Shown: positions 1 to 64,000 of the stretch, piece by piece
How positions within the stretch are numbered: position 1 is the stretch's first letter
Layout of the letters: each line of letters begins with the position of its first letter
Sequence record: OZ035799.1
Reading direction: 5' to 3' (one strand)
Length of the DNA: 64,000 nt
From: Justusliebigvirus alia
Notes under the pieces: model-generated
The model's database searches: none
What the model was told of the DNA's origin: nothing
What the model saw: the letters and a program-made list of their open reading frames with translations, nothing else
Made by a program: the position numbers and the translations under genes

Positions 1-907
1 AACCGTCAACTTGAGTTTCCCAAGTGCCATGAATATTTCGGAACAATGTTGTTACACCTTTTGGTTCATTAATAATGATTGCCATAACAAGTTTAGGATC
101 GATAACAGACATAATCTTTTCCTCAATACCCTCTGTAATAACATTATTGCGCACAATATTAATTGCATCTTCTTGTACAGTAAGAGCACTTACGTTCTTA
201 AGAGTATATACCTGCTGCGTAGTGTAAATGATACGAACATAACTTACAGAACGAGTAGGCACAGGTTTACGCGGTCGGCGAAAACGTGGTTTTGGTGAAG
301 ATTCAGTCTTACTTTCATTTTTTGAATAATACTCCTCAAACAGTTTAGTAAATGTTTTTACATCAACTACAAACCGATCTTTCCTATATGGAGAATTCTT
401 ATGTGCACCATTAATACCACTGTTTTCATCGAAGAAAGTAATGTTTTCTTCAGTTGAATACATTAGATAATGATCTGCATTTTTCCAATGTGGTTGTGGA
501 CAATGAGGATTACAAACGGAAAGCAAGTAATTAATATTTTCTTCCGTGGCCTCAGTATCCAGGAAGCACGTATTATGCACAGTCAGTTGTACTTTTTCAG
601 CCATATCTTTTTCTTTATCCTCTTTAGCAAGATATTCAGTACGAATAATCTCCAGAAAACCTTCAGGTGTTACTTCCATAAATTTATATTCAGGATGAAG
701 CTCCATATATTCAAATCCACAACCATCTAATTGCTGTAGGAAGTTAGGGTAGAAGAACAAATCATTAACACTGTGAATCAGATCATTGATTTCTGCTTCA
801 GTTGTGTAACCAAAACTCTTGTGAATTGCTTCGTTAAGAATATGCAGGATACCCATCTCTTCTGCTGCTTTTTTAACTTCCAGTTTATTAGCGTAAAATG
901 CAATCAT
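1..907 (-). CDS. hypothetical protein (partial; 3' end lies beyond window start)
   Basis: Open minus-strand frame from ATG at 907-905 (MIAFYANKLEVKK...) running to position 1 without stop; not in ORF track because it has no stop in window; no recognisable motif. Confidence 0.4.
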   Translation of the reverse strand, partial: MIAFYANKLEVKKAAEEMGILHILNEAIHKSFGYTTEAEINDLIHSVNDLFFYPNFLQQLDGCGFEYMELHPEYKFMEVTPEGFLEIIRTEYLAKEDKEKDMAEKVQLTVHNTCFLDTEATEENINYLLSVCNPHCPQPHWKNADHYLMYSTEENITFFDENSGINGAHKNSPYRKDRFVVDVKTFTKLFEEYYSKNESKTESSPKPRFRRPRKPVPTRSVSYVRIIYTTQQVYTLKNVSALTVQEDAINIVRNNVITEGIEEKIMSVIDPKLVMAIIINEPKGVTTLFRNIHGTWETQVDG

Positions 908-924
908 TATGTTCTCCTTCTAAA

Positions 925-1359
925 TTAGTTTAAAATTTCTTTTGCAATGGTAGAAGCAAGTTTTCCATCATATTGATTCGGATACTCTGCTTTAAGGTGT
1001 TTCATCATATCTGGCATTTTCTTGCCTGTCAAGGCAAATTCTTCAGCAATAGCTCGAAGATCATCTTCAGATAGCATTTCTGGCAAATATTTTTCCAGAG
1101 TGGTGATATCACGCATAGCTCGCTCACACTTGCTAATGGAGGCATTAACTTTCTTAAGCGAGTCTAGTTCCTCTTTAGCGTGTGCAATACCAATCTTAAC
1201 AATGTTAATCATAATATCGTCTTCTGATTTGTTTAGATTTGCCTTTTGAGTACGAGCAAGGTCAAACTCACCAATAATATTAGTTAACAAAGCAAAAGCA
1301 CCCTTATCGGTTGTACGTGCTAAGATACGATCTGCTTTCATTTGTGTCACAATAGACAT
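925..1359 (-). CDS. GatB/YqeY domain-containing protein
   Basis: 144 aa; C-terminal ...LEKYLPEMLSEDDLRAIAEEFA...GKLASTIAKEILN resembles the YqeY/GatB C-terminal tRNA-binding-type domain. Confidence 0.55.
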   Translation of the reverse strand: MSIVTQMKADRILARTTDKGAFALLTNIIGEFDLARTQKANLNKSEDDIMINIVKIGIAHAKEELDSLKKVNASISKCERAMRDITTLEKYLPEMLSEDDLRAIAEEFALTGKKMPDMMKHLKAEYPNQYDGKLASTIAKEILN

Positions 1360-1371
1360 TCTATTCTCCTC

Positions 1372-1944
1372 TTATTTGCTAATGCTTTGAGTCTTGTTTA
1401 CAACACGATTTATTGCCAGTGAAGCCCTAGGCTCTGCAATACCTGTTGCATAGATATAAGGATGACCTCTTGGAGACTCCCTCATACCGAATGAACCTAA
1501 TTCTAAACCATATTCATCCTCTATGTCAACCCCAATATTAGTGGGTACTAAATATGTTTTAACTCCATAATAAGTAGAGAAGAAACAGCGCATAGAGTTA
1601 GCATACTCTTCAATTGTAGCATCAGGGTAGAACTCAATCAACTCCAATTTCAAGAAAATATTGAAATGAGTATCATCTAAATTTTCTTCTGTACGGTAAC
1701 ATGGTGTTAGTGCCATATAAGGATTACCTGCTGCAAATTCAAAACCATCCTTCTCCATTTGCAGGAAAGATTGTTCTGCACTAGCTACATAGTATTTACC
1801 GTTAGGATGACCTAATGGGCGATCCTCTTTATTTTCTGGTAGTGTGTACGCCAGTATATCAGCATCCACGAGGTATGGAACTTCTAACATTTGTGCAAAC
1901 CGACCATAGTAATCAATAGCTTGAGCTATTACTTCAACATTCAT
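1372..1944 (-). CDS. class II aminoacyl-tRNA synthetase-like catalytic core protein (minimal, 190 aa)
   Basis: CYRTEENLDDTHFNIFLKLELIEFY resembles class II motif 2 (fRxE...EF) as in AspRS/AsnA-type cores; GLELGSFGMRE resembles motif 3; too short for a complete synthetase. Confidence 0.4.
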   Translation of the reverse strand: MNVEVIAQAIDYYGRFAQMLEVPYLVDADILAYTLPENKEDRPLGHPNGKYYVASAEQSFLQMEKDGFEFAAGNPYMALTPCYRTEENLDDTHFNIFLKLELIEFYPDATIEEYANSMRCFFSTYYGVKTYLVPTNIGVDIEDEYGLELGSFGMRESPRGHPYIYATGIAEPRASLAINRVVNKTQSISK

Positions 1945-2192
1945 GAGCGACCTCCATTGCGGAATGCACGTTTAGTAATGTTCGACATAGTGATCAAATC
2001 TTGAAGCGTCATATCAGGAAAATGCTGTTCAAGAACACCTTCAACAGCGCCTACAATATCTGATAACTCAATAAGTTGCATCAGCTTGCAATCTTGATCA
2101 ATAGCATCTTGAAGTTCATAAAGCTCTTCTTGAATCTTAGCAACAGAACCATATTCCTCTTTGCTAATCTCCTTCAAATGATACCCTGCCAC
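1941..2192 (-). CDS. putative MazG-like nucleotide pyrophosphohydrolase domain protein
   Basis: 83 aa; EELYELQDAI and ELSDIVGAVEGV match the EExxE / ExxD acidic helix motifs of the all-alpha NTP pyrophosphatase fold; weak. Confidence 0.35.
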   Translation of the reverse strand: MAGYHLKEISKEEYGSVAKIQEELYELQDAIDQDCKLMQLIELSDIVGAVEGVLEQHFPDMTLQDLITMSNITKRAFRNGGRS

Positions 2193-2346
2193 TTTAACCC
2201 CCTTAGTTTACCAGTTTATTTATGTCTGGTAAAAGATTTATTTCACCTAAAAAATCACCTTCACCTTCCTCTAACCAACTCTCATATGCTTGTGCATGAT
2301 TATAGTTACCATCAAAAGAATCTGCAACAAATTTTTCTACAGTTTT

Positions 2347-4977
2347 TCAATATCTGCCAGCGCCAAATACACCAAGTTTAATACCATTGATCGGTAAAGT
2401 GGTGCTTGTTGGTACTTTCTCTGTTGCAACACGGTTGATATCTATAATCTCCTGTACGGTTGTATTCCATTGTAAGCATTTAACACAACGGGTGTGCGCT
2501 ACATACAGTAGGTTTCGCTCTGCCTCTTCTAGTCCTACCCATTCACCAGTCTTTTTATCATAGTTGGAAGGAAAATCATTAGCAACAATAACCTGATCCC
2601 ACTCCAAACCTTTAGACTTGTGTGCTGTAGTCAGTGTGACTTTTGCTGTAGGGGAATTTCTATGCGTTCTAAGTGTATGTGCTATAGTGTTTGCCTTACC
2701 AGAAACTACGATGTTTAACAAGCGTTTAGCATCTGGATCAGCCTCTGCACACTCAACAAATTCATCCCAGTCTGCATAAGGTAATACAGTTTCATGTTTT
2801 ACTTTCTCAATATCTCCTCTCCGAAGAGCATTAACACTATCTACCATAGAGATAAAATCCCTGGTATCTACGTTAATAATAATTTCTTCCCCATCTGCAA
2901 TACGATCCATTGCCTCCATAAGCAAGGTTAAATTCTTGCGAAAGATGATAGTGTAAGGTTTTGTATAGTCTACAACATCTGATTTGTAGCTACCTACTAC
3001 AGTATCAAAGCCTTTACCAACCAAAGGATGACGCAAAGGTTCTTTATCACTTAAAATCATATTGGCAATGTTTGCCACTTTGGGGCCAAAACGGAAGCAA
3101 GCAGTTAATGGAAGCTCTGCCCCATACTTAGCTGTTTCAATCATCATATTAGAGCTACCTCTAAATTGATAAATACAGTTGTGGCTAAGAATTTCATTGC
3201 CAAAGAAGTTAGCAGTATCCTCTACTTCAATATCATAGTAGATACCCTCACTATCTACAATATCCACAATCTCTTCTGCTGTTACAGTATCACCATCTTT
3301 TACCAACACAGACATGCCTTTAAACAAACCCGCTGCCGGAATTAAGTTATATTTGGCAGTGTCTACAGAGGACATGCATTCTTTTAAAGATGCAAACGGA
3401 ACTATTTCAAGGATCTTTTGTGCAAAACTCAATGCTTCACAATAAGAATTGAAATATTTACGTACACGGTAACGACCTTCCAATTTAGCAACACTTACGC
3501 TTACACCTGCTTTAATGAGTGAAGCATAGATCGGCATTTCACTTTCTGTCCACTCAAAACTGACTTGTGTTCCTTTACAACCTTGTGCTCGCAAAGTCAC
3601 TGTTAACATTTTTCTTTCATCTACTGCACAATTGATGCTGTGCCAATGTGGATAAGCAAAATGATAGTCTTTATCCTCTAAAAGTTTAAAACCATTCTGT
3701 CCGAATTGTTCAAAGATGTTATTGATCCTTTCTTGATTAATGCCGCGTGAACTTGCTTCAAATACACAAGTAGGAATGCCATATTGTAAACTGTATGCCA
3801 TTTCTTTTTCCATAGCAGCTTCGCGATTTTCAACAATGTCCAACACCCATAATTTCTGTGCTTTTTCAGAACGTGTACGTTGCCCCAGTTTAGAAAAACC
3901 TTCTTTATCATCGAATTTGTTAGTGATCCCTACTCGGAAACCTAAATCTTTCCTCCACATTAGGTATACCACCATCTGGTCATCTTTCAGAACATAGGAT
4001 GAAGCCCAAATACGATGGTTATGTGTCATATCTAAAGTTTTACCTGTAGCAGTAATAATATTCCTACCTTTTGTACGTGTAGATAAAGTCTTATTTGTTA
4101 CTTTTCTAAATGTAACTTTACCATTAGAATAAGACTCTACCTTATCACCGATTTGCAGGTCTTTCATTGTAACCTGACCATTCTCGGTGTTAAGTACCGT
4201 GTTTTCCGACACACATTGGAATTCATCGCCAACTACCACAATTTGTTTTGCAGATTTAGCATTTCGCAGAATAGACAAGAATGCAGGGTTAACATCCTGG
4301 AATTCATCACCAAAAATAATATCATAACCAAGATCAGCACCAGATAATTCAAACAATTTTACATAGGTGTCATGCGTCATCAAAGTATCTGTGTTAGGAT
4401 CGATGCGCTCTCGCCACAATTGTTTTGCATACTTAACTACTTCTGTAATTAGTTTGTGTTCGTTAATACCTTTTCTTTTAATATCTGCAAGATGTACACC
4501 AGGAAAATGTTTACGGCTGATAAAAGGATCATCCGAAAATTCAAACTTACCTACGGTTTGCTTGATCATTAAACCAATCATAGCACGAGTTAAAAGTGTT
4601 TTCCCTCGTTTATCAATAAGATTATTAATCTTAAATTTCTTTGCTATCTCGCTACCTGTACCTGCAACGTTAACATACTGTCCTTCTGGTCGTGACAGTT
4701 TTGCACGTAAACGATGATCCAGGAATTGATAGCAAATAGAATGCAATGTACGGCATTCTACATTTAGTGGCATCTTACGTCGTGCTTCTTCTGCCATGCT
4801 TTTATTGAAAGCTAAGTAAAGAATGCGATCTTCTGTACTGTTAGCCAGCAAATAAAGTGTTGACGTTTTGCCTGATCCAGATTTAGCTTGGATAGTTAAA
4901 AAGCGATGGTCTGGAAAAGCCTCCTTAATAGCTGTTTGCTCTTCTGTTGGAGTGAAGCTCAACTCTTTCTTAGCCAT
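2347..4977 (-). CDS. SF1 (UvrD/PcrA-like) DNA helicase, intein-containing precursor
   Basis: Walker A AKSGSGKTST, motif II GDEFQD, motif III split as VVVGDEFQ / CIYQFRGSS by an inserted intein; start chosen at MAKKELSF (ATG 4977) directly after the upstream stop. Confidence 0.75.
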   Translation of the reverse strand: MAKKELSFTPTEEQTAIKEAFPDHRFLTIQAKSGSGKTSTLYLLANSTEDRILYLAFNKSMAEEARRKMPLNVECRTLHSICYQFLDHRLRAKLSRPEGQYVNVAGTGSEIAKKFKINNLIDKRGKTLLTRAMIGLMIKQTVGKFEFSDDPFISRKHFPGVHLADIKRKGINEHKLITEVVKYAKQLWRERIDPNTDTLMTHDTYVKLFELSGADLGYDIIFGDEFQDVNPAFLSILRNAKSAKQIVVVGDEFQCVSENTVLNTENGQVTMKDLQIGDKVESYSNGKVTFRKVTNKTLSTRTKGRNIITATGKTLDMTHNHRIWASSYVLKDDQMVVYLMWRKDLGFRVGITNKFDDKEGFSKLGQRTRSEKAQKLWVLDIVENREAAMEKEMAYSLQYGIPTCVFEASSRGINQERINNIFEQFGQNGFKLLEDKDYHFAYPHWHSINCAVDERKMLTVTLRAQGCKGTQVSFEWTESEMPIYASLIKAGVSVSVAKLEGRYRVRKYFNSYCEALSFAQKILEIVPFASLKECMSSVDTAKYNLIPAAGLFKGMSVLVKDGDTVTAEEIVDIVDSEGIYYDIEVEDTANFFGNEILSHNCIYQFRGSSNMMIETAKYGAELPLTACFRFGPKVANIANMILSDKEPLRHPLVGKGFDTVVGSYKSDVVDYTKPYTIIFRKNLTLLMEAMDRIADGEEIIINVDTRDFISMVDSVNALRRGDIEKVKHETVLPYADWDEFVECAEADPDAKRLLNIVVSGKANTIAHTLRTHRNSPTAKVTLTTAHKSKGLEWDQVIVANDFPSNYDKKTGEWVGLEEAERNLLYVAHTRCVKCLQWNTTVQEIIDINRVATEKVPTSTTLPINGIKLGVFGAGRY
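3178..4215 (-). other. intein (about 346 aa) inserted in helicase motif III
   Basis: Block A CVSENTVL at insertion start, block B MTHNHRIW, C-terminal blocks YDIEVEDTANFFGNEILSHN followed by +1 Cys; flanking exteins rejoin to GDEFQ-CIYQFRG. Confidence 0.75.
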
Positions 4978-4978
4978 T

Positions 4979-5455
4979 TCAACCTCTCTTAATTTGTTTA
5001 ACAAGCATAGGAACAAAATCTCGTTTTAAAATTTGTTCAATAATATGATCAGGTAGCTGTTGGAAATTATAATTAAAAGCTACTGTCTCACCTTTAGGTG
5101 TTTCTACCCGCACATATAACATGTTACGAAGTTTATCCACTTGTGCTGTATATTCTAAACCATGTAATTGATGCATTGCAAACATCAAATCATCAGTTTC
5201 AGTTTGGAATCTATCATTTGCTTGCATTAAGGACAAGGTAAAAGGTAGATTTTCCCTAAGAGCCACCTTCTTAGGAACTAGTGAAGGAAAATACTCACCA
5301 ATAACTTCCTGTGTAAGCTGGATACACTCTTTTTCAATTTGGTTTTGTTCCTTAAGTTCACAAACACTTTTTTGTAAAGTGTTAACCTCTTTTTGCAAAG
5401 CTGCTAGTTGAGCACTTAACTTTCTTTTTTGATTACGACCAAAACGTTTAGACAT
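4979..5455 (-). CDS. hypothetical protein
   Basis: 158 aa ORF, basic N-terminus with predicted coiled-coil character; no recognisable motif. Confidence 0.5.
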   Translation of the reverse strand: MSKRFGRNQKRKLSAQLAALQKEVNTLQKSVCELKEQNQIEKECIQLTQEVIGEYFPSLVPKKVALRENLPFTLSLMQANDRFQTETDDLMFAMHQLHGLEYTAQVDKLRNMLYVRVETPKGETVAFNYNFQQLPDHIIEQILKRDFVPMLVKQIKRG

Positions 5456-5463
5456 ATTTCCCC

Positions 5464-5979
5464 CTAGTAAAACCCTTTAACAATCTGTATTAACTCGGCA
5501 CAACGGTTGACCAACTTTTCCTCATACAATACACGTTGTGGCATATGTTGTATAATATACTCCATTTGCTCATGCCATGTCCACTTTTCTTTTTTGTCTG
5601 GGATAACATCACTAGCACGAGAATTATCTTTTAATGTTTGTATAATCCAATTGCTTGGAAAGTGCTCTCCACCTTTCTTAAATGGTTTATAGTGGCCTAG
5701 AGTGAATTGAGAATCCCCTGTTAGAGCACCCAATTTATTTAGATGGATAATCAAACTACGAAACACGTAGTATTCATAGATGTTATCCACCGTATAGCAA
5801 GCATAATATTTCAAGATGCCCTTATCTCGCGGATACTTACCAACATCCAGATTGCACCAGTTGACATTTTCTGGATCATAGTGGTGTTCCTTAAGCCATA
5901 TTTCTCTTTCATCAAAGTCTGGATATATTACCGCTCTGCTTACAGAGTCAACAAGTGGAGATTGAGCATCAAAAAACAT
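5464..5979 (-). CDS. hypothetical protein
   Basis: 171 aa ORF in operon context; no recognisable motif. Confidence 0.5.
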   Translation of the reverse strand: MFFDAQSPLVDSVSRAVIYPDFDEREIWLKEHHYDPENVNWCNLDVGKYPRDKGILKYYACYTVDNIYEYYVFRSLIIHLNKLGALTGDSQFTLGHYKPFKKGGEHFPSNWIIQTLKDNSRASDVIPDKKEKWTWHEQMEYIIQHMPQRVLYEEKLVNRCAELIQIVKGFY

Positions 5980-6000
5980 TATATTTTCCTTATTGGTTTG

Positions 6001-6366
6001 TTAAACGTTTTCTAAATCTTTTAAGGCATTACCCAACGTTAAAACAATAACATCGTTTGCTGCCTCTTCCCCATTAATATTGGTGAAATTTGGTGTGACA
6101 AAAGTAACCATATAAAACTCGTCCACCTGGAAGACAGCAATAACACCGTCCATCTTAACATCTTGACGAAATGAAAAACCAAGCATCTTCTCTTGCAAAG
6201 GCATATCCCCTTCCTTCATTACTGCCAGGGAGTTTTCAGGAATGTTATATTTATCTGCTCCGATGTAGATGTACGTAATGTTATCTTTATCGTGATGATA
6301 CAGGGTTGCTTTTTCCATATCTAAACCTGACAGATCAAATACGTTAATTTCTTGTGTAGTCTTCAT
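6001..6366 (-). CDS. hypothetical protein
   Basis: Start moved to ATG 6366 (MKTTQEINVF) preceded by GGAGAAT SD; longer track ORF would overlap the upstream gene by about 100 nt. Confidence 0.45.
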   Translation of the reverse strand: MKTTQEINVFDLSGLDMEKATLYHHDKDNITYIYIGADKYNIPENSLAVMKEGDMPLQEKMLGFSFRQDVKMDGVIAVFQVDEFYMVTFVTPNFTNINGEEAANDVIVLTLGNALKDLENV

Positions 6367-6730
6367 AAATATTCTCCCAAATCCAATAATCATCTGTGTA
6401 AGTAGGATGCCTTTTATCCCACTCTGTTCTAGCCCAAGCAACCGCTGCTACCAACACATCACCATGACAAGGTTGAGGTGCGCAGAAGCAAACTAAGTCT
6501 TTCCCTTCTAATTCTAACAAATCCTCAAGAGTGATTTTACCACAACGAATTTGTTCCCACAACCACTCTTTATATCTTTGTATAGTTGATCCTCGTGGTT
6601 CATCATCCTTTAACTTAAAAGGATTTGCAAACTTTGAGGCTTTTAACCCCATATGAGGCATAGCTCTGCCAATGTACACTGCACCTTCAGGTATTACTTT
6701 ACCTAAGTGGTAAAAATTTAATACTTTCAT
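6344..6730 (-). CDS. DUF4326-like protein
   Basis: YIGRAMP...GLKASKFANPF ... GKDLVCFCAPQPCHGDVL pattern typical of the DUF4326 family common in phages; start at MKVLNFY. Confidence 0.55.
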   Translation of the reverse strand: MKVLNFYHLGKVIPEGAVYIGRAMPHMGLKASKFANPFKLKDDEPRGSTIQRYKEWLWEQIRCGKITLEDLLELEGKDLVCFCAPQPCHGDVLVAAVAWARTEWDKRHPTYTDDYWIWENIYEDYTRN

Positions 6731-6731
6731 A

Positions 6732-7082
6732 TTAACCCAAACACATCTGTGCAATCAAGCCCTGTATAAATTTATTAGCTTCTTTACTGTCGTAGTCAGT
6801 CTCTTCTGGATATCCATCTTCATCGTACACAACTGTACCTTCAATATACCCTGCCTCAATTAAGGCGCGGATCATATCAAATTGCCAGCATGAGTTACCA
6901 AATGGACGTTTACCATTAAAACACTCTTCTTCTCTCCATAACGTAGAGAGTAGTTGTCGGAAATATTCCCGTACAGTGACAGTACCAAGATCTGAATCCT
7001 CAAACATAACATCCAGGGCATCAGGATTGCTTTTCTCTACATAAGGGATATATTTAACACCATTAATAGTTACATCAAGCAT
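6732..7082 (-). CDS. hypothetical protein
   Basis: 116 aa acidic ORF; no recognisable motif. Confidence 0.5.
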   Translation of the reverse strand: MLDVTINGVKYIPYVEKSNPDALDVMFEDSDLGTVTVREYFRQLLSTLWREEECFNGKRPFGNSCWQFDMIRALIEAGYIEGTVVYDEDGYPEETDYDSKEANKFIQGLIAQMCLG

Positions 7083-7445
7083 TTATTTCTCCTTATCATC
7101 ATATTCTAAGAACATATCTGCACGATATGCTTTACGCTCTTCAAACTTAGCAGGATCTACAACAATAAGCAATACAAGGTTAACATCTAAATACTTCTTA
7201 ACAAATAGAAATAAATCTTTTCCACAGTTAAAACCTACACCAGTATAGGCATCCCCATATTGATCTACTGATTTAATCTTCTTACTAACCGTACATTCTA
7301 TGCTATTCTTTTCTTCTTGGTATAAGGCTTTCCCACCCCAATATGTAAAGAATTTAGTACCGTCAGCACCAAGTTTAAAACCTTCTGTTGCATGCCCAGC
7401 AAATGAAAGTAAACATAACCAAGTGATCATCAGGTACTTTAGCAT
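7083..7445 (-). CDS. putative secreted protein
   Basis: Start at MLKYLMITWLCLLSFAGHA gives an N-terminal signal-peptide-like hydrophobic segment ending AGHA. Confidence 0.5.
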   Translation of the reverse strand: MLKYLMITWLCLLSFAGHATEGFKLGADGTKFFTYWGGKALYQEEKNSIECTVSKKIKSVDQYGDAYTGVGFNCGKDLFLFVKKYLDVNLVLLIVVDPAKFEERKAYRADMFLEYDDKEK

Positions 7446-7446
7446 T

Positions 7447-7929
7447 TTAACCACCCAATTGCAAATGTTTAGAAAGAACAATATCCCACTGATCACCACA
7501 ACCGTTATCTATGCGGAACATAATGTACGTATCATCTTCTTCTACGACATATAACACCTCATAGGAATTACAACAGCCTTCCCAATTTTTAACAGCCTCT
7601 GGTGTATCATGTGTAAAAATTTCATTACCATCATATGACCAAAACAAAGGGGTGAGGTTTTCGAACGTCAGTGAAGTAGGGTTTACTTCATCTTTAACTG
7701 CTTCCTCGTATTCTTTATGCGTTTGTACTGCTTTAGTTAGTGTACTCATGTCTATCTCCTTTTCTCCTTCTTGACTATGGAGGATAGCGAACTCTCTAAA
7801 CTCCACTTCACGCCATGTTTTCAGGTAGTGCTTTATAATTTTATCAACATCTACCTGTTCAACATTACTTTTCAAGCAATAGTAATCATGGTCTTCGCCC
7901 ATTCTACCCCATATGCTGTACATTGTCAT
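7447..7929 (-). CDS. hypothetical protein
   Basis: 160 aa ORF; no recognisable motif. Confidence 0.5.
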   Translation of the reverse strand: MTMYSIWGRMGEDHDYYCLKSNVEQVDVDKIIKHYLKTWREVEFREFAILHSQEGEKEIDMSTLTKAVQTHKEYEEAVKDEVNPTSLTFENLTPLFWSYDGNEIFTHDTPEAVKNWEGCCNSYEVLYVVEEDDTYIMFRIDNGCGDQWDIVLSKHLQLGG

Positions 7930-8197
7930 CTGATTGATCCTTTACATTGCTCTTGGTATACACAGGAATAACATCGTCGTGATCTTTATTACTTTCATCT
8001 GTTAAAGCCCAAAACAATTTACCTGCTGGATGTTTAAAGATGTAAGCAATAGGTTCCTTTTCCTGGGCTTCTTTGCTACGGATACCATCCCGCCAGGCAA
8101 GCCAAGTGTAGATCATCATTTCTTGACGCTCTTCTTCGTTAGGCCACATATGTGGTGGGAAGTTTTTATCAAACCATTGCTTAAATTCTTCAGTCAT
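7904..8197 (-). CDS. hypothetical protein
   Basis: 97 aa ORF with AAGGAG SD upstream of ATG 8197. Confidence 0.5.
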   Translation of the reverse strand: MTEEFKQWFDKNFPPHMWPNEEERQEMMIYTWLAWRDGIRSKEAQEKEPIAYIFKHPAGKLFWALTDESNKDHDDVIPVYTKSNVKDQSDDNVQHMG

Positions 8198-8207
8198 AAT
8201 CTACTCC

Positions 8208-8372
8208 TTAGCGTACAAAGTTAACTTCTGCTTCTTTCAGTTTTGACACTTCTACATAACCACCATGATCATCTTTAATCCATTCTTTTCCTTTACGGAT
8301 GATAACAGGATATGTAGAGTGAGTAAGTTTAGGTACAGATCTTTTTGTTTTAGTGATAGAAATGTTTTGCAT
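8208..8372 (-). CDS. hypothetical small protein
   Basis: 54 aa ORF (MQNISITKTKRS...) not in track (under 60 aa); AAGGAG SD 8 nt upstream of ATG 8372. Confidence 0.35.
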   Translation of the reverse strand: MQNISITKTKRSVPKLTHSTYPVIIRKGKEWIKDDHGGYVEVSKLKEAEVNFVR

Positions 8373-8432
8373 AGTAGTCTCCTTAGTAAATTTTACATAG
8401 AGTCTAGATTATTTAGTAGATAGAGTCAATAA

Positions 8433-8699
8433 CTAATTACTGTTAGATCTGTATTCTGTCTTCCATTCACAATGGTAAACTTCAACAGGTTCTAACTTCC
8501 AATGTTCAGGAACTAGTTCAGGACAATATCTACAAAAGAGAAATAGATAGATAACTAAGACAGGTATTAAATAGTAAAATGGTATACGATCATAACCATA
8601 CTTACGAGATAACATGTAGACATATAGATAGGGTATAACAATTAATCCTATAACTATAAGTAAGAAGAGAAGTATAAACCTTAGTGTAGTAACATCCAT
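8433..8699 (-). CDS. putative membrane protein
   Basis: 88 aa; hydrophobic segments FILLFLLIVIGLIVIPYLYVYML and YYLIPVLVIYLFLF; GGAG SD. Confidence 0.5.
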   Translation of the reverse strand: MDVTTLRFILLFLLIVIGLIVIPYLYVYMLSRKYGYDRIPFYYLIPVLVIYLFLFCRYCPELVPEHWKLEPVEVYHCEWKTEYRSNSN

Positions 8700-8730
8700 A
8701 GTATTCTCCTATACAGTAATATACTCTGTT

Positions 8731-8760
8731 CCTGCCCCTCCATGAGTGACAGGAACAATA
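8731..8760. repeat. inverted repeat / stem-loop in intergenic region
   Basis: tgttcctg ... caggaaca arms separated by about 12 nt. Confidence 0.4.
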
Positions 8761-8778
8761 TCTATAGAGAATACTAAC

Positions 8779-8830
8779 TCGCTTCGCTCGTCACCTTTCA
8801 GGTTTAGGGTAGCATGTTTTTCTGAAAAAG
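8779..8830 (+). promoter_or_regulatory. conserved intergenic motif (copy 1): CTCGCTNCGCTCG ... TTAGGGTAGCATGTTTTTC-NN-GAAAAAG
   Basis: Near-identical to motif at 36622-36672; contains TTTTTC/GAAAAA inverted repeat. Confidence 0.4.
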
Positions 8831-8863
8831 TCAATACTCTCCACAAAACTTTACAAAATACTT

Positions 8864-9136
8864 TTACATAGGTACAACAGAGTCTGTTTTGAAGTCGTAC
8901 ATATGATTTACACCTGTGATTTTTGACATAGAGATTGCACGTTTAGCACCTGCAATTACCTGGTCTGTCTTCTTAATCTCTTCACGGAACTTACGTACAG
9001 TTAAAGAGAAGAAACGATGATCCATCCATTGACGATTCACACGATCACGCTTGAAGTGACGGAAATCTTCAATCTGTTTATTGCGCAATCGGCGCAGTAC
9101 ATGCAATAGTTGATAGTAAGGGTGTTTATTTTTCAT
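8864..9136 (-). CDS. hypothetical protein
   Basis: 90 aa basic ORF with GGAGAATAA SD. Confidence 0.5.
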   Translation of the reverse strand: MKNKHPYYQLLHVLRRLRNKQIEDFRHFKRDRVNRQWMDHRFFSLTVRKFREEIKKTDQVIAGAKRAISMSKITGVNHMYDFKTDSVVPM

Positions 9137-9139
9137 AAA

Positions 9140-9568
9140 TTATTCTCCAAATCGAAAGTCGTCAATATCATCAAACCATACACAATGGCGAGTCCTTTCT
9201 TTTTCTGTTGCAGATATTGTTTCAACAGCTTTAGGACTAAGCACAACAGGAATGTAACGAATAGGTCGTTCATAATAGTAGCCATACTTTTCTGTATTAG
9301 CTGCCTCAAAGACTTTACGGCGTTCTTCAAGATCTTCTATGGTGAATCCTACCATATAACCATCATGTTTGCTACCCCATCCTTCCTCACTTTCAACAAT
9401 TGGGATATAAAAGCCGTTACGCGTCCCTGACGCTGGTTTTTCTTGAGCCTGAAGGCAAGCCTCCCATCCTGCTTTAAAGACGTTATAGAGCGATTTACGC
9501 ACGTTATGAGTGCCGCTTTCGCTTGCTGGATAGAGTTCATTAAATTTATCTTGGATTTGTTGTGTCAT
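9140..9568 (-). CDS. hypothetical protein
   Basis: 142 aa ORF; no recognisable motif. Confidence 0.5.
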   Translation of the reverse strand: MTQQIQDKFNELYPASESGTHNVRKSLYNVFKAGWEACLQAQEKPASGTRNGFYIPIVESEEGWGSKHDGYMVGFTIEDLEERRKVFEAANTEKYGYYYERPIRYIPVVLSPKAVETISATEKERTRHCVWFDDIDDFRFGE

Positions 9569-9711
9569 ACTCGCCCCTTAGTGATTATTTGACCAGCTAA
9601 ACAAATAGCTTGTAGTACAATAAAGAAGTAGCCTAATTTTACACTACCCAATACCCAGAATGCAATGTTTGCAAACAAACAAAAAGCAATATTAAGTCTA
9701 AAGAATAACAT
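9565..9711 (-). CDS. hypothetical small hydrophobic protein
   Basis: 48 aa ORF (MLFFRLNIAFCLFANIAFWVLGSV...) filling gap; stop overlaps downstream ATG; not in track. Confidence 0.25.
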   Translation of the reverse strand: MLFFRLNIAFCLFANIAFWVLGSVKLGYFFIVLQAICLAGQIITKGRV

Positions 9712-9912
9712 TTAATCCCCTTCATATTTAGGTAAAGGCATATATGCCACAATAGGAGGGTAATCAAAGTGAAAATGATGGTTCACCACAATAATCTTAC
9801 CAGACATACTTTTATGCACTTCACAATACCCTTTTTCACCATCTTCCATTACCACCACATACTCACCTAGTGGGATATCGTATGGATCTTCTACTTTTAC
9901 CCATTCTGTCAT
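9712..9912 (-). CDS. hypothetical protein
   Basis: 66 aa ORF; 4-nt overlap with upstream gene. Confidence 0.45.
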   Translation of the reverse strand: MTEWVKVEDPYDIPLGEYVVVMEDGEKGYCEVHKSMSGKIIVVNHHFHFDYPPIVAYMPLPKYEGD

Positions 9913-10178
9913 TTTGGAAACACCTCTTGTCCATCTTCATGCATTTGTAGTAAAGTTTCACAGATTTCATACACATCTTGATATGTTACAACTGAGAGAT
10001 CAGATTCTTGATCTTCGACAAGCATAGCACAAAGAGCTTTAATGTCAATACCTTTACAATGTTCCGTAGCTATACGGTACATTTCACCATCCTCCCAAAC
10101 AATTGGTTGCGGAAGCAAAACGTCTGTACCATCTTCACAAGTTACAATGTAGTCTGCAATATTATCACGAATTTTCAT
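9909..10178 (-). CDS. hypothetical protein
   Basis: 89 aa acidic ORF; overlapping start/stop with neighbours. Confidence 0.5.
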   Translation of the reverse strand: MKIRDNIADYIVTCEDGTDVLLPQPIVWEDGEMYRIATEHCKGIDIKALCAMLVEDQESDLSVVTYQDVYEICETLLQMHEDGQEVFPK

Positions 10179-10432
10179 TGTACTACCCCCTTAAATCCAG
10201 ATGTGCTGCCAGTTTTAACTTTTGCTTTAAGATGTTCCAACTCTACCATAGGTGTTGCTACTTGTATAGGATTTTCCTCAACCTCATGAATATAATATTC
10301 ATAATAAGCATACTTACCAATAGAGTGCAGATACTTAATGGCATGTTCAGGCGAATCTGCTTCGACATACCCTAAATCTTTTGTGGTACGACCTTCACAA
10401 TCACCTTCGGTAGTTACATGATAAAGTGTCAT
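10175..10432 (-). CDS. hypothetical protein
   Basis: 85 aa ORF. Confidence 0.5.
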   Translation of the reverse strand: MTLYHVTTEGDCEGRTTKDLGYVEADSPEHAIKYLHSIGKYAYYEYYIHEVEENPIQVATPMVELEHLKAKVKTGSTSGFKGVVQ

Positions 10433-10581
10433 AAAACCTCCTCATAGTAAGGTAAAGCCTTGATCAGTTGTTCTGAAGTGCCATTTTGTACCCACGTAAC
10501 ACCATTGTCAACAGAAACATACCCTTTTTTGTCAATAAATTTACGCAGACAGCCAGTGAACTTATTTTTGTAGATAACCAT
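10429..10581 (-). CDS. hypothetical small protein
   Basis: 50 aa ORF (MVIYKNKFTGCLRKF...) with GGAG SD; stop overlaps next ATG; not in track. Confidence 0.3.
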   Translation of the reverse strand: MVIYKNKFTGCLRKFIDKKGYVSVDNGVTWVQNGTSEQLIKALPYYEEVL

Positions 10582-10593
10582 CTTTACTCCTTG

Positions 10594-10947
10594 TTACATC
10601 CACAGATTATGGAAATACTTAGCAAACAAAATGCGACCTTCTAAACGATCTTGCCGCTGCTTTTCATTAACTTCTTCTGGTGGAGTTGAGTCCTTAAAAG
10701 AAGACTCCATTTTTTCAAGAATTTCTAACCAGTGCTCTGATGCTCGTTCTTCCATATAAGGTAGATAGTCACCTTTAGCGTGTGGGTACATCCGACGAAG
10801 TAACCCACTAGGAATTTTAACATTATTTGTGGCTATCACTTTTGCACGATATGCAGAAAGTGCATTGTAGATCAGTTTACTTAGTGTCACATCTAAATCA
10901 AGAAGATCACTCTCTTCAAATTGAATTTCATCGTGTACAATTTTCAT
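10594..10947 (-). CDS. hypothetical protein
   Basis: 117 aa ORF. Confidence 0.5.
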   Translation of the reverse strand: MKIVHDEIQFEESDLLDLDVTLSKLIYNALSAYRAKVIATNNVKIPSGLLRRMYPHAKGDYLPYMEERASEHWLEILEKMESSFKDSTPPEEVNEKQRQDRLEGRILFAKYFHNLWM

Positions 10948-10958
10948 ATCACTCTCCT

Positions 10959-11249
10959 TTATAGTAAAACACGTTTTGCACTGCTTGGTGCATTGTCGAA
11001 CATGTTTATCACTTTGTCAAGTTTGTGTATTAACTCGTTCGTAATGTTCCACTCTTTGTATGATCTCCATTGTTTCTTATTCTCACCTACCTGGTGTAAA
11101 ACTTTGATTGGTGCATTCAAACGTACATTGCGTTCTTTGTCCTCTTCAAAAGAGGCTAACCATTTTTCGTTATGCCCATGAACAGCAATAATAATGCCAA
11201 AACCATCAAAAGTTTCTGTAATATTCTTAGTTGCTAGTGTGATGTTCAT
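10959..11249 (-). CDS. hypothetical protein
   Basis: 96 aa ORF with GAGG SD; first gene of the minus-strand block (divergent from 11374). Confidence 0.5.
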   Translation of the reverse strand: MNITLATKNITETFDGFGIIIAVHGHNEKWLASFEEDKERNVRLNAPIKVLHQVGENKKQWRSYKEWNITNELIHKLDKVINMFDNAPSSAKRVLL

Positions 11250-11373
11250 ATCTAACCTCTTTTGTTACGATACACACACACAGAGTACCAGAAATTAATT
11301 TCAGATCAAGTATTGACATACTGTTTTATTGTGCTAATCTTAATGCATACACAAATGAGAGGAGATAAACGAA

Positions 11374-11924
11374 TGCAAAACATCGATCTTACTTGGATAG
11401 AAGCCAAAGAAGCAATGTTAAAAGGCAAACGCGTTAAACATAAATACTTCTGCGAAGGAGAATGGTTTGAAATGCGTAACCGATCCATTGTAGATGAAAA
11501 AGGGAATGACATGCAACAATGGTTCAAAAATGAAATTTGGCAGGGAACAGGTTGGTCTGTAGTTGAAGAGCAGCCTAGCTCAAGCGCACTGTTTAGCCCT
11601 ACTATGTATCGCGTTATCGGTGCTTTAGTTGTTGATCACGGAATTGCAGTGGAAAAAGAATGCTGGGAAGAGGTATCTTTTTTCAACCTGGCTTCTTATG
11701 CAAAAAGCCATATGCACTTGTTTGAAGAAGGGGATGAATTTGTTCTTCGTATGCGATACGGCAAAGAATTCAGATTACCACTTGATAACGATGTAGACAC
11801 TGTTGTAAAATGGTTAGCAGAGCATTATGCTTACGATGCAATTTGTGGTCGCAGCTTCGGCAACGAACGCTGGGACATGATTTGTGAAAAATATGATTTT
11901 GAGCCGGAGTACGGAGTTTTATAA
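11374..11924 (+). CDS. hypothetical protein
   Basis: Start at MQNIDLTWIEAK with GAGAGGAG SD (11358-11365); track ORF starts further upstream without SD. Confidence 0.5.
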
Positions 11925-12175
11925 TGTTAAGTATCAAACCTAAAATGATAACAGAAGACGAAGCAGACTTTATTTTCAAATGTGGACGTGTATGGAGAGA
12001 ATTCACAAAAGGGAATGAAGTAGTGGTTGTTGTCGAACACAAGATATCTATTCAGGATCTGTTTGGACAATATGTTGATGTTATTAAATTAGGTATTGAC
12101 AAGGGTTTAGTTGAGGTGTTAACATTAGATCAAGTTGAAGCAGAGCACCTCGATAAAGTGGTGGTTGAATTTTAA
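11924..12175 (+). CDS. hypothetical protein
   Basis: 83 aa ORF, ATG overlaps previous stop. Confidence 0.5.
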   Translation: MLSIKPKMITEDEADFIFKCGRVWREFTKGNEVVVVVEHKISIQDLFGQYVDVIKLGIDKGLVEVLTLDQVEAEHLDKVVVEF

Positions 12176-12195
12176 AATACAGACGGGAGAAAGGT

Positions 12196-12369
12196 ATGAG
12201 TTTCTTTGTTACAGTATTTATGGCTATCTGGATTGTAGTCTCACTCGTTCTTTTCCTGGTGGGTTGTCTGGAAGAGATTAAGAAAGCGGTTATTTGCGGT
12301 TTCTTTGGCTTTATTATCTCTCCTGCCTGGATGTGGTTCTTCATTATGATTGGTTTCCTTAAAAGGTAA
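12196..12369 (+). CDS. hypothetical small membrane protein
   Basis: 57 aa, two hydrophobic segments (FFVTVFMAIWIVVSLVLFLVG; FGFIISPAWMWFFIMIGF); GGGAGAAAGG SD; not in track. Confidence 0.4.
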   Translation: MSFFVTVFMAIWIVVSLVLFLVGCLEEIKKAVICGFFGFIISPAWMWFFIMIGFLKR

Positions 12370-12383
12370 GTGAGGAATAAAGA

Positions 12384-12821
12384 ATGAGTAAAACAAACGC
12401 AATCGCAGATAAAGCAACGGATGTACTTCTGAACATGGTTAACGTCACTATTCAAACAATGAGTGATGTTGTGGAGTTTGGAAAACAACAAATTCCAGAA
12501 GTAATCCATCAATTATTAGTGTGGAAAGCAGTATCCGCAGGTTTATGGCAACTTTTTAGTATTTGCTTTATGGTTATTACTTTTATTGCTGTGCGGAACC
12601 TCGTAAAAGCAATTAAAGATAAAGAATGCCTGTGGTCACGAGATCGCTATGGTGAAGTATCTGCTTTACCTATTGTTGGCCTTGTTGTCTGTGCTTTCTT
12701 TTTCTTTTTAGGATTTGTTATTTTCTTTTCGAATTTTGATTGGCTAAAAATCATTATTGCACCAAAAGTGTATCTGATTGAATTTGCTGCTGATTTAATT
12801 CGTTCATCTCAACAAAAATAA
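12384..12821 (+). CDS. putative membrane protein
   Basis: 145 aa with hydrophobic segments (AVSAGLWQLFSICFMVITFIAV; LPIVGLVVCAFFFFLGFVIFF). Confidence 0.5.
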   Translation: MSKTNAIADKATDVLLNMVNVTIQTMSDVVEFGKQQIPEVIHQLLVWKAVSAGLWQLFSICFMVITFIAVRNLVKAIKDKECLWSRDRYGEVSALPIVGLVVCAFFFFLGFVIFFSNFDWLKIIIAPKVYLIEFAADLIRSSQQK

Positions 12822-12832
12822 AAGGGGTTAAA

Positions 12833-13960
12833 ATGAAATACACGATTTATGGTGATATTGTAAGTGTAAATAAAGATATGGGCGTGGAATCTAACTATCT
12901 TCCACCTGGATTCTATACTGTTAGTCGTGATCCCCTTGGCAATTACTTTTTAAGCCGTGGTAATCTAACAGGTGTACCGGATGTTCTGTATGGTGAAACA
13001 GAAAAACGAGCAAATCACGTTATTCGTACATTCCATCGCCGGAGTGCACAAGGTAAAAATACAGGTTTGCTCCTGACAGGCACTAAGGGCAGTGGTAAAA
13101 CTATGTTAGCCAAACTCATTAGTCGTGACCTTGTAGAAGAAGGTATTCCAACTATTATGGTTACTCAAGCCTACAGTGATGCTAATTTCATTGAGCTTAT
13201 TAGCAAGATCACCGACAAAGCAGTGATTATTTTTGACGAGTTTGATAAAGTATATGAGAAGAAACAAGATCAAGAAGCACTTCTCACTTTGTTAGATGGT
13301 ACTGGCAGTGGTAATAAACTGTTTATTCTGACTAAAAACAGTGGTTTTATCTCTGAATTCTTTTTAAATCGTCCTAGTCGTGTGTTTTATAATTTTAATT
13401 ATGATAAAATCTCACTAGAAACTATGATTGACTATTTAGATAAAAACCTGGATAACAAAGCACACTTTGATAATTTCCAAAGACTTTGGGATGTAAGTTT
13501 AGAGTTGTCCTTTGATGTGATCCAAGGTATAGTAGAAGAACTTAATTTCTACCCTGATTTATCCTTTAAAGAATGCATCTCTATGATGGGCGTTTCTTTG
13601 GGTGGTGGTAATAAGTGGGATATCAGCAGCGTTGTTATTAATGGGAAACTTCAGAAAGTTAGCTGGGTATCTAGTTGGCATAACTTCACACCTGCAATCT
13701 TTTTAGGTGGCTCGTGCACACTAGACGTGTACTTGTCATCTCCAAGTGATGCAGACTCTAAAGAAGCCCTTGCTAATAGCTCTTACGTGGTTTTTGATGA
13801 TGAAGGAGATGCTCGAATTCCATTGAATGCGACAAAAATGAAAGCAGATCTTATTACAGGCGGTAAAATCGTTGTGTTTAGTGATGATCCAGAAGATTCT
13901 TTCCGTATTGTTCTGGAACCAACTATCACCAATGGTGCAACTTTGGCAAGCGTGTTTTAA
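12833..13960 (+). CDS. AAA-family ATPase
   Basis: Walker A LLLTGTKGSGKTMLAK, Walker B AVIIFDEFD; function not assignable. Confidence 0.65.
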   Translation: MKYTIYGDIVSVNKDMGVESNYLPPGFYTVSRDPLGNYFLSRGNLTGVPDVLYGETEKRANHVIRTFHRRSAQGKNTGLLLTGTKGSGKTMLAKLISRDLVEEGIPTIMVTQAYSDANFIELISKITDKAVIIFDEFDKVYEKKQDQEALLTLLDGTGSGNKLFILTKNSGFISEFFLNRPSRVFYNFNYDKISLETMIDYLDKNLDNKAHFDNFQRLWDVSLELSFDVIQGIVEELNFYPDLSFKECISMMGVSLGGGNKWDISSVVINGKLQKVSWVSSWHNFTPAIFLGGSCTLDVYLSSPSDADSKEALANSSYVVFDDEGDARIPLNATKMKADLITGGKIVVFSDDPEDSFRIVLEPTITNGATLASVF

Positions 13961-13975
13961 GTAAGCCAGCAAATA

Positions 13976-14002
13976 AAAACCCGCTCCGGCGGGTTTTCTT
14001 GT
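13976..14002 (+). terminator. rho-independent terminator
   Basis: AACCCGCTCCGGCGGGTT hairpin followed by TTCTTGTATT; near-identical element at 40219. Confidence 0.6.
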
Positions 14003-14034
14003 ATTGATGCCAGATTTAATAAGAGGAGTAATAG

Positions 14035-15207
14035 ATGACAGCACCAAAATCATGGGAACAATATAAAGAAGAATTAACACCCCTTGCTAAAAATCGCAAT
14101 ATTCAAATCCTGGGTTATGTTGGTGAATGGAAAGGGAACAAGACTAAACTTAAGCTATCTTGCCCTAAACATGGAGAGTGGAACACCACGAACATTAATG
14201 ATTTTAAGAAGGGACGTGGTTGTCCTATCTGTTCTGGTAAGAAGCCGTTAACATGGGAAACAGAATTGCCGATCTTGGAAGAGATAGCACAGAAGAGGGG
14301 GTATCAGGTGTTAGGGTACGTGGGAGAATGGAAAGGGAATAAAACAAAACTTGATTTGTTGTGTCATTGTGGTAATAAATGGGATACTACAAGTATTAAC
14401 AATTTTAAACGTGGTAGCGGTTGTCCACAATGTAAGAGGGAGAGACAAACAATGTCCGACGATCAACATATTGCAGATTTCTTTTCTACAGGGGAATTTA
14501 AGGAAGGCACTATCTTCACCAATACAGGGAAACGTAACAAGCGTGATGCAGTATGGATGGTTGAGTGTCCTGTTTGCTCCCATGATGAATATGTTCAAGC
14601 AGGTGTTTGTGATGGTAAATTTTACTCTGCAGGACATAACCTTAAACAAGGGTATATTCCGTGTCGTTGTGGGAACTATCAGTATACAGAAGACCAGATC
14701 ACCTATAGGGTAAAAAAGGAAGTAGAAGGGAAAGGGTATGTCTGGGTAGATTGGATTACCAAACCCTCTTCTATAGGTAAGTTTAAATATCTTTGTCTTG
14801 TGCATGGTGATCAGATAGGGAGTGCTCGTAATTTATTAAGCCTCGGTCAAGGTTGTCCACAGTGTGCTGGTCATAATCAACAGCAATTATATATTAATAT
14901 TGTTAAAGATAATGATATTATAGTTGCTCTTAAGTTTGGTATATCTAAAGATAGCGATAGACGATTAAACGGTCAAAATAGCCGTAATCTGTTTTTTATG
15001 GAGCGTATTTGTTTATATGATTTTAGCACAGTGAAACAATGTAAGGCTGCTGAAAGAGCTATAAAGAAAAAATTAAAAACTGGTATTTTAACGGAAAGAG
15101 AGTTGAAAGACGGTTATACAGAAACAGTAAGTGTTTCTGATTTGGAAAATCTTCAAAAAATTATTACACAATATGGTGGCAAATTAGTATACAGTAAGGA
15201 GATGTAA
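14035..15207 (+). CDS. putative homing-endonuclease-like protein (tandem zinc-ribbon repeats + T5orf172/GIY-YIG-like C-terminal domain)
   Basis: Repeated LGYVGEWKGNKTKL...C..HG.W.....F..G.GCP.C modules (four Cys pairs); C-terminal ALKFGISKDSDRRLNGQN resembles the T5orf172 family motif. Confidence 0.45.
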   Translation: MTAPKSWEQYKEELTPLAKNRNIQILGYVGEWKGNKTKLKLSCPKHGEWNTTNINDFKKGRGCPICSGKKPLTWETELPILEEIAQKRGYQVLGYVGEWKGNKTKLDLLCHCGNKWDTTSINNFKRGSGCPQCKRERQTMSDDQHIADFFSTGEFKEGTIFTNTGKRNKRDAVWMVECPVCSHDEYVQAGVCDGKFYSAGHNLKQGYIPCRCGNYQYTEDQITYRVKKEVEGKGYVWVDWITKPSSIGKFKYLCLVHGDQIGSARNLLSLGQGCPQCAGHNQQQLYINIVKDNDIIVALKFGISKDSDRRLNGQNSRNLFFMERICLYDFSTVKQCKAAERAIKKKLKTGILTERELKDGYTETVSVSDLENLQKIITQYGGKLVYSKEM

Positions 15208-15759
15208 ATGCGGATTACTGATAAGTATGTGTTCTTCTTTTCAGCAAAAGATGAATTTAGCAACTGGTATCTATCATCTTTTATTGAACCTTTAGCACCC
15301 AAGTATAATAATTCTATTACAAGTTCTGTTGAATTTACTTGTGTGGAACAATATATGATGTGGAGAAAAGCATGTTTGTTTTATGATTACAGTATTGCAT
15401 CTTCTATTTTAACCGGAGATCTAAGATATACAGGAGAAAAAGAACAAGCATATTATAAACGACTAGGCAGATTAGTTAAAGATTATGATGAAGATACCTG
15501 GGCTTCTTTACGGGAGAAGATTGTCAAGCGTGGTTTGTATCTTAAATACACACAAAATGAAGATCTCAAAAATAAACTTATCGCTTACGCAGATAAGGAG
15601 TTCGTAGAGGCAAGCCCTTATGATTCTATTTATGGTATCAAAATGGGGATGTGGGATCGTGACGTGGAAAATAAGGACTGTTGGAAAGGACAAAATCTTT
15701 TAGGAAAATGGCATACAGACCTTGCTGTTTATCTAAAAGCACAATCTGATATTTCCTGA
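15208..15759 (+). CDS. NADAR (YbiA-like) domain protein
   Basis: FFFSAKDEFSNWY ... VEQYMMWRKACLF ... SPYDSIYGIKMG pattern matches NADAR family. Confidence 0.6.
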   Translation: MRITDKYVFFFSAKDEFSNWYLSSFIEPLAPKYNNSITSSVEFTCVEQYMMWRKACLFYDYSIASSILTGDLRYTGEKEQAYYKRLGRLVKDYDEDTWASLREKIVKRGLYLKYTQNEDLKNKLIAYADKEFVEASPYDSIYGIKMGMWDRDVENKDCWKGQNLLGKWHTDLAVYLKAQSDIS

Positions 15760-15974
15760 TATTTTGAAAATTTTTATTTTTATAAAAAGGGGTGTGGGTT
15801 TCATGTACGGAAATTCACCCTCTGAATAATATATCCAGAGTAAGTATTATTTTGTACTCTGTTAATAAATTATTTAATTTGTTTGTTGGAATATGTTATC
15901 TGGTTTTTAAAAGGCATACTATCTCTTAACTACTACTTATAACAGAACAGTAAAATCATTTTTATAAAAAGGAC

Positions 15975-16182
15975 AAAATTATTTAAAGTTTTTACAGATT
16001 TTTGGGTACAAATTTAGAAAATGAAAAGTTCAAGTTTGGTCAAAATTATTTAAAGTTTTTGTACGTATTTCTATCCAGATTTTGAAAATGAAAACTTCAA
16101 TTTTTTAAAAATTCCCCAGTTTATTTAAAGTTTTTTTGCCTTTTTCCGTAGAAAAATCAAAAATGAAAAGTTCAATTTCGTG
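15975..16182. repeat. three imperfect tandem repeats of about 65-75 bp
   Basis: Each unit begins (a)aaattatttaaagttttt and ends gaaaatgaaaa(g/c)ttcaa. Confidence 0.6.
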
Positions 16183-16195
16183 TTTTTATGGGTGT

Positions 16196-16295
16196 GCGTA
16201 TGATAATCATTTTCATTTGTAAATGAGAATCATTATCATTTAAGTATGTAAGTGATAATCATTCTCACTAAGAGAATGAGAATCATTAGCAAATG
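16196..16295. promoter_or_regulatory. cluster of Fur-box-like palindromes
   Basis: gtaaatgagaatcattatc and gagaatgagaatcattagc each match 16/19 of the Fur consensus GATAATGATAATCATTATC; flanked by gataatcatt half-sites. Confidence 0.35.
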
Positions 16296-16573
16296 AGAAT
16301 TTTTCTCATTTAGAGAATAACGCGCAGGGGTGGTGTTTGTCTCGCGCTCCCGTGTCCCCTCGCCATACAATAAGAATAGCATAACCAACAACAAAAGCAA
16401 GCGATTATTTTTATCTTTACATTTCTTTACAAATTTATTTTAGACGAGCTACCGGCGATCAACCTTCCAACCAGTAGTGCCCTGGTATGTTAGCCCCGCC
16501 TTTACGCCGTGGGGGTGGCGTTTCCTCTTCTGTATGTAAAACAGTATAAGCCCGATCCCTGGGCTTGTCAAGA

Positions 16574-16840
16574 TTATTTTTTGTTTTCTTGCCAGGATAG
16601 GACACCTAACCAAAAATACATGTCGCCCCGCGCCCCTGGCGGGATCTTGCTTTCCCCGCCGCCACTGCAAGCCCATAGATAACCATTTACGAACGTATCA
16701 AAGTGATCTATCTCTTCCACCTTATGATTGCCCAGGTTGAGAACGGTTTCAACCTTTAAGCCCGTTGCGCTTGCTACCTGGTGCACCGTGCCGCCTTGCC
16801 AGCCCAATGAGTGCATGAGATGTAAAGGAGTATTTGTCAT
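16574..16840 (-). CDS. hypothetical protein in GC-rich island
   Basis: 88 aa ORF (MTNTPLHLMHSLGWQGGTVHQVA...) with AAAGGG SD; sits in locally GC-rich segment unlike the rest of the window. Confidence 0.3.
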   Translation of the reverse strand: MTNTPLHLMHSLGWQGGTVHQVASATGLKVETVLNLGNHKVEEIDHFDTFVNGYLWACSGGGESKIPPGARGDMYFWLGVLSWQENKK

Positions 16841-17104
16841 GGTATCGCCCTTTCTTTGATGTGCGCCCTGGTTGGCGCGGTAGAAAGATAATAGCCGTTT
16901 CCTTTATAGATAGCAAGCAAAAAAGAAATGAAAAAAGATTAAAAAAATGGTTGACGTTCCTCACCTGGTAGCGTAGTATTCATCTTGTCGAGGGGGCGAG
17001 GCACAACGACAATAAACAAAAGGAGGGCGCAATGTAGGACGGGCAAAGGTGAGGATCTCCACAATCCACCGTCACAATAACATTACTTATAAAAGGTTGA
17101 TAAC

Positions 17105-17200
17105 GATGATCAAGAAAGAAAACAGCTTGACGGTTGGAACGATTAACGCTATCATTCTTGCCGTTCCATTTTGGGTTGTAGTAGCGGTTATTATTTTTTA
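17105..17200 (+). CDS. hypothetical small hydrophobic peptide
   Basis: 31 aa (MIKKENSLTVGTINAIILAVPFWVVVAVIIF); TTGACG-17-TAGTAT promoter-like sequence about 150 nt upstream; speculative. Confidence 0.2.
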
Positions 17201-17209
17201 AAAATATTC

Positions 17210-17267
17210 TTGACAACGTTTTTTAATCTGATAAGATGTATCACATAGGGCGGCAATAGTGCCGCTC
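17210..17267 (+). promoter_or_regulatory. promoter + 5' GC hairpin cassette
   Basis: TTGACA (17210-17215), spacer, CACATA, hairpin GGGCGGCAATAGTGCCGCTC (17248-17267), then AGAGAGA SD and ATG 17290. Confidence 0.5.
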
Positions 17268-17289
17268 ATAACAGAAGAGAGAAATAATC

Positions 17290-17562
17290 ATGGCATCATA
17301 TAGCGCATCAATGATTGTAATGGGTATCACTGGTAAACCTATGCGCGGTGGCGGATCTTTCGCTAACATCAATATTGATGGACGTTTATCCCTGGACGCA
17401 GCGATCACAGTGGCACGGGAAACGTTTAAAAAAGAATGTAATTTCAATAAACAAGATTATCTCGGCTTCGTTATTGAAAAAACCGCGCGCTTTGTTGATT
17501 ATAAAAGCCCGAAAATGATCGACACTACACTAAAGGCGCAAGATGTAGCTTTTTTGCTTTAA
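17290..17562 (+). CDS. hypothetical protein
   Basis: 90 aa ORF behind cassette. Confidence 0.5.
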   Translation: MASYSASMIVMGITGKPMRGGGSFANINIDGRLSLDAAITVARETFKKECNFNKQDYLGFVIEKTARFVDYKSPKMIDTTLKAQDVAFLL

Positions 17563-17570
17563 GGCTTGAC

Positions 17571-17625
17571 ACTGAAAAATAATTTGGTAATATATACCAC
17601 ATAAGGCGGGAAATGGTTTCCCGCC
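17571..17625 (+). promoter_or_regulatory. promoter + 5' GC hairpin cassette
   Basis: TTGACA ... TATATACCACATAA ... hairpin GGCGGGAAATGGTTTCCCGCC (17605-17625). Confidence 0.5.
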
Positions 17626-17647
17626 AAATCAAAGAAAGGGTAACACA

Positions 17648-18010
17648 ATGAGCAAGCAAATCAATACTATCATGTTAAACCTGGTATCTTTCCGTGATGA
17701 CGTGAAAAATCTTTCGCGTGATGCAGTGGATGCACGGATCGAAAGCTATCGCACACAGATCGCAACATTACCGTTAAAACGTGATCAACATGCCGCTAAT
17801 ATGATGCTTGATGCTATGATTAAAAAGATGATTCAGTGTGATCTTACCCTGGCTTATGAATATGCTGGCGATCTCTTTGTAACGTATAATAAGCCCGTTC
17901 CAGGTATGAGCACCACGGAAGAATTGCATGCCTTAAATCTGCGACAAGATGCATGGGATAACATGCGCCGTGTTATGGTATGGGCCGAAAGCGGTAAAAT
18001 TTACGAATAA
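17648..18010 (+). CDS. hypothetical protein
   Basis: 120 aa ORF behind cassette. Confidence 0.5.
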   Translation: MSKQINTIMLNLVSFRDDVKNLSRDAVDARIESYRTQIATLPLKRDQHAANMMLDAMIKKMIQCDLTLAYEYAGDLFVTYNKPVPGMSTTEELHALNLRQDAWDNMRRVMVWAESGKIYE

Positions 18011-18017
18011 AAACGGT

Positions 18018-18070
18018 TGACATTGCACGAAAACCTGATAAGCTATCTTAAAGCGGGAATAGTTCCCGCT
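18018..18070 (+). promoter_or_regulatory. promoter + 5' GC hairpin cassette
   Basis: TTGACA then hairpin AGCGGGAATAGTTCCCGCT (18052-18070). Confidence 0.5.
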
Positions 18071-18088
18071 TACATAGGATAAAACTTT

Positions 18089-18235
18089 ATGAAACAATAT
18101 GTAATGAGTATTCACACCAAAAACGGCGCTACTGTTACGACTCCGGCACGGTTTGCACTTGTAAACCGTTGCAAGAGACTAAAACGAGAGCTAAAAAATA
18201 ACCGTGCAACCGGTTTTAAACGCTGGGGAGGATAA
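18089..18235 (+). CDS. hypothetical small basic protein
   Basis: 48 aa (MKQYVMSIHTKNGATVTTPARFALVNRCKRLKRELKNNRATGFKRWGG); not in track. Confidence 0.35.
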   Translation: MKQYVMSIHTKNGATVTTPARFALVNRCKRLKRELKNNRATGFKRWGG

Positions 18236-18237
18236 TC

Positions 18238-18498
18238 TTGTTTTTTCTAAAAGTTTTTGATAATGTGATCGCTTTTGAACATGCTACGACGTTCGACCTG
18301 GCGAGATACGCTATCAGGTTTAAAGATAATGTTTATCCCCGTGCTGGCGGCGGTTACACTATTTTTAATCATCGTAATGCGCAACTAACAGATATAACGA
18401 ATCCAGATCCTGGAGTGTATCGCATAGGCTGGCTACCGTCAAAAGACGCTGCAAGCATGTTTAAGGTATGTAAACTACTAACAGAAGAGGCGAACTAA
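18238..18498 (+). CDS. hypothetical protein (TTG start)
   Basis: Track ORF begins at TTG 18238 preceded by GGGGAGGA SD. Confidence 0.4.
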   Translation: MFFLKVFDNVIAFEHATTFDLARYAIRFKDNVYPRAGGGYTIFNHRNAQLTDITNPDPGVYRIGWLPSKDAASMFKVCKLLTEEAN

Positions 18499-18499
18499 C

Positions 18500-19054
18500 A
18501 TGGGGCGTGAATATGTGATCCAGTCCTGGGTAAAGCATGATGCTAATGATCCGCGCATAATACCAGATGACATGATCGATCACATGGTAGGGTATAGCGG
18601 GGAGCAGATAGGAAATCGAGCGGCAAAGAGCAACGGCAACACCAGGACGCGATCCGTTCGCCCTGGATGGCTGGCGAATGGTAACGCTGACATTGCAAGC
18701 GCCGCAGATCCAAGCGATGACGCTAAAAATAATCCCTTATACAGCATTGATCCGGCTTTTAAGGTGTTGGAAGAGTATCCCGCTAAATTAGCCGCACTAG
18801 ATAAGGCATACGAAGAAAAGCGCATGGCATGGACTGTATACAACACCGCTAAAATGGTGCTAGATGCAAAATTGATTAAAGCCCAGGAGAAGATCAATAA
18901 ACTTGTTGCAGTAGCGCAAGAGGAAGACCAGGGCGACCAGGAGGAAGAGGAAGAAATCATGCCTACCCTGGAAGAGGAAGAGATCCAGCCATACATGCCG
19001 ACGGAAGAGGAAAAAAGACAAGCCTTAAAAAATTATGAAAATTGCATTGTGTAA
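18500..19054 (+). CDS. hypothetical protein with acidic C-terminal tail
   Basis: 184 aa; C-terminus EEDQGDQEEEEEIMPTLEEEEIQPYMPTEEE. Confidence 0.5.
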   Translation: MGREYVIQSWVKHDANDPRIIPDDMIDHMVGYSGEQIGNRAAKSNGNTRTRSVRPGWLANGNADIASAADPSDDAKNNPLYSIDPAFKVLEEYPAKLAALDKAYEEKRMAWTVYNTAKMVLDAKLIKAQEKINKLVAVAQEEDQGDQEEEEEIMPTLEEEEIQPYMPTEEEKRQALKNYENCIV

Positions 19055-19133
19055 GGCTTGACATATGCAAACAAGCCCCGTAATATATACCACATAGAGC
19101 GGGGCAACGCCTCAAAGGTGAAATAAAAATCAC

Positions 19134-19161
19134 TTGACACCTGAAATCAGTAAGCTATAAT
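19134..19161 (+). promoter_or_regulatory. sigma70-type promoter (consensus -35/-10)
   Basis: TTGACA (19134-19139), 16-nt spacer, TATAAT (19156-19161); drives ORF at 19199. Confidence 0.5.
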
Positions 19162-19198
19162 GCTTATATAGATTGAAACATTACTAAGGAATAAAAGC

Positions 19199-19378
19199 AT
19201 GGCTATTATTGCAAAGACTGAGATCGTAGGTTTAGATTCTATCATCCTGGCATATGAGGAAGCTATAGAAATGTATGTGGTTTCCTATGGTGATTATATC
19301 CGTGAATATAAATTTATTGATCTAGCTTTTGAATGTTATATTCACCAGGTCAATAAAGCCTATGATGATTATCGTTAA
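19199..19378 (+). CDS. hypothetical small protein
   Basis: 59 aa (MAIIAKTEIVGLDSIILAYEEAIEMYVVSYGDYIREYKFIDLAFECYIHQVNKAYDDYR); AAGGAATAA SD. Confidence 0.4.
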   Translation: MAIIAKTEIVGLDSIILAYEEAIEMYVVSYGDYIREYKFIDLAFECYIHQVNKAYDDYR

Positions 19379-19473
19379 AAGTTTTAGTCTTGTGCTATTG
19401 ACAACGAACGATAGTACAAGCATAATAACTTTTATCGGGAATACTCCTAACTAATCAAAAGAGATTAAAGACT

Positions 19474-19839
19474 ATGGCTAAAAATATCAATGTTTCTGCT
19501 TATGCTACCCTGGCTAACACTGCTAAAATTGAACTATCCAGCATTGAAGCGGTACATATTAGCGCCCGTCGCTGGTTTCAAAAGTCTTATGGTAATACTT
19601 ATTTCTCTTTGATGGTTGACGTTGAGATCGGCGGTAAACTGATTGAAGTCGTTAACGTTCCGTTTCATTATGGTTATGGTGATCATTTTGATACCGTTGC
19701 CCTGGAAGAGTTTAGCAAGGTTATCAACCTGGAAGGTAAAGACTTTTCAAATTATGCTTACCTTTCCCGTTTTTGCCGTGACAATGGGATCGCTGTATAC
19801 AGTCATGCAAGCGATGTTAAACGTAAAAAAGATTTATAA
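19474..19839 (+). CDS. hypothetical protein
   Basis: 121 aa ORF. Confidence 0.5.
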   Translation: MAKNINVSAYATLANTAKIELSSIEAVHISARRWFQKSYGNTYFSLMVDVEIGGKLIEVVNVPFHYGYGDHFDTVALEEFSKVINLEGKDFSNYAYLSRFCRDNGIAVYSHASDVKRKKDL

Positions 19840-19849
19840 AAAGCATTGA

Positions 19850-19904
19850 CAGCACGAATAAAAAGCATATAATACTTATATCGAGAGCGGGAATAGTTCC
19901 CGCC
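19850..19904 (+). promoter_or_regulatory. promoter + 5' GC hairpin cassette
   Basis: TTGACA-16-TATAAT then hairpin AGCGGGAATAGTTCCCGCC (19886-19904). Confidence 0.5.
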
Positions 19905-19927
19905 TCACTGAAAAAGAGATTAACATC

Positions 19928-20167
19928 ATGGCTAAATCTAAAATGTACAACGGTCACAAAAACAAAACTCATTGGAATGTAAGCCTTTGGATTAATAACG
20001 ATGAATCGTTATACTTATACGCTGTAGGTTTAATAAATGAGTGTGGTAATAAAGATAAAGCGGCGGATCTAATGTGCTACAGATTAAAACAGGACGGAAT
20101 CACTCATACACCTGATGGTTTCAAGTATAGTAAAACTGCAATCCGTGCCGCTATGGTTGGAATGTAA
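19928..20167 (+). CDS. hypothetical protein
   Basis: 79 aa ORF behind cassette. Confidence 0.5.
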   Translation: MAKSKMYNGHKNKTHWNVSLWINNDESLYLYAVGLINECGNKDKAADLMCYRLKQDGITHTPDGFKYSKTAIRAAMVGM

Positions 20168-20180
20168 AGGAGACATAAAA

Positions 20181-20261
20181 ATGAAACATCGTTCGACCTA
20201 TCTCACAAAACGTTTTAGCTTAGATCATAAATTGGGCTATTACGGAAGAAATAGAAAATAA
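20181..20261 (+). CDS. hypothetical very small protein
   Basis: 26 aa ORF with strong AAAGGAGA SD; speculative. Confidence 0.25.
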   Translation: MKHRSTYLTKRFSLDHKLGYYGRNRK

Positions 20262-20262
20262 T

Positions 20263-20322
20263 TTGACACTGTTTAAAATTCTGGTATAGTTTATCACATA
20301 GGGCGGGAAATGGTTTCCCGCC
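20263..20322 (+). promoter_or_regulatory. promoter + 5' GC hairpin cassette
   Basis: TTGACA (20263-20268), TATAGT (20285-20290), hairpin GGGCGGGAAATGGTTTCCCGCC (20301-20322). Confidence 0.5.
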
Positions 20323-20344
20323 AAATCAAAGAAAGGTTATCATT

Positions 20345-20572
20345 ATGGCTATCGTTATTGTTCGCGTATCCGGTACGGTTGGAATCTCTCAGGTAGTAGC
20401 AGTTATCACAGAGAAGAAAGGGGATGATCTTCACTCCTCCTTGAATAGCTGGGCGGTCGCTAACTTTGGGCAATGGTCGAGCGTTGAGTACATCGAAGCC
20501 TACCAGGTGCCAACGATTAGCCTAACCGATCTGAATGTTGATCGCTTGTTGTGCCTGGATCAATTAAATTAA
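20345..20572 (+). CDS. hypothetical protein
   Basis: 75 aa ORF behind cassette. Confidence 0.5.
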   Translation: MAIVIVRVSGTVGISQVVAVITEKKGDDLHSSLNSWAVANFGQWSSVEYIEAYQVPTISLTDLNVDRLLCLDQLN

Positions 20573-20580
20573 AAATAATA

Positions 20581-20638
20581 TTGACAAGATAACTAAAATC
20601 AGTAAAATGTAATGCATAGGGCGGCAATAGTGCCGCTC
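20581..20638 (+). promoter_or_regulatory. promoter + 5' GC hairpin cassette
   Basis: TTGACA (20581-20586), hairpin GGGCGGCAATAGTGCCGCTC (20619-20638). Confidence 0.5.
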
Positions 20639-20659
20639 CTAGTGAGAGAGATTATCAAA

Positions 20660-20875
20660 ATGACTAATATCCGCACCTTGTTAAAAAATGCAAAGCAAGT
20701 TTTATTTTCAGATGACGAATATTTTAATAAAGATATTACAGGCGTGAAAAATTTAAAAGACGTGAAGGATGTTATCGGTATCCGTGGATCTTTACGTAAA
20801 GGTGACATATACGGTAACAAGGTGCAATATAAACTGTCAAAAGATTATGATTTTACTTTGACATTTATTTCATAA
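20660..20875 (+). CDS. hypothetical protein
   Basis: Start at MTNIRTLLKNAKQ (ATG 20660) after hairpin; the longer track ORF would begin inside the hairpin. Confidence 0.5.
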   Translation: MTNIRTLLKNAKQVLFSDDEYFNKDITGVKNLKDVKDVIGIRGSLRKGDIYGNKVQYKLSKDYDFTLTFIS

Positions 20876-20920
20876 AACCGCTTGCAATACTGCAAAAATA
20901 AAGTAAACTGTACTCATCAA

Positions 20921-20942
20921 GGCGGTGGAATAGCCCACCGCC
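20921..20942 (+). promoter_or_regulatory. 5' GC hairpin (variant)
   Basis: GGCGGTGGAATAGCCCACCGCC; compensatory stem changes relative to other copies. Confidence 0.45.
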
Positions 20943-20965
20943 TAACAAAGAGAAGAGGAAACATC

Positions 20966-21136
20966 ATGATCACTTTCGCTACCCGTGAAGCCGCTCGCAA
21001 CGTTGCACGTAAAGTTAACGCCGCCAACCTGGGCGCTACGCTTAAAGCCCCGGTAAAAGATGAATCAGGTAAATGGATCTTCCCTGGTCTGCGTCACGCT
21101 GATAAGCTGGGAACGTTAACGCTAAAAAATAAATAA
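20966..21136 (+). CDS. hypothetical protein
   Basis: 56 aa (MITFATREAARNVARKVNAANLG...), GAGGAAACATC-ATG. Confidence 0.45.
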   Translation: MITFATREAARNVARKVNAANLGATLKAPVKDESGKWIFPGLRHADKLGTLTLKNK

Positions 21137-21181
21137 AATCCGCTTGACAGTAGCATCATTTATAAGTAAAGTAACAACAAC

Positions 21182-21202
21182 GGCGGGAAATGGTTTCCCG
21201 CC
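21182..21202 (+). promoter_or_regulatory. 5' GC hairpin
   Basis: GGCGGGAAATGGTTTCCCGCC after TTGACA at about 21143. Confidence 0.5.
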
Positions 21203-21222
21203 ATCAATAAAGAGATAAGATC

Positions 21223-21582
21223 ATGAAATCAGTAAAAGCAATTAAAACTTACATTGTGTCGGCTATTTCTTTTGATGGTACTACAACCGAAAAAGAAAAG
21301 ATCACCGAACTGATGCGCCGTTTTAACTCTGAATACTGGTATCCCGATAATCAAAAACGTTACAATTATAACGTGATCAAGGCGATAGCCTCATGGTTAC
21401 AAGGTTTACCGTCAGAAATCAATATTGCTTTTGATTATAACGAGATCGATCACTTGTTAATTGAATGGAAGTACATAAAAGAAACAAGCAAAGAAACAAC
21501 CGTTACCCGTGAGCGGGAAAATTATTGGTTATATATTGCAAGCATGATCGTAATCCTGGCAAAACAGCATAACGTGGCGTAA
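21223..21582 (+). CDS. hypothetical protein
   Basis: 119 aa ORF. Confidence 0.5.
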   Translation: MKSVKAIKTYIVSAISFDGTTTEKEKITELMRRFNSEYWYPDNQKRYNYNVIKAIASWLQGLPSEINIAFDYNEIDHLLIEWKYIKETSKETTVTRERENYWLYIASMIVILAKQHNVA

Positions 21583-21597
21583 TTAAGAGGAAGAAAC

Positions 21598-21735
21598 ATG
21601 AACGCATCACAGCAGATCGAAAAATTCAACCGCAGCAAGGCGCGTAAAGATTGGAACGAAGAGATCACCAAAAAAGGCGACAAGCGGAACAAAACAAAGA
21701 GAGATCGCAGCACAAAAAGATACTGGAACGAATAA
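21598..21735 (+). CDS. hypothetical small basic protein
   Basis: 45 aa, Lys/Arg-rich; AAGAGGAAGAAAC SD; not in track. Confidence 0.4.
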   Translation: MNASQQIEKFNRSKARKDWNEEITKKGDKRNKTKRDRSTKRYWNE

Positions 21736-21740
21736 CAAAA

Positions 21741-21766
21741 AAGGGCGCAATAAGCGCCCTTTTAGC
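21741..21766 (+). terminator. rho-independent terminator
   Basis: GGGCGCAATAAGCGCCC hairpin + TTTTAG; same hairpin family at 25952 and 27124. Confidence 0.6.
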
Positions 21767-21853
21767 TTATATAGAGGCTTGTTACCCATAGGCAATGGTA
21801 ATGCCAGGATAAGCCTATAAACCACGTTAGACAGCTTTACAGGAGCTTTAAAA

Positions 21854-22036
21854 ATGAAATTAGAAGAAATAAGCAAGGCACTAGCCCAGGGGCAAAGGTT
21901 AAACGCCCGTTATCGTGATCAATATGGCTTCATAACCAGCGGCGTGATCCTGGGGATTGAAGGCAATAAGATTTTTATTGACACGTTGAAAAACGTTGTA
22001 TATAGTGACAATATAATCTCAATAAAACATATATGA
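21854..22036 (+). CDS. hypothetical protein
   Basis: 60 aa ORF. Confidence 0.4.
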   Translation: MKLEEISKALAQGQRLNARYRDQYGFITSGVILGIEGNKIFIDTLKNVVYSDNIISIKHI

Positions 22037-22044
22037 GGCAAGAA

Positions 22045-22446
22045 ATGAAAAAATTATTGATCGCTGGTTTAATCTCTTTTGGCATGGTTGGAACATCTAG
22101 CGCGGCGATATCCTCCACAGTAGCAGAATTAAGCGCCGTTGATGCAATGGAAAACGTCATGCTTATTAATAATGCGATCCCCGATGAAATCATGGAGGAT
22201 TCACACATGATCGCTTATGGTGCTGTTACACAACTAACGGCAAAAATAGATAAATCTATTGTTAATGGCTTAAATGAAGATGTACCATGTGAAATTATTA
22301 CCAGTGTGCTCACTACTCAAAATTTTACGCCGTGGTTAAAAAGTATTCAAAAAGTACACAGTACAGCCGCAGATCGTAGCAATGAAAAACTAGTGTCAGC
22401 ACTTGCAACGTATACCCTAGCAAAATGTACCGAGATAAAAGATTGA
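22045..22446 (+). CDS. putative secreted/periplasmic protein
   Basis: N-terminal MKKLLIAGLISFGMVGTSSAA signal-peptide-like segment. Confidence 0.5.
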   Translation: MKKLLIAGLISFGMVGTSSAAISSTVAELSAVDAMENVMLINNAIPDEIMEDSHMIAYGAVTQLTAKIDKSIVNGLNEDVPCEIITSVLTTQNFTPWLKSIQKVHSTAADRSNEKLVSALATYTLAKCTEIKD

Positions 22447-22493
22447 CAATATAGAAAGCACGTTATAAGATACACACAACAAAGGAGAACTAC

Positions 22494-22796
22494 ATGAACG
22501 GCATAGCTAAAACGTTTTTTCTTTTTTCTGGTGTAAATGATCCATCAATAAAAGTCGATAGTGTAAAAGAAAACAATACTATCACAGCTAAATTGTCTCA
22601 AGATGAAACAAATAACGTGCTAATCATTAATCTTAAAGAAATAACAAAAGGTTATTACACTATTGCTTACCATGCGATCTATAATGCTGGTACTAGTGAG
22701 GAAGTGCAAACAAGCAACAACGAAAGCGCGGCGCTACCTGGTGATCTGGTGCTGGGCGTTATCAGTTTAATTGTCAATGATTTTTTTAAGGAGTAA
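22494..22796 (+). CDS. hypothetical protein
   Basis: 100 aa ORF; TTGACA promoter-like sequence at 22443. Confidence 0.45.
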   Translation: MNGIAKTFFLFSGVNDPSIKVDSVKENNTITAKLSQDETNNVLIINLKEITKGYYTIAYHAIYNAGTSEEVQTSNNESAALPGDLVLGVISLIVNDFFKE

Positions 22797-22800
22797 AACC

Positions 22801-22896
22801 ATGCCCTATTTACATTTATTTTTCGGTATCTTATTGACAGGATCTTTTTTCTTCTGTATGCTTGTTTCTATTGTAAACCACGTTTTAAGACATTAA
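22801..22896 (+). CDS. hypothetical small membrane peptide
   Basis: 31 aa (MPYLHLFFGILLTGSFFFCMLVSIVNHVLRH); not in track. Confidence 0.3.
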   Translation: MPYLHLFFGILLTGSFFFCMLVSIVNHVLRH

Positions 22897-22905
22897 GGAA
22901 ACAGC

Positions 22906-23025
22906 ATGAAAATTATTCCCGTACAGTATAGCGTAATAAATCCAGCATATGAGGAAGGAAGGAAAACAAGCATGGCTTTATGTTGTATTGCTACTATAGC
23001 CATGTTATTATATATTGTGTTTTAA
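22906..23025 (+). CDS. hypothetical small membrane peptide
   Basis: 39 aa with C-terminal hydrophobic stretch ALCCIATIAMLLYIVF. Confidence 0.3.
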   Translation: MKIIPVQYSVINPAYEEGRKTSMALCCIATIAMLLYIVF

Positions 23026-23119
23026 TAGGTTTTATAGTTGTACGCTTTAAAGGCTTGACAATTTTTTGTTATGCTTTAAAATATATCTTGAAAACGGCAA
23101 AGGCCGCAAACAAAAGGGT

Positions 23120-23449
23120 AAAATTATGAAATCTGTGATCGGTGTTTATTTGGATAACTCTGATTTTTTCTATCATCGTGCGCGTTTCCTTGATGCGATT
23201 GAAATGATAGAATCAGGCTTTAAAGAGTATCGCCTTGCACATGATGACCTGGAAGCATTACAGGGCAATAGTGTTTTTACATTGCAAGCTAAAGCACTAT
23301 GCAAAAGCCGGATCGACATTGCAAGCAAAAAGATAGAACGCGGCATGTCCTGGTTGCGCACCGCAGAAATCAACATGGGGCAATGGTACGGCGAAAACTT
23401 AGAAAATAAACACACTTTTGTAAATGTAGAAAATATTAAAGATTATTGA
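23120..23449 (+). CDS. hypothetical protein
   Basis: Start at MKSVIGVYLD with AAAGGGTAAAA SD. Confidence 0.5.
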   Translation, partial: KIMKSVIGVYLDNSDFFYHRARFLDAIEMIESGFKEYRLAHDDLEALQGNSVFTLQAKALCKSRIDIASKKIERGMSWLRTAEINMGQWYGENLENKHTFVNVENIKDY

Positions 23450-23450
23450 T

Positions 23451-23502
23451 TGACAGCACACCTGATAAGTAATATATTGTATCTCATAGAGCGGGGAAAT
23501 GG
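23451..23502 (+). promoter_or_regulatory. promoter + 5' GC hairpin cassette
   Basis: TTGACA (23451), TATATT, hairpin GCGGGGAAATGGTTTCCCCGC (23481-23501). Confidence 0.5.
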
Positions 23503-23531
23503 TTTCCCCGCCTTAACAGAAGAGATAAGAT

Positions 23532-23816
23532 ATGAAGATCACAAAAGCACTTTCCAACTATGCAGCACGTCGCGGCTTATGCTTAACCGTTGAAAACTTA
23601 GGGAAAGAAGATTTTTTGTGCTTTTGGGAGCTTGAGAATGATAATGAGTGGATCTTCTCTTATTCTATCTGCAAAGATCAAAATGGTTGCTTGTTAACAT
23701 GGCGAGGTAATATCTATTTACCGGAAGAAATAAAACAAGAATTACCAGGCACGATCATGACTGAGAAACAGCTTAAGGAAGTGATCAATTTTGTAGGGCA
23801 AAACATTAAAAAATAA
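23532..23816 (+). CDS. hypothetical protein
   Basis: 94 aa ORF behind cassette. Confidence 0.5.
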   Translation: MKITKALSNYAARRGLCLTVENLGKEDFLCFWELENDNEWIFSYSICKDQNGCLLTWRGNIYLPEEIKQELPGTIMTEKQLKEVINFVGQNIKK

Positions 23817-23817
23817 T

Positions 23818-23877
23818 TTGACAGTAGGCAAACAACGTAGTAAAGTTTATCACATAGGGCGGGAAATGGTTTCCCGC
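23818..23877 (+). promoter_or_regulatory. promoter + 5' GC hairpin cassette
   Basis: TTGACA (23818), hairpin GGGCGGGAAATGGTTTCCCGC (23857-23877). Confidence 0.5.
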
Positions 23878-23900
23878 TCACAACAAAAGAGAAACAAATC

Positions 23901-24071
23901 ATGATCCCGACTATGTTTTACGTATCGCGCAAAGGTCACAATATTTTTTGGTCTGAAGATTTAAATGAAGCCATGACGTTTGCCCGTGATCGTGTTGCTA
24001 TCGGTGGCGTTAATATTACCGTAACCGATGAAAACGGCATTGAATACTACAACGGCGACGATGAAGAGTAA
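23901..24071 (+). CDS. hypothetical protein
   Basis: 56 aa (MIPTMFYVSRKGHNIFWSEDLNEAMTF...); not in track. Confidence 0.4.
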   Translation: MIPTMFYVSRKGHNIFWSEDLNEAMTFARDRVAIGGVNITVTDENGIEYYNGDDEE

Positions 24072-24078
24072 TTAATAA

Positions 24079-24100
24079 GGCGGGGGGAGTATTCCCCGCC
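24079..24100 (+). promoter_or_regulatory. 5' GC hairpin without upstream -35 box
   Basis: GGCGGGGGGAGTATTCCCCGCC starts 8 nt after the preceding stop codon; no TTGACA upstream. Confidence 0.45.
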
Positions 24101-24119
24101 ATCAATAAAGAGATAAATC

Positions 24120-24389
24120 ATGAAAATATCATTGGACGTTGCAATCAAGGCCATCGAATCCGGTTACACCCTGGTAAAAGATGATAAGGCTAAAATAGTG
24201 CATCATGTTAACAAGGAAACAGGCGAAAGCATGATCACATATAAAGCCGCCTACTTTCTCCAATCAGTAGCAGATCCGCGCGTACAGCGCCAGGTCACGG
24301 CGGCTATTGCTAAAAAATTATGTGCTTTACAGGGCACAAGTTTTAACGAGATCCCGCCGTGTTTTGACTGGTCGAGCTTGAAAAAATAG
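24120..24389 (+). CDS. hypothetical protein
   Basis: 89 aa ORF. Confidence 0.5.
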   Translation: MKISLDVAIKAIESGYTLVKDDKAKIVHHVNKETGESMITYKAAYFLQSVADPRVQRQVTAAIAKKLCALQGTSFNEIPPCFDWSSLKK

Positions 24390-24391
24390 TT

Positions 24392-24448
24392 TGACAAAAA
24401 TTATAAATCGGGTAGAATGTATTTCGTAGGGCGGCAATAGTGCCGCTC
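24392..24448 (+). promoter_or_regulatory. promoter + 5' GC hairpin cassette
   Basis: TTGACA (24392), hairpin GGGCGGCAATAGTGCCGCTC (24429-24448). Confidence 0.5.
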
Positions 24449-24469
24449 GCAACTAAAAGAGAAATCATC

Positions 24470-24664
24470 ATGGCGCTTAAAAAACTAACAAGCAATACTC
24501 GTTGGGATGAAATCGACGGGGAAGTATACATTTTCGCCCGTAAACCAGGTGATCAAAAATGGTCAAAGGCTTTTACTTGTCACCCTGCAACAATAGATCT
24601 AATAAAAAGTAAAGGTTTACGTGAAGCAGTAGCGAGAAGTTTACTGATTCCTTGTAAAAAATAG
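24470..24664 (+). CDS. hypothetical protein
   Basis: Start at MALKKLTSNTRW (ATG 24470) after hairpin. Confidence 0.45.
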   Translation: MALKKLTSNTRWDEIDGEVYIFARKPGDQKWSKAFTCHPATIDLIKSKGLREAVARSLLIPCKK

Positions 24665-24727
24665 TTTGACAATATGCGGTTATCTGGTAAAGTGTACCAC
24701 GTAGGGCGGGGCAATAAGGCAACGCCC
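24665..24727 (+). promoter_or_regulatory. promoter + 5' GC hairpin cassette (variant)
   Basis: TTGACA (24665), hairpin GGGCGGGGCAATAAGGCAACGCCC (24704-24727). Confidence 0.45.
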
Positions 24728-24745
24728 ACTAATGAGGGTAAAATC

Positions 24746-24850
24746 ATGTTAGAGAAAATTTTCACGGTTGTAATAGTGGGCCTGGCGTTATCGGTTGGAG
24801 TGATTGCAACTATGGCTAACATGATCCTATCTTCCCACGGTATTGGATAA
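24746..24850 (+). CDS. hypothetical small membrane peptide
   Basis: 34 aa (MLEKIFTVVIVGLALSVGVIATMANMILSSHGIG); not in track. Confidence 0.3.
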   Translation: MLEKIFTVVIVGLALSVGVIATMANMILSSHGIG

Positions 24851-24860
24851 GGTGAATCAA

Positions 24861-25076
24861 ATGATCACGAATAAGACAGGTAAAACGGAATTTTTACGCG
24901 GCTTGCAAATAGGTAAACCTGAGATCTGGCATTGCACTAAAAGACCACGTGACGAAATGAAAGATTTCACCGCTACTTTACAACGTGTTAAAATATCTAT
25001 CACACAGAAAAAAGCCTTGTTAGTAGTAGAAAACGAGATCCCGCAAACCATTATTATTGTCGAGCGTACAGCATGA
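24861..25076 (+). CDS. hypothetical protein
   Basis: First ATG (MITNKTGKTE) of a track ORF whose listed start is TTG. Confidence 0.45.
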   Translation: MITNKTGKTEFLRGLQIGKPEIWHCTKRPRDEMKDFTATLQRVKISITQKKALLVVENEIPQTIIIVERTA

Positions 25077-25459
25077 AAACTGAAATCATTAACGAAATGA
25101 TCAACGGCTATAAAGAAGCCTTTATTTTTGCCGAACCAGCGACGGATCACAATGGGGAATATATTGAGAATCTAGACGATTATGATTTTTCTCCTAGCGC
25201 CCTGAAACGTATTACCAGCGATGTGACCGCCTTTTGTAGTGCCAATGTTGCCGCTATCTCTGAGGCAATGAGCGACGGCGCAACAGCAAACCAGATCGGG
25301 AATGACTTACATTTCACCCGTAACGGTCACGGCGTAGGCTTTTGGGATCGCCCTGAAATATACACTACTAACACCGCCAACCGCCTAACAAATGCAGCTA
25401 AATTAATGCCATCGGTGCATGCTTACATTGGTGAAGATAATTTGATTTATATTGAATAA
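25073..25459 (+). CDS. hypothetical protein
   Basis: 128 aa ORF, ATGA overlap with previous gene. Confidence 0.5.
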   Translation: MKTEIINEMINGYKEAFIFAEPATDHNGEYIENLDDYDFSPSALKRITSDVTAFCSANVAAISEAMSDGATANQIGNDLHFTRNGHGVGFWDRPEIYTTNTANRLTNAAKLMPSVHAYIGEDNLIYIE

Positions 25460-25465
25460 AAGTAT

Positions 25466-25523
25466 TGACACCGATCCCCAGTATGGTATTATTTACCACG
25501 TAGGCGGGAAATGGTTTCCCGCC
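25466..25523 (+). promoter_or_regulatory. promoter + 5' GC hairpin cassette
   Basis: TTGACA (25466), hairpin GGCGGGAAATGGTTTCCCGCC (25503-25523). Confidence 0.5.
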
Positions 25524-25546
25524 AGGTAATCAAAAAGGTAAATACT

Positions 25547-25936
25547 ATGCGCAACCTGGTTTCTGTTTCTAACGTTGAAAAATTCCAATCTTTACAGGGT
25601 ATCGTTAACAACGTAGCGCCTTTTTTAGTCAATGGCTTGATTGCAAAGATGAAGAATAAACATCATGCCGCATGGTCTGCTTACTGCTTTGACAATGATG
25701 AAAAAGCGGCTGAAATGATGTTAAATATGCTGTTAGACAGTGTAGAATCATCTTTACCGGAAAACATCGCAGAAGAGATCACCTATCGTTATAATATGGC
25801 GATCACTTACCAGGAGGTTGCGCAATTTAATATGATGGATGATGACGAACAACAGGATCAGGAAATTTTCTGGGAGTATGCTGATCGCCAATCGGCTTTT
25901 GATGAAAAATTAGCGATGTATTATAATGAATATTAA
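25547..25936 (+). CDS. hypothetical protein
   Basis: Start at MRNLVSVSNV with AAAAAGG SD; track ORF begins inside hairpin. Confidence 0.5.
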   Translation: MRNLVSVSNVEKFQSLQGIVNNVAPFLVNGLIAKMKNKHHAAWSAYCFDNDEKAAEMMLNMLLDSVESSLPENIAEEITYRYNMAITYQEVAQFNMMDDDEQQDQEIFWEYADRQSAFDEKLAMYYNEY

Positions 25937-25951
25937 TACACGGTAAAAGAA

Positions 25952-25977
25952 AGGGGCGCACTAAGCGCCCTTTTTTG
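25952..25977 (+). terminator. rho-independent terminator
   Basis: GGGGCGCACTAAGCGCCC hairpin + TTTTTTG. Confidence 0.65.
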
Positions 25978-26399
25978 TATTCTTTTTTCACAATGGAAGC
26001 GACACGTAAAGAATAGGCGTAAAGGTGGCGTAAAACCATCTAAAACCGACTGTAACCGCTTAAACAAGGTAGGAATGATTAATCACCTTACCAGGATGAA
26101 AAAGCCGTTATAAAGCTATCTAGAGCGTTTAAAGCACATAGGAAATAATTTGCTTTTTATCTTGCCTTTTATTCTGCTTTTGATTATTATTATGGAACGG
26201 GCGGCACCTGGGGACAGGGGGAAGATAATCACCGGACGACCCCGCTATATATTGATAGCTAACATCTATCAAACAACAAAACATCAAAGAAATAAACTAT
26301 CAAATCTTTACAATCTCATCTATTGACCGATAAATCATAGCAGTTTAATATTGTTTTTAGAGGGTAGAACATACCCAAAACGAAAACAGGAAAAAGAAA

Positions 26400-26636
26400 A
26401 TGAAAGAAGTCATGATCCTCAAAAAATCACCTATTTTACGTGGTGGCTTTATCGCTTACTCTGATGATCTGTTAATTGCAACGGTTGCAAAAATACTAAA
26501 ATCAGAAGAGGATAGTAAAAACGGCGTTTATCGTATCTGTTTCACCCGTGGGAAATTGCAAGGCAAGATCGCCTATGCTTTTGATTTACAAGATGTAAAT
26601 GATAAAATCTGCGCTGTTATTGATTATGCAAAATAA
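26400..26636 (+). CDS. hypothetical protein
   Basis: 78 aa ORF preceded by TTGACC-17-TAATAT promoter-like sequence. Confidence 0.5.
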   Translation: MKEVMILKKSPILRGGFIAYSDDLLIATVAKILKSEEDSKNGVYRICFTRGKLQGKIAYAFDLQDVNDKICAVIDYAK

Positions 26637-26723
26637 TTAACTTTCTTATTGACACCGGATCACGCTTACATTATTATTTATCACGTAGGGCAAATCATTT
26701 TAAACGGTAAACGAGGAAACACC

Positions 26724-27107
26724 ATGAGCAATATCATCAACCTGGCAGCGACTGTAAACGGTAAAGACTTTAACGGCGCTGTAGACCGTGATCCTATGTG
26801 GTGCTTATCAGTGTTTAAAGGCGACCTGGTTGAAGTTAGAACAACCGAAGGGTATAGCGATGATTATAAATGCGAGATCCATTTACATAACTGGTACACG
26901 GGTAAAACTTATGCGCTGAATCACGCGTTTATCGGGAAAATTGAATATCGCGAAATGATCGACGAAGAAACGGGGCAAGATTTTAGCGATTATGTTTATA
27001 TTCGTTCCGAAACATTAGCCGAACGGTTGATCGAGAAAATGAAAGCAAAAAATAAAATTAATTTATCTCATTGGATTGATATAACAAACGATCCAGCTTA
27101 TCAGTAA
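26724..27107 (+). CDS. hypothetical protein
   Basis: Start at MSNIINLAATVNGK with GAGGAAACACC SD. Confidence 0.5.
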   Translation: MSNIINLAATVNGKDFNGAVDRDPMWCLSVFKGDLVEVRTTEGYSDDYKCEIHLHNWYTGKTYALNHAFIGKIEYREMIDEETGQDFSDYVYIRSETLAERLIEKMKAKNKINLSHWIDITNDPAYQ

Positions 27108-27123
27108 ATAACATTCCATACAA

Positions 27124-27149
27124 GGGCGCAATAAGCGCCCTTTCTTTTT
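27124..27149 (+). terminator. rho-independent terminator
   Basis: GGGCGCAATAAGCGCCC hairpin + TTTCTTTTT; closes the plus-strand small-gene array. Confidence 0.65.
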
Positions 27150-27429
27150 ACCTCAATAAAGATGATAGCTTTTACCTATCAAAAACGTTCACCGAAAAAA
27201 GTGAATAGATCGCGGTATCGAGCTAATCAAGGAGCAGATGAACAACCATACCATGAAGATCATAAGGCGCTTACAACGTGTTTTAGACCGCTTATTTTTA
27301 ATTTCTTCATGCAACTATCTGGCAAAAACAGCCTTTTTCTTGTCTTTCCTCTTAAATGATAATCATTCTTATTTATAGCTGATTATTTATGCAATAAACT
27401 GCATAATGCAATAATGATAATCATTCTTA

Positions 27430-27780
27430 ACTTATGACCATCTAACCTATAAAATAATAAGTTATCTAACTAAATTAAAACTAATTATCTTACTTTTATT
27501 TATAACTTACTGTTACTATCTCATTGATAACCTTATATTAAACAACAATAACTAATATAAATCATTACTAAGCTAAATATAATCTATCTAACCTTTAAAA
27601 CTATAACTATAATCTATTGAATTATTGCACAAAGTAACTATTAAATCGTTAGTAACATTACTAAATAATTAATATCCTATTTATTTATGATCTAATCTTT
27701 ACCTTACTATCTATTACCTAAATAATCATTTTATACCGTAATCATTTCATACAATAATTATAACAAGAAATATAATTAGC
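27430..27780. other. G-poor, extremely AT-rich noncoding tract (strand-asymmetric composition)
   Basis: Top strand almost devoid of G over about 350 bp (cta/taa-rich); no ORFs. Confidence 0.4.
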
Positions 27781-27816
27781 AAGCGTATCATTAGCAGCCT
27801 ATGCCGGACACATAGG

Positions 27817-27965
27817 CGGCTAATAATAACGCAACTACACACCCCACATAATAACCATCACCGATAGTTATTATTTGTGCTTATGTAGCTTGCAACAACT
27901 GCAAGCGCAACAATATACATGGTATATTGTATTCCCTTACATTGTTGCGGTGCGTTATTATTAGC
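27817..27965. repeat. long-range inverted repeat (15-bp perfect arms) enclosing a palindrome
   Basis: GCTAATAATAACGCA (27818-27832) and TGCGTTATTATTAGC (27950-27964); internal GCTTGCA-acaac-TGCAAGC palindrome near 27890. Confidence 0.5.
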
Positions 27966-27984
27966 TAATGTTTAGAACATTGGC

Positions 27985-28062
27985 TATAATATAAGCTATC
28001 CAATAATATAAGCTATCCAATAATAATAAGCTATACAATAATAATAAGCTATACAATAATAA
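27985..28062. repeat. iteron-like direct repeats (4 copies, 17-18 bp)
   Basis: ataagctatccaataat x2 followed by ataagctatacaataata x2 in tandem. Confidence 0.6.
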
Positions 28063-28944
28063 ACATCGTGAATAATGATGCTGATGATCATAATGCGCCA
28101 CCTTCCAGGGCGGCGCTATGTGAACACAAAGAAATCTTTCTTGTCAAGAAAAATATTAACACTATTGCGCAAAATTATTTATATATGAATAGATGGTTTT
28201 TCATACTATTGCCCCTATAACATACCTCATTTGTTGCAATGTACCTTCCTATTTGTTGAGTATAGTTATAGCCTATTTGTTGAGCCTACTTTCTTAAAAG
28301 CGCAATAAAGTAGAAATATCTTGATTTTTAGTCGGTTTTATAGTACAGAAAGTATGCAAATGATAATCATTATCAGCTATCTTCCACGGGTAGCACTATT
28401 TCACGCCAGATCATTTCATTTGGCAAGGTGTATATAGATGTTTAGACTTGCCAAGCCATTGATTTACTTAGAATTTATCTGTTTTGTTGTGAGTAGTACC
28501 TTTCTTGCTCAGAAAATAATCAAAAGTCTTATAAGTCATTGAATGATAATGCAAATGATAATTATTCTCATTGATATTTGAGGGGGACGGTCGGCAGAAA
28601 TCGGGGGGCGCTGAAAATCGCGTTAAGCACCTCTCGCAAGCGAGCAGTATTTTGCGGCAAGTTATTGATATTATTGACTTTACGCTTATGAAAAGGGGGT
28701 GTGTCGAAATAAATCGGGTATACCGGAAAATTTTTGTGGCATAGATATTTATTTGTCTATATTATGTACAAAGGGGTGTGTTAAAAATATTAGGTATATA
28801 TAGAATAATTGATAGGGAAATCCTATGCTAATCCCTCCATTAATGATGTTCCTATGTTACTGTTCTTGTAATAGATGAAAAGACGCTGTATGATGTGTGG
28901 CATGAAACGTAAACTTACAACGTAAACTTATAAAGGAGTCTGAT

Positions 28945-29322
28945 ATGTGTGTTCCTCTTAGCAGTCCACTGCTGTTAGAATTTTACAAAGCATGGATGCA
29001 AGATCATTCCTCAATGCATCGTGAGAATGTTGGTTTGTGTATTTGCCTTATGGATTATCTGGCAACCACTATGTCAAAGAAAAAACCTACGCGAGAAGAT
29101 ATAGAACATTTCAAAATGGTTCGCAGTAAAACGCTGGAAGAGATGAAATTGCAATTCACGTGTGCTGGGCTATCCTCCTTCCTGCCCTTTAATGATGATC
29201 TTCTGTGTTATGAAGATGAAGGTAAGAAACATTCTTGCCATACTAACCCAGAGAGATTGCAGTGGGTGAAAGATCGTATTGCCGATTCATGTTTGGTGTT
29301 AGGGGGTGATAATGAAAAGTAA
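28945..29322 (+). CDS. hypothetical protein, paralog family A (copy 1)
   Basis: Shares L..FY.AW, GLC.CL.DY, QFTCAGL...LPFN, CHTN..RLQWVKDRI with ORFs at 29312, 31604, 32596. Confidence 0.5.
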   Translation: MCVPLSSPLLLEFYKAWMQDHSSMHRENVGLCICLMDYLATTMSKKKPTREDIEHFKMVRSKTLEEMKLQFTCAGLSSFLPFNDDLLCYEDEGKKHSCHTNPERLQWVKDRIADSCLVLGGDNEK

Positions 29323-29680
29323 TATTCCGTTGAGTAGTGCAGCTTTAATACGATTCTATAAAGCATGGATTGCCAACCATCCGGCAATGAATCGCACAAC
29401 GAGTGGCTTGTGTGGTTGTCTGGTAGATTATGTAGATGATTTTGTTGGTGAGGTAACTAGAGAAGAAGATAAAAGATGGCGTGATCGTTTGTTGGATAGT
29501 TTGAAATACGAAATGAGGAAACAATTTACATGTGCAGGACTGGACTACAATCTTCCGTTCAATGCAGATTGCATGGATTACCTTTCAGAATGTATAGACT
29601 TGGCGTGTCATACCAACACGTTACGTCTTCAATGGGTGAAAGACAGAATCGAAGATGCAAATAATGCTTGCATTGAATAG
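29312..29680 (+). CDS. hypothetical protein, paralog family A (copy 2)
   Basis: Same motif set as copy 1; start could also be 29306. Confidence 0.5.
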   Translation: MKSNIPLSSAALIRFYKAWIANHPAMNRTTSGLCGCLVDYVDDFVGEVTREEDKRWRDRLLDSLKYEMRKQFTCAGLDYNLPFNADCMDYLSECIDLACHTNTLRLQWVKDRIEDANNACIE

Positions 29681-29751
29681 AAATGCCTGTACACTGTGTT
29701 CCATAAGATATGCAATATCGCGCATAACAAAACTACTAATGAGAGGTGTAA

Positions 29752-30210
29752 ATGAAAACTGTATCTTTGTATCTTGCTAACACGGAGCGTGTACATAATC
29801 TTGTAAAAGAATGCGGTGTGAGTGTTCAATTTAACATAGGAACGCCTTCCGTGGTGACAGGCAGCGAGATGTGTGTTATTGATTTCATCAATGAATATTT
29901 TCGTGGGAAGCCTATTGCTCGTCACTTCATTCGAGAAATGCGAGATGTACAACAGGATTATGAATTCTACCCAGAAATTTGTGAACGCTATGAAACTATT
30001 CTTAGTTCTGTAGAAGATCCAGATACCAGTGAAACAGGTGTTTCCCACTTACTGTGGATGTTGAATGAAATCCAGGATGGGTGTAATGATATGTCTGAAA
30101 CCAAACGCCATCGTTGGCTAGGCTATATTCAGGGTGTTATGGTTATGAAAAACCTTATTACAGTTGATGATGAACGTAACGCTACGCGCCCCGTCTTTAA
30201 TGGAGCATAA
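29752..30210 (+). CDS. hypothetical protein
   Basis: 152 aa; no secure motif. Confidence 0.5.
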   Translation: MKTVSLYLANTERVHNLVKECGVSVQFNIGTPSVVTGSEMCVIDFINEYFRGKPIARHFIREMRDVQQDYEFYPEICERYETILSSVEDPDTSETGVSHLLWMLNEIQDGCNDMSETKRHRWLGYIQGVMVMKNLITVDDERNATRPVFNGA

Positions 30211-30211
30211 C

Positions 30212-30427
30212 ATGAAAAGCATCCAGGTGTGTATTGAAAATAATTGTGGTTATCTGGGATTGACACACGTTGCTTTCCCTCTTATGTTAGATGCCGATAT
30301 CGCTTACAGCGGAGTTGCTTATGTGTCATTCAAGACAATGAGCCAAGTACCTGGCTGGAAGTGGGAAGTAGTTGATGTTGTTGAAGGAGAAGACTATGTT
30401 TTCCTTCCACACGAATATACTGTTTAA
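30212..30427 (+). CDS. hypothetical protein
   Basis: Start at MKSIQVCIENN with GGAG SD directly after upstream stop. Confidence 0.45.
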   Translation: MKSIQVCIENNCGYLGLTHVAFPLMLDADIAYSGVAYVSFKTMSQVPGWKWEVVDVVEGEDYVFLPHEYTV

Positions 30428-30441
30428 AAGAGGAAAAGAAG

Positions 30442-30618
30442 ATGGATAAACAAACTACTGTGTACTTAGTAACAAAGAATACCCCAGGCTGGAGCCAATG
30501 CAGCACTGTACCTTACAAAATCTGTGCAACATTAGAACTAGCACAACGTGCAGAAGCAGAAGTGAATGCCATGCAATACAGCTATGGTGAAATCATTCCT
30601 TTTACTCTTGAACAATAA
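30442..30618 (+). CDS. hypothetical small protein
   Basis: 58 aa (MDKQTTVYLVTKNTPGWSQCSTVPYKICATLELAQRAEAEVNAM...); AGAGGAAAAGAAG SD; not in track. Confidence 0.35.
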   Translation: MDKQTTVYLVTKNTPGWSQCSTVPYKICATLELAQRAEAEVNAMQYSYGEIIPFTLEQ

Positions 30619-30629
30619 GGAGTTGTGTA

Positions 30630-31082
30630 ATGTTTGAAATTGGTAAAGTGTATCGTTTTAAAAACCCATCTTATATCCGTAAGTTTGCTAACGTGTCTGA
30701 GTGCAATAGCAGGATTGCTTCTTTTTTAGGTGATTCCTATTTTCGTGTATTAGATGTGGATGACTGGTATGGTGTCACTGCTTTGCAATCCTTAGCAGGA
30801 GAACAAGAAATTATCGCTCAAAATGAAGGAGACTTTCTTCAGTGTTACACGTTGCTTGCAAAAAGTGAGTTTGAGTATTTTGTAGAAGTCTTAGAGGAAG
30901 CACCAAAAAGTAAACACGAAGAGAAATACCTGCTTGTAGTGGATGGAGTTCCGATCATGGAAACCATCTCCCGTGAGGAAGTTGAAAAAGAGGCGAAACG
31001 TTACAAACTGGATCGTACACAGAGTGTAGTTGAAGTCTATTCTCTTGTTGGTGTTGCAGATATTCATGTGAACATTGTATAA
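30630..31082 (+). CDS. hypothetical protein
   Basis: 150 aa ORF. Confidence 0.5.
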   Translation: MFEIGKVYRFKNPSYIRKFANVSECNSRIASFLGDSYFRVLDVDDWYGVTALQSLAGEQEIIAQNEGDFLQCYTLLAKSEFEYFVEVLEEAPKSKHEEKYLLVVDGVPIMETISREEVEKEAKRYKLDRTQSVVEVYSLVGVADIHVNIV

Positions 31083-31085
31083 TAT

Positions 31086-31298
31086 ATGTGTAATGACAGA
31101 TACATTCTTCGTGTATCTGATAAGTCTCCTATGTTTGACTGGCGGGGCTGGTGGCTACTGGCTCCGATGCAAGGTCTGACTGACGTGGAAAAGGAGGCTT
31201 ATGTGTATACAAAAGAAGATATAGAAGATAACCTTTATTTGACAGATAACATTAAGAATGGTATCTTTGAGTGTAAATTGAAAGGAGAGGAAGAATGA
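31086..31298 (+). CDS. hypothetical protein
   Basis: 70 aa ORF. Confidence 0.4.
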   Translation: MCNDRYILRVSDKSPMFDWRGWWLLAPMQGLTDVEKEAYVYTKEDIEDNLYLTDNIKNGIFECKLKGEEE

Positions 31299-31594
31299 CT
31301 GTTACAGAAAAACTGCGTTGTATTGCAAAGCAAAGTGGAGAAGGCTTATGGTTTCCTATTGATGAAGTTATTCAGGACTGTTATGATCAGGCTAAGACTG
31401 GCAAATATTCCAAAGCATTTAAACCATCTGTTTTCGGTTTGGATGACTATCCGACAAATGAACAAGCAAGGAAACGCCAAGTTGATTTGATTGATCTTGC
31501 TATGGAAGCACTACGAGAGCGTGGGCTTAGTAAGGTGTATGCTTTAAACACCAAAGAGGGTTTTGTAGATTCAGTGATCGTAGATTGGCATTAA
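31295..31594 (+). CDS. hypothetical protein
   Basis: 99 aa ORF, ATGA overlap. Confidence 0.5.
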   Translation: MTVTEKLRCIAKQSGEGLWFPIDEVIQDCYDQAKTGKYSKAFKPSVFGLDDYPTNEQARKRQVDLIDLAMEALRERGLSKVYALNTKEGFVDSVIVDWH

Positions 31595-31603
31595 GGAGAA
31601 GCC

Positions 31604-31972
31604 ATGCAAGAAAATAATAAAGTGTGTAACATGAAAAGCAGCCCCTATTTGCTACAATTTTATGAGTGGTGGTTAGAACAAGAAGATACAAACTTTAGCA
31701 AAAAGCATTATGGTCTTTGCACGTGTCTTGTAGACTTCTTATACAATATTGCTTGGATAAAAGATGTTGAGAATGTATCAAAGCTCCAATCCTCTGTACG
31801 AGAGGAAATGAAGGAACAATTTAAGAAAGCGGGTTTGAACCATTTACATCCGTTTAATACGGATTTCTCGCACTACTTTACGGAAACAGAGCTAGGCATT
31901 GCACACCTTAATAAAGAACGTGTACAATGGGTGATTGATCGTATTCGTGATATGGAGGAATACAATGGTTAA
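31604..31972 (+). CDS. hypothetical protein, paralog family A (copy 3)
   Basis: LLQFYEWW, GLCTCLVDF, QFKKAGL..LHPFN, RVQWVIDRI. Confidence 0.5.
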   Translation: MQENNKVCNMKSSPYLLQFYEWWLEQEDTNFSKKHYGLCTCLVDFLYNIAWIKDVENVSKLQSSVREEMKEQFKKAGLNHLHPFNTDFSHYFTETELGIAHLNKERVQWVIDRIRDMEEYNG

Positions 31973-32183
31973 GTTTAAAACTTTCTGTGCAATCACTGTT
32001 TGTCTTATTCTTGCATACGTGTTATTCTCTGGTATCGTTCGTTTAGGTGAGTATATGGCAAGAGAAGCTCGTGCAAGCGAAGCTAAAAAAGAACAGTGTA
32101 TTGTGTTCAAGCATCAAAGAGATGCTGAAAAGTTTCTCGCACTTGATTGCAATCGTTATGTATCTTATCAAATGTATGAGTAA
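31965..32183 (+). CDS. hypothetical membrane-anchored protein, paralog family C (copy 1)
   Basis: N-terminal TM helix then KEQCIVFKHQRDAEKFL..DCNRY, similar to ORF 36047; GGAGGAATACA SD. Confidence 0.45.
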   Translation: MVKFKTFCAITVCLILAYVLFSGIVRLGEYMAREARASEAKKEQCIVFKHQRDAEKFLALDCNRYVSYQMYE

Positions 32184-32192
32184 GGAGGGTTT

Positions 32193-32417
32193 ATGGTAAA
32201 ACGTCTAGAATGGGATGCGTGTACTGCTCACGCTTGTCACTGTGATATTGTTGAAGATCCTAACGGAGAGATGGTGTATTATGAGGATTACGAAGCATTG
32301 CACAATGCTGTGATTGCTTTGCTGGATGATATTAGCTCACGCTATCCAGGACAACAATTCACGTGTCCACATATCCAACTATTAGCCGAACTTACGGAGT
32401 ATCCAAGTGTTCCATAA
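32193..32417 (+). CDS. hypothetical protein, paralog family B (copy 1)
   Basis: MVKRLEWDACTAHACHCDIVEDPNGEMVYYEDYEAL resembles ORF 36953 (CDIVPDPEGDYVLLADYNKL). Confidence 0.45.
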   Translation: MVKRLEWDACTAHACHCDIVEDPNGEMVYYEDYEALHNAVIALLDDISSRYPGQQFTCPHIQLLAELTEYPSVP

Positions 32418-32418
32418 T

Positions 32419-32586
32419 ATGGGTGTCCCTGAACAACTCCTCTTTATTGTAGGATTAGTAGGCTTATTGGCGGCTGGAGCTAAAGCCGCTTCTCACACGC
32501 ATCACATAATGTTAAGATTTCTATTCCTGCTCCCTTCTATCCTCGTACTACTAGTCATACTGATCGATAACATTTTTCACAATTAA
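32419..32586 (+). CDS. hypothetical small membrane protein
   Basis: 55 aa with two hydrophobic segments; not in track. Confidence 0.3.
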   Translation: MGVPEQLLFIVGLVGLLAAGAKAASHTHHIMLRFLFLLPSILVLLVILIDNIFHN

Positions 32587-32595
32587 GGAGAGGCT

Positions 32596-33180
32596 ATGAG
32601 TAAAATTATACCAAGCAGTTATGAATTATTGCAGTTTTATGTATATTATATAGACTGGGTTAATAGATCGAATGTTAAAGACAATGCGATGTTTAGTAAA
32701 AACATCTGTTTAACAGAAAGTATCTTCCGTTATTGGCACACAGGCAGAAAGTGTACACACAGTGAAGCTATGCGTATTGTAGGTGAATACCTGGAGCAAT
32801 TGCAAAAAGCAGAACTTCCTGTCCTTCACCCATTCAATGAATCTAAAGAAGAATTAGAACAAGAGTGTAGAGAAGGTAAGTGCCATCTGAATGAAAAACG
32901 TATCGAATGGGTGAGGCAACGTTTAGCCGATGCAGGAAATCCTCCTAGTGACTCTGACTATACGTGGTATGATGTAGAGGGTTTAGTTCAAGGTTTTGAG
33001 GCTTGTGCTATAGATAATACCAACTTTGCCAAAGTTTTATGCGAGGCTTATGACCTGGCAGATAAAATCCGAAATCACGGATGGAAACAAGAGCATAAAG
33101 AATCATATGAACGCCTTGACAAGATTTTCAAACAGATCTATTCTAACCACAAGAAGATGTTCCAAATGGAGGATGTGTAA
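32596..33180 (+). CDS. hypothetical protein, paralog family A (copy 4, extended C-terminus)
   Basis: LLQFYVYYIDW, LPVLHPFN, RIEWVRQRL plus about 80 extra C-terminal residues. Confidence 0.5.
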   Translation: MSKIIPSSYELLQFYVYYIDWVNRSNVKDNAMFSKNICLTESIFRYWHTGRKCTHSEAMRIVGEYLEQLQKAELPVLHPFNESKEELEQECREGKCHLNEKRIEWVRQRLADAGNPPSDSDYTWYDVEGLVQGFEACAIDNTNFAKVLCEAYDLADKIRNHGWKQEHKESYERLDKIFKQIYSNHKKMFQMEDV

Positions 33181-33246
33181 TGAAAGAGATTATGTTTGAA
33201 GGGCATCGCATTGAATTGCTAAAACACGTTAAATAAGGAGAGTAAT

Positions 33247-33651
33247 ATGTGGTCTGTTAAAATCAAATATAATGCGCAGTATTATGGTGGAAAGCCTTAC
33301 GAAGTTGTTATTTGTGACTGTATCTCTAAAGAAGTTGCACAGCTTTGTGGTGCTGGTGTTAGTGAAGCTATGAACAAAATGCATAACTCGACTGTGCGTT
33401 ACCTGGATCAAGATATTCCAGAAGATGTAAATGACTATGCTTACGAAGTTATTTACAGTGAAGGTAAGAAGCTCTCTATTGAAGATGCACTTAAAGCACT
33501 ACCTGCTATGTGCAGCCCAACACCAGAAGCAGTTAAAGAGATTTTACCAGAATCCAACCCCGATGAATATGCCTCTATGGTTGCTTCAGATATGTGGAAT
33601 CTCTGTCGAGAAACTATGATTAAAAATCTTGTGGAAATGGCACATGAGTAA
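33247..33651 (+). CDS. hypothetical protein
   Basis: 134 aa ORF with AAGGAGAG SD. Confidence 0.5.
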   Translation: MWSVKIKYNAQYYGGKPYEVVICDCISKEVAQLCGAGVSEAMNKMHNSTVRYLDQDIPEDVNDYAYEVIYSEGKKLSIEDALKALPAMCSPTPEAVKEILPESNPDEYASMVASDMWNLCRETMIKNLVEMAHE

Positions 33652-33862
33652 AACGCACTTTATACATCCGTTTGATCCAAAGAACAAAGAGGTTATACAC
33701 CGCCGTTGGACTGAAACGCGCATTACAAAATGTCCTGTGCCAGCAGCACAGGAATATAACAAAACATATAAAGCAGAATTTGTGGAGTACACCTTTGTGA
33801 ATAACAAAGGGAAGGAGGTTTATGTTCCAGAATACTGCCTTTGGATAAAATGGGAGGAATAA
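33644..33862 (+). CDS. hypothetical protein
   Basis: Start at MSKTHFIHPF; overlaps upstream stop. Confidence 0.4.
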   Translation: MSKTHFIHPFDPKNKEVIHRRWTETRITKCPVPAAQEYNKTYKAEFVEYTFVNNKGKEVYVPEYCLWIKWEE

Positions 33863-34029
33863 TGCAAACATTTTTTATCGACAAGTTCAATAAAAGTATG
33901 AACACGTGGATGGCAACATTCACTATGCAATTTGCGTCATTTAAAGAAGCTCAAGAATGGTGCGATCAACACAAGGATTTTGATTTTTACTATCAAGTTA
34001 ATGCAAACCTTTCTCCAGAGGAGAAATAA
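33862..34029 (+). CDS. hypothetical protein
   Basis: Start at MQTFFIDKF with GGGAGGAATA SD; track ORF start is TTG. Confidence 0.35.
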   Translation: MQTFFIDKFNKSMNTWMATFTMQFASFKEAQEWCDQHKDFDFYYQVNANLSPEEK

Positions 34030-34030
34030 T

Positions 34031-34375
34031 ATGTTAGCTGATATTGAAATCCTTATGTACCGACAAGGTATGATCAAAATGTGGCTAGATTCTTTTAGCA
34101 ACATATACTGCACAGTACGATCAGCAGACGAGCGTAAAACGCTTATTTTATCTGCTATTGTTGATAAACAACGTTTCTTCAAAGAAATTTTGCAAACAGG
34201 CTTCTCCGATGCAGGAGTAGAGATTGCAACGCTTAGTCTTGGAGTGCTGTCTTACTTGGAATCCGTTGTTTTATATGTCTTCTCTTTAGAAGAACACTTG
34301 CAATTTGAAGCATTAAAACTTATCTTAGATGCTGCAATTGACATAGAACAAAATCGAATTGATTCTTTTGAATAA
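34031..34375 (+). CDS. hypothetical protein
   Basis: Start at MLADIEILMY with GGAGAAATAAT SD. Confidence 0.45.
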   Translation: MLADIEILMYRQGMIKMWLDSFSNIYCTVRSADERKTLILSAIVDKQRFFKEILQTGFSDAGVEIATLSLGVLSYLESVVLYVFSLEEHLQFEALKLILDAAIDIEQNRIDSFE

Positions 34376-34391
34376 AAATAAGGAGGAAACT

Positions 34392-34850
34392 ATGCAAGAG
34401 GTTAAACATTATCCACATGGTCGTAGTTTTGTAGCTGTATGGCATGTTCCTGCTCGTAATGAACTATTTTGTGCATCTTTTCATTACAAAGATGGACAAT
34501 ATTTCACCTATGACGAAACGATGGATGATTTTATCCCAGAGTGCGATCATGGGTATACACCAATGTTCTTTAAACGTATGAAAGCTCGTTTCTTCGTTAC
34601 AGATGTTGATGGTGAACCTACTTGGCACATCGAAGAAGATTGGCAAGATTCTGTGGATATTAAAGAAGCCCCAGAATGGGCTACATTACTGGTACACGTC
34701 AAAACCCCTACTCTTGACGTTATGGCGTGGGTTAATCATGATGATACCCATTACCAATACATAAATGGTAGCACAGAGATTTCTGGTGAGATTATTGGTC
34801 GTTGGAAGCCTACGAATCAGGTTGCTATTGTCGGGTATAAGACAGTATAA
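34392..34850 (+). CDS. hypothetical protein
   Basis: Start at MQEVKHYPHG with AAGGAGGAAAC SD. Confidence 0.5.
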   Translation: MQEVKHYPHGRSFVAVWHVPARNELFCASFHYKDGQYFTYDETMDDFIPECDHGYTPMFFKRMKARFFVTDVDGEPTWHIEEDWQDSVDIKEAPEWATLLVHVKTPTLDVMAWVNHDDTHYQYINGSTEISGEIIGRWKPTNQVAIVGYKTV

Positions 34851-34851
34851 T

Positions 34852-35046
34852 ATGAAAAATAGTGTAGATTGGGATGATTTATCCGATTTTGAAAAATGGT
34901 TCTTAGGTAGTGGTTGTTATGCAGATGGGGATCTCGAAAGAGATCCTTCTGGAAACTACACTATGCCATTAACCCAAGGTTTTTATGAGTGCTGGTGCGC
35001 AGCACAAAACAACGTACTGAATAAGGAGACAACACAATGCAATTAA
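34852..35046 (+). CDS. hypothetical protein
   Basis: Start at MKNSVDWDD. Confidence 0.4.
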   Translation: MKNSVDWDDLSDFEKWFLGSGCYADGDLERDPSGNYTMPLTQGFYECWCAAQNNVLNKETTQCN

Positions 35047-35276
35047 ACATCGGACAACCCATTTTTGATGCAGATACTGGTCAATATGCAGTGATTGTTG
35101 CTCGTATGAGCGGTGATGACCTTATTGTTTCAGAACTACTCGGATCAGATCCACAACTGCGCGTAGTATGTGACCTATATCTTCGAGACGAAAGTGATCG
35201 CATTGCACTGAAAGAAGATGGTATGCTCTACTATACCTGGACTAGAGATCCTGGGGTAACGGAGGTAGAGGTATAA
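35037..35276 (+). CDS. hypothetical protein
   Basis: 79 aa ORF. Confidence 0.45.
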   Translation: MQLNIGQPIFDADTGQYAVIVARMSGDDLIVSELLGSDPQLRVVCDLYLRDESDRIALKEDGMLYYTWTRDPGVTEVEV

Positions 35277-35575
35277 TGGTAAGGAATAGGGGTTTACATA
35301 AAAGAAGACACCTTACTTACTGGCATCGTAAAGTACATGAACCTGTATCAAAGAAAGAATGGCAGTATCTGCCTTATGGGAAGGAGCGAAGAAAGTATTT
35401 GTTAGCTCATTTAAGGGTACATGGTTCTCTTCCTGTTAACAGTAAGTGGCAATTGCAAACAGCTTATGACGAAGATATGAAATATCTGTTAAAGAGGGGC
35501 ATTATTTGCCTTGTTAAGATCGGACGATGGAAATCTCGTCAATCTTATATCGTACTTAAACAGGAGAAACGATGA
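35276..35575 (+). CDS. hypothetical basic protein
   Basis: 99 aa, Lys/Arg/His-rich. Confidence 0.45.
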   Translation: MVRNRGLHKRRHLTYWHRKVHEPVSKKEWQYLPYGKERRKYLLAHLRVHGSLPVNSKWQLQTAYDEDMKYLLKRGIICLVKIGRWKSRQSYIVLKQEKR

Positions 35576-35823
35576 ATATCAAAGATGTTGTAGCATACGT
35601 AGAAGATGAAGTTAAAAACCATACAAGTTTACTGAAAGTAATGGTTGTGGTTAAAGATGGTATTGGACAAGTAAACGTACAACATGTCTTATCTGACACT
35701 GTATATAATGTGTTTGAATGTAAAGAAACACCTCATGGAGTACGTGTGGTTTATATTGATAACAATTTCAAAGAATGTGTGAGACATACCTTAGAAAATG
35801 AACTAAGGATCACAATCTTATGA
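35572..35823 (+). CDS. hypothetical protein
   Basis: 83 aa ORF, ATGA overlap. Confidence 0.45.
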   Translation: MNIKDVVAYVEDEVKNHTSLLKVMVVVKDGIGQVNVQHVLSDTVYNVFECKETPHGVRVVYIDNNFKECVRHTLENELRITIL

Positions 35824-35993
35824 GTTATTATGTTGTACCTTATGCCAATAAGTGGAGAGTAAGAGAAACTTGTTTTCTATTCTCCTGGTGGGCTACGTTC
35901 GGAGATGGTTGTGGGAATGATACAGGAAAGCCTGTAGAGTACGACACAAAAGAAGAATGTGAACAGTGGATAAAATTAACACAAAGATGTTGA
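35820..35993 (+). CDS. hypothetical small Cys-rich protein
   Basis: 57 aa (MSYYVVPYANKWRVRETCFLFSWWATFGDGCGND...ECEQWIKLTQRC); not in track. Confidence 0.3.
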   Translation: MSYYVVPYANKWRVRETCFLFSWWATFGDGCGNDTGKPVEYDTKEECEQWIKLTQRC

Positions 35994-36046
35994 CACGATC
36001 TTAACTTCTTGTTAGTATCAATGTGTACTAACGATAAGGAGGGTTT

Positions 36047-36271
36047 ATGAAGTCTGTAAACAAGTTGCAACAATTTTTGTTATCAACAGCAATCTTTTTG
36101 CTTTTGTTAATTGGTATTCTGTATGGTGCATCTAATTTGTACAATCTACATAATGATGTAGAACAGAACAAAGAGAAGTGCATCATTCTAAAACACAATA
36201 AACAAGCAGAAGATTTCTTAAAGAATAAGTGTTACAACTACATTGATTATGAGGAGACAAACAATGATTAA
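36047..36271 (+). CDS. hypothetical membrane-anchored protein, paralog family C (copy 2)
   Basis: TM helix then KEKCIILKHNKQAEDFLKNKCYNY; AAGGAGGG SD. Confidence 0.45.
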   Translation: MKSVNKLQQFLLSTAIFLLLLIGILYGASNLYNLHNDVEQNKEKCIILKHNKQAEDFLKNKCYNYIDYEETNND

Positions 36272-36506
36272 AGAATTAGGTATGCGAGTATACAGTGAGT
36301 GGACTCCAAGCAATGGCCCAGGAGTTGTTGCAGCTAAATGTATCAATGGTCGTATTGAGTACCTGGAAGGGTATGAAGATAATGAAGAGTTAGTAGATTA
36401 TGCTAAATCTTTTATTGAAGATGATACAGACTTTATTGTATTATATGATACAGGAGAGTTAGAGTATGGATATGATGGAGATGGGGATATCTTTGAACTT
36501 CAATAA
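36264..36506 (+). CDS. hypothetical protein
   Basis: Start at MIKELGMRVY with GAGGAGACAAAC SD (track start is TTG). Confidence 0.45.
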   Translation: MIKELGMRVYSEWTPSNGPGVVAAKCINGRIEYLEGYEDNEELVDYAKSFIEDDTDFIVLYDTGELEYGYDGDGDIFELQ

Positions 36507-36507
36507 G

Positions 36508-36553
36508 AGTAGTAAGTAAGATATAAAGAGTAGTAAGTAAGATATAAAGAGTA
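36508..36553. repeat. tandem direct repeat, 21 bp x 2
   Basis: gagtagtaagtaagatataaa repeated back to back. Confidence 0.5.
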
Positions 36554-36621
36554 TATAGTTAGTTATAGAGTTAGTAACATTACATATACTCTTTCCATGT
36601 ATAACATGGAATATTCTCTAC

Positions 36622-36672
36622 CTCGCTATCGCTCGGTATATAAGATTAGGGTAGCATGTTTTTCACGAAAAG
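36622..36672 (+). promoter_or_regulatory. conserved intergenic motif (copy 2)
   Basis: CTCGCTATCGCTCG ... TTAGGGTAGCATGTTTTTCACGAAAAG; about 65 nt upstream of ORF 36735. Confidence 0.4.
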
Positions 36673-36734
36673 TAAAACTGTTTATACCGATTGATAGCAG
36701 GTTTTTAATAGATTCTATCTATGAGGAGTAGAAA

Positions 36735-36953
36735 GTGTACAAATTATATAAAGGAAAAGATAAGTTTACGGGTAATACATCTGGTTTCTATGTAACACCA
36801 CGTGGTGTTGCTGTATTTGATTGGATTCCTGGTACTCCAGATCGTGAAATGATCTCTCTTGTAAAACTGTCGGAACAAGAATATACTTATGGTGACATTA
36901 CAACATTCTATTCTCGTGCAGAAAATCCAAAACTGATCGCGGAGTGGGAATAA
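36735..36953 (+). CDS. hypothetical protein (GTG start)
   Basis: GAGGAG SD 7 nt before GTG 36735. Confidence 0.4.
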   Translation: MYKLYKGKDKFTGNTSGFYVTPRGVAVFDWIPGTPDREMISLVKLSEQEYTYGDITTFYSRAENPKLIAEWE

Positions 36954-37216
36954 TGGTTACACGATATGGTTTAGAGGTGTACAGCCAAGGTGCTGCTGGT
37001 CAATGTGATATTGTACCAGATCCAGAAGGAGACTATGTTCTTCTTGCTGATTACAACAAGCTAGAAGAAAGACTTCTGGCTGTGTATGCTAAAGAGAACA
37101 AAACAATCTGTCCTTATTGCAATGGAATGGGTTGGGTGGTTGCAGATGTTGGACAAATGTATGAATGTGTACCTTGTAAAACCACAGGCTTTATTGAAAA
37201 GGATACTGACAAATGA
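36953..37216 (+). CDS. hypothetical protein, paralog family B (copy 2) with zinc-ribbon-like C-terminus
   Basis: CDIVPDPEGDYVLLADY...ICPYCNGMGWV...CVPCKTTG. Confidence 0.45.
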   Translation: MVTRYGLEVYSQGAAGQCDIVPDPEGDYVLLADYNKLEERLLAVYAKENKTICPYCNGMGWVVADVGQMYECVPCKTTGFIEKDTDK

Positions 37217-37461
37217 CTGTAGCAGATAAAATGAGAGAACTGGCAGAAAACGCAGAACTTAACAAAGCAAAGGAGAGTTTACAAAACATCTACGCGTATA
37301 TTGAAAGAGCAGCTAAAGATGGAGACAGAGAAGCTGCTATATACACGCTTTATCCAACTTTTGTAAAAGTTAGCTTGGATGCTGAAGGTTTTTCAACTTT
37401 TATTGATACAGAAACATCTCATTACGATGAAAACTTTACTCGAATAGTTATTCGATGGTAA
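37213..37461 (+). CDS. hypothetical protein
   Basis: 82 aa ORF. Confidence 0.45.
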   Translation: MTVADKMRELAENAELNKAKESLQNIYAYIERAAKDGDREAAIYTLYPTFVKVSLDAEGFSTFIDTETSHYDENFTRIVIRW

Positions 37462-37566
37462 ATTTCTGATATTTATGCGCCCTGGCTACCTGGGCGTAAT
37501 AAATTCAGCTTATATTTGATCCGCGCCTTCGGCGCTTAGGCAAAGCCACGCCACACAGGAGAGTTT

Positions 37567-37977
37567 ATGTTCAAATGGTTAAAAGAGTTTCTAACATCTT
37601 TGGTAGAACCTAAGCAAGACGTTATTAAAAGCTCTATCACAGGAAAACCGCTTGTTATAGTTACAGGCGGCTTTGGTCATGGGTTTTCTCTTAAACAAAC
37701 AGATATAGGTTTACAGGGATCTTTGATTAGTTTTAGAATCACTCAATTAGGAGATAATAGACAAACAATCTTAGACCTTTTCAATGGGGAATTTGATGAC
37801 TATTTATCCAAGAGTGGTAAAGAACGTCTGATCGAGCATATAAAACACCGCTATGAGCATGGTGGTTACTACTTAGATACAAAACGTAATGCACAAGGTG
37901 ATCTTGACATAGTTCGTATAGCGTGGGATAATGAATTTAAAACTAAACTTGGTAAACTTCTGGAGGAGTTATGGTAA
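37567..37977 (+). CDS. hypothetical protein
   Basis: 136 aa ORF with GGAGAG SD. Confidence 0.5.
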   Translation: MFKWLKEFLTSLVEPKQDVIKSSITGKPLVIVTGGFGHGFSLKQTDIGLQGSLISFRITQLGDNRQTILDLFNGEFDDYLSKSGKERLIEHIKHRYEHGGYYLDTKRNAQGDLDIVRIAWDNEFKTKLGKLLEELW

Positions 37978-38153
37978 ATATTAAAACAGGTGATATTGTA
38001 CGTCTTGCTAGTGAAGAAATGTTAATGACTGTAATGGTATCTACCTACGATACTTGCGAAGTGGTGTGGTTTGATGTTAATGAACAACTACAGAAAGCTA
38101 CATTTGATAAACGTATGCTTCGTAAAGTTGAAGAAGTGAAGGAGGAAGAATAA
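37971..38153 (+). CDS. hypothetical protein
   Basis: 60 aa ORF. Confidence 0.4.
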   Translation: MVNIKTGDIVRLASEEMLMTVMVSTYDTCEVVWFDVNEQLQKATFDKRMLRKVEEVKEEE

Positions 38154-38154
38154 T

Positions 38155-38367
38155 ATGACAATGTTGCTTCGTATGTTTGTGTTTCTTATGTTCTGGATTA
38201 TCGTTGGTAACGGTATTGTGTTTTTGATTTTTCCTGAAGTAATGACAGGTAATGAAAATAAGGCAGTGCCTTACATTATGCTTATCGGTTACGGTATTGG
38301 TACACTCGGATTACTGTTTGCTGACTGGTTAGTCAATACTTTGTTCTCTAAGTACAGGAACAACTAA
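38155..38367 (+). CDS. putative membrane protein
   Basis: Two hydrophobic helices (LLRMFVFLMFWIIVGNGIVFLIF; IMLIGYGIGTLGLLFADWLV). Confidence 0.45.
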   Translation: MTMLLRMFVFLMFWIIVGNGIVFLIFPEVMTGNENKAVPYIMLIGYGIGTLGLLFADWLVNTLFSKYRNN

Positions 38368-38368
38368 T

Positions 38369-38641
38369 ATGTCGGAAAAATTACCTAATGTTTTCTTTTG
38401 TTTTGTAGATTGTGTTACACAAGAAATTATAGTTGACGAAGAAGGTATGTTTACTTATTTTGCATCTGAAGAAGAGGCAAAACTGTCAGCTATGAAATGT
38501 ATAAGCCAATTGTCAGTACCTGCTGTCAACAGGTTCGGTATTGCACAGGTGTATAAAACAGTGACAGAGTTTACACCAGATCGAAAACTAACTTTTCTTA
38601 ACGTTCACTTTATTTGTAAGTTTAGTGAACTACGACATTAA
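38369..38641 (+). CDS. hypothetical protein
   Basis: 90 aa ORF. Confidence 0.45.
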   Translation: MSEKLPNVFFCFVDCVTQEIIVDEEGMFTYFASEEEAKLSAMKCISQLSVPAVNRFGIAQVYKTVTEFTPDRKLTFLNVHFICKFSELRH

Positions 38642-38654
38642 ATCAGGAGTAAAA

Positions 38655-39254
38655 ATGAAAGAATATTGGAGTGGTGAGAAGGGCTTACTAAAGCCAGGAA
38701 TGCTTTTGCGAGTGAAGAACATGTTGATCACACAAGATTACATAATGCCTAATCCTGGAGCATTAGTAGAATTCCTTACTGCGCGAGATCAACCTGGGGT
38801 TGGTGAAATGTGGATAGTAACGTGGATATCTCTCGATGGTAAATTGCGCGTTGCTCCTATTGACCCAAAACACCTAGAATCTCCTTACGCCAGTATTGAT
38901 CCTCGGATCATAGATTTGGCTAGAGTTTATAAAGCTCGTACTGGTGTAGAATTAAATGTGGAAATTTTAAATCAATGTATTGACTTCTTACCGGAAAAAG
39001 TGCATAATGCACAACAAGAAGGTAACGGTTTAGAAGTTGTTCTTCTTAATGATGGGATGTTCTCTGGTTTGGCATCCGTAGATTTTCCAATAACATTAAG
39101 ATTGTTACCTGGAGAATATGTACTGGATGAAGATACTATTGCTATATCCTCTAAAATTTTAGAACTCATTCCAGGTGCAAGGTGTGTTGGTGATACATCT
39201 TCCTTGCTGTTTACTCTGAATGAAGAAGCCATTATAGTTAAAAAGGAGAAGTAA
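38655..39254 (+). CDS. hypothetical protein
   Basis: Start at MKEYWSGEKG with AGGAGTAAAA SD. Confidence 0.5.
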   Translation: MKEYWSGEKGLLKPGMLLRVKNMLITQDYIMPNPGALVEFLTARDQPGVGEMWIVTWISLDGKLRVAPIDPKHLESPYASIDPRIIDLARVYKARTGVELNVEILNQCIDFLPEKVHNAQQEGNGLEVVLLNDGMFSGLASVDFPITLRLLPGEYVLDEDTIAISSKILELIPGARCVGDTSSLLFTLNEEAIIVKKEK

Positions 39255-39359
39255 ATGATGACGTTTATTGTTGGTGTTGTTGTTGGTTATTTTGGTCACA
39301 AGTACCAGGATGTTATCATCGCTAAAGTTGACGAAGTAATCGAAAAATTTAAACACTAA
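39255..39359 (+). CDS. hypothetical small membrane peptide
   Basis: 34 aa (MMTFIVGVVVGYFGHKYQDVIIAKVDEVIEKFKH); AAAAGGAGAAG SD. Confidence 0.3.
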   Translation: MMTFIVGVVVGYFGHKYQDVIIAKVDEVIEKFKH

Positions 39360-39410
39360 TTTTTTAAAAGGCTGTACTGCTGTGCAGCCTATCTTTCAAA
39401 GGAGAGTAAA

Positions 39411-39584
39411 ATGTTCAAAGATACCAATTATAAATGTGTACATTGTGGTAAATCTTTTGGTGATCACAAAGCTAAAACATTCAATTGTCCACGAAAAGGG
39501 CGGGGTAGCTTTAAAGGTTTTAATCCATCCCACGTTTATTCTCCCAACTACGAGAAACCAGAAGAAGAAAAATTTGTAATCTGA
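39411..39584 (+). CDS. hypothetical small zinc-ribbon protein
   Basis: 57 aa with CVHC...NCPRK motif; AAAGGAGAG SD; replaces the track ORF 39382..39579 in another frame. Confidence 0.4.
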   Translation: MFKDTNYKCVHCGKSFGDHKAKTFNCPRKGRGSFKGFNPSHVYSPNYEKPEEEKFVI

Positions 39585-39593
39585 GGAGGCAAT

Positions 39594-39881
39594 ATGGAAC
39601 TAGTGCAAGAAGTTTATGAAAAACTGAAAGAAGAGAATCTTGATTGGCCTGAACATGCTCTTATTGTCGTCAAAGATACTAATGGTGAAATAAAATTCTC
39701 AAGTGTAAGTGAAGATGATGTTGTTTTAAGTCCTACAGGATATTATATGAGAGGTGTTACGTGTCTATTCAACACCAAAGTGTATCCTGAAATTAAACTT
39801 AGTTACGGTGAACCTGATCATCCAGAAATCGTTACACGTAATGAATATGAAAATTATTATTTTGCTCGTGAAAGCAAATAA
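39594..39881 (+). CDS. hypothetical protein
   Basis: 95 aa ORF with GGAGG SD. Confidence 0.5.
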   Translation: MELVQEVYEKLKEENLDWPEHALIVVKDTNGEIKFSSVSEDDVVLSPTGYYMRGVTCLFNTKVYPEIKLSYGEPDHPEIVTRNEYENYYFARESK

Positions 39882-39889
39882 GGAAAACT

Positions 39890-40213
39890 ATGCAAAAAAT
39901 AAACACTGGTTCTCGTTATAAACAGAAGCAAACAAAAGCAAGGGTATCTTATGTTGACAACTCTTGTTATAATTTCAAAAATGTTAAAGAAGTTATCATT
40001 GATGAAAAAGAAGGTTTGATTCACATTTCATCTGAACGTTTGAAAGGTAGTGTTACTCTTCGTGAGAATGTATCTATACCTATGAAAGTTGTGGCTACAC
40101 TCTGTGTTGATAAACCAGATGTTGTTAACTACTATGTGTTCCGTGATAGTTGTATTTCATTACATAATAAGATTTTTAAATCTTCGCACGTTAAAACAAA
40201 ACACATTGTATAA
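39890..40213 (+). CDS. hypothetical protein
   Basis: 107 aa ORF. Confidence 0.5.
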   Translation: MQKINTGSRYKQKQTKARVSYVDNSCYNFKNVKEVIIDEKEGLIHISSERLKGSVTLRENVSIPMKVVATLCVDKPDVVNYYVFRDSCISLHNKIFKSSHVKTKHIV

Positions 40214-40218
40214 CACAT

Positions 40219-40242
40219 AAACCCGCTCCGGCGGGTTTTCTT
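40219..40242 (+). terminator. rho-independent terminator
   Basis: ACCCGCTCCGGCGGGT hairpin + TTTCTTG; same element as 13976. Confidence 0.6.
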
Positions 40243-40287
40243 GTATGTGTGTTTTTATTTGTCTTAGCATAAACAATAGGAGGTATT

Positions 40288-40509
40288 ATGTCTGTAGTTG
40301 TAGAAGGTAGTATTGGTTTCTTAGTAGATAACCCTCACCCTTTCGTGGTTAAGGTTCATATTCAAGAAAAGGTAAGCAACAATACGTGGTTGTGCTTGTT
40401 AGATAGTAAGATACACTCTTATACAGAGGTTTATCTTCACACTTGGCAAATTGGTACGATAACAGCAGAGGATGAATTGATAATTGAACTATATGAACGA
40501 GATCTATAG
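40288..40509 (+). CDS. hypothetical protein
   Basis: 73 aa ORF with AGGAGG SD. Confidence 0.45.
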   Translation: MSVVVEGSIGFLVDNPHPFVVKVHIQEKVSNNTWLCLLDSKIHSYTEVYLHTWQIGTITAEDELIIELYERDL

Positions 40510-40579
40510 ATGACTTTATTAGAGAGTATTGTAGTGTTAATCATCTTTATCGTTGTTGTCATAGGATATTTTACAGAAG

Positions 40580-40612
40580 ACTAAAATAAAGCCCCTAGAA
40601 GCGATTCTAGGG
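40580..40612. terminator. bidirectional rho-independent terminator
   Basis: AAAATAAAGCCCCTAGAAGCGATTCTAGGGGCTTTTGTTTG: A-run, hairpin, T-run; separates convergent plus and minus blocks. Confidence 0.65.
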
Positions 40613-40684
40613 GCTTTTGTTTGCATTAGATAGGGAAACGTATTACTAAAATAAAAAGTGCGTTAGAATGCGTTACAGGAGGTT

Positions 40685-40942
40685 TTAAGAATGCATAAAA
40701 TCTTCTTCAGGGCAGGTTGAGAGATAAGAGATGCACGTTGGGACAACAACAACATTATCTTTAAGGTTTGCAACCAAGCCTTTTGTAATTCCAGCCACTG
40801 CCCCGTTAATATCTGCTTGACGGATACCAAAACCTTGTTGTGCGGATAGATAACAAAATCCCTCACCTTTCTGTTGATTATTATTGAAGTAATAAACGTA
40901 GTGCATCATAAAATGGTCTTTAACGATTTGTTCTGTGGTCAT
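40685..40942 (-). CDS. hypothetical protein
   Basis: 85 aa ORF with GGAGAATATT SD; follows a minus-strand terminator hairpin (40957-40975). Confidence 0.4.
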   Translation of the reverse strand: MTTEQIVKDHFMMHYVYYFNNNQQKGEGFCYLSAQQGFGIRQADINGAVAGITKGLVANLKDNVVVVPTCISYLSTCPEEDFMHS

Positions 40943-40985
40943 AATATTCTCCTATAAGAAAAGGGGCTTTCGCCCCTTGGTCAAG

Positions 40986-41798
40986 TTACTTAGTCAAATG
41001 ATCTTCTATCATTTTTATGAAAGCAGGATTGCTAAAAGCATCTGCTGCCTTTTCTCTATAAACAAAGACTCCTCTATCTTCGTAAAGAAGAGTTTCTTCG
41101 TAATTAATTCCTGGGTTAACAACAATCATTTTTGTACCCATACTAAGTGCAGGGAATAATTCCCAATTAAAATTGATAACTTGGTTTGAACATCCTACTA
41201 CAACAACCAAATCTTGCATGGTCAAAGTATCAAACAAGTGAGCCATATCTGCATACAAAGGTGCAGCCTCACCAAAAAATACAACATTAGGCTTCACCCA
41301 ATTATAATCATCTATGTTTATACTATTGTAACCAATGTCTACCAGTGTTTTGTAATCTCCAGGATGCATACGGTAAACTACTTCAGGAAGATACCCGTGC
41401 ACGTGAATAACAGAATCCCTGTCCACACCTGCTCGCTCTAGTAGATCATCAACGTTTGTTGTCAAGTTTACTACTTGGTTAGGATATTCCTTAAACCACT
41501 TTGCTATTTGAATATGTGCAGCATTAGGTTGTACATCTTTAAGCTCAACACGTCTTTTGTTATAAAATTCGTGTGTTTTGGCATACAAGTCCATACCGTT
41601 CTCGTCTACACCACCGACCACTGGAAGATCTGGTGATGTTCTCACACGATAACCTGCTTGGAAAGCTCCAATATCGCAGATCTCTTCTAAATCCCATTCT
41701 TCCCATAAGGCACGACCACTATCTGTGTCTGTTCGGAATGTTCGAATCCCACTGTCTGCACTTAAACCAGCTCCACTAACAAAAATTACTCTTCGCAT
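40986..41798 (-). CDS. Sir2 (sirtuin)-family protein, apparently lacking the zinc-ribbon module
   Basis: VIFVSGAGLSADSGIRTFR (GAGxS..SGIxxFR), catalytic His in VIHVHGYL, VVVVGCSNQV (GTS-like); no CxxC pairs seen. Confidence 0.7.
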   Translation of the reverse strand: MRRVIFVSGAGLSADSGIRTFRTDTDSGRALWEEWDLEEICDIGAFQAGYRVRTSPDLPVVGGVDENGMDLYAKTHEFYNKRRVELKDVQPNAAHIQIAKWFKEYPNQVVNLTTNVDDLLERAGVDRDSVIHVHGYLPEVVYRMHPGDYKTLVDIGYNSINIDDYNWVKPNVVFFGEAAPLYADMAHLFDTLTMQDLVVVVGCSNQVINFNWELFPALSMGTKMIVVNPGINYEETLLYEDRGVFVYREKAADAFSNPAFIKMIEDHLTK

Positions 41799-42355
41799 TC
41801 AATATCCTCTTCGTAATCATCATCCCAAGAAGATGCATCGTAACGCTCTTCCTCTTCGAAATCCCAATTAATTTCTACTCCAAAATCTAAAAACAATTTA
41901 ACAATGTTTTCTGTAGAATAGTATTTATCATAAGCGTTAGCTAGTTCCCAATACTTGTCACTCAATTTTTTATAAGTAGGATCATTATAGTCATAATCTA
42001 CTTTATAACCATAGTCATACATCTCTTGTTCAGCTTTAAGCATAGCTTCTGGTGTAAGAAGATTAGGGAACGGACGATTTCTTTCTTTTAACTTAGAAGC
42101 GATCCAGTTTGCAACATTCACCACTTCACCATCTCGATTATCACCTAAACAACTTGCATAATCTCCATCTTCGTAAGTGCCTAAATCCCCACTAACTTCA
42201 TGTACAATAGACGAATACGATCCACACGTTTCACAATCTGAAAAAGTGTCTACTGTTGTAATATCAACAGATAAAACTGGTAAAGCCATAGCTTCTTTCA
42301 CACAAGCCTCCTCATATAATAACATGTCATCAAAACCCATATATCCTCCAGACAA
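41786..42355 (-). CDS. hypothetical acidic protein
   Basis: 189 aa, Asp/Glu/Tyr-rich, C-terminus DDDYEEDIECEE; overlaps Sir2 start by 13 nt. Confidence 0.5.
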   Translation of the reverse strand: MSGGYMGFDDMLLYEEACVKEAMALPVLSVDITTVDTFSDCETCGSYSSIVHEVSGDLGTYEDGDYASCLGDNRDGEVVNVANWIASKLKERNRPFPNLLTPEAMLKAEQEMYDYGYKVDYDYNDPTYKKLSDKYWELANAYDKYYSTENIVKLFLDFGVEINWDFEEEERYDASSWDDDYEEDIECEE

Positions 42356-42358
42356 ATA

Positions 42359-42380
42359 AAGCCCCTGCTTGGGGGCTTTG
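42359..42380 (-). terminator. rho-independent terminator (minus strand)
   Basis: AAATAAAGCCCCTGCTTGGGGGCTTT; A-run on top strand precedes the hairpin. Confidence 0.5.
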
Positions 42381-42395
42381 GTTAAGTTTTACGGA

Positions 42396-43004
42396 TTATA
42401 CCAGACTTTTAAGGTACTTGTCAAGGGCTTCTTGATCACCTTGACAAACATAGCAACGGAAGTCTTGAGCAGAAGGTTCTTTGTCTTCGTCCCAATCCCA
42501 ATAGACAGTACCTTTATAGCGTGAACCTGGGAACTCGAAATATGCTGTATGAGTAATATGATGTGGGCCACCCCAAAACTGTGTAAAAGTAAATTGAGGA
42601 TACGCTGCTTTAACTGTATTTTCAAACCAAGTTTTACGATCTAATGCTTCGTTTATAAAATAAGCATGGCGTTCCATTTCATCCCAGTTTTTCCAAACGC
42701 ATTTTTCATCCAGAGAAAAAACAAAATCTTCACTGTTGAATTCATCTGTATCTTCCAAAATATCATAATCATGTGCACTAGGTATCCACCATCCAGCTTC
42801 TAGTAGTGCTTTCACGGGTACAAAACCTTTTTCAGCATATTGATCAAATTCTTTTACTCTACGTACAGTGCAGTATTCATCTTCACCACCAATGTCCAGT
42901 AGACAAGCACCTTTGCGTCTTGCTGCAAGACCATGTGTATCAAAAACTACAACACTACCTTCACCGTCTTCACGATCTACTTGATATGCAACTTTTTGAG
43001 TCAT
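42396..43004 (-). CDS. hypothetical protein
   Basis: 202 aa ORF; no recognisable motif. Confidence 0.5.
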   Translation of the reverse strand: MTQKVAYQVDREDGEGSVVVFDTHGLAARRKGACLLDIGGEDEYCTVRRVKEFDQYAEKGFVPVKALLEAGWWIPSAHDYDILEDTDEFNSEDFVFSLDEKCVWKNWDEMERHAYFINEALDRKTWFENTVKAAYPQFTFTQFWGGPHHITHTAYFEFPGSRYKGTVYWDWDEDKEPSAQDFRCYVCQGDQEALDKYLKSLV

Positions 43005-43127
43005 ATTACCCCCAATGTATATGGGAAATTAACCAAAAGATAAATTCCCAAAAACACCAACCAAGAAAAGTTAATGGAATTATAAAAGCTATCAGAGCAG
43101 TCTTCCAGCCTTTCCACAATGTTTCCA

Positions 43128-44117
43128 CTATTCCTCCATACATTTAAGAATATGTGCAATGACAGGTATAGTCCAACCGTTACCTAACATCTTATATGCT
43201 TGTGTATTACTACTCACTTTAAAGTAGTCATCTGGCACACCTTGCAAACGGCAACACTCTTTAACGGTTAACTTTCTATAATGTACGCCTTCACTCAATT
43301 TTTCAAAAGCATCTAAATATCTTCCAGGTGGAATGTAAGCTAATAGTACGTCTTTCGGCACAGTCGTGAGGCAACGAGTTTTTTCACTGTCCTGAACTTC
43401 CAAACAATGTACCAAACGATCAGTTTTAGATGTACTACGTTTGCCATTTTCATTAATTCTACGCCCATATATTGCTGCTGGATAAAAAACCAGTTGTCTG
43501 CGACTCTTTTCAAAATACTGTTCTATATTACCACCTTTGGCATAATTTGCATCTATGCAATAAGCCTTATCTCTGTCTACAATACTATCATCTTCAATGA
43601 TATCTTGCAACACTTCATTGGTAATATCCCAGGGTTTTATTTCCCAGTTGCACCAGTATAAACGTTGTCTATTCTGTGCCGTGAAATCTGCGGAGTTAAT
43701 GAATACGGGATCAACACCTAAGTAACTTGTGATCACGTTTTCCCACTCCACTTTCATCTTAACGTTTTCGAGCATGAACTTAACATTAGGGTTAAACTTT
43801 TTAATATGTTCAAGAATCTCAACATATTCGAAGAATAGCTTAGATCGCGGATCTTGAAAGTTCAAACCCTTACCAGAAGAAGAGAAGCCTTGACACGGAC
43901 TACCACCTAACAAAAGATCAATTTCTCCCCACGGAATATCCCATTCTCTCCATTTTGTAACATCGCCTAACTGAATAATATCTGGAAAATTTGCTTGGCT
44001 TTCAGCTATGGCGAATTTGTCTAATTCTGAAGCATAATATGTATCTACTTCAATACCTGCACTTTTTAGCGCAAGCATTCCTCCTGACATACCATCAAAA
44101 AGACTTAAAACTTTCAT
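43128..44117 (-). CDS. DNA (cytosine-5)-methyltransferase
   Basis: Motif I LSLFDGMSGG, motif IV GGSPCQGFS, motif VI FMLENV, motif VIII QNRQRLYW, C-terminal GNGWTIPV. Confidence 0.85.
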   Translation of the reverse strand: MKVLSLFDGMSGGMLALKSAGIEVDTYYASELDKFAIAESQANFPDIIQLGDVTKWREWDIPWGEIDLLLGGSPCQGFSSSGKGLNFQDPRSKLFFEYVEILEHIKKFNPNVKFMLENVKMKVEWENVITSYLGVDPVFINSADFTAQNRQRLYWCNWEIKPWDITNEVLQDIIEDDSIVDRDKAYCIDANYAKGGNIEQYFEKSRRQLVFYPAAIYGRRINENGKRSTSKTDRLVHCLEVQDSEKTRCLTTVPKDVLLAYIPPGRYLDAFEKLSEGVHYRKLTVKECCRLQGVPDDYFKVSSNTQAYKMLGNGWTIPVIAHILKCMEE

Positions 44118-44530
44118 TATTGCTTCTTCTCCTTAACACTAGCTGGTAATTCTGCCTTGAGGCAGAAGTTTAAACGGTAAGCCTCATTTTCATTTAAAAG
44201 TACAGATTCACACGATAACCAGAACAAGAGATCCTCAATACCAGGGCTGTTAAGCCAACAGTGCAGAAGAGAATGTTGTTCTATATCAATGTAATTTAGT
44301 AACAAGGCTTGTAAGGCGTAACTAGTTCCTGTCGTTTTTGCTTTTTCAAGGATGATATTGTGTTTACTAACAACTTTCTTCCTAAGACCAAACCATTTAT
44401 TAACAACAACAGTCTCCTCTTGTAGTTGTTTTCTTATTTTCTCACATTCTTTAACTACAATCTGCATCTTATCCACTGCCGATTGAAGTTGTTCTTTTGT
44501 TGGGTTTACAAAATAATCACTATAATACAT
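44117..44530 (-). CDS. hypothetical protein
   Basis: 137 aa ORF immediately upstream of the C5-MTase, 1-nt overlap. Confidence 0.5.
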   Translation of the reverse strand: MYYSDYFVNPTKEQLQSAVDKMQIVVKECEKIRKQLQEETVVVNKWFGLRKKVVSKHNIILEKAKTTGTSYALQALLLNYIDIEQHSLLHCWLNSPGIEDLLFWLSCESVLLNENEAYRLNFCLKAELPASVKEKKQ

Positions 44531-44585
44531 GCTAATCTCCTCTTCTGTTTTTCTGTAGTTTATTCGAAAAAACTGGTGTTGTCAA

Positions 44586-44612
44586 CAAAAAACCCGCCGA
44601 AGCGGGTTTATA
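44586..44612. terminator. bidirectional rho-independent terminator
   Basis: AAAAAACCCGCCGAAGCGGGTTTATATT. Confidence 0.6.
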
Positions 44613-44870
44613 TTATTCTACAGGAACTTCTTCACCAAGAGAGACTTCTAAACGGAATGCTTTACTTTCAATACACTCACTACCTTTTAGAAAATCAAAT
44701 TGCACTATAGACTGACTTAATAGGATAGATAGAATCACATCGCAATCTTCACTAGGAGCTAGATGTTTGTATTCTTCCTTCAAGGTAACATCATAAAAAC
44801 ATAAATCCCCTACTCCTAGTTCATCCCATCCTTCCCACGCATCTACAAAGTTAAATTCTAAACCTTTCAT
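44613..44870 (-). CDS. hypothetical protein
   Basis: 85 aa ORF. Confidence 0.45.
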   Translation of the reverse strand: MKGLEFNFVDAWEGWDELGVGDLCFYDVTLKEEYKHLAPSEDCDVILSILLSQSIVQFDFLKGSECIESKAFRLEVSLGEEVPVE

Positions 44871-45391
44871 ACAACCTCCTCGTAGTTGTTATTGTGTTTT
44901 ACTGTCTCAACATACAATAAAGATTCCATCTGTAATACATTACCAGAAATAATAAACCCATAGGCCATTTCAGATGTGTCTATATCATATGCCCCGTCTT
45001 CCGGTTTAGCAAAGTGTAAAACTATTTCATCTGGGTTTTCTTCATCCCATAGTTTAGAAATTTTCCGAACCAGAATGTTCGCTAAAATAGTTGACATTCG
45101 GGATAAAGCTGTATCCTCATATCTTTTAAAACCTAGCCAATAGAGGTTAAGAATTTCTACTTCTTCTTGTGTTAAGTTTTTGTCTAAAGTAATCAGATCT
45201 GTAGAGCACGGCGTTTTTGTTGAACCTACTGTTACAAAACCTGGGGTGTTATGAAAAACAATCTTAACTTTATCACGTATAAAGTTTAAACCTTGTGCCT
45301 CAACTATATATTGTATTGTAGGTACAATATCGTTTGTTACATCAATAAAACTATCTTTAATGACGCTTATATTATTTCTGGACAAGACCAT
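44867..45391 (-). CDS. hypothetical protein
   Basis: 174 aa ORF. Confidence 0.5.
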   Translation of the reverse strand: MVLSRNNISVIKDSFIDVTNDIVPTIQYIVEAQGLNFIRDKVKIVFHNTPGFVTVGSTKTPCSTDLITLDKNLTQEEVEILNLYWLGFKRYEDTALSRMSTILANILVRKISKLWDEENPDEIVLHFAKPEDGAYDIDTSEMAYGFIISGNVLQMESLLYVETVKHNNNYEEVV

Positions 45392-45953
45392 TCTCCTCTA
45401 AAATAGGCTTAATAAATTCGAAAATTTGTTTTTTACTTTTACCTCGAATATTAAAACAAGGAACATTAAACTTTTTAGCCAACATCCAAGCTGTTCTTGT
45501 ACCACCTAAAGGATCTCCATTTTTATCTGTATTTGCACAAGCTAAAAGAAAACAAGATGGTTTTGGATTCTCAAGATCTCTTCCAAGAACTTGGTGGATA
45601 TTTCTTTGATGTAATTTTTTAGCACCTTGAGATAATCTGTCCCAAGCTGGATGCAATTCTTTTGCATATTGCAAGGTTAAAGCATAGTTTACACTATCTG
45701 GTCTATCAAGAACAATAACCTCTCCCTCTATCTCATTACCTTTAAACGAGAGCCAAGGAATGTATATTTCTTTCTTTGTATTGTTCCCACTCTCATATAC
45801 CCCGCATTCAAATGCGGAATCTGCACCTTCTGCTTTACCAGATCGCAAAATGAACCATGTAGATAACCATTTTGCAACAGATACCATAGTATCCCATTCT
45901 TCGTCTGTAATATCTCTGCTACCAACACCTGTGTAGAATAAATCGCTCATGGT
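45372..45953 (-). CDS. DprA/SLOG-like Rossmann-fold protein (putative nucleotide-binding)
   Basis: YTGVGSRDITDEEW ... ILRSGKAEGADSAFE resembles the GSR...SG.A.GAD signature of DprA/SMF-type Rossmann domains; start set to MSDLFY. Confidence 0.4.
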   Translation of the reverse strand, partial: TMSDLFYTGVGSRDITDEEWDTMVSVAKWLSTWFILRSGKAEGADSAFECGVYESGNNTKKEIYIPWLSFKGNEIEGEVIVLDRPDSVNYALTLQYAKELHPAWDRLSQGAKKLHQRNIHQVLGRDLENPKPSCFLLACANTDKNGDPLGGTRTAWMLAKKFNVPCFNIRGKSKKQIFEFIKPILEENGLVQK

Positions 45954-45960
45954 TTTCTCC

Positions 45961-46281
45961 TTAACAAGTAATATTGGGAGTAACAATTGGATTAACAATT
46001 GGAGTGATAGGGTACGTAAACCAAGGGCTTCCAATTTCCCAAGGATTATAAGGTCTACGAGGATCAAATGGAGGAGTTACTTCAGGCTTTTTCCAAATCT
46101 CCGCTAGTTGTTTCTTCCATTTATCCCTTGCTGTCTCATTATCTTCATCCAACTGTTCATCATTATCTTTTATTTCTGGTTTTGGAAATAAAAGCTCTTT
46201 GACTAACTCAACATCTTCCGTCTCAATAGTAGTTTCTTTCGTAAGTTCTCCTACTGTTTCTTTAATTGTGATTTTATACAT
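45961..46281 (-). CDS. hypothetical Pro-rich protein
   Basis: 106 aa, C-terminal PPFDPRRPYNPWEIGSPWFTYPITPIVNPIVTP. Confidence 0.45.
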   Translation of the reverse strand: MYKITIKETVGELTKETTIETEDVELVKELLFPKPEIKDNDEQLDEDNETARDKWKKQLAEIWKKPEVTPPFDPRRPYNPWEIGSPWFTYPITPIVNPIVTPNITC

Positions 46282-47027
46282 TAGTCCTCCTCTAAAGTAG
46301 AATAAAATTGTAACGTATTTGAATCATCAAAATATGCAAAGGTTAAATTACCATTGAAGCAAGATCCTGTGTCCATATATACCCTATTACTGCTAATTAC
46401 AGGCTTAGGAACATAAGAATGCCCGTGAAATACATAATCTACTCCTGAAACTCTAGGAAGAAGAATCCCTTCAAGTGCGCAATCTATCATATCACGATCC
46501 CACATTAAAGATTCTGTGAATCGAGAAACTTGCTCTTTATTCATATTCAAACAAAATGGCAAAACTTCTGTCACTGGTAAATGTTCCAAAACTGAAGGAT
46601 ACCCACCGTGAATAAAGCCTAGTTTCATATTACGATAATTGACAACAAGTACAACAGGTAAATCTTCTAGCATCAAAGCAAGAGCAGTTGCACCCTCTTC
46701 TCCACACTCGTCTAGAACTGTATGGCCTCCGTTCTGAAACCAACATTCGTAATATCGTCTATCACCTTCTAGCAACCCTTTAATCATCATATCTTCATGA
46801 TTTCCACGAATACCATAACGATTTAGCTTTCTGGTGAATTCAACAACACAACGAAAATTCTGCTTGCCGCGATCTGTAAGATCTCCTAGAGATACAACAA
46901 CATCTTGATCTCGGATACCTAAAGTATTAACACCTTTCTGGTACAAATCAAAGCAACCATGTAAATCACCAATAATAAACAGGTCTTGATCATCTTTTAC
47001 ACTAATTTCTTGATATACTAACATCAA
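46281..47027 (-). CDS. Ser/Thr protein phosphatase (calcineurin-like metallophosphatase)
   Basis: IIGDLHGC, SLGDLTDRG, GNHE metallophosphatase motifs. Confidence 0.8.
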   Translation of the reverse strand: MMLVYQEISVKDDQDLFIIGDLHGCFDLYQKGVNTLGIRDQDVVVSLGDLTDRGKQNFRCVVEFTRKLNRYGIRGNHEDMMIKGLLEGDRRYYECWFQNGGHTVLDECGEEGATALALMLEDLPVVLVVNYRNMKLGFIHGGYPSVLEHLPVTEVLPFCLNMNKEQVSRFTESLMWDRDMIDCALEGILLPRVSGVDYVFHGHSYVPKPVISSNRVYMDTGSCFNGNLTFAYFDDSNTLQFYSTLEED

Positions 47028-47350
47028 CTCTCCTCAAAATCCATAAGTATAAAGATATTAACTTTACCTTCTATATTATGTTCTACAACAAGATCTGCAA
47101 ATTCTTTGTAGGCTTTTTCTTCTATTTGTTCAATGTGAGACGCTACATCTTTGTATATAGCGTCACCATCTACTTTAACAAGGAGGAATAGAGATCTTAC
47201 TTCAATCTCTTTATTTTTACGGGGTAGAAAATCGACGGCTTCTTGTATACGCCAGCCGAGATACCCTGGAGTCCTTTGAATATCCTCCAAATGACTTTCT
47301 AAGATTTCCCTTCCTTTGTCTATTAAAGCCTGTTCTGTCGTTATTTTCAT
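47024..47350 (-). CDS. hypothetical protein
   Basis: 108 aa ORF. Confidence 0.5.
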   Translation of the reverse strand: MKITTEQALIDKGREILESHLEDIQRTPGYLGWRIQEAVDFLPRKNKEIEVRSLFLLVKVDGDAIYKDVASHIEQIEEKAYKEFADLVVEHNIEGKVNIFILMDFEES

Positions 47351-47360
47351 CCCCTTCTCC

Positions 47361-47933
47361 TTAATGTGTTAATGAAACTGCGTAGCTAAACACAGGTTCA
47401 GATATTACATCGGCTACAGTAATAAAAACGTCTTCGTCTTGAGTTGTTTCTACACGACATACAGTTACACCATTCACCACGAATTCAACGCAATGTGGAA
47501 TATCTTCACAAACGAAGGTAGTGTAAGTAACACCCAAAGCATCATACAAAGATTTAACAGTGTTTGCAAGTGCCGCAGTTTCTTCTTTTTCTGAGACAAT
47601 GAATGCTGTAACAACAAGATTGTTTGCATAGTTTAGACTGTCCTCTATAGCCAATGATTTACAAGGTAGTAATGCAAAATATTTACCTGGTTTAATCAGA
47701 CCTGCTTCCCATTGATTCAAAATTGCCTGGGATGGTTTAGTAATATAAAACAGATTTTCACTTGGGTTATCAATATTACTTCTGGCGATACAACGTGAAG
47801 GATTATTAATATCAAATACATGATCAAAATCTACACAAACAGGTAAACTGAAAGGTGTGAATTTTTTACCTAATAATCCTATGGCTGATAATATGTTTGC
47901 TGTGCTTATCTTCCCGTTAAAAGCTAAACGCAT
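47361..47933 (-). CDS. hypothetical protein
   Basis: 190 aa ORF. Confidence 0.5.
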   Translation of the reverse strand: MRLAFNGKISTANILSAIGLLGKKFTPFSLPVCVDFDHVFDINNPSRCIARSNIDNPSENLFYITKPSQAILNQWEAGLIKPGKYFALLPCKSLAIEDSLNYANNLVVTAFIVSEKEETAALANTVKSLYDALGVTYTTFVCEDIPHCVEFVVNGVTVCRVETTQDEDVFITVADVISEPVFSYAVSLTH

Positions 47934-47944
47934 ATTTAACTCCT

Positions 47945-48148
47945 TTAACTAGCAACCGTAACTTCCGAACTTTCTTCTTTCGTACTGTCTACGATATGCC
48001 TGGTGGCAATATACGAGACTTGCCAGTTACCATCTGGTGTAGTCTCAATAAGTACCCTATCTACTTCGAGAAAATGCAAAAATTCAACCATCGCTCGCTT
48101 CGATAGGAATTGTTTTTTAACAGTCTCCTCAAAAGATTGAACTGCCAT
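47945..48148 (-). CDS. hypothetical protein
   Basis: 67 aa with AAGGAGGAAA SD. Confidence 0.45.
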   Translation of the reverse strand: MAVQSFEETVKKQFLSKRAMVEFLHFLEVDRVLIETTPDGNWQVSYIATRHIVDSTKEESSEVTVAS

Positions 48149-48157
48149 GTTTCCTCC

Positions 48158-48820
48158 TTATTTAATATTCAATTTTGCACAAAGACGTTGTACCGCTTTG
48201 GCATCGAACAAACTCCCACGAATAGTTCTCTTTCCTGATTCATTCAGATGCTTTGCAATCGTCATATATGGCGTTCTACAAGCTCTGTATGCAACTAAAG
48301 AATCTTTTAAAGAAAGCGCAAACTCTCTTGAGCGTTTTGCTTCTTCCGTTTTCGTATAATCTGTTCTTTTGTATTTAGGGTTTGCTGCACCAAGAAGCGT
48401 TCCCTTCGCTTTTGCTACCTTAAGGCTCTTCTTAACACGATCAGATATTGCACGAGCCTCTTCTTCTGCCAGAACTGCTAAAATATTTATTATCATATTT
48501 TCAGCGGAGGGCATAGTTGCAATCCGTACATTAATCATCTCTAACAAGGTTGCAACAGAAGCTGTGTTACGTCCAAGACGGTCAACCTTAGCAACAACAA
48601 GTGTAGCACCTGTTTCTTTGCAAAGATTAACAGCTTTTACAAGCTCTCTACGTTGCTTCCAATCGCCTTTACCAGAATAAAACTCTGCAAAGCTACCTAC
48701 AATAGTATAATTTTCTTGTGAATCCAGGAAGCGTTGGATATCTGCTTCCTGTGATTCTATACCATACTGGTTGCCTTGTTGTTTCTTCTTAGAAAGTCGA
48801 TGATACAGTACAAACTTCAT
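48158..48820 (-). CDS. serine recombinase (resolvase/invertase family)
   Basis: N-terminal VLYHRLSKKKQ with catalytic Ser context, GIESQ, VAKVDRLGRN; C-terminal helix-turn-helix-like segment; AGGAGG SD. Confidence 0.75.
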   Translation of the reverse strand: MKFVLYHRLSKKKQQGNQYGIESQEADIQRFLDSQENYTIVGSFAEFYSGKGDWKQRRELVKAVNLCKETGATLVVAKVDRLGRNTASVATLLEMINVRIATMPSAENMIINILAVLAEEEARAISDRVKKSLKVAKAKGTLLGAANPKYKRTDYTKTEEAKRSREFALSLKDSLVAYRACRTPYMTIAKHLNESGKRTIRGSLFDAKAVQRLCAKLNIK

Positions 48821-48877
48821 AATACCCTCCTGTTCTGTTGCAGGAAGTATGCACTACCTTAATGTTAAAGTCAACAG

Positions 48878-49081
48878 TTAAGTAGTGGTAATATCATCCT
48901 CTTGAATAGCAGGGTCAACTTCTGCAAAGATAGCCTCTACAGGAATTTCTTCACCTGCTATTCTAGAAAGAAGCACTGAACCAATAGCTTTTGCGTGTTC
49001 TTCGGATTCCGCATAAACATTAGTTCCTGTGTCTTTTTTCTTAGTTTCGTTAAAATATACCAGATAGTAATTGTATGCCAT
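48878..49081 (-). CDS. hypothetical protein
   Basis: Start at MAYNYYLVYF (track start is TTG). Confidence 0.4.
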   Translation of the reverse strand: MAYNYYLVYFNETKKKDTGTNVYAESEEHAKAIGSVLLSRIAGEEIPVEAIFAEVDPAIQEDDITTT

Positions 49082-49332
49082 TATTCTTCCCAATCGTTGT
49101 TACGAGCACTTTCAAGAACCTTGACAACTTCTGCATACTCTACAGCTAAACCAGCACACACTTCAGCTTGTTTTGCAATTGCTTGTTTAAAGAACATAGC
49201 GATTGCAACACTCTGTGTTGTGTGAATGTTATCTGCTTTAGTTGATACATGAAGATCAAAATCTTCTTCATCAAAGGTGAGTTCCATAGTAACAATAAAT
49301 TTCTCGGTCATAAAAATGCTCCTCTTAAACAA
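49081..49332 (-). CDS. hypothetical protein
   Basis: 83 aa ORF. Confidence 0.45.
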   Translation of the reverse strand: MFKRSIFMTEKFIVTMELTFDEEDFDLHVSTKADNIHTTQSVAIAMFFKQAIAKQAEVCAGLAVEYAEVVKVLESARNNDWEE

Positions 49333-49834
49333 AATAGAAAGGTTGAGTTAAACCCAGCCTGTTTTTTGGGTCGTAGACGTACCAAGCATATGCTGTCTTG
49401 TCAGTACCACCTGCAACAAAAGATGGTCGTTCAGAAAGAACGATCAAATTTGTTGGTGGATTCTGTTTATGGAATTCCCTTCGTTTAATAGACTCTAGGA
49501 ACCCAAGACGCAACAAGTATATGCAAACGTCTGCTTCTTTTAAGCTCTTTTGCAAGAACTCAAGTGCAAGTCTGAATGGTGGATTTGTGATTATAATATC
49601 CGGCTTAGTATGCCATTCGTGGTTAAAATAATCCTTCCCTTCTTCTAACTCACAATATTCTGATCCTTCTGGAAAATGTTGATAAATTGCAGCAGCAGCG
49701 CCTTTACACGGTTCTGCAAAAATAAAACCTTCTTCTTTAAGGTTATTAAAATCTATTACACTAAATAATGCATTTATACATTTTTGTGGAGTAGGATAGT
49801 AATCAGTTGGTGGACGATCATACTTATTTGCCAC
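49325..49834 (-). CDS. DNA methyltransferase (amino-MTase, likely N6-adenine)
   Basis: Motif IV IIITNPPF and SAM-binding-like FAEPCKGAAA. Confidence 0.6.
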   Translation of the reverse strand: MANKYDRPPTDYYPTPQKCINALFSVIDFNNLKEEGFIFAEPCKGAAAAIYQHFPEGSEYCELEEGKDYFNHEWHTKPDIIITNPPFRLALEFLQKSLKEADVCIYLLRLGFLESIKRREFHKQNPPTNLIVLSERPSFVAGGTDKTAYAWYVYDPKNRLGLTQPFYFV

Positions 49835-50252
49835 TACTTAAAATCTCCTCTTTTGTGATTTCAGGGTCTTCTTCAAAAACCATAATATCTCTTAAGAACG
49901 TTAATTCTTCCATAGATACTGGTATTGTATCTTCTTCTGTTTTTCGTTTACATAAATCGTCAAGAAAGTTTTTAAAGTTTTCTGACAAATCATAAAATTT
50001 CAACAGTTGATAATCACAGGAGGAGATCCTATCTAGTTCTAACATTCTTTCTAAGATATTTTCTGTGTTGCCGTACAACACACGAACTTCTCCAAAAGGG
50101 TTGACTGAATATTGTGAAGTTCTGAACCATCCCTTTTTAGATACAGTGTAACGCTGTTCTGCTAAACTTTCAATAAAATTTTTAGCTCTTTTACAGTTTT
50201 GTTCTAAAGAGTAGTAGGCTTTTTCTACAAAGGTTACAGGTACTGGTAACAT
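49824..50252 (-). CDS. hypothetical protein
   Basis: 142 aa ORF with GGAGGAGA SD. Confidence 0.5.
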   Translation of the reverse strand: MLPVPVTFVEKAYYSLEQNCKRAKNFIESLAEQRYTVSKKGWFRTSQYSVNPFGEVRVLYGNTENILERMLELDRISSCDYQLLKFYDLSENFKNFLDDLCKRKTEEDTIPVSMEELTFLRDIMVFEEDPEITKEEILSSGK

Positions 50253-50265
50253 ATCTCCTCCTAAT

Positions 50266-50285
50266 AACCCCCCTTGAAGGGGGTT
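50266..50285 (-). terminator. rho-independent terminator (minus strand)
   Basis: AACCCCCCTTGAAGGGGGTT hairpin preceded on top strand by TAATAA. Confidence 0.5.
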
Positions 50286-50294
50286 TATACTAGA

Positions 50295-50948
50295 TTAATT
50301 ATCAGAGGACACTTTATCAAGTTTTTCAGAGACTGTCAATACTTTTTCTTGTGATTCTTTCATTTCTGCTAAAATACTTTCAGCTTCATCACTATCAGGA
50401 TCACCAGTCAACAGCATACTAATTAGTTGCTCCTTGCTGAAGTTCAGAATATCTTCCGCTGTTAGCTCCAGTTGTTCTTCGATCTCTTCGATAAAAGTTT
50501 CACCGCCGGAAAAAGCATCTCGTAGTTTTGCAACTTCCATCGCTTCTTCTGGAGTTGCCCCTGCATCTAAAGCTGCTAAAGCAAAATCTGCCCCACTACC
50601 AACAGCATAATAATCTTCAGTTAAAGGATATGCTCGCGTGGGATTATTACCCTCGTGCATATAAATTTTACCGTCTGGGTGAACAACCAATGCCACAAAC
50701 TCTTCATCTTCTTTATCAGGATCTGACTGGATCACCAAACCTGGGATTGTCTCTTGTGCTGCTTGGCATTGTAAGTTTTGTTCGAACCAAGAAAAGAAAG
50801 TCAGGATAGAAGACAGACGTCCTGCACCACCAACAAGGTAATCCCCAATTTTACGCACTTTCTTGAAATTTAAAGTGTCTACACGACTACCTACTGTTAC
50901 TTTACCGTCAGACAGAATTTTGTTACGTGTTGCAATAATTGTTGTCAT
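50295..50948 (-). CDS. HslV/proteasome-beta-like Ntn-hydrolase with acidic C-terminal extension
   Basis: N-terminal MTTIIATRN (Thr after Met), YAVGSGADFALAAL resembling the HslV GSG motif. Confidence 0.5.
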   Translation of the reverse strand: MTTIIATRNKILSDGKVTVGSRVDTLNFKKVRKIGDYLVGGAGRLSSILTFFSWFEQNLQCQAAQETIPGLVIQSDPDKEDEEFVALVVHPDGKIYMHEGNNPTRAYPLTEDYYAVGSGADFALAALDAGATPEEAMEVAKLRDAFSGGETFIEEIEEQLELTAEDILNFSKEQLISMLLTGDPDSDEAESILAEMKESQEKVLTVSEKLDKVSSDN

Positions 50949-51439
50949 TGTACTTCCTCCTGTAGTGTTTTAAGGACTGCTTTACCACCGCTTACATATT
51001 TACGGAGGTAATCAATAGCTCTTAGTGTTTCTTTATCCACAAGAATTTTATTAGTTCTTGTTAGTGGATGATTTAGTAAATCACTGCAATTTCTTACTAA
51101 CATAGATTTCTTGTGAAAGATACTGCTAAGAAAAAGAAGTTTAGAATCTTCTTCATCAATCAGGAGTAATTCTGAATTAGACCCAGCTATATTTATTATA
51201 CACTCAAACAAGCCTTCTTGACTATCAGATAATTCCTGGTAATATTTAGTTAGCCAATCCTCGCCTTTTAACCAACTAAAAAACATCTGAACTTTTTGCA
51301 AAGTTGTCATGTTCTCTAAACGAAGAGATATTTCTTTTTCAATCTTGTCAATATAAATCTGTCTAAACTCATTCGGCTTAACTAAGCCAGCTTGATAGCA
51401 TTCATCAATACCATTGCGATCAATCTCAATTAGCGTCAT
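50945..51439 (-). CDS. hypothetical protein
   Basis: 164 aa ORF. Confidence 0.5.
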   Translation of the reverse strand: MTLIEIDRNGIDECYQAGLVKPNEFRQIYIDKIEKEISLRLENMTTLQKVQMFFSWLKGEDWLTKYYQELSDSQEGLFECIINIAGSNSELLLIDEEDSKLLFLSSIFHKKSMLVRNCSDLLNHPLTRTNKILVDKETLRAIDYLRKYVSGGKAVLKTLQEEVQ

Positions 51440-51475
51440 TTAACCTCCATAACAGGCATCCTTGCCTTGTAATTA

Positions 51476-52228
51476 TTAATATACTTCCGTAATGAACTGA
51501 GACAAACGGGAACGTTGGTTATCAGCAGTTGTCATTTCAACATAACCAATAAAATCCACAATAGCTTCCCTTTCTCCTTCTTCATTAATAGGAACAACAC
51601 GATCTAACAAATCACCTAACCCGTTAGCTCTTCGTTTAATTGCATATGTTTGATTAACATCACCCATAATGACAATACGTGTATTAAGACCTGCTCGCTC
51701 AAGGAGAAGTTTTACTGTATTTGGTGACATAAGTTGAACTTCATCAATAAGAATAATGCTGTTATCCCACGTAGCACCTAGTGCATAGTTTGGAATATTA
51801 AGTTCAATTTTGCCACTTGCAATATCGTTTTCCAATTTATTTGCAGTCATAAACTGTTGGAAAATTCTTTTAGTTGATTCATAGTGTGCTGCTAGTTTAT
51901 CAGTCTTATCTCCAGATAAGAAACCAATTTGATCATCACCTACTTCTGTCGGGTTTTTAAGGAAAATCAACTTTCTGAAATCACCAGCTTTAAGCATTTG
52001 CAATGCTTTCCATAGTGCTGTTGTTGTTTTTCCTGTTCCTGCTGGGGCATTAACAATGGTTAAATCATTCCAAACCATGCTTCTTACAATAGCTTCTTGA
52101 TTCCCAACAGGGGTAAATTCATCAAGACGGTAATCATCATTTCCTACTGCTTTAGCCGCATAACGACTGGCACGTTTGTCATCATTGGCTGCTGATTGAC
52201 GACGAGCCTTTGCGGTTTTGTTTCCCAT
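51476..52228 (-). CDS. phoH: PhoH-like ATPase
   Basis: Walker A NAPAGTGKTTTA, Walker B ILIDEVQ. Confidence 0.8.
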   Translation of the reverse strand: MGNKTAKARRQSAANDDKRASRYAAKAVGNDDYRLDEFTPVGNQEAIVRSMVWNDLTIVNAPAGTGKTTTALWKALQMLKAGDFRKLIFLKNPTEVGDDQIGFLSGDKTDKLAAHYESTKRIFQQFMTANKLENDIASGKIELNIPNYALGATWDNSIILIDEVQLMSPNTVKLLLERAGLNTRIVIMGDVNQTYAIKRRANGLGDLLDRVVPINEEGEREAIVDFIGYVEMTTADNQRSRLSQFITEVY

Positions 52229-52243
52229 GTTTGCACTCCTTAT

Positions 52244-52263
52244 AAAAGGGGCTTTCGCCCCTT
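52244..52263. terminator. bidirectional rho-independent terminator
   Basis: ATAAAAGGGGCTTTCGCCCCTTTGTTT. Confidence 0.6.
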
Positions 52264-52266
52264 TGT

Positions 52267-52767
52267 TTAGTTATAAGCGTCTAATGTTCCAGTTTTAAGT
52301 ACCTGAATTACACGCTCTGCGCGATTAGGCGTTTGGCGATACCATTTACTTTTACGTAAATTTATAGAGGCTTGAGTATAATATGAATTACTCACTAAAG
52401 TCAAGCTATTTTTGAAAGATTCTGCACCTTTCAACCCCATTTGAAATACCATATTAATAATAGCCATTTTACGATTAGGACTTACTTTATCGTAAATAGG
52501 AGATAGTATGGTACTTGAATGGATTTGTTGTATCGCTTTCTTTACATCACTCTCAAAGATTTTTCTAACTTCCGCTTCAGTAATAACTCCATTGGTTTTT
52601 CTACCTACTAAGTTATCAAGAATGCGTATAGCTTCTGCTTTATCTTTGCGTTTTGTCAGAAGGTGTCCAATACCAACTGTCCAATACCCTTCGGTATCAG
52701 GATATACAGTTAGCTTTAGTCCTTCATCAAAACGTAACATATCAAACACATCAACTACTTTAGCCAT
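52267..52767 (-). CDS. T4-type lysozyme (endolysin, glycoside hydrolase family 24-like)
   Basis: FDMLRFDEGLKLTVYPDTEGYWTVGIGHLLT ... INMVFQMG ... SKWYRQTPNRAERVI closely parallels T4 lysozyme including catalytic Glu/Asp/Thr region. Confidence 0.85.
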   Translation of the reverse strand: MAKVVDVFDMLRFDEGLKLTVYPDTEGYWTVGIGHLLTKRKDKAEAIRILDNLVGRKTNGVITEAEVRKIFESDVKKAIQQIHSSTILSPIYDKVSPNRKMAIINMVFQMGLKGAESFKNSLTLVSNSYYTQASINLRKSKWYRQTPNRAERVIQVLKTGTLDAYN

Positions 52768-52779
52768 GTTTTCCTTATA

Positions 52780-52923
52780 TCAGTCGCCCTCCCCATGATC
52801 TAGCTCTTGAAACAGTAGGTGTTCAGGAGACATTTCACGTTTAGGCTTCGTCTTTTTAGTTTGGGACTTAAGCTCTGTTGCCAAAGCACGAGAAAAGATC
52901 TTACGTTTCTGTTTACCTTTCAT
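52780..52923 (-). CDS. hypothetical small basic protein
   Basis: 47 aa (MKGKQKRKIFSRALATELKSQTKKTKPKREMSPEHLLFQELDHGEGD); GGAG SD; not in track. Confidence 0.3.
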   Translation of the reverse strand: MKGKQKRKIFSRALATELKSQTKKTKPKREMSPEHLLFQELDHGEGD

Positions 52924-52927
52924 ATTG

Positions 52928-53194
52928 TTACTCCGCAATCTGAGCCATGAATTCACGTAGTTCAGAAAAACCTCCTACGTGGGTTAGCTGTTCACCATCT
53001 TCCACAAAAATCTGAGGAAATGTGCGTGGTAGAACACCTGTTTTCTCTAAAACCAGATTCTGAATCTGATCTAAAGAATAGTCTTCATCTAAGGTAAGAT
53101 ATTTAAAATCCTGTTCACGCTGTTCTAGTAGAATCTTAGCGTTAGTGCAGAAAGGACAATTTGGTTTACCGTAGATAATAAAATTCATTTTCAC
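52928..53194 (-). CDS. glutaredoxin (NrdH/Grx-like redoxin)
   Basis: IIYGKPNCPFCTNAK active-site CPFC motif. Confidence 0.75.
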   Translation of the reverse strand: MKMNFIIYGKPNCPFCTNAKILLEQREQDFKYLTLDEDYSLDQIQNLVLEKTGVLPRTFPQIFVEDGEQLTHVGGFSELREFMAQIAE

Positions 53195-54021
53195 TCCTTG
53201 TTTAAAAGTATAGTTAAAGTTCTTACAATACCGCTATCAACACTTCGCGGATTTAAAGTAGGATCTGTTTTTAAATAAGATGTTGCTGGTCTGACTGCTT
53301 TGGAATTATAGGTTGAAGCAGATACAGGATTAACTGTAACAGATAAATCTATAACAAGAAATATCTTTCGTGCAAAATCATACCAAGAAATATAATCTGC
53401 ACCTGCATAGTGTACAATTTTACTATTTACACCATCTTTTACAAGTTTAAAAATTGTTTCTGCAAGATCAGGTGCATAAGTAGGACATGACAAATGATCA
53501 CATACTACATTAAATTCTTTTTGACCACCGTTGTAGCGTTCCAACATAGTTTTCAAAAAGTTATGTCCAAATTCACTATAAACAGAAGCTGTTCTGATAA
53601 TAAGTGCTGTAGGACAAACTGTTTGTACTAAAGTTTCACCTAATTGTTTACTGTAACCGTAGGTGTTCAAGGGGTTTGTTTTACTATCTTCTGTGCCAGC
53701 AACACGCCCATCAAAAACATAGTCTGTTGAAATATGTACAAACTGTATCAGTAAATCATTACATGCTTTGGCAATGTTTGTTGCACCGTATGCATTAACA
53801 TTTATACAGGTGTTAACATCTTCTTCAGCTTTATCTACTGCCGTGTAAGCCGCACAATTCACAACAACATCAGGCACATGCTGTACAAGACTATTCATAA
53901 CATCTTTAAAGTTGGTAATGTCTACATCACTTGCTTCAATCAAAATAACATCTTCGGGCGCAACTTTTGCCAAAGACTGTCCTAATTGACCTTTTGAACC
54001 AAAGATTAAAAATTTTGTCAA
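53191..54021 (-). CDS. rmlD: dTDP-4-dehydrorhamnose reductase
   Basis: FGSKGQLGQ N-terminal NAD(P)-binding motif, STDYVFDG, YGYSK. Confidence 0.8.
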   Translation of the reverse strand: MTKFLIFGSKGQLGQSLAKVAPEDVILIEASDVDITNFKDVMNSLVQHVPDVVVNCAAYTAVDKAEEDVNTCINVNAYGATNIAKACNDLLIQFVHISTDYVFDGRVAGTEDSKTNPLNTYGYSKQLGETLVQTVCPTALIIRTASVYSEFGHNFLKTMLERYNGGQKEFNVVCDHLSCPTYAPDLAETIFKLVKDGVNSKIVHYAGADYISWYDFARKIFLVIDLSVTVNPVSASTYNSKAVRPATSYLKTDPTLNPRSVDSGIVRTLTILLNKE

Positions 54022-54572
54022 AATATGATCTCCTTTAGTGTTTTGGCTTGCTGATCTTTTTGTGACAAGATAGGTTTAAAATTAATATCATTAAAGATTA
54101 AATCAAAACCCCAATCAATATTGATATCTGGATCATTCCACGCAAGACTACATTCTGAAGTCGGATCGTAATATTCTGTACATTTATATTCAAAATCAGC
54201 AATGTCACTAATCACAACAAAGCCATGAGCGAAACCAGGAGGAATCCAAAATTGTGTTTTATTCTTTTCAGATAAGAGAACACCTACCCATTCTCCAAAT
54301 GTTGGACTACCAACCCTAATATCTACAGCAACATCATAAACTTCACCACGAACACAACGTACTAACTTCCCTTGTGGGTTTTTCTTTTGAAAATGAAGCC
54401 CACGTAGAACTCCTCGAATAGAACGTGAATGGTTATCTTGGACAAAGTTTTGTTTACCTATGTATTGATCATATAAAGCCTGATTAAAACTTTCTAAGAA
54501 AAAACCACGTTCATCTCCGTAAACGTCAGGTTGAATGATCAACAAATCTTCGATTTTTGTTGCTTGAATCAT
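54018..54572 (-). CDS. rmlC: dTDP-4-dehydrorhamnose 3,5-epimerase
   Basis: GDERGFFLESFN ... RGLHFQ ... KLVRCVRGEVYDVAVDIR cupin-type RmlC motifs. Confidence 0.85.
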   Translation of the reverse strand: MIQATKIEDLLIIQPDVYGDERGFFLESFNQALYDQYIGKQNFVQDNHSRSIRGVLRGLHFQKKNPQGKLVRCVRGEVYDVAVDIRVGSPTFGEWVGVLLSEKNKTQFWIPPGFAHGFVVISDIADFEYKCTEYYDPTSECSLAWNDPDINIDWGFDLIFNDINFKPILSQKDQQAKTLKEIIF

Positions 54573-54584
54573 TTAATCTCCCCT

Positions 54585-55454
54585 TTATTTTAATTTAAGT
54601 AAATACTTGCCGTAGTCTGTTTTACTTAAAACCTCTCCAGAACTTTTTACGGAATCTAAAGTAATCCATTCATTTTTAAAAGCAATCTCTTCCAGGCATG
54701 CAACCTTCATACCTTGTTGCTTTTCTATTGCATGAACAAATTGAGATGCTTCCATAAGACTTTCATGTGTCCCTGTATCCAGCCAAGTGAAACCTCTTCC
54801 TAGTTTACAGACACGTAAAGCCTTTTCTTTCCAGTACATCTCATTTATATCTGTAATCTCTAACTCCCCTCTAGCAGAAGGTTTAACGCTTTTAGCTTTC
54901 TGTATAACAGAATTATCGTAAAAGTACAAGCCTGTGATTGCATAGTTGCTTTTTGGTGCTTTTGGTTTTTCTTCAATACTCACCACTGTACCTTCAGAAT
55001 CAAACTCAACAACACCAAATCTTTCAGGATCATTTACGTGATACCCAAAAATATTAGCTCCACCATTCTTCTCAATATGTTCTTTAGCAGAATCTAAAAT
55101 GCTACCAAAACTCTGACCAAAGAATAAATTATCACCTAGCACAAGTGCTACAGAATCTTCACCAATAAAGTTCTCACCAATAATAAATGCTTCTGCTAAA
55201 CCTTTTGGGCTGTTCTGTACTGCATACTGTAGGGAAATACCAAAAGAAGAACCATCACCTAGGAGATTTACAAAATTAATTTGATCTTCTGGTGTTGTAA
55301 TTATTAGTATTTCCCTAATTCCAGAAAGCATTAGGACAGAGAGTGGATAATAAATCATAGGCTTATCGTAAATTGGTAATAGTTGTTTACTAACCCCTTT
55401 AGTAACTGGGTAAAGTCTTGTTCCACTACCACCTGCTAAGATAATACCTTTCAT
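54585..55454 (-). CDS. rmlA: glucose-1-phosphate thymidylyltransferase
   Basis: [18 protein letters not shown] ... [16 protein letters not shown]; typical 289 aa length. Confidence 0.85.
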
Positions 55455-55462
55455 ACTCCTCC

Positions 55463-56452
55463 TTAAACTTTATTTTCCCACCACTCTTTGTTATCTACAT
55501 ACCAATCAATGGTTGAATAAAGTTTTTCTTCAAATGTGCCTTTAGCTTTCCACCCTAATTCCTTTTCAATCTTATAAGGATTCACTTCATATCTTAAATC
55601 ATGCCCAGGTCTATCTGTAACCATTTCAATGAGGCTACAAGCATCTGTTTCAGATGGATACACCGCATCCATATAATCACAAATCATATAGATTACATCA
55701 ATATTAGTTCTAGGGTTTCTGCTCCCAATATTATATGTTTCTCCAGATTTGCCTTTAGTTACTACTAGGTGTAATGCTTCTGCGTGATCGTCAACGTATA
55801 ACCAGTCTCTTACTTGAAGACCATTGCCATAAACAGGGATTGGTTTATGCATCAAGATATTTGTTATCGTTTTAGGTATTAGTTTTTCTGGATGATGATA
55901 CGCTCCAAAATTATTTGAACAATTTGTTATAACTGTCGGAATACCATAAGTACGATGCCACGCTCTTACCAAATGATCGCTTGCAGCTTTAGATGCAGCA
56001 TATGGACTACTTGGTTTATAAGGATTCTGTTCTGTAAACGGATAATCCCCTTCTTCCATATCACCATACACTTCATCTGTTGAAATATGATGAAACATTT
56101 TAAGATTTGATTTATCTCCCATTAAACGAACAGCTTCTAGAAGATTAAATGTTCCAACAATATTTGAATTTATAAAAACACTCGGTGATGCTATTGAATT
56201 ATCTACGTGACTTTCTGCTGCAAGATGCATTATATAATCTGGGTTAACATCTGCCACAATCTTAGCAGTTAACTGAGCATTTGTCAAGTCAACACGACAA
56301 AACTTTACATTAGGTGTTTCTGATAAATTTCTAGGGTCTGAAGCGTAACCCCATTTATCTATAACGTAAATATCATTCTTAGTATTTTTAGCCAGGAAAC
56401 GAACTACCGCACTTCCAATAAAACCTAAACCACCTGTTACTAAGTATTTCAT
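55463..56452 (-). CDS. rmlB: dTDP-glucose 4,6-dehydratase
   Basis: [10 protein letters not shown] Rossmann motif, [11 protein letters not shown] (YxxxK), HISTDEVYG. Confidence 0.85.
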
Positions 56453-56646
56453 TTAGTCTCCTTCCAATTATTCCCTTCAGTAAAAATAATACCTTCATAA
56501 AACAACCATCTGGAACCTTTTTCAACAGGAACAGGAAGCTCTTCTTCAGTAAAGTTATAAACCTCTCTAGCATCTTCTAAAAGTGACGCAAATGTTTTTG
56601 GACTTACTGTTACGCGAGGAGCATTGATCAGTTGATCTAGCATCAT
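56449..56646 (-). CDS. hypothetical protein
   Basis: Start set to MMLDQLINAP with AGGAGGATAG SD. Confidence 0.4.
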   Translation of the reverse strand: MMLDQLINAPRVTVSPKTFASLLEDAREVYNFTEEELPVPVEKGSRWLFYEGIIFTEGNNWKETK

Positions 56647-56659
56647 TCTACTATCCTCC

Positions 56660-56986
56660 TTACCAAACGTGTTGAGAAATAATAGTTTCCGTTTCAATGT
56701 TATATTTTTCAAGAAGTTGTGCGTAGGCTTCTTTTGCATTCTTATTTAGTTGCTCAAGATCTACAGCTACACTTCCTTCGCCACCTTCTAAATAAATCCC
56801 ATATATGCAATAAGATGCATCAGCGTCATAGAAAGGTGAGATACGGCTTAAATCAAGACCTTCTTGTAAGAACCAATTAAAATCTCCATCAAATTCTTCT
56901 TCAATTCTAGGATCTTCTCCTACAGCCTCTTCCCATTTATTAAAAGGTGCACCCTGTAACATACGCCATTCAGTGGCAACTCCCAT
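56660..56986 (-). CDS. hypothetical protein
   Basis: 108 aa acidic ORF with AGGAGGAAGATA SD. Confidence 0.5.
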   Translation of the reverse strand: MGVATEWRMLQGAPFNKWEEAVGEDPRIEEEFDGDFNWFLQEGLDLSRISPFYDADASYCIYGIYLEGGEGSVAVDLEQLNKNAKEAYAQLLEKYNIETETIISQHVW

Positions 56987-57122
56987 TATCTTCCTCCTCT
57001 TCTTTTTCTTCCGTGTGAACGAAGCCTAAACCGTTACAATTCCAACACGGAATAAATTGTTCCATACTAACAATAAAATTCCCAGTACCACCGCAGATAG
57101 GACAAATACTTACATCGTCCAT
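56970..57122 (-). CDS. hypothetical small zinc-ribbon protein
   Basis: 50 aa (MDDVSICPICGGTGNF...CWNCNGLGF...) with two CxxC pairs; GAGGAG SD; resembles the zinc-ribbon tail of ORF 36953; not in track. Confidence 0.35.
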   Translation of the reverse strand: MDDVSICPICGGTGNFIVSMEQFIPCWNCNGLGFVHTEEKEEEEDNGSCH

Positions 57123-57124
57123 TA

Positions 57125-57331
57125 TTAAAGCTCCTCAATCTTTTCTAACATCTGTTTTAACTCATTCTCTGTTAATAGAATTTCTGTGATACCATCATAA
57201 GTTTCTACCATCAGAGTAAAACATTTCTCTCCATCTGAACATATAAAAGCACCACCTTCATCTTCTGTTAAGTCAGAATTAATATCTACATCAACAAAAT
57301 CAATCATCTTTTTCTCCTTTGATAATTTCAA
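57125..57331 (-). CDS. hypothetical protein
   Basis: 68 aa acidic ORF. Confidence 0.45.
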   Translation of the reverse strand: MKLSKEKKMIDFVDVDINSDLTEDEGGAFICSDGEKCFTLMVETYDGITEILLTENELKQMLEKIEEL

Positions 57332-57518
57332 ACTTGGCTACACCATTAACTATAATATGACCGCAAGACATAACTCCTAGCCAATGATCACCATTCTTTT
57401 TTAAACGTTTGCCGTAAACATCACAGAAACCATTCTGTAATTCGGAAGCCTCATAAGAGGCTCCCTTTTCGAAAACGTCTTTGAAGTCAGAAATTAATCC
57501 AACACAAAGTAGTTTCAT
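57300..57518 (-). CDS. hypothetical protein
   Basis: 72 aa ORF. Confidence 0.45.
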   Translation of the reverse strand: MKLLCVGLISDFKDVFEKGASYEASELQNGFCDVYGKRLKKNGDHWLGVMSCGHIIVNGVAKFEIIKGEKDD

Positions 57519-58603
57519 TAGAAGTCTAACTCCTCGTCATCACTTACATCTTTATTTGCTGAATTCAGTTTGTAAGCTGTAATTTGGATCTCCTGTGCTG
57601 CTGCTTGAATTTGATCTGGATTTAACCAAACATCCATCCAAGGCAGTGGACTTTTCTTCGGTGCACGGAATTTGTGTTTCATTTTCAGTCTGCGATAGAT
57701 AGGCGCAGCATTGAAGTAAACCCAAAGTTTGAACAACTCTGCGTTACCACCAACGATAATCCTTCCTTCACTAAACAGATAGTCACACCAATCTTCCTCT
57801 TGTCCAACTACCGTGTCAAGAATTTCTGTCAGAACGTCGATATTATCTTCGTATACTTTTCTCCAGACAGGATCTTTCAGCAGTGCATCAATAATAGCAT
57901 AATCCATTTTAACGTGCAATAGTTCATCCAACATAATTTTTTGAATGAGTTTAGCTGCACCTACAAACAGTTGCTGCTCTGCTAAGGCAAATGTTGCAGC
58001 AAAAGATGATATGAATTGAATGCCTTCCAGACCGATAAGTGCAATCATTCCTTTCAGAATCAGTAGACGAAGATTATCATCCTTCTCAATCAGACCTAGA
58101 GCATATTTATGTCCTGCCTCTGCCAGATCACTCATTATCTCTTCAACTATACCCATCCTCTGGAAGATTCTTTCATTCTCCATGATCTGATCGATAACTT
58201 CATTTGGATTAGGGATACACTGACGAATAATTTCAGAATATGTCAAAGCGTGTAAAACTTCCATCTCTGATTGCTTCATCATCATTGCACATGCTTCGTT
58301 GTTGCTTAAAAATGGTGCAAACAAAGTGATGATTGATTTAGCAAGTGAATCATTTTCCCATTGGAAAGATAGGTTTTTGATCATAACATCATAGTTGCTT
58401 TTAGAACAAGCTACGAAATCTTTTCGTGTCTGATCTAAGTTTACTTCGTTTTCATCCCAATCTTGCTGTTTTTGTAGTTTGTACAGACGATGCATTTCTG
58501 GGTATGTTACATTAATAGAATCAAAAATACCTAACTGTTCTCCCAAAAATACAGGGTAGAAACCTTCTTTGTAAGTGTCGTTGTATAAGTTAATTGCTGC
58601 CAT
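57518..58603 (-). CDS. nrdB: ribonucleoside-diphosphate reductase beta subunit (class Ia)
   Basis: 361 aa; ferritin-like di-iron fold residues (E...H pairs) and NrdB-typical C-terminal acidic tail DDEELDF. Confidence 0.9.
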   Translation of the reverse strand: MAAINLYNDTYKEGFYPVFLGEQLGIFDSINVTYPEMHRLYKLQKQQDWDENEVNLDQTRKDFVACSKSNYDVMIKNLSFQWENDSLAKSIITLFAPFLSNNEACAMMMKQSEMEVLHALTYSEIIRQCIPNPNEVIDQIMENERIFQRMGIVEEIMSDLAEAGHKYALGLIEKDDNLRLLILKGMIALIGLEGIQFISSFAATFALAEQQLFVGAAKLIQKIMLDELLHVKMDYAIIDALLKDPVWRKVYEDNIDVLTEILDTVVGQEEDWCDYLFSEGRIIVGGNAELFKLWVYFNAAPIYRRLKMKHKFRAPKKSPLPWMDVWLNPDQIQAAAQEIQITAYKLNSANKDVSDDEELDF

Positions 58604-58925
58604 TTAAATCCTCCACAATATCACACATTGCTTTTATTGTATCAATGTGTTCTCTCTCCATACCATCCTCTAGGTAAGCCTTCTCTAATGCGTCCCATAC
58701 ACTCTTTGTGAGTAGTATAGTAACCTCTCCCTCATACCTTGCTCTGGTTAAAGCATACCAGGTAGCTATGGGATCATTGGAAGCCCATATTTCAACACTG
58801 GAAAATTGAAAACCTGCAATATAATGACAACACCAATCGAATGTAAAATCTTTACTATCTACCAGTGTATAATTTCCCCAGCGTCTTTGTGGTGTTGCCC
58901 CAGGTAATACAACTAATGTAGGCAT
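58590..58925 (-). CDS. hypothetical protein between nrdA and nrdB
   Basis: Start set to MPTLVVLPG with AAGGAGG SD; no motif recognised. Confidence 0.4.
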   Translation of the reverse strand: MPTLVVLPGATPQRRWGNYTLVDSKDFTFDWCCHYIAGFQFSSVEIWASNDPIATWYALTRARYEGEVTILLTKSVWDALEKAYLEDGMEREHIDTIKAMCDIVEDLNGSN

Positions 58926-58939
58926 ATTCCTCCTTAAGA

Positions 58940-58957
58940 AAGGGGGACAAAGCCCCC
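58940..58957 (-). terminator. putative attenuator/terminator hairpin
   Basis: AGGGGGACAAAGCCCCCT hairpin preceded on top strand by AAGAAA, located between nrdA stop and next start. Confidence 0.4.
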
Positions 58958-58965
58958 TAGTTTCA

Positions 58966-61227
58966 TTACATCTTACAAGCCTCACAACCGGATTCTTCAT
59001 CCTCTTGAGCGAGTGAGGTTGCCGATTTTGTTCTGCTATTTAGATAGTACAAAGATTTACCACCAAGTTTTGCAAACTGAAGAATATATTGCATTTCTGA
59101 TTTAATGGATAAACGACCACCTTCCATCTTAGAATAGTCAATCCACTTATCACATGATGCACCTTGATCTAAGAATTTAGTCAACAGTCCATATGCTTCA
59201 GCCATATCTTTATCTGGTGTATCCCAAGCCGATTGGTAAATATCTTTTAGTTTATCGTAGTCTGGCACAATAAACAGAACATTACCCTTTTGGCTTTGTT
59301 TATAAACTATAGTATCACGTACAGGATACACAGAGTTAGTCGTATTACTTACAAGACTACTGGACTCATTTGGAGCAATAGCTGCTAATACGCTATTTCG
59401 GATACCACCTTGTGCAATGATATCTTGTCGTAAACCTTCCCAATCCATTTTAAGTTTAAAATTGCCAATATCGTCTACAGCTTTAGCGTAGGTGTCAATA
59501 GGCAACCATCCTTCAGGCCATTTGGTTTTATGCATCCATTCTGCATTACCTTTCTCTTTTGCCAAACGAAGAGAAGCTCTTGCTAACCAATAATAATGTC
59601 TTTCTGCTAATTCGTGAATTAGTTTTTTGCCGTAAGGATCTGAATAAGTAACAAAATTACTTGCCAGATAATGTGCAAGGTTTGTAATACCTACACCGAT
59701 AGACCTACGTGCTTTAGCAGTGATTTCGTTATGTTTAAACGGATACTGCATTGTTTCAATAACATTATCAATAGTTAGAACGGTATAATATGCAACATCT
59801 TCATATTCTTCTGGTGTAACACGACCAGCTACAATAGAAGACAGGAAGCATAATGCCAATTCTTGATCTTCTGTATTCTCACCCGTGAAAAGATCAGTCA
59901 TATTGTGAAATGCTTTCGTAGGTAAGAAAATTTCTTGGCACAAGTTTGACTGATAAATAACATCCTTAAACGGAGTATGTTTATTAACATTGTCAGCAAA
60001 GAACATATAAATACGTCCTGTCTCTGCTCTTTGTGTAATAATTTCTGCCAGAAGATCTCGTGCTTTTACAAACTTCTTCTTAATTCGTTTGCGACTAACT
60101 TTTTCATATACTTCTTCAAACTCTTCCTCGCTTTTATAAAGCGCCTCATAGAGTTCTGGTGCTTCGTCATAACTGACTAGCATCCAATCTTTACCTTTTG
60201 CTGCACGACGCAGGAAAGCATTGTTTACTACGATAGAGTAATCAAGTTTATCTACTCGTTTTTCACTAACCGTAGTTGGGTTTTTCAAACGTACCAGATC
60301 TTCAAAGTCAGGCTCTAATATTGTGAACGTTACTGTTGCACTTCCACCACGACTTGCTTGTTTTGATGCTCCAACACTTGTTTCCATCCACTTCAGATAT
60401 GGTAAAAGACCACCGTGAACGATACGGTTGTTCTTAACACCTTGTCCTGTAGCACGGGTTTGGAGGTTAACACCAATACCTGCATTATTCAAGGTATATT
60501 CATGAGCAAGATAGTTAGCAATTGCTAAAGATTCTGCTGTATCATCTGCTCTAAACAGACAACAAGAAGCACTACCTTTAATCTTAGTACGCAAAGTTGT
60601 TAAATAAGGCGATGGTAAATTAATCTTAAGATCACTTACGTAGGTATATAGACGTTTAATGTCTTCTACTCTGCGATCTTTTGGTTGAATTTCCATTACC
60701 TTCATTGCTACACCAATGAATAAAAACTGTGGTGATTCAAAAACAACATCATTGATCGCATCTTTCACAAGATACTTATCAACCATCTGGCGCAGTACGG
60801 AATAACCATAAGTTAGGTTTTTATCGTGATTGACAATTTTACCAATCTCAATAATTTCTTCTTCTGTATAATCCATTTTTCCCCAATAGCCTTTACTTAC
60901 AGACATATTGTAGAAATCCAGGAGGGAGGGGATATTGTGATATCCCCCATGAGCCTGTTTATAAATCATACCAAGAAGTAACCGACCTGCCATATCACTA
61001 TATGCCTGATCTTTCTTATCAATACATGCTGCTATCATAGCTTTATGTAAATCACGAGTAGGCACACCGTCGTAACAACGTTTAACAGCTTCAAGTTCAA
61101 TTTCAGACCAATTTAATTTACCAGCAGCAAACTCTGACCATTTACGAAGTTTTTCTGGATTAAATTCTTCTTTCTTGCCGTTTGTTTTTGTTACATAACG
61201 GATAGATTTGCTTAGATACTGAGTCAC
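58966..61227 (-). CDS. nrdA: ribonucleoside-diphosphate reductase alpha subunit (class Ia)
   Basis: 753 aa; N-terminal ATP-cone-like region, active-site region NLCQEIFLP, C-terminal redox Cys pair (ESGCEACKM). Confidence 0.9.
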   Translation of the reverse strand: MTQYLSKSIRYVTKTNGKKEEFNPEKLRKWSEFAAGKLNWSEIELEAVKRCYDGVPTRDLHKAMIAACIDKKDQAYSDMAGRLLLGMIYKQAHGGYHNIPSLLDFYNMSVSKGYWGKMDYTEEEIIEIGKIVNHDKNLTYGYSVLRQMVDKYLVKDAINDVVFESPQFLFIGVAMKVMEIQPKDRRVEDIKRLYTYVSDLKINLPSPYLTTLRTKIKGSASCCLFRADDTAESLAIANYLAHEYTLNNAGIGVNLQTRATGQGVKNNRIVHGGLLPYLKWMETSVGASKQASRGGSATVTFTILEPDFEDLVRLKNPTTVSEKRVDKLDYSIVVNNAFLRRAAKGKDWMLVSYDEAPELYEALYKSEEEFEEVYEKVSRKRIKKKFVKARDLLAEIITQRAETGRIYMFFADNVNKHTPFKDVIYQSNLCQEIFLPTKAFHNMTDLFTGENTEDQELALCFLSSIVAGRVTPEEYEDVAYYTVLTIDNVIETMQYPFKHNEITAKARRSIGVGITNLAHYLASNFVTYSDPYGKKLIHELAERHYYWLARASLRLAKEKGNAEWMHKTKWPEGWLPIDTYAKAVDDIGNFKLKMDWEGLRQDIIAQGGIRNSVLAAIAPNESSSLVSNTTNSVYPVRDTIVYKQSQKGNVLFIVPDYDKLKDIYQSAWDTPDKDMAEAYGLLTKFLDQGASCDKWIDYSKMEGGRLSIKSEMQYILQFAKLGGKSLYYLNSRTKSATSLAQEDEESGCEACKM

Positions 61228-61238
61228 TTCCTCTCCTA

Positions 61239-61499
61239 TTAATTGTGCATGTTTAGAACATCTACATCATAACCGCCACGCATCTCATTATATAAGCCAT
61301 TTGCGTATAGAAAACCTTCAAAATGATCTATACCTTCAAAACCTTTTGCCTTTGCTTTGCGGTCTGCTTCTTGTCTTTTTGGGGATAATCTTTTAGATGT
61401 ATCAAGGATAACTGTTACATTGCAACCTAATGTTTCATCAAAATAGACTTCAATTTCACAGCCTTCATATTTATTACTTTCTGTCATTTGGCCTCTCAA
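61239..61499 (-). CDS. hypothetical protein
   Basis: 86 aa ORF. Confidence 0.45.
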   Translation of the reverse strand: MRGQMTESNKYEGCEIEVYFDETLGCNVTVILDTSKRLSPKRQEADRKAKAKGFEGIDHFEGFLYANGLYNEMRGGYDVDVLNMHN

Positions 61500-61910
61500 T
61501 TAGAATTCAGAATCATCATCTCGTGATGGATCATGTTCATTTCCGAAGTCTTCCATTTTGATATGAGAGCTACCCCAACCTGTAAAATCTTCTTCTCCAA
61601 AGTGCAAAATATCTACACCTTGATAGATTCGCTTATATTTATAGTCTTGTCGAACTGGGAAAGTATACAATGTAGTATTTGCAAACACCACACGTCGATT
61701 GTTGTTACTACGAATATTAACACCACGTTCTACTGTATAATGTCCATCGGTAGACATACCAAGCATTACTAATGCTGCTCGCAATGTAGTGTTATGATAC
61801 TCGTGAGGAATTTTTCCTCCGTGCTTTTTAGCCATTTCTTTCCAGATCGGTGTAGCCTTAATGGTAGACATACTTACGGTCGCCCAAATGGTTGTATTAA
61901 TTAGTGACAT
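61500..61910 (-). CDS. hypothetical protein
   Basis: 136 aa ORF. Confidence 0.5.
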   Translation of the reverse strand: MSLINTTIWATVSMSTIKATPIWKEMAKKHGGKIPHEYHNTTLRAALVMLGMSTDGHYTVERGVNIRSNNNRRVVFANTTLYTFPVRQDYKYKRIYQGVDILHFGEEDFTGWGSSHIKMEDFGNEHDPSRDDDSEF

Positions 61911-62007
61911 AAATTCTCCTTCTCTCTTTTAAGGAGAGCATAGCTCTCCTAACGTTAGCCTATACTACACGAATCTCAATTAAAAGTCAACTATAATTTT
62001 AAGTTGA

Positions 62008-62979
62008 TCACCATTTTGTATGGTTAGTCAAAAGTTGACGATGTTGAATCCAACCGCAGAAGTTTCCACTCCACAAACGATGTTTACGATCCATATGTGT
62101 AATACCTTCTTCCCAAGAAGTAGGGAACGGAGGAATATTAATACCACCTTTCTGTTGTTTTAATCCTGACAAATCCATTTCTTTCATTGGCGTTGCCTGG
62201 TGTTCAAACGGAGATGCATGTACCTTTTGTCCAGACAGCAAACGAGAATAGATATCCAATGCTTTATCTTTAGTATCATTCAACTTACGATAACTTACCT
62301 GAGCGCAACAAGAAGCTGAAATAGCTTTTGCTTCCTCTTCTGTCAACATTTTCTCGTTGGAGAAGGTTTCACCCAAGAAATAACGGATCATACCAGTTTC
62401 TGGATCTCGATCACGATTAACGTAAGGTGTATGCCATTCCCCTGGGAAAAGAAGATATGGTTCAGAAGATTCATACAGTTTTTTAATTTCTTTAGCAAGA
62501 GCCTCAATAGTAGGATCTGCATCAGCATCTACACGCAACCACAAGAAGTTTTCTAGCTCTGTAGTGGTTACTACAGTCTTCATACGCTGGAATGGTTCTA
62601 GTAGGCGGTTTGCAACCTGTTTATGATAACCAGCAAGGGCAAACTCTTCTGCAAAACGTGCAGCACTTAGTGCAGCCAAGTCCCACCATTCTTTTGCAGT
62701 GTAACCTGCATCAATCAGGGCATCGTGATCTGTGCCTTTATCTTGCATACCTGGTTGGTTAGCACCAAAACGATAAGGACGTGCTGGAGATTGCCGTACC
62801 ATTTCAATTAGAGTTTTAACAGGGATAGCTCGACTTGATGCGGCATTACGAGAAAACAAACGATGCGTCATCAATTCAGAGTGAATGATTCGAGGATATT
62901 CAAGTTCAAAGGTAACAATATCCTTACCTTCAGATGTTTGAGAGTGTGCAATAATTTTTGCTGAAATAGAGTTTGTCAT
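62008..62979 (-). CDS. thyX: ThyX-like (flavin-dependent) thymidylate synthase
   Basis: ELMTHRLFSRNAASSRAIP matches the ThyX RHR...S....S.R signature; longer (323 aa) than typical ThyX. Confidence 0.55.
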   Translation of the reverse strand: MTNSISAKIIAHSQTSEGKDIVTFELEYPRIIHSELMTHRLFSRNAASSRAIPVKTLIEMVRQSPARPYRFGANQPGMQDKGTDHDALIDAGYTAKEWWDLAALSAARFAEEFALAGYHKQVANRLLEPFQRMKTVVTTTELENFLWLRVDADADPTIEALAKEIKKLYESSEPYLLFPGEWHTPYVNRDRDPETGMIRYFLGETFSNEKMLTEEEAKAISASCCAQVSYRKLNDTKDKALDIYSRLLSGQKVHASPFEHQATPMKEMDLSGLKQQKGGINIPPFPTSWEEGITHMDRKHRLWSGNFCGWIQHRQLLTNHTKW

Positions 62980-62988
62980 TATTTCTCC

Positions 62989-63579
62989 TTAAGGTAGTAA
63001 AATACTTTCAATTTCTTCCCACTGATTATCTAAACCAGTGATAATTACATTAGGAAGTTTCTTTAACTCTTCCAAGTATGGATCTTCGTAAATAGTGTTG
63101 AAATATATTTTCAACGTTTCATCTGGAAATAGGACAAGATTTTCAGCCCTATCGTCAATAGTTACGTCGCAAGGTAATAAGTATTTTTCTTTTGTTGCGA
63201 AAAAGCCATTACCAGATGTTCTACTAAAGTCCACTTTATCTAAAGATCGTGTTACGTGTCTATATTTAGAACTAAGGTGTCCACCCTTAGTGTGGCTTGC
63301 TATAGATATATTAGCTCCATTTGCAATTATACGATGAACAACATCTGTACTATTAGGTACTACTCCCATAGTATCATATAGATGTTGGTTATCCCAAAAA
63401 GAGTAAGGATCTACACCAAATTGCTTTTTAAAATCAGGAAAATATTTCGTAATATCATAATGCACAGTCTTTTGTGTCTTATCAAACTTGATATTAGATC
63501 TACTTACCGCATTTAACCAACTCAACCATTCTATATCGGCAGGAGCTATTACTAAATCCCAATCACATACTAGACGCAT
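62989..63579 (-). CDS. putative 5'(3')-deoxyribonucleotidase (HAD superfamily)
   Basis: Start at MRLVCDWDLVIA gives an N-terminal DxD-type HAD motif I; later DVTIDDR motif. Confidence 0.5.
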   Translation of the reverse strand: MRLVCDWDLVIAPADIEWLSWLNAVSRSNIKFDKTQKTVHYDITKYFPDFKKQFGVDPYSFWDNQHLYDTMGVVPNSTDVVHRIIANGANISIASHTKGGHLSSKYRHVTRSLDKVDFSRTSGNGFFATKEKYLLPCDVTIDDRAENLVLFPDETLKIYFNTIYEDPYLEELKKLPNVIITGLDNQWEEIESILLP

Positions 63580-64000
63580 TTTTTCTCCTGTTATAACATT
63601 TTCTACACATTGTTTCGTAAATGTCTTCTCCTCCAATAACAATCTGTTCTTTAGAGTCGATAAGTCTAGCATTGAAAATAGCTTTTCTTCCACATTTACA
63701 AATGCTTTTCAATTCTGTAATTGAATCTGCTATGGCTAATAACCGTTCAGAACCTTCGAACAATTCTGTAGCAAAATCTGTTTTAAGCCCATAACAGAAT
63801 ACAGGAATATCGTAATTATCTACCACATCTCCAAGAATGTCAACCATATCTTTAGTTAGGAATTGTGATTCGTCCACAAATACTGCATCTACTGGATTTT
63901 CTTTAAGTTGTGTATAAATTTCCAGCATATCTTCTTTTGTTTTAACTGGTTTTGCTTCCTCTTTAATACCTATCCTAGAAGCAATAGCACAACCAGATCT
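63563..64000 (-). CDS. tdk: thymidine kinase (partial; N-terminus beyond window end)
   Basis: VFVDESQFL (TK motif), C-terminal zinc-ribbon Cys pairs CKCGRKA ... CRKCY. Confidence 0.7.
   Translation of the reverse strand, partial: RSGCAIASRIGIKEEAKPVKTKEDMLEIYTQLKENPVDAVFVDESQFLTKDMVDILGDVVDNYDIPVFCYGLKTDFATELFEGSERLLAIADSITELKSICKCGRKAIFNARLIDSKEQIVIGGEDIYETMCRKCYNRRKNASSM

Follow-up and report, generated by a model that had tools for sequence, protein, structure and literature searches.

The three neighbouring genes at positions 12833 to 15759 of the window, a 64,000-nt stretch of DNA from the phage Justusliebigvirus alia, very probably serve three separate functions. The last is an allele of the counter-defence gene adfN, the middle one a free-standing homing-type gene, and the first encodes an unrelated, conserved AAA+ ATPase. 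Justusliebigvirus alia is an Escherichia coli myovirus of the Stephanstirmvirinae, and the phage origin is borne out by 100% identity to OZ035770.1, a record of the same species. A sequence-only reading of this DNA had already marked out the genes as an AAA ATPase, a zinc-ribbon/T5orf172 endonuclease-like protein and a NADAR protein. We found all three open reading frames on the plus strand at exactly the coordinates it gave, and the domain calls hold in Pfam and PHROG profile searches. None of the three has a paralogue elsewhere in the window, which also contains no tRNA genes, and no Rfam family appears at E<=0.1 between positions 11000 and 18000. Presence and absence of the genes were surveyed in the GenBank phage collection; an IMG/VR scan anchored on the AAA protein gave four loci only.

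The putative homing endonuclease gene

The middle ORF (14035 to 15207, plus strand, 390 aa) is, on its sequence features, a putative free-standing homing-endonuclease-type gene. A Shine-Dalgarno-like AAGAGGAG (14021 to 14028, plus strand, read directly) lies 6 nt upstream of its ATG. In Pfam the protein matches the CapR homology domain (PF21817) over four stretches with 147.9 bits and E=9.4e-44, and in PHROG it matches phrog_681, 'endonuclease', at 4.6e-87; PADLOC and NCBIfam returned no match, and a sequence search of PDB chains gave chance antibody matches only. The T5orf172 call (PF10544) is a narrow one, at 20.9 bits against a cutoff of 20, a margin of 0.9 bits. It is similarly marginal in three further alleles, is replaced in the Phapecoctavirus allele by a below-threshold match to the related MUG113, and is precomputed for one of the 120 homologues listed.

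The sequence-only reading spoke of four CxxC repeats, and this is literally right: they are at residues 63, 130, 178 and 274. Each has as its partner a CxxH, CxC or CxxC knuckle upstream of it or, in the third unit, a CxC downstream. The resulting zinc ligand quartets are C43/H46/C63/C66, C110/C112/C130/C133, C178/C181/C210/C212 and C254/H257/C274/C277, and most are invariant in 43 homologues (C110, C130, C133, C178, C212, C254, C274 and C277). The array of four CapR modules spans 14056 to 14874 on the plus strand, approximately residues 8-69, 72-136, 140-215 and 217-280, boundaries that come from an AlphaFold model together with the cysteine pattern. Downstream is a GIY-YIG (T5orf172) nuclease domain (14884 to 15195, plus strand, approximately residues 284-387). 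Here Y286, K300, G302, R310 and E363 are invariant in the same 43 homologues, down to 24% identity, and the motif spacing makes Y286, R310 and E363 the predicted catalytic Tyr, Arg and Glu. These homologues were collected with the full-length protein, the isolated C-terminal domain having given a single match.

The AlphaFold model of the whole protein has a mean pLDDT of 89.5 and a pTM of 0.47, and Foldseek found nothing for it in the PDB at E<=0.001. With a beads-on-a-string model of such pTM this null result is uninformative; modelled alone, the nuclease domain has the GIY-YIG fold. The endonuclease-like description thus stands, on four PF21817 stretches, a marginal PF10544 match and invariant predicted nuclease residues. 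In the mechanism we propose, the four tandem CapR modules would read a long DNA target and the C-terminal domain would cut it. Cleavage and homing in the Stephanstirmvirinae lineage of this gene are putative activities.

How the gene varies is as informative as what it encodes. Among Justusliebigvirus loci it is 67-99% identical at the amino acid level, while both flanking genes are 98-100% identical, and at the nucleotide level there is an island of divergence at about 14000-15040 set in sequence that is 96-100% identical. Per-module dS rises to 1.7-1.9 in the CapR array, against 0.02-0.18 in the nuclease domain. The dN/dS of the gene is 0.26-0.6, below 1, and we conclude that the ORF is maintained. 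Fast positive selection was considered as the source of the island and rejected: with module dS very high and dN/dS below 1, the variation has been imported and shuffled, not made in place. Module number varies too (the Bas61 allele has 325 aa, that of Bas60 467 aa), and in our reading the gene diversifies by swap, duplication and deletion of whole CapR modules.

Gain and loss are seen most directly in a pair of phages, phiWec179 and phiWec188. The former has the endonuclease gene and the latter lacks it, through an ORF-precise indel of about 998 nt with flanks that are 95-100% identical. The indel runs from the terminator of the AAA gene to the Shine-Dalgarno sequence of the next gene, and phiWec188 retains the downstream ORFs and NADAR. 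The endonuclease gene occupies the intergenic gap after the AAA terminator, and in our scheme it can come and go as one exact unit the size of the ORF. Within Justusliebigvirus, identity-band counts place it in 55 of 55 records, with no presence/absence polymorphism seen in the genus. An apparently decayed, truncated copy in vB_EcoM_01 was rejected as such; the record has a run of N there.

Such apparent presence in every Justusliebigvirus record suits a fixed, possibly domesticated gene as well as an active homing element. The CapR/GIY-YIG protein could be a sequence-specific nuclease or DNA-binding regulator that serves the phage and is no longer selfish. It might act on satellites or co-infecting phages, like ICP1 Odn, or repress, like the PLE CapR, and the shuffling of CapR modules would be an arms race over targets. 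The intact copies that the counts suggest, the restrained dN/dS and the invariant nuclease residues all agree with this, and there are published precedents for domesticated T5orf172 and CapR proteins, among them Odn-like genes carried by phages Inny and Muut of the same genus. Yet clean presence or absence in an intergenic slot is what one classically sees with a free-standing homing gene, the DNA-binding part is of the CapR type and not the RepA_N type that marks Odn-like anti-satellite nucleases, and no target was found for the protein. We hold domestication to be possible, if on balance unlikely, and prefer the homing-type gene.

The boundary between endonuclease and NADAR

The two downstream genes are tightly joined. 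At the junction (15196 to 15210, plus strand, read directly) an AAGGAG Shine-Dalgarno sequence for NADAR lies inside the last endonuclease codons, and the endonuclease TAA stop (15205-15207) is followed at once by the ATG of NADAR (15208-15210). In Justusliebigvirus the endonuclease gene supplies the predicted ribosome-binding site of NADAR and, since stop and start codons abut, probably its transcript as well.

Their histories, however, differ. The nearest relative of the window's NADAR gene is that of phage PATM, with 3 differences in 552 nucleotides, whereas the comparison with PATM shows 19 differences in 318 positions in the nuclease-domain segment next to it. Such switches of nearest relative across the endonuclease gene are significant by Fisher's test (p=1.6e-6 for the PATM comparison, and 4.4e-4). 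They place a recombination breakpoint at the endonuclease/NADAR boundary, and the pair is therefore not a single cassette. The endonuclease gene marks a recombination boundary; it does not carry NADAR as cargo.

One may go further and suppose that the gene is an active homing element and that its cutting turns the adfN boundary into a hot spot of recombination. Co-infecting Stephanstirmvirinae would then swap adfN alleles, and now and again the whole slot (compare the DUF6939 gene, which sits at this position in the Klebsiella-phage lineage), faster than the rest of the genome. A related thought is that the Glu-type AdfN might remove cytidine-ADP-ribose. As a joint reading, slot exchange included, we think this distinctly unlikely.

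The possibility raised in the sequence-only reading, a mobile cassette delivered by the endonuclease, would make endonuclease and NADAR one unit: the endonuclease would cut naive genomes, NADAR would be copied as cargo and anti-defence would spread by homing. Besides the abutting codons and the embedded Shine-Dalgarno sequence, it can draw on the genes being adjacent or two small ORFs apart across Justusliebigvirus and Phapecoctavirus. In Vequintavirinae, too, a 40-42% identical NADAR has an endonuclease gene of another kind (HNH) as its neighbour. For T4 it is established that markers on either side of a homing endonuclease gene are co-converted. The same has been argued for phages in general (PMC10448857). 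That reading had suggested looking for relatives in which the pair is absent from the same locus, and the answer is divided: both genes are missing from the Klebsiella-phage lineage (L011 and L017), as a cassette would have it, but in phiWec188 only the endonuclease is missing, the indel ending at the next gene's Shine-Dalgarno sequence and leaving NADAR in place. Against the cassette stand, in addition, the different histories within Justusliebigvirus seen in the PATM comparison and the unequal divergence of the two proteins, 67-99% identical for the endonuclease and 98-100% for NADAR, when a block-copied unit would diverge alike. A cassette as an obligate unit is disfavoured, and we consider it improbable.

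The adfN allele and its ATPase neighbour

The third ORF (15208 to 15759, plus strand, 183 aa) is a Justusliebigvirus allele of AdfN^Bas60, the anti-DarT factor NADAR of the BASEL phages Bas60, Bas61 and Bas62, and by its sequence a predicted stand-alone NADAR-fold ADP-ribosylglycohydrolase. It matches PF08719 over residues 13-168 with 125.4 bits (cutoff 35.1) in Pfam, phrog_1017 at 6.1e-50 in PHROG and PDC-M42C at 1.9e-34 in PADLOC. It is identical at 181 of 183 residues to bas60_0111 of Bas60, and likewise at 181/183 to its counterpart in Bas61 and 180/183 in Bas62. We take bas60_0111 to be AdfN^Bas60; the window's protein has equal length, the same locus and the same flanking genes in a phage of the same genus. 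The two substitutions are at residues 99 and 178, where the window has Ala and AdfN^Bas60 has Thr.

The ORF also matches a solved NADAR structure, 8BAU, by sequence search (E=6.4e-13, residues 6-147). The ADP-ribose-binding and catalytic set of 8BAU is E43, K50, R79, W89, R93, E125, D130 and W133; chain index and the paper's numbering are offset by 2, and on that basis all eight fall on the expected 8BAU residue. Seven of the eight are identical in the window's protein (E47, K54, R88, W98, R102, E134 and D139), the exception being Y142 in place of W133. Positions 99 and 178 are outside this set, so the window's NADAR shares all mapped active-site residues with AdfN^Bas60. Strong purifying selection (dN/dS <=0.09) acts on the gene.

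That this NADAR might counter DarT-type guanine ADP-ribosylation was put forward as an open idea from the sequence. The idea was right and is already known: in E. coli cells free of phage, AdfN^Bas60 neutralises DarT1 (Johannesman, Awasthi, Carlson & LeRoux, Nat Commun 2025, PMC11825919). It restores plating of three unrelated phages, RB69, T5 and Bas25, to full titre on DarTG1 and is without effect on DarTG2 (PMC11825919). The activity we assign to the window's allele is taken from this work on a protein that differs at 2/183 residues. During infection, the window's NADAR would strip ADP-ribose added by host DarT1 from guanine in phage DNA. Its removal would permit replication in DarTG1-carrying E. 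coli, and the thymidine modification made by DarT2 would be left untouched. The published data come from ectopic expression, and no knockout of adfN in a native Justusliebigvirus was found in the main text of PMC11825919; in the window's phage the gene is presumably necessary.

A housekeeping role is very improbable. In it, NADAR would be a YbiA-like N-glycosidase whose substrates are intermediates of the riboflavin pathway or other small metabolites, and the anti-DarT1 effect a side activity. It has in its favour a match to TIGR02464, 'riboflavin biosynthesis intermediates N-glycosidase' (NCBIfam, 110 bits against a cutoff of 73.7), GenBank labels such as 'putative YbiA-like N-glycosidase' and 'GTP cyclohydrolase II', a Glu (E134) at the catalytic position as in the YbiA class, and the fact that G-ADPr is removed in vitro even by E. 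coli YbiA. But E. coli YbiA gives cells no protection from DarT1, whereas AdfN^Bas60 does; the published tree puts AdfN^Bas60 among bacterial NADARs that are neither YbiA nor DarG1 (PMC11825919), and neither the protein nor the neighbouring ORFs scanned have riboflavin-pathway domains.

The first gene (12833 to 13960, plus strand, 375 aa) matches PF00004 in Pfam (E=1.5e-9) and phrog_2376, 'ATPase', in PHROG (6.6e-108), and the Walker A (GTKGSGKT) and Walker B (IIFDEFD) motifs can be read in its translation. Pfam gives P-loop AAA-type families only, with no peptidase (M41) family, and the translation has no HExxH; the GenBank label 'FtsH-like protease' is unsupported, since no peptidase domain was found. 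In PADLOC and NCBIfam the protein matched nothing but generic P-loop models, with scores far under the cutoffs. The protein is 99.7-100% identical in nine Justusliebigvirus loci (dN near 0, dS 0.06-0.10), turns up in 379 phage records, Herelleviridae and jumbo phages among them, and is kept at 74% identity in L011 and L017, both of which lack endonuclease and NADAR. Between its stop codon and the endonuclease gene is an intrinsic-terminator-like hairpin (13976 to 13997, plus strand), AAAACCCGC-TCCG-GCGGGTTTT followed by CTTGTATT, with 9 pairs of which 5 are G-C (hairpin scan, sequence read directly). A terminator is annotated at the equivalent position in phage PATM, and between phiWec188 and phiWec179 the endonuclease indel is bounded on its left by the equivalent hairpin. 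In the distant phages Semele and phiEF17H, which carry both AAA and NADAR genes, the two are 9-19 kb apart.

The ATPase gene is the last of an upstream transcription unit, highly conserved in large myoviruses, and a mere neighbour of NADAR, as the terminator hairpin, the dN near zero and its retention in lineages without the other two genes indicate. The hairpin, this retention and the distances in Semele and phiEF17H tell against the part with NADAR once suggested for it. A three-gene anti-defence or DNA-repair module, already disfavoured, is scarcely credible: in both Justusliebigvirus and Phapecoctavirus the genes do adjoin on one strand, but a terminator follows the AAA gene, which is conserved alone in L011 and L017 and widespread in phages where NADAR is distant or absent, and AdfN^Bas60 works alone on ectopic expression (PMC11825919).

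Annotation and comparison with known systems

Because its function has been shown for an essentially identical protein, the window adds no new biology on phage NADARs and DarT. Its practical value is in annotation. Dozens of GenBank records carry this NADAR as 'hypothetical', 'YbiA-like N-glycosidase' or 'GTP cyclohydrolase II'; the gene could be renamed adfN, and its 'FtsH-like protease' neighbour AAA ATPase. TIGR02464 is an 'equivalog_domain' model and evidently catches non-YbiA NADARs too. On a small scale, the locus also gives a clean natural case of a published idea, that nuclease genes lie at boundaries of genetic exchange and that CapR modules shuffle, here beside a counter-defence gene in E. 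coli phages of therapeutic relevance. For a homing cross, phiWec179 and phiWec188 form a ready-made system.

The window's NADAR belongs to one superfamily with AdfN^T4 (T4 gp30.3) and the DarG1 antitoxin NADARs, and would share their reaction, in which ADP-ribose is taken off guanine N2 in DNA. The catalytic position is His in T4-type enzymes, Asp in DarG1 and Glu (E134) in the window's protein, which lacks the DarG1-type N-terminal extension. AdfN^T4 requires the context of T-even infection: in cells without phage it fails to neutralise DarT1, where AdfN^Bas60 succeeds. The authors of PMC11825919 hold that phages acquired NADARs of these types independently. With the P. nicotianae NADAR (8BAU) and the bacterial stand-alone 'NADAR family' the window's protein has in common the Glu/Lys/Arg/Trp/Arg/Glu/Asp set; it differs in being a phage protein with a counter-defence role demonstrated for the near-identical AdfN^Bas60. 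Cytidine-ADPr activity has been reported for the Glu-type NADAR family, and by analogy with its other members the Glu-type AdfN may also take off cytidine-ADP-ribose, in which case its counter-defence range would be wider than that of T4 AdfN.

The GIY-YIG domains of SLX1, At-HIGLE and I-TevI share only 14-16% sequence identity with that of the window, and their DNA-binding modules are unrelated. In the window's domain the second motif reads K-F-G, the usual form in T5orf172, and not Y-I-G. The closer likeness is to the T5orf172 homing genes of ICP1, in which the same CapR zinc-finger repeats (CapR was described by Netter et al. 2021, PMC8096241) are followed by T5orf172 (Barth, Dunham & Seed 2023, PMC10448857, where the class and its repeat dynamics are described). 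The window's protein is homologous to these 'putative homing endonucleases' of ICP1 (24-28% identity with about 80% of the length aligned, E as low as 2e-23), and its homing is a prediction. Repeat number shifts by recombination in the window's gene and in ICP1 gp174/gp174* alike. What sets the window's gene apart from the ICP1 type is its home in E. coli Stephanstirmvirinae, its four modules and the gene it adjoins, which is a counter-defence gene and not an essential one.

The NADAR gene and its published relative

Justusliebigvirus alia is a ~148-kb E. coli myovirus of the Stephanstirmvirinae, and the window is 100% identical to OZ035770.1, a record under the same name. Three ORFs had been picked out from the sequence alone, and all three lie on the + strand exactly where they were placed, each with its domain call confirmed in profile searches: an AAA ATPase at 12833-13960 (375 aa; PF00004, E=1.5e-9; phrog_2376 'ATPase', 6.6e-108), an endonuclease-like protein at 14035-15207 (390 aa; the CapR homology domain, PF21817, in four stretches, E=9.4e-44; phrog_681 'endonuclease', 4.6e-87) and a NADAR protein at 15208-15759 (183 aa; PF08719, 125.4 bits against a threshold of 35.1).

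The sequence-only reading took the NADAR gene for a possible counter to DNA ADP-ribosylation. It was correct. It was also, by then, in the literature, published in 2025 for a protein two substitutions away. The chemistry of the superfamily is the removal of ADP-ribose from the N2 of guanine (Schuller et al. 2023, PMC11543638; Cihlova et al. 2024, PMC11125620). Three phages of the BASEL collection, Bas60 (PaulScherrer), Bas61 (EmilieFrey) and Bas62 (JohannJBalmer), carry this locus too, and the window protein is identical at 181 of 183 residues to those of Bas60 and Bas61 and at 180 of 183 to that of Bas62. Johannesman et al. (Nat Commun 2025, PMC11825919) named the Bas60 protein AdfN^Bas60, for anti-DarT factor NADAR, and reported neutralisation of the DarT1 toxin in uninfected E. 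coli and, on ectopic expression, full recovery of RB69, T5 and Bas25 titres on a DarTG1 host; T5 gained no help from it against DarTG2. The published basis is ectopic expression; in that paper's main text we came across no native Justusliebigvirus in which the gene is knocked out.

The window protein matches 8BAU, the solved NADAR structure from P. nicotianae, with E=6.4e-13, and the paper describing that structure names eight residues as ADP-ribose contacts or catalytic. Seven are identical in the window protein (E47, K54, R88, W98, R102, E134 and D139); the eighth is a conservative change, from W133 in 8BAU to Y142. Since the two substitutions relative to AdfN^Bas60, at positions 99 and 178, fall outside this mapped set, the predicted function of the ORF is well supported. 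The gene is under strong purifying selection, with dN/dS at or below 0.09 across ten Justusliebigvirus loci. We regard 15208-15759 as encoding a predicted anti-DarT1 counter-defence enzyme, an allele of AdfN^Bas60.

The rival reading comes from GenBank, where the gene goes in many records by the name of 'YbiA-like N-glycosidase' or 'GTP cyclohydrolase II' (others have 'hypothetical' or 'NADAR family protein'): a housekeeping N-glycosidase of the riboflavin pathway. The model TIGR02464, 'riboflavin biosynthesis intermediates N-glycosidase' in NCBIfam, scores 110 bits where the cutoff is 73.7 and is the visible source of the first two labels, and the catalytic residue is a Glu shared with YbiA-type enzymes. 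Yet E. coli YbiA, which removes G-ADPr in vitro, leaves cells unprotected from DarT1, whereas AdfN^Bas60 protects them; no riboflavin gene turned up among the neighbouring ORFs scanned; and the authors of AdfN^Bas60 place it outside the YbiA clade (PMC11825919). The anti-DarT1 assignment is the one we keep. According to a 2026 paper (PMC12945103), cytidine-ADP-ribose is also removed by the Glu-type NADAR and YbiA families, and not by the His-type NADAR of T4 or the Asp-type NADAR of DarG1; the phage enzyme may have this broader range too.

The AAA gene upstream and the DNA downstream

Involvement of the AAA ATPase found no support. A canonical hairpin and T-tract (13976-13997) follows the AAA stop codon ahead of the Shine-Dalgarno of the endonuclease gene, and the relative PATM has a terminator annotated at the equivalent position. 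The AAA protein is nearly invariant within Justusliebigvirus (dN near 0), and it is kept at 74% identity in a Klebsiella-phage lineage of Stephanstirmvirinae (L011 and L017) that has neither of the other two genes. Its homologues occur in 379 phage records, Herelleviridae and jumbo phages included; in Semele and phiEF17H it lies 9-19 kb from NADAR, and the NADAR of Vequintavirinae has another neighbourhood, without an AAA gene. AdfN^Bas60, for its part, is active alone from a plasmid (PMC11825919). From the terminator, the retention without partners, the distance or absence elsewhere and this solo activity we conclude that the AAA gene is a neighbour only. GenBank names for it range over 'FtsH-like protease', 'ATPase or Zn metalloprotease' and 'regulatory inactivator', and one record calls a feature at this locus a 'large ribosomal subunit protein'. 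The FtsH-like protease label is unsupported because the profile search found no peptidase domain.

The DNA on the other side of NADAR is AT-rich and poor in ORFs; the GC content of 15001-16000, 0.309, ranks with the window's lowest. Just downstream of the gene, at 15974-16175, a 67-bp unit ('caaaattatttaaagttttt ... gaaaatgaaaagttcaa') stands twice in tandem with, by eye, a partial third copy. The stretch has no Rfam match, and the repeats may be iterons or may form an array of promoters. Beyond it, at 16195-16310, come about five 'aatgagaatcatt' units with a period of ~29 bp (by eye), a Fur-box-like cluster. Matching with GATAATGATAATCATTATC at up to 3 mismatches gave five matches against 0.02 expected, with positions at 16219, 16272, 27410 (27410-27428) and 28356 (28356-28374), the last palindromic with 2 mismatches. 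The core 13-mer of these units is kept in eight of the nine other Justusliebigvirus loci fetched, L008 (IMGVR1) being the exception; the two phiWec loci have one copy apiece, on the opposite strand. The cluster may represent iron- or Fur-responsive phage promoters, or may titrate Fur; no paper in the library searched connects Fur boxes to these phage genera. The apparently non-coding stretch 16040-16439 is 94-100% identical in the Justusliebigvirus loci covering it, and 16040-16139 and 16340-16439 reach 100% in most of the loci covering them. Conservation at least equal to that of the NADAR coding sequence next to it suggests that a regulatory or structural element, in DNA or RNA, is under constraint here. 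An 88-aa ORF on the minus strand (16574-16840), annotated in relatives (e.g. bas62_0108), has a recognisable homologue even in the divergent L011 (8806-9009) and is flanked by terminator-like hairpins at 16496-16518 and 16548-16566.

An endonuclease gene that may come and go without NADAR

The endonuclease gene and NADAR had been proposed to travel as one mobile cassette delivered by the endonuclease. Within Justusliebigvirus, identity bands gave no sign of presence/absence polymorphism of the middle gene: it, AAA and NADAR are found in 55 records each, an identity-band count rather than a record-by-record intersection. Most sister-group records have conserved flanks around a middle gene too diverged for megablast. 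One record, phiWec188, was singled out by its short span: AAA is followed directly by the next ORF, of two small ones in all, and then by NADAR. In phiWec179 a 337-aa CapR/T5orf172 gene sits between AAA and the small ORFs. These phages are two species of a proposed genus, 'Wecvirus' (PMC12695924), and their alignment has a ~998-nt indel, with flanks 95-100% identical, that extends from just behind the AAA terminator hairpin to the Shine-Dalgarno of the next gene. An indel of this shape is the classic trace left by a free-standing homing endonuclease gene, or by the clean loss of one. NADAR is kept in phiWec188 despite the absent endonuclease gene.

Within Justusliebigvirus, too, the histories of the two genes differ. 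Over the 3' half of AAA (560 nt) the window is closest to IMGVR1 and IMGVR2, with a single difference, while over NADAR (552 nt) it differs from them at 14 sites (Fisher p=4.4e-4). For NADAR it is PATM that comes closest, with differences at 3 of 552 sites; in the nuclease-domain segment next to it, PATM differs at 19 of 318 (p=1.6e-6). The nearest relative thus differs by gene, which places a recombination breakpoint at or near the endonuclease/NADAR junction and argues against both genes moving as one cassette. That proposal finds no support in these comparisons. Two facts favour a looser link. In Justusliebigvirus the endonuclease stop abuts the NADAR start (…GAGATGTAAATGCGG…), with the AAGGAG of NADAR inside the endonuclease ORF, and the L011/L017 lineage lacks both genes and has a DUF6939 gene in the slot. 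The empty-site/occupied-site pair and the breakpoint beside a counter-defence gene are new but minor.

The DUF6939 proteins that follow AAA at L011 7313-8002 and L017 6005-6622 (phi1_175008, IMG/VR contig; PF22075, E=1.3e-9) are 95% identical to each other, and their 'ENAWQFSKVY' stretch resembles the NADAR core motif by eye. In the Vequintavirinae Salmonella phage KE23 (L005 4965-5947) and Klebsiella phage KpS8 (L006 5001-5946) a NADAR gene of 40-42% identity has an HNH endonuclease gene directly after it; here a phage NADAR stands beside a second nuclease family, one unrelated to the first. Phapecoctavirus and 'Wecvirus' have two small ORFs (121 aa; 59-62 aa), without Pfam match, between the endonuclease gene and NADAR (L004 4446-5004, from ukendt; L014, L015, L018, L019), and Justusliebigvirus has neither. 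In OR544956.1 (vB_EcoM_EP57, 130.7 kb; hits H100 and H278) only NADAR residues 112-172 are matched and the AAA-to-NADAR stretch is only ~1.9 kb, in three pieces; either a deletion may have taken out the endonuclease gene together with the 5' part of NADAR, or the assembly may be at fault.

Modules, fold and family of the endonuclease-like protein

Across the ten Justusliebigvirus loci, protein identity is 99.7-100% for AAA, 97.8-100% for NADAR and only 67-99% for the middle protein. Compared over a sliding 100 nt, the loci diverge in an island confined to ~14000-15040, the CapR array of zinc-ribbon modules; both flanks, and the gene's final ~170 nt, remain 96-100% identical. Against the window, dS in PD114 is 1.70 in modules 1-2 and 0.61 in modules 3-4, and in PATM 0.42 and 1.89, respectively, with 0.02-0.18 in the nuclease domain and 0.03-0.13 in the flanking genes. 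Such high dS, with dN/dS of 0.26-0.6 and so below 1, means import and shuffling of old, diverged modules rather than rapid evolution of the gene in place. Module number differs too: Bas61 is without one unit (325 aa), Bas60 has one extra (467 aa), and MN850632 ('endonuclease [Escherichia phage alia]') has a 465-aa allele against 390 aa in the window. Module-level shuffling of the gene in Stephanstirmvirinae is a minor new point.

The zinc-ribbon/T5orf172 character read from the sequence was borne out. There are exactly four CxxC motifs (residues 63, 130, 178 and 274), each with a second Cys/His knuckle. The match to PF10544 (T5orf172) is barely above its cutoff, 20.9 bits against 20, and is absent from almost all the homologues listed, so the nuclease domain was examined structurally. 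The full-length model has a mean pLDDT of 89.5 and found no whole-chain PDB match; its C-terminal domain is a predicted GIY-YIG fold. Y286, K300, G302, R310, Q314, E340, D359, G360, E363 and T364 are invariant when 43 homologues with identities as low as 24% are aligned, and include the putative catalytic Tyr, Arg and Glu, their roles assigned by motif spacing.

Among the homologues in the phage collection are putative homing endonucleases of the Vibrio phage ICP1 (24-28% identity across ~80% of the length, best E 2e-23), the system that is also the origin of the Pfam name CapR. Barth, Dunham & Seed (2023, PMC10448857) describe a class of T5orf172 homing endonuclease genes with a DNA-binding part made of one or more CapR-type zinc fingers, and show that the number of repeats shifts by recombination, as between ICP1 gp174 and gp174*. 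The gene in the window is a member of that class, described in 2023, and behaves here as is typical of it.

Follow-up and report, generated by a model that had tools for sequence, protein, structure and literature searches.

A candidate early control unit on the minus strand of a noncoding region in phi92-like and rV5-like phages

The apparently empty 1.5-kb stretch at positions 15760-17280 of the Justusliebigvirus alia DNA analysed here (the window: 64,000 nucleotides of sequence record OZ035799.1) is neither junk nor a foreign island, and we tentatively read it as a conserved early control unit of the phi92-like and rV5-like phages that would be transcribed from the minus strand. Its layout is coherent on that strand only, the order being a promoter P0, the gene for an 88-aa protein, a promoter P1, an RNA of ~100 nt, a CpxR-type box, a promoter P2, a covarying hairpin, five Fur-box palindromes, a set of repeats and a bidirectional terminator (Table 1). 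Phages of E. coli, Salmonella, Klebsiella, Cronobacter, Pectobacterium, Proteus and Serratia share this order of elements, and the same minus-strand order is present in PVP-SE1, BIS47, Mydo, PBES02, GAP31, phiTE, nepoznato, UPEC06, Kashira and phi1_175008, as well as in IMG/VR and metagenome contigs. An earlier note on this DNA had read the region on the plus strand and so missed both this organization and the host-regulator boxes; it mentions neither the Fur-box array nor the conserved RNA core, nor either of the two promoters on the minus strand. In the literature we found no account of the region apart from a 'non-coding' box in the rV5 genome map, and no transcriptome of these phages.

Table 1. 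Features of the region and its borders, with positions in the window
Feature	Position	Strand	Basis or remarks
Two AAATATCA octamers, 10 bp apart	15746..15764	-	Sequence reading; overlap the NADAR stop codon
Hairpin GGGGTGTGGGTTTC / GAAATTCACCCTC (15789-15822), TTATAAAAA before it	15780..15822		Contains AAAAGGGGTGTG; candidate terminator
Hairpin CAGAGTA...TACTCTG, then T-rich tail	15836..15861	+	Candidate terminator
Three imperfect tandem repeats (67 and 75 bp)	15958..16178		22-26% GC DNA
Five Fur-box-like palindromes, core TGA(T/G)AAT-N-ATT(A/C)TCA	16199..16310		Consensus match; 16199-16217, 16222-16240, 16251-16269, 16275-16293, 16292-16310
Predicted P2 transcript start and hairpin GGCGAGGGG...CCCCUGCGC	16322..16366	-	Conserved loop GAGACAAACACC
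Putative promoter P2: TTGCTT (16400-16395), 16-nt spacer, TATTCT (16378-16373)	16373..16400	-	
CpxR-type box GTAAAGAAATGTAAA = GTAAA-N5-GTAAA	16416..16430	-	Exact match to CpxR-P consensus
P1 RNA, candidate structured RNA	16430..16536	-	Covariance model, conservation
Putative promoter P1: TTGACA, 17-nt spacer, TATACT	16543..16571	-	11/12
88-aa protein gene, phi92 gp224 family, phrog_19316	16574..16840	-	All-helical
P0, promoter-like TTGCTA-17-TATTAT, for 88-aa gene	16888..16916	-	
Rightward early-promoter zone	16951..17237	+	Promoter-like sites, start-stop, 31-aa ORF
Promoter-like TTGACG-17-TAGTAT	16951-16979	+	
Start-stop ATGTAG	17032-17037	+	Preceded by AAGGAGG
31-aa hydrophobic ORF	17106-17201	+	
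Promoter-like TTGACG-17-TATCAT	17127-17155	+	
Promoter-like TTGACA-16-TAAGAT with TG	17210-17237	+	

That the region holds no convincing ORF, as the earlier note had it, is correct for 15760-16573 only. Beyond this lie the 88-aa ORF, which that note had considered plausible and which is a genuine gene (E 3e-57 to its family), and the 31-aa ORF, which is annotated in the curated BASEL phage EmilieFrey. The 88-aa protein is represented by 21 protein clusters, down to 40% identity, and its AF2 model has a pLDDT of 93.8. The small gene ahead of P1 varies between genera, belonging to the 88-aa family, to DUF7170 (Seunavirus and Mydovirus) or to a fused 143-aa form (phiTE), and this position is thus a slot that exchanges genes. 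The neighbouring genes encode a NADAR protein, an endonuclease-like protein and small unknowns.

Both P1 and P2 have the conserved hexamers and 16-18-nt spacer length, with diverging spacer sequence, that would be expected of sigma-70 promoters. In each of the 28 distinct relatives (28/28) P1 has a score of 9-12 out of 12 and is situated 4-9 nt ahead of the RNA start, and its spacer has kept a length of 17-18 nt while its sequence has diverged; in the window the spacer is an inverted repeat, AAGCCCAGGGATCGGGCTT (16548-16566), which would also serve the 88-aa gene as its terminator-like hairpin. P2 is stronger in relatives (TTGCAA-17-TATATT or TTGATC-16-TATTAT), with scores of 7-9 of 12 at the same position in 27 of the 28 distinct genomes.

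The RNA predicted to begin at P1 comprises a purine-rich 5' tail, a hairpin CGCC/GGCG and a long interrupted helix GGCGG...UCGCC that surrounds a variable apical hairpin. It is present in a single copy per genome and is near-invariant in the Stephanstirmvirinae and Vequintavirinae; in other genera its core is 78-87% identical and mostly unannotated. A covariance model gives 116.7 bits (E 5e-33) for the window RNA and one strong copy per phage locus, at 87-129 bits. Pairing is found in 99.1% of cells of the alignment, as compared with 21-55% when the partners are slid, and no shuffle matched the observed covariation score. Eight of the 16 pairs never vary and two have double changes, pair 47-96 being AU in 22 rows and GC in 14, and pair 50-94 CG in 35 and GC in 1. 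An invariant G.U pair fits the minus strand, and changes in loop length of 1, 2 and 5 nt indicate that the core is not coding. The predicted minimum free energy is not lower than that of shuffled sequence (z -0.31). Since the remainder is invariant, covariation is limited to the two pairs and the apical hairpin, which leaves room for a role of the conserved core as single-stranded DNA or as a protein-binding site. The earlier note had suggested a structured RNA in this segment, and a ~100-nt element behind a putative promoter that is near-invariant in two subfamilies, with two compensatory pairs and an apical hairpin of variable length, is a candidate for one; we regard it as a new RNA candidate, defined by its boundaries, its putative promoter, some 40 examples and a covariance model. 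Its near-invariance in phages of seven host genera suggests contact with a conserved host component.

The P1 RNA does not resemble any RNA family with which we have compared it. The Rfam search proposed in the earlier note returned no family (Rfam 15, whole window, gathering threshold); at E<=10 there were only chance-level matches on AT-rich palindromes in the region and nothing in 16400-16560, and ARAGORN found neither a tRNA nor a tmRNA. Signal recognition particle RNA domain IV, tRNA-fMet (GGUAGCUCGUC), boxA and an anti-Shine-Dalgarno complement were discarded, being either not conserved in relatives or without Rfam support. The RNA has no terminator of its own, and the 3' Rho-independent terminator and U-tail of an Hfq-type trans-acting sRNA are absent. 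It shares short words with Proteo-phage-1 (RF03044), a phage-borne candidate sRNA (ACGGAAGG; CaCCGGCAGC against CGCCGGUAGC), and Raoultella phage Ro1 has a second, divergent copy of the element that reaches 21.6 bits with that family, for which the gathering score is 42. However, the window RNA itself has no match to it at E<=10, and genuine Proteo-phage-1 examples, found in GC-rich phages of 35-60 kb, cannot be aligned with it over their length; identity with this family is a sub-threshold hint obtained through one atypical copy, and we have set it aside.

The transcript from P2 would begin with a hairpin whose outer stem covaries (AUAGCGGG/CCCGCUAU, AUGGCGGG/CCCGUCAU, and GCGGG/CCUGU with G.U pairs) and which is followed by UUAUUCUCU or CUAUUCUG. 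In the window the tail is the weak U-tract UUAUUCUCU, which leads straight into the first Fur box. The hairpin is no more stable than shuffled sequence (z +0.25), and because of the poor U-tract we only infer a role as a terminator. The CpxR-type box is located 15 nt upstream of the P2 -35 (5 nt in the Vequintavirinae), is exact in 26 of the 31 distinct relatives, is degenerate in three further lineages and is absent from the rV5-like phage UPEC06. It is the sole N5 copy within the window, and as 0.57 copies are expected by chance per 64 kb, a single occurrence is at chance level and its function is argued by conservation only. The consensus for phosphorylated CpxR at envelope-stress promoters is GTAAA(N)4-8GTAAA (PMC9603713), and the box shares with such sites the exact tandem pentamer, a spacing (5 nt) within the 4-8-nt range and a position upstream of a promoter, where its distance of 5-15 nt from the -35 would be compatible with activation. 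Unlike them, this candidate site stands at a phage promoter predicted to make a noncoding hairpin RNA.

The consensus Fur box is the 19-bp palindrome GATAATGATAATCATTATC (PMC4506495). Using as match criteria either this palindrome or its 7-1-7 core TGATAATNATTATCA, for which shuffles give 0.6-3.7 matches per 64 kb, we find four 15-mers at 1-2 mismatches and four 19-mers at 1-3 mismatches within 16199-16310. Seven 19-mers in the 64 kb lie within three mismatches of AATGATAATNATTATCATT, all of them in the two noncoding regions, and composition-preserving shuffles give about 0.6 strand-hits in this search. Good matches in the 64 kb are restricted to this array and the second noncoding region at 27.1-28.9 kb, and there are about nine boxes per genome copy, five here and four at 27.3-28.6 kb. 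The number varies from 1 to 5 among relatives and presence is conserved, several genera having only one or two boxes in the homologous region; two phages have boxes with zero mismatches, and in nearly all relatives the first box lies 105-119 nt past the RNA 3' end. All of the distinct boxes (44/44) fit the 19-mer register with a TGA-TCA half-site spacing of 9 nt, which rules out ARG boxes, for which the spacing is 8 nt. Complementarity at the variable symmetric position is limited to 13 of the 44, pointing to a DNA site and against RNA hairpins.

These candidate boxes have the 19-bp palindrome, 7-1-7 core and 9-nt TGA-TCA spacing of the Fur operators of Enterobacterales and their temperate phages, and Enterobacterales operators often have multiple adjacent boxes, as here. 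The stx1 genes are one example of a Fur box on a temperate phage. Others include the boxes upstream of sitABCD on lambdoid coliphages (PMC6969025). By contrast, the arrays described here are in noncoding DNA of strictly lytic phages with no iron-related gene downstream, are located behind an RNA hairpin and not clearly over a promoter, and are duplicated in the second noncoding region. No good promoter overlies the boxes in the window, where there are only 9-of-12 hexamer pairs inside the palindromes. A clear promoter downstream of the boxes, P3, is confined to some Vequintavirinae; in PVP-SE1, GAP31, BIS47 and UPEC06 the distance to it from the end of the boxes is ~12-45 bp. A plus-strand promoter overlapped by Fur boxes and reading into the hairpin (TTGAAT-18-CAGAAT) was rejected because the key -11 A is missing in BIS47 and Mydo (CTGAAT) and in phiTE (CGGAAT), and because the window has lost the -35. 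A BLAST search of the array against E. coli gave short, uninformative matches on small plasmids only.

To the left of the boxes are the tandem repeats that the earlier note had recognized, and which TRF recovers at 15974-16104 (period 67, 79% matches, score 171); a second repeat search gives three in-register copies (15958-16036, 16025-16103 and 16100-16178) that are spaced 67 and 75 bp apart and are 71-72% identical to the reference copy. Each copy contains two conserved boxes, ATTTAAAGTTTTT and GAAAATGAAAAGTTCAA (AAAAACTTTAAATAA and TTGAAsTTTTCATTTT when read on the minus strand), and at low mismatch neither box recurs in the rest of the 64 kb. The corresponding position in relatives is occupied by 3-4 repeats of 67-80 bp with genus-specific sequence (CGATCGAGAAC, CCTCTCAAGTTC or ACTTTAAAT), the Vequintavirinae units containing A5T6 tracts and GATC-rich boxes. 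None of the copies qualifies as a sigma-70 promoter by its hexamers and spacing, and as coding sequence the repeats (PVP-SE1 gp202, GAP31_043A and BIS47_205) yield low-complexity strings rich in F, S and R. Phage phiTE, of the same group, also has a noncoding RNA locus with tandem repeats, pseudo-ToxI, in which 36-nt tandem repeats mimic ToxI (PMC3475682), but the phiTE escape locus is near 99-100 kb whereas the present region maps to 39.6 kb in phiTE, and the repeats here are unrelated, AT-rich and 67-75 bp long, which rules out type III antitoxin or pseudo-ToxI repeats.

Two hairpins follow at the left end. The pairing of CAGAGTA (15836-15842) with TACTCTG (15855-15861), reported in the earlier note, is present, and the GGGGTGTG motif that it listed, AAAAGGGGTGTG at 15787, turns out to be the 5' arm of the second hairpin. 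The latter (15789-15822) is flanked by A/T runs, such that the minus strand reads the stem followed by CUUUUUAU, and the fold of 15780-15822 has -24.1 kcal/mol on the plus strand (z -2.8) and a z of -2.3 on the minus strand; with its T-run it is a candidate terminator for the 3' end of the leftward unit, and the 15836-15861 hairpin is a candidate terminator of the upstream plus-strand (NADAR) operon. In PVP-SE1, GAP31, BIS47, PBES02, phiTE, UPEC06, Kashira and nepoznato, too, the homologous region has a cluster of AAATATCA octamers at its far end. The bidirectional terminator zone (15776-15861), the divergent early-promoter zone (16888-16979) and the Fur-box clusters common to this region and that at 27.1-28.9 kb all agree with the earlier proposal that the two regions mark a module boundary, and paired clusters ~10 kb apart are also present in Klebsiella phage BIS47.

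We suggest, as a working model of which we are less than confident, that the unit yields early noncoding RNAs, with read-through into the repeats gated by host Fur and with CpxR tuning P2. Host-type sigma-70 promoters would be stacked in a single direction, P0 serving the 88-aa gene, P1 the ~100-nt RNA, and P2 a ~45-nt hairpin with a conserved loop and a weak U-tract. Fe2+-Fur bound directly behind the weak P2 hairpin could act as a gate, either by roadblock-assisted termination or by repression of a promoter in or just beyond the boxes, so that leftward transcription would stop as short RNAs in iron-replete cells and continue through the repeat array to the terminator near 15780 in iron-starved cells. 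Phosphorylated CpxR may in addition raise P2 under envelope stress, such as that of infection. We know of no citable precedent for Fur as an elongation roadblock. The model offers no explanation for the repeats.

A second possibility, which we consider somewhat unlikely, is that the region is a transcription-activated replication origin, in which G-rich transcripts from stacked promoters would enter an AT-rich unwinding zone whose three or four genus-specific repeats are iteron-like protein-binding sites and where the RNA primes synthesis or opens the duplex; in a variant, the conserved core would be a single-stranded DNA priming signal for a conserved phage primase, and in either case the Fur and CpxR sites would link origin firing to host state. 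There are three or four putative same-direction promoters followed by AT-rich DNA with tandem repeats (15760-16310 is 24.5% GC, the second lowest in the window after the 27-28 kb region), and the direct repeats adjoin this potential unwinding element as iterons do. The GC skew is negative across 16300-16900, making the minus-strand RNA G-rich, and the number and spacing of the repeats are retained while their sequence varies with the genus, the pattern expected for sites co-evolving with a phage protein; the A5T6 tracts and GATC-rich boxes of the Vequintavirinae units would also fit. Tandem promoters, a G-rich transcript and an AT-rich repeat zone downstream are reminiscent of the promoter-plus-AT-rich origins of T7 (primary origin), T4 (oriF/oriG) and ColE1 (RNA II), but here the likeness is one of predicted features, without an identified initiator or RNase H logic. 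The 67-80-bp period differs from the 17-22 bp of classical iterons, no TTATCCACA-like DnaA box occurs in 15760-17280 at <=1 mismatch, no identified initiator gene adjoins and there is no strand-skew switch; moreover, the second noncoding region, at 19% GC, is more AT-rich and an equally good candidate. In rV5, skew analysis followed the direction of transcription only and did not locate the origin (PMC3606486).

It is distinctly unlikely that the boxes serve chiefly as a Fur decoy, soaking up host Fur as phage DNA replicates, so that iron uptake and RyhB are derepressed and iron reaches phage enzymes such as ribonucleotide reductase, with box position relative to promoters being secondary. Such a role would suit arrays in two noncoding regions in place of single boxes at one promoter, the two-cluster layout shared with BIS47, the variable number but conserved presence of boxes, and the lack of an iron-related gene downstream. 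A cell contains a few thousand Fur molecules, and nine sites on each of hundreds of genome copies would be of that order. Against this, a position-dependent role is suggested by the first box, whose offset from the P2 hairpin is fixed in nearly all relatives, the region contains just one or two boxes in several genera, and the benefit within a short lytic cycle is unproven.

We consider it improbable that the P1 RNA is a cis-acting element that works on the polymerase transcribing it, in the manner of the put sites of phage HK022, and makes P1-initiated transcription resistant to the downstream hairpin, Fur-bound DNA and terminators. The RNA would start with the first nucleotide (+1) of a strong early promoter and lacks its own terminator, its sequence is near-frozen in phages infecting hosts with a highly conserved RNA polymerase, and terminator-like hairpins and predicted protein-binding sites lie downstream in the leftward unit; but it has neither sequence nor modelled similarity to known antiterminator RNAs and no Rfam match.

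Finally, a horizontally acquired GC-rich island, as the earlier note had entertained, or a functionless artefact of composition is very improbable, for although 16311-16900 is the most GC-rich segment of the window (48.5% against a mean of 37.1%, sd 3.7% in 300-bp windows) and the slot before P1 exchanges genes between genera, there is no donor-like homologue outside the phage lineage. The deviation noted earlier is clear in a sliding-window analysis, both of the 64-kb maxima (51.7% in a 300-bp window and 49.0% in a 600-bp window) falling inside this segment, and the GC richness is due to the RNA, hairpins and small gene. There was no match in 5,426 E. coli genomes, so the segment is not host-derived, and among 185,579 species genomes there was no bacterial homologue of the RNA core (three chance matches and one binned phage contig). 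Synteny and 78-87% identity of the core and of the promoters on either side of it extend across subfamilies whose neighbouring genes cannot be aligned at the DNA level, and the presence of the core at the same place in every related phage examined indicates that it is ancestral to the group.

The phi92-, rV5- and PVP-SE1-like phages are valued for their broad host range and have uses in therapy and biocontrol, yet annotations leave this region blank or full of spurious ORFs. A more far-reaching interpretation of the control unit, though on the whole an unlikely one, is that strictly lytic broad-host-range phages possess a conserved locus for sensing host physiology, in which Fe2+-Fur and phosphorylated CpxR each stand behind one of two early RNA modules and decide between short RNAs and a run into the repeat array (an origin or a long noncoding RNA), the approximately nine boxes also titrate Fur, and the ~100-nt RNA represents a new class acting on a conserved host machine. 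If Fur and CpxR do bind, a virulent phage would adjust its early transcription, or its replication, according to the iron supply and to envelope stress. It is in these conditions that the flask and the infected gut or bloodstream differ most, and the therapeutic performance of these phages could be affected.

The window comes from a Justusliebigvirus genome (phi92-like, Stephanstirmvirinae), and the stretch at 15700-17300 is 100% identical in OZ035770.1 and 96-98% identical in about 50 other coliphages. The region also turns up, at 93-98% identity, in records that name Campylobacter, Acinetobacter or Pseudomonas as the phage host, and this points to wrong host labels or coliphage contamination. 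Both phi92 and alia are annotated here with a single 88-aa minus-strand ORF, to which alia adds two unexplained 'repeat_region' features, and the rV5 genome paper places a 'non-coding' box on its map with no function given. A sensitive BLAST search with 16310-17060 matched 237 phage records; in the distant genera (Mydovirus, Certrevirus and Seunavirus, together with phages of Klebsiella, Proteus, Cronobacter, Salmonella, Pectobacterium, Raoultella and Serratia) only 16414-16540 still aligns, at 78-87% identity, and is mostly unannotated.

The layout of the region follows the minus strand, with three candidate leftward promoters, P0 to P2, as listed below. The same-strand order of small gene, P1, RNA core, GTAAA boxes, P2, hairpin and Fur-like boxes is constant in all of those loci, followed in relatives by 3-4 tandem repeats of 67-80 bp and a AAATATCA cluster, sometimes with a strong further promoter, P3, before them. 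The P1 hexamers and their 17-18-nt spacing are retained in 28 of 28 distinct sequences while the spacer itself is rewritten, and P2 is retained in 27 of the 28.

Features of the noncoding region at 15760-17280, in leftward order from P0, with Fur-box matches of the second noncoding region
Feature	Position	Strand	Remark
Rightward early promoter-like sites	16951-17237	+	right of P0
P0	16916-16888	-	promoter-like
88-aa gene	16840-16574	-	after P0
P1	16571-16543	-	TTGACA-17-TATACT
Inverted repeat	16566-16548	-	terminator-like hairpin of the 88-aa gene and spacer of P1
GC-rich element, ~100 nt	16536-16430	-	after P1
Two direct GTAAA pentamers	16430-16416	-	upstream of P2
P2	16400-16373	-	promoter
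Hairpin, loop GAGACAAACACC	16366-16322	-	after P2
Five palindromes, type TGAGAATCATTATCA	16310-16199		between P2 hairpin and repeats
Three tandem repeats	15958-16178		between palindromes and terminator hairpins
Two hairpins, candidate terminators of both strands	15861-15780		left of repeats
Two AAATATCA octamers			on NADAR stop codon; leftmost element
Fur-box matches, second noncoding region (27108-28944)	27355-27373, 27410-27429, 28356-28377, 28551-28572		28356-28377 holds a perfect TGATAATCATTATCA (28361-28375)

All of the features listed in the earlier note are present, and its interpretation was partly right. The GC-rich segment (16311-16900, 48.5% GC) includes the top 300-bp and 600-bp GC windows of the 64 kb, and the left part of the region, at 24.5% GC, is among the lowest. 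Successive copies of the tandem repeat are 67 and 75 bp apart, with 71-79% identity. The hairpin at 15836-15861 is accompanied by a second at 15789-15822, of which the AAAAGGGGTGTG motif forms one arm. The 10-mer AAGGGGTGTG, a hairpin arm at 15787, recurs exactly only at 28771 (about 0.1 exact copies expected by chance), so that both exact sites lie within the two long noncoding regions, and a near-copy with one mismatch is at 28694.

The 88-aa ORF, previously judged plausible, is a real gene (phrog_19316): its family comprises 21 protein clusters, reaching down to 40% identity, that share the motif LMxxLGWQGGTVHQVAxATGL. The predicted structure is confident and all-helical, and no significant structural neighbours were found for it. 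A 31-aa hydrophobic ORF, MIKKENSLTVGTINAIILAVPFWVVVAVIIF (17106-17201), is annotated in BASEL phage EmilieFrey (bas61_0110) and missing from most records; a start-stop pair, ATG TAG (17032-17037), lies farther upstream, a few bases 3' of a strong AAGGAGG. Just upstream of the NADAR gene, a 390-aa ORF (14035-15207) with four CapR-homology repeats, a T5orf172 domain and a match to a PHROG 'endonuclease' family is likely a homing-endonuclease-type mobile gene beside the noncoding region.

The suggestion of a structured RNA is reasonable but not proven for the element directly after P1 (the P1 RNA). Trained on 16 sequences, a covariance model detects a single strong copy in each phage locus (87-129 bits); here it lies at 16430-16533, minus strand, and the 27-29 kb region has none. 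Across 37 distinct sequences 99.1% of cells pair, against 21-55% with slid partners; pair 47-96 is A-U in 22 rows and G-C in 14, pair 50-94 switches once, and an invariant G.U pair is consistent with a minus-strand RNA. The apical hairpin varies in length and sequence with pairing kept, and coding is excluded because the lengths differ by numbers not divisible by three. Against this, half of the pairs are invariant, and shuffled sequences fold just as stably (z -0.31). The outer stem of the P2 hairpin also covaries, and its G.U pairs would be A.C mismatches on the opposite strand. No Rfam family was found for either element: the sole hint, to Proteo-phage-1, was a match of an atypical second copy in Raoultella phage Ro1, which at 21.6 bits stays below the gathering score (42), and genuine Proteo-phage-1 examples align with the P1 RNA only over short words. 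The P1 RNA is a well-bounded candidate new to Rfam. In Ro1 (locus L022, 6283-7126, minus strand) the RNA gene is interrupted after GGAUCGC by a 197-aa ORF, which has a Shine-Dalgarno sequence of its own and no Pfam match; the divergent partial second copy that follows supplies the 3' end and GTAAA boxes again.

With the Fur consensus GATAATGATAATCATTATC (PMC4506495; palindromic form AATGATAATNATTATCATT), seven 19-mers with three or fewer mismatches occur in the 64 kb, four at 16199-16310 and three at 27355-28572, with none elsewhere; shuffles preserving local composition predict about 0.6 strand-hits. In relatives the distance from the RNA to the first box is fixed at 105-119 nt, further boxes follow in 29-nt steps, and two phages have zero-mismatch boxes. 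Among 44 distinct boxes the sole variable symmetric position (T/G, A/C) is complementary in only 13, so these are DNA half-sites TGA(T/G)AAT rather than RNA stems; ArgR sites were rejected, as the 9-nt half-site spacing fits Fur. The GTAAA pair matches the CpxR-P consensus GTAAA(N)4-8GTAAA (PMC9603713) exactly; since one copy per window is within chance, the case for it is its conservation: 26 of 31 distinct relatives keep it immediately before the P2 -35.

Within the second noncoding region GC falls to the window minimum (19%), and a run of short tandem repeats, AATAATATAAGCTATCC / AATAATAAGCTATAC, lies at 27990-28060. The region's rightmost Fur box overlaps a promoter-like TTGAAT(28541)-18-TATTCT, 3' of which are a GC-rich segment and a terminator-like CTCGCAAGCGAG...TATTTTG near 28580-28655; together these form a candidate Fur-repressed small RNA. 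Klebsiella phage BIS47 likewise has a second Fur-like cluster about 10 kb from the first (locus L020, ~1800-2910), with GTAAA-N5-GTAAA directly upstream of a TTGACG hexamer, so the two-region layout with host-regulator boxes goes beyond phi92-like phages.

At the level of sequence, the region is a conserved, promoter-rich leftward noncoding unit of host-type promoters, RNA-like core, covarying hairpin, Fur- and CpxR-type boxes and terminator zone. We tentatively favour, at somewhat below even chances, a unit yielding early noncoding RNAs, in which Fur, bound directly behind the weak P2 hairpin, would gate read-through into the repeats, or would repress a promoter embedded in or adjoining the boxes, and CpxR-P would tune P2. 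A transcription-activated origin, which is rather unlikely, accounts better for the repeats and the AT-rich zone, but comes without DnaA boxes or an initiator. Repeat number, period and position are conserved in relatives and the sequence is genus-specific, a pattern that would suit binding sites co-evolving with a phage protein and does not by itself tell the process served. The ORFs annotated over them (PVP-SE1 gp202, GAP31_043A and BIS47_205; L003 1149-1433, L007 1003-1284 and L004 978-1322, positions within the relatives' loci) are probably not genes, their translations being low-complexity and F/S/R-rich. A Fur decoy, improbable in our view, accounts for the box arrays and the second cluster, but leaves the fixed box offset unexplained. 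We give still less weight to the P1 RNA as a put-like cis-antiterminator, a role compatible with the early-RNA unit, and these three alternatives are not mutually exclusive. Horizontal acquisition, proposed earlier for the GC-rich segment, is essentially excluded for the region: the RNA core was found neither in E. coli genomes nor in a bacterial genome scan, and this absence points to a core ancestral to this phage group rather than imported.

In summary, the region is built of known kinds of element (phage early control region, Fur operator and phage noncoding RNA) and calls for no new category. We found no literature reports of Fur or CpxR box types in these phages, and conserved Fur-box arrays with a CpxR-type box in the noncoding DNA of virulent Enterobacterales phages appear to be new. 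So does the recognition that this apparent gap is, on sequence comparison, among the most conserved DNA segments common to two phage subfamilies.

Follow-up and report, generated by a model that had tools for sequence, protein, structure and literature searches.

Why does a virulent coliphage carry, in DNA outside its genes, palindromes that resemble the operators of the host iron regulator Fur? The sequence-only reading that raised this question supposed that such sites could place phage transcription under iron control or titrate Fur, and both predictions appear plausible from the sequence. The locus belongs to Justusliebigvirus alia, a phi92-like virulent myovirus of the Stephanstirmvirinae which has close relatives at 97–98% identity, phi92, outra and PHB05 among them. 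The window, by which we mean the whole stretch of 64,000 nucleotides that was analysed, corresponds with 100% identity to positions 64001–128000 of OZ035770.1, and the whole genome is 148 kb. Within the window, the palindromes fall in two large noncoding regions, whose features are collected in Table 1.

Table 1. Features of the two noncoding regions, in window coordinates. Boxes are predicted Fur boxes; scores are from the Fur matrix described in the text, and 7-1-7 denotes the form TGATAATnATTATCA.
Feature	Position	Strand	Description
Noncoding region 1	15760–17289		begins after a rightward NADAR-domain gene ending at 15759
Three direct repeats of ~70 bp	15958–16178	+	rich in A- and T-tracts; found by repeat search; adjoin the Fur array on its left
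Box 1, TATGATAATCATTTTCATT	16199–16217		21.8 bits; 1 mismatch to 7-1-7; secondary site from 16193
Box 2, AATGAGAATCATTATCATT	16222–16240		24.0 bits; strongest in the window
Box 3, AGTGATAATCATTCTCACT	16251–16269		17.1 bits; 1 mismatch to 7-1-7; secondary site from 16245
Box 4, AATGAGAATCATTAGCAAA	16275–16293		17.5 bits; classical 19-mer GAGAATGAGAATCATTAGC 16/19; secondary site from 16269
Box 5, proximal palindrome, AATGAGAATTTTTCTCATT	16292–16310		16.6 bits
Conserved noncoding block, ~230 bp	16313–16540	-	between P_L and box 5
P_L, predicted sigma-70 promoter	16543–16571 (16571->16543)	-	TTGACA-17-TATACT; 11/12 hexamer matches; reads toward the Fur array
gp224	16574–16840	leftward	sole small ORF inside region 1
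Noncoding region 2	27108–28944		holds the remaining Fur-box copies
Box 6, AATGATAATCATTCTTATT	27355–27373		21.1 bits; conserved in four Justusliebigvirus genomes
Box 7, AATGATAATCATTCTTAAC	27407–27431		weaker overlapping pair at 27407 and 27413, 12.8 and 13.0 bits
Box 8, TATGCAAATGATAATCATTATCAGC	28353–28377		two sites at 6-bp offset (from 28353), 16.6 and 13.4 bits; classical 19-mer 17/19
Box 9, AATGCAAATGATAATTATTCTCATT	28548–28572		two sites at 6-bp offset (28548 and 28554), 15.4 and 23.0 bits

Region 1 is flanked by the 3' ends of convergent genes, and its elements follow one another from left to right as the end of the NADAR gene, the 70-bp repeats, five boxes, the conserved block, P_L and gp224. 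Long runs of small rightward ORFs come after both noncoding regions. The A+T content is 76% over 15958–16312 and 68–76% over the noncoding regions overall. The GenBank record of alia carries repeat_region features in region 1 at about 15975–16100 and 16202–16242, and analogous tandem repeats could be read from the printed sequences of relatives. The motif GGGGTGTG occurs four times in the 148-kb genome, all four copies lying within the two regions; only short motifs are common to both, and no long-repeat duplication of either was found in the 148-kb assembly. A hairpin with a T-rich tail, read by eye, lies just past the end of the NADAR gene. No tRNA genes were found in the window, and GC skew tracks transcription direction only.

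A Fur matrix was derived de novo by palindromic expectation-maximisation, seeded from the sequences themselves without a consensus prior. Its entire training set consisted of 13 K-12 intergenic regions of canonical Fur-repressed genes (fepA-fes, fepD-entS, fepB-entC, fhuA, cirA, fiu, tonB, exbB, fecI, fecA, feoA, ryhB and fhuF), from which it converged on AATGATAATCATTATCATT with an information content of 15.7 bits. The least informative arm position of this host matrix is the T of GATAAT (T 0.64, A 0.19, G 0.16). Natural half-sites of the form ATTCTCATT are present in ryhB, exbB and feoA, while fhuA has ATTCTCGTT and fecI has TATGAGAAT.

Nine sites in the window score at least 15 bits, compared with 0.195 +/- 0.42 expected from 200 dinucleotide-preserving shuffles of the window, and nine of the ten sites at this threshold in the whole 148-kb genome fall in the two noncoding regions. 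The host training sites scored in a leave-one-out scheme have a mean of 15.1 bits and a range of 3.4–20.4 bits. Four phage boxes (21–24 bits) outscore every one of them and are therefore, by predicted strength, above any host site used. The 7-1-7 form gives the same picture, with nine matches of at most two mismatches in the window, every one of them in the two noncoding regions, as the sequence-only reading had maintained. Since these regions and the Fur consensus are both A+T-rich, chance matches in repeat-rich noncoding DNA had to be considered. Dinucleotide-preserving shuffles of either noncoding region never attained the observed maximum score (0/1000), and the boxes vary less than their flanks and keep their position from one subfamily to the other, which makes chance a vanishingly improbable source; A+T-richness as the cause of the boxes was ruled out by the shuffles. 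The earlier suspicion that base composition would not account for the sites, and the comparison of matrix scores with composition-matched sequence proposed for checking it, thus came out in favour of the boxes.

The arrangement of the sites also follows that of known Fur operators. The boxes fit the 19-bp Fur motif GATAATGATAATCATTATC at 15–17 of 19 positions, and 28361–28375, within box 8, is a perfect match to the 7-1-7 form; box 7 has two mismatches to it. Five boxes occupy 115 bp in region 1, their starts 17–29 bp apart. Overlapping sites offset by 6 bp recur in both regions (16193/16199, 16245/16251 and 16269/16275 in region 1; 27407/27413, 28353/28359 and 28542/28548/28554 in region 2), and such an offset is the cluster signature of Fur (PMC2189734). 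All palindrome strings quoted in the sequence-only reading are present in the window. Its two leading examples, GTAAATGAGAATCATTATC and GAGAATGAGAATCATTAGC, do match the consensus at 16 of 19 positions each but begin slightly elsewhere, at 16219–16237 instead of 16221–16239 and at 16272–16290 instead of 16271–16289, respectively; its further sites at 27410, 28358 and 28541 lie where it placed them. Boxes at 16196–16214 and 16248–16266 (15/19 each), the palindrome at 16292–16310 and a site at 27352–27370 were absent from it.

Conservation was assessed in region 2, where four Justusliebigvirus genomes differ from one another at 16.9% of noncoding positions. Variation affects only 3 of 94 box positions but 289 of 1708 flanking ones (Fisher p = 8e-5). 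Of the variable box positions, one is an uninformative centre base, which is the single change in box 9, and another is the weakly informative position 15; boxes 7 and 8 are invariant. The boxes are under purifying selection and change at about one fifth of the rate of the surrounding noncoding DNA.

An independent view of the motif came from bacterial genomes. We wrote a stringent tandem pattern, AATGAKAATNATTMTCATT-N4-34-AATGAKAATNATTMTCATT, from the phage boxes alone and found it at 12 loci in 596 Gb of bacterial and archaeal genomes. Ten neighbouring genes were tested, comprising eight TonB-dependent receptors, one FecCD iron-siderophore permease and one indoleamine dioxygenase; nine of ten are thus of the iron-uptake type, which indicates that the tandem pattern marks iron-uptake promoters in bacteria. 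Box 2 has the 15-mer AATGAGAATCATTAT in common with the DNA immediately before iucA on plasmids of the ColV type. A 43-nt sequence, which we take to be the aerobactin promoter/operator footprinted by Fur, is 100% identical in 791 plasmids, where it lies 20 nt before iucA. Within it is GATAATGAGAATCATTATT, so that the G variant typical of the phage boxes (GAGAAT) occurs there too, as it does in the natural fecI site.

Compared with enterobacterial Fur operators (iucA, ryhB, fecI, fhuA, entC etc.), the phage boxes share the 19-bp motif readable both as F-F-x-R hexamers and as a 7-1-7 palindrome, the 6-bp overlapping clusters, and scores that equal or exceed those of the best natural sites. They differ in lying on a virulent genome, in being placed, in region 1, away from the -35 and -10 elements of iron genes, and in forming spaced arrays, strong tandem pairs being very rare in bacteria. 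The original identification of the palindromes as Fur boxes is accordingly borne out by matrix score, 6-bp phasing, purifying selection and the pattern at bacterial iron-uptake genes.

Similar boxes are not restricted to the relatives of alia. The exact 19-mer of box 2 occurs in at least 120 IMG/VR contigs, most of those listed being unrelated to T5 or alia and ranging from 29 to 57% in G+C content; a single exact word having seeded the survey, the result speaks to breadth and not to prevalence. Among the matches listed, 91 of 120 contigs carry at least two separate boxes, in arrays of two to six distinct boxes, and up to nine overlapping sites of at least 15 bits lie within 300 bp. Again among the matches listed, open frames of 100 codons or more take up 73% of the DNA but hold only 36 of 356 sites, the best site lies in an ORF-free gap with a median length of 813 bp, and a G4 or C4 run lies within 60 bp of the array at 79 of 104 loci versus 28 expected. 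Genes for terminase subunits are often found near the arrays (within ~2 kb) in the listed viral contigs. When the exact 19-mer was masked, the motif recovered from the secondary boxes was again AATGA(G/T)AAT(C/G)ATT(A/C)TCATT, with G at matrix position 6 of one half-site (0.64 G) where host sites have T (0.64 T). The tandem pattern was found at 27 viral loci in 2.9 million contigs versus the 12 bacterial loci in 32.2 million, densities that are not exactly comparable. By sequence, several unrelated phage groups carry boxes identical to the strongest class of host Fur operators.

One of these groups is represented by T5. In a sensitive blastn search, window positions 16222–16312 align to the T5 injection stop signal (iss) in the left terminal repeat (75% identity, ~100 bp). 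The first 50 kb of T5 contain six sites of at least 15 bits, all at T5 positions 9552–9715, and the one at 9656 is AATGAGAATCATTATCATT, identical to box 2. The boxes make up the 67-nt direct repeats at 9534–9600 and 9638–9704 and the shorter repeats around them, and they correspond to the DRE/DRC repeats and palindromes of Davison. These were described as conserved in 25 T5-like phages and left unexplained, with a calculated shear point of first-step transfer at 9618, among the repeats; the text on the T5 repeats does not mention Fur (bioRxiv 10.1101/866236). The alia locus and the T5 iss (Repeat Region 3) thus resemble each other in sequence, in an identical 19-mer and in their setting, a large repeat-rich noncoding region between convergent gene ends. 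The T5 element differs in lying in a terminal repeat at the boundary of first-step transfer, beside a nick site, paired DnaA boxes and the A1/A2 system. The phi92-like genome yielded none of these accompanying features: TTWTNCACA has no match in 15760–17289 or 27108–28944, and tblastn of 19 proteins from the T5 left terminal repeat and its flank (17 pre-early proteins including A1 and A2, plus T5.018 and T5.019) against the alia genome gave no match at E < 0.01. A DnaA-box origin as in the T5 iss was rejected for the same lack of DnaA boxes in either region.

The resemblance raises the possibility that the boxes, with or without Fur, are an element of DNA entry or architecture of the kind proposed for the T5 iss, where they would pause, anchor or protect DNA. 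The alignment itself, the construction of the 67-nt DRE repeats from boxes around the shear point, and T7-like contigs in which boxes occupy the noncoding DNA that separates the last late genes from the first early one, in the terminal or leading-end region, are all in keeping with such a role. We nevertheless consider it very unlikely for alia. The phi92-like genome has no A1/A2 homologues and, in the two regions, no DnaA boxes, and a cytoplasmic protein bound to DNA already inside the cell cannot alone stop further entry. Moreover, genomes of the rV5 type are reported to be circularly permuted (PMC3606486), which argues against a fixed leading end.

If the boxes are protein-binding sites, the binder has to be sought in the phage or in its host. 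No Fur homologue was detected in the 148-kb alia genome by tblastn of E. coli Fur (best E = 3.9), and a phage-encoded Fur was rejected as the binder on this basis. A binder shared with T5 was likewise rejected, none of the 19 T5 proteins, the DNA-binding A2 included, having an alia homologue. The gp224 product (phrog_19316, no Pfam match) is confined to phi92-like contigs and absent from other array-bearing phages. Among host regulators, the consensus sites of CRP (TGTGA-N6-TCACA), ArgR, Zur, LexA and IHF misfit the boxes in spacing or core bases.

The boxes could still merely resemble Fur sites and be bound by a phage protein or another host protein, as origin iterons or as terminase/packaging sites. 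The two regions do look like hubs for replication origin or packaging, with tandem 70-bp repeats, copies of GGGGTGTG and a promoter followed by an A+T-rich stretch; the frequent proximity of arrays to terminase genes in other viral contigs and the preference of the phage boxes for G at position 6, where host sites have T, point the same way. Against these observations, a 15.7-bit host motif is matched at nine sites down to its hexamer phasing, and the identical pattern marks bacterial iron-uptake genes. Position 6 is the least informative of the host arm, and G occurs there in fecI and upstream of iucA. In addition, the phage groups concerned have unrelated terminases, and no candidate binder is common to phi92-like phages, T5 and the others. 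We therefore regard a binder other than Fur as distinctly unlikely. With no Fur homologue, no homologue of the T5 pre-early proteins and a restricted gp224, a shared host protein would be the economical binder, and host Fur is the economical reading of that protein. What the analysis shows is sequence identity with Fur operators, together with the supporting statistics, conservation and anatomy; binding by Fur and the effect of such binding are inferred.

The position of the array relative to its neighbours is informative about what such binding might do. Wherever box 5 (AAATGAGAAT-N-ATTCTCATTT) is the best local site, its start is fixed 40 nt upstream of the anchor GGTGTTTGTCTCGCG; in alia, phi92 and the viral locus L073, the tabulated best site is box 4, 57 nt from the anchor, and the box 5 palindrome was read from the printed sequence. 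About ten to twelve phages of the Stephanstirmvirinae and Vequintavirinae carry box 5 at this position, among them phAPEC8, phiWec179, two Klebsiella phages, PVP-SE1 and phages of Cronobacter, Erwinia and Serratia, and their hosts span six genera (E. coli, Klebsiella, Salmonella, Cronobacter, Erwinia and Serratia). Phage W70 has kept a weaker version (12.6 bits). A search of IMG/VR for further rV5-like relatives with the 15-mer GGTGWTTGTCTCGCG returned 109 matches, most of them by chance, and only four further loci (L073, L213, L215 and L228) passed the relatedness filter. Vequintavirinae have box 5 as a single box, whereas in Stephanstirmvirinae a stretch of 400 bp holds four to six sites that score 13 bits or more. 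With one box in the former and about nine in the latter, the purpose of the array may differ from that of the ancestral single box.

The conserved block to the right of box 5 contains long invariant stretches across both subfamilies and may form the body of a transcript that runs leftward, either noncoding or as a primer. Rfam returned no family match for it (two chance-level matches, E = 0.27 and 0.58). RNAalifold gave weak covariation, with four compensatory pairs, one hairpin with compensatory changes and a covariation term of +0.38. All ten phages compared retain the -35 and -10 hexamers of P_L but differ in the spacer, which we take as good evidence that this predicted promoter is real, and its predicted transcript would reach box 5 after ~230 nt. 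No strong sigma-70 promoter was found overlapping the region 1 array; a classical Fur-repressed promoter over the array was discarded, with only 9 of 12 hexamer matches, which arise trivially from the box words GATAAT and TATCAT. Simple promoter occlusion is consequently not an obvious mode of action for an array located ~230 bp downstream of P_L and off good promoters. Judged by eye, the spacer of a weak promoter-like site, TTGAAT-18-CAGAAT, is taken up by box 5 in Seunavirus-type relatives.

Taken with this anatomy, the most likely reading, to which we give roughly an even chance, is that the palindromes are genuine near-consensus operators for host Fe-Fur, through which the noncoding control regions of the phage would carry a barrier or operator dependent on iron. 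In an iron-replete cell, Fe2+-Fur dimers would coat the five boxes at 16199–16310 and the four boxes at 27355–28572. P_L would transcribe the conserved block leftward toward the array ~230 nt downstream, and the Fur-coated array would decide whether the leftward transcript, or a replication or packaging event dependent on it, enters the A+T-rich repeats. The phage would thereby sense the iron status of its host. After replication, the nine or more boxes on each genome copy would also soak up Fur, as a by-product. We favour this role in cis because one box is fixed downstream of a conserved promoter and block, between convergent units, and has expanded into an array in one subfamily. A link to iron is plausible in a phage that encodes a homologue of the di-iron protein NrdB (57518–58603). 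There is no obvious reason for a virulent phage to block a conserved transcript in iron-replete hosts.

Alternatively, titration could be the primary function rather than a by-product, the phage DNA acting as a sponge that derepresses the Fur regulon (iron uptake, RyhB and nrdHIEF) and so frees iron for phage enzymes such as ribonucleotide reductase. Each genome offers nine or more boxes whose predicted strength equals or exceeds that of the best host operators, in noncoding DNA and tied to no obvious regulated gene; box arrays recur in many phages; and the NrdB homologue is itself an iron enzyme that could profit. Transcription-factor decoys, like the plasmids of the Fur titration assay (FURTA), put large numbers of strong sites on a replicon present in many copies, and several strong predicted sites, untied to a regulated promoter and on a high-copy replicon, are what we found here. 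In FURTA, which as a laboratory assay is unlike the phage element, a single Fur box on a multicopy plasmid derepresses fhuF::lacZ. A cell contains roughly 5,000–10,000 Fur molecules, and a hundred or more genome copies would supply a comparable number of sites. However, one incoming genome cannot titrate Fur early in infection, and the single box that Vequintavirinae keep fixed to promoter and block suits a role in cis but has little titration capacity. T5, for its part, destroys host DNA and shuts off host gene expression early, as the annotation of A1 also states, so that it would gain nothing from derepressed host genes. On balance, titration seems to us an unlikely primary function. The particular benefit suggested for it by the sequence-only reading, derepression of TonB-dependent outer-membrane transporters used as receptors, found no support here. 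The phenotyping of the BASEL collection indicated the enterobacterial common antigen as primary receptor and LPS core glucose as likely terminal receptor of phi92-like phages and Vequintavirinae (PMC8594841), and because the receptors of phi92-like phages are glycans, such a benefit is improbable.

The arrays have partial parallels in two kinds of known phage elements. Promoter-primed origins, such as the T7 primary origin and oriF and oriG of T4, also consist of a strong promoter followed by an A+T-rich, repeat-containing stretch, the promoter of alia being a predicted one; to our knowledge, the T7 and T4 origins do not contain Fur boxes. Sites of host nutrient-sensing regulators on phage DNA are represented by those of stx1, the DtxR box of corynephage tox, and the pho and NtcA boxes of cyanophages. 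A Fur box is likewise present upstream of sitABCD on lambdoid coliphages (PMC6969025). These known boxes are single operators before a cargo or auxiliary gene, mostly in temperate phages, whereas boxes of the alia type form multi-box arrays that virulent phages carry in their noncoding control regions, unaccompanied by any iron-related gene. Our literature search found nothing on Fur boxes in phi92-, rV5- or T5-type phages, no natural phage array for Fur decoy or titration, nothing relevant on the plating of phages on fur mutants and no transcriptome of a phi92-like phage under iron limitation. Fur boxes before cargo genes of temperate phages are therefore known, but we found no prior description of arrays in the noncoding control regions of virulent phages.

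Beyond alia, we put forward only tentatively, as a possibility somewhat short of probable, that near-consensus Fur-box arrays are a widespread and unrecognised cis-element marking noncoding regions, whether control or terminal, in virulent phages of separate groups (phi92/rV5-like, T5-like, aquatic T7-like and others), and that the T5 iss repeats belong to it. Such arrays would couple DNA entry, early transcription or the start of replication to Fur and iron, or would use Fur as an architectural factor. Fur would then be a candidate host factor at the T5 injection stop signal, whose repeats stayed unexplained for decades. Any phage genome can be screened for the boxes, which provide a simple signature at the sequence level. 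Bacterial growth in the gut and in the ocean is limited in large part by iron, which bacteria universally sense through Fur. Should the reading proposed here hold, infection would be tuned directly by iron availability, with consequences for phage therapy in iron-restricted host tissue and for models of marine phages and their hosts.

Across the whole Justusliebigvirus alia genome, the only site scoring at least 15 bits with the Fur matrix beyond the two noncoding regions that hold the Fur boxes is the one at 33081 (see table). The noncoding region that holds the five-box array also contains two weaker Fur-like matches. They precede the first of the small rightward genes, and predicted rightward promoters (17127-17155 and 17210-17237) are close to both of them.

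Near-consensus Fur-box arrays were identified in many unrelated viral contigs among the IMG/VR matches listed (L026-L145, each with an exact 19-mer of box 2), comprising 2-6 separate boxes and up to nine overlapping sites. These arrays are located in long noncoding gaps, often close to a terminase gene or where late genes give way to early ones, and among the IMG/VR matches listed 79 of 104 loci have flanking G or C runs, versus 28 expected. In phage T5 (L025, NC_005859), the 67-nt direct repeats of the injection stop signal (DRE), together with shorter repeats, are composed of near-consensus Fur boxes across 9534-9715, the strongest reaching 24.3 bits. These repeats surround position 9618, where the first-step-transfer shear of T5 is calculated to occur (bioRxiv 10.1101/866236). 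Just past the repeats come a major nick site, at 9748/9749, and a hairpin rich in G+C.

Beside the alia array, the predicted leftward promoter and the conserved block that follows it are both retained in ten phages of the Stephanstirmvirinae and Vequintavirinae, among which the promoter spacer is variable and has hairpin-forming potential. No Rfam family matched the block, and promoter and block together may represent an undescribed noncoding RNA or a primer RNA. The small ORF adjoining this element, gp224, is conserved at that place in relatives and was found neither in T5 nor in the other array-bearing contigs; it has no Pfam match, and its N-terminus (WQGGTVHQVASATGLKVETV) looks helix-turn-helix-like.

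The noncoding regions contain further repeats. All four copies of the octamer GGGGTGTG in the 148-kb genome, mostly within the longer form AAAGGGGTGTG, are located in the two noncoding regions, and the octamer is a second motif specific to them besides the Fur boxes. The approximately 70-bp direct repeats have the cores TTATTTAAAGTTTTT and GAAAATGAAAAGTTCAA and resemble iterons or bent DNA. Relatives of the PVP-SE1, Erwinia, and rV5 types carry analogous tandem repeats in the equivalent position.

Features of the alia genome (window coordinates unless stated) and example arrays in IMG/VR contigs
Feature	Position	Strand	Details
Octamer GGGGTGTG	15789, 28696, 28773	+
Octamer GGGGTGTG	27838	-
Three direct repeats	15958-16178		~70 bp each, A-tract/T-tract-rich
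Conserved noncoding block	within 16313-16571	-	~230 bp, directly after promoter
Predicted sigma-70 promoter	16571->16543	-	near-consensus, TTGACA-17-TATACT
gp224	16574-16840	-	88 aa, phrog_19316
Weak Fur-like match TGATAACGATGATCA	17098-17112		two mismatches to 7-1-7 form
Weak Fur-like match AACGATTAACGCTATCATT	17138-17156		12.3 bits
Perfect inverted repeat	27819-27833, 27951-27965		15 nt, arms 117 nt apart
Four tandem repeats ATAAGCTATMCAATAATA	27991-28062		18 bp each, after inverted repeat
NrdB homologue	57518-58603	-	di-iron ribonucleotide reductase small subunit
Fur-matrix site AATGCTAATGGTTTTGATT	OZ035770.1, 33081		17.3 bits; alia locus L022, outside window
Array, L105	10734-10898
Array, L091	10045-10208
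Array, L026	5708-5945
Array, L100	4477-4988		reverse complement

Four GenBank records named "Campylobacter phage" (MG065639, MG065645, MG065656, and MG065689), with C. jejuni as the stated host, share 97% identity with this coliphage over the query. Probably, either the host label is wrong or contamination lies behind the records.

The window also encodes a homologue of the ribonucleotide reductase small subunit, with 31% identity to T5 NrdB (E = 5e-49), and the phage therefore has its own predicted iron-dependent enzyme.
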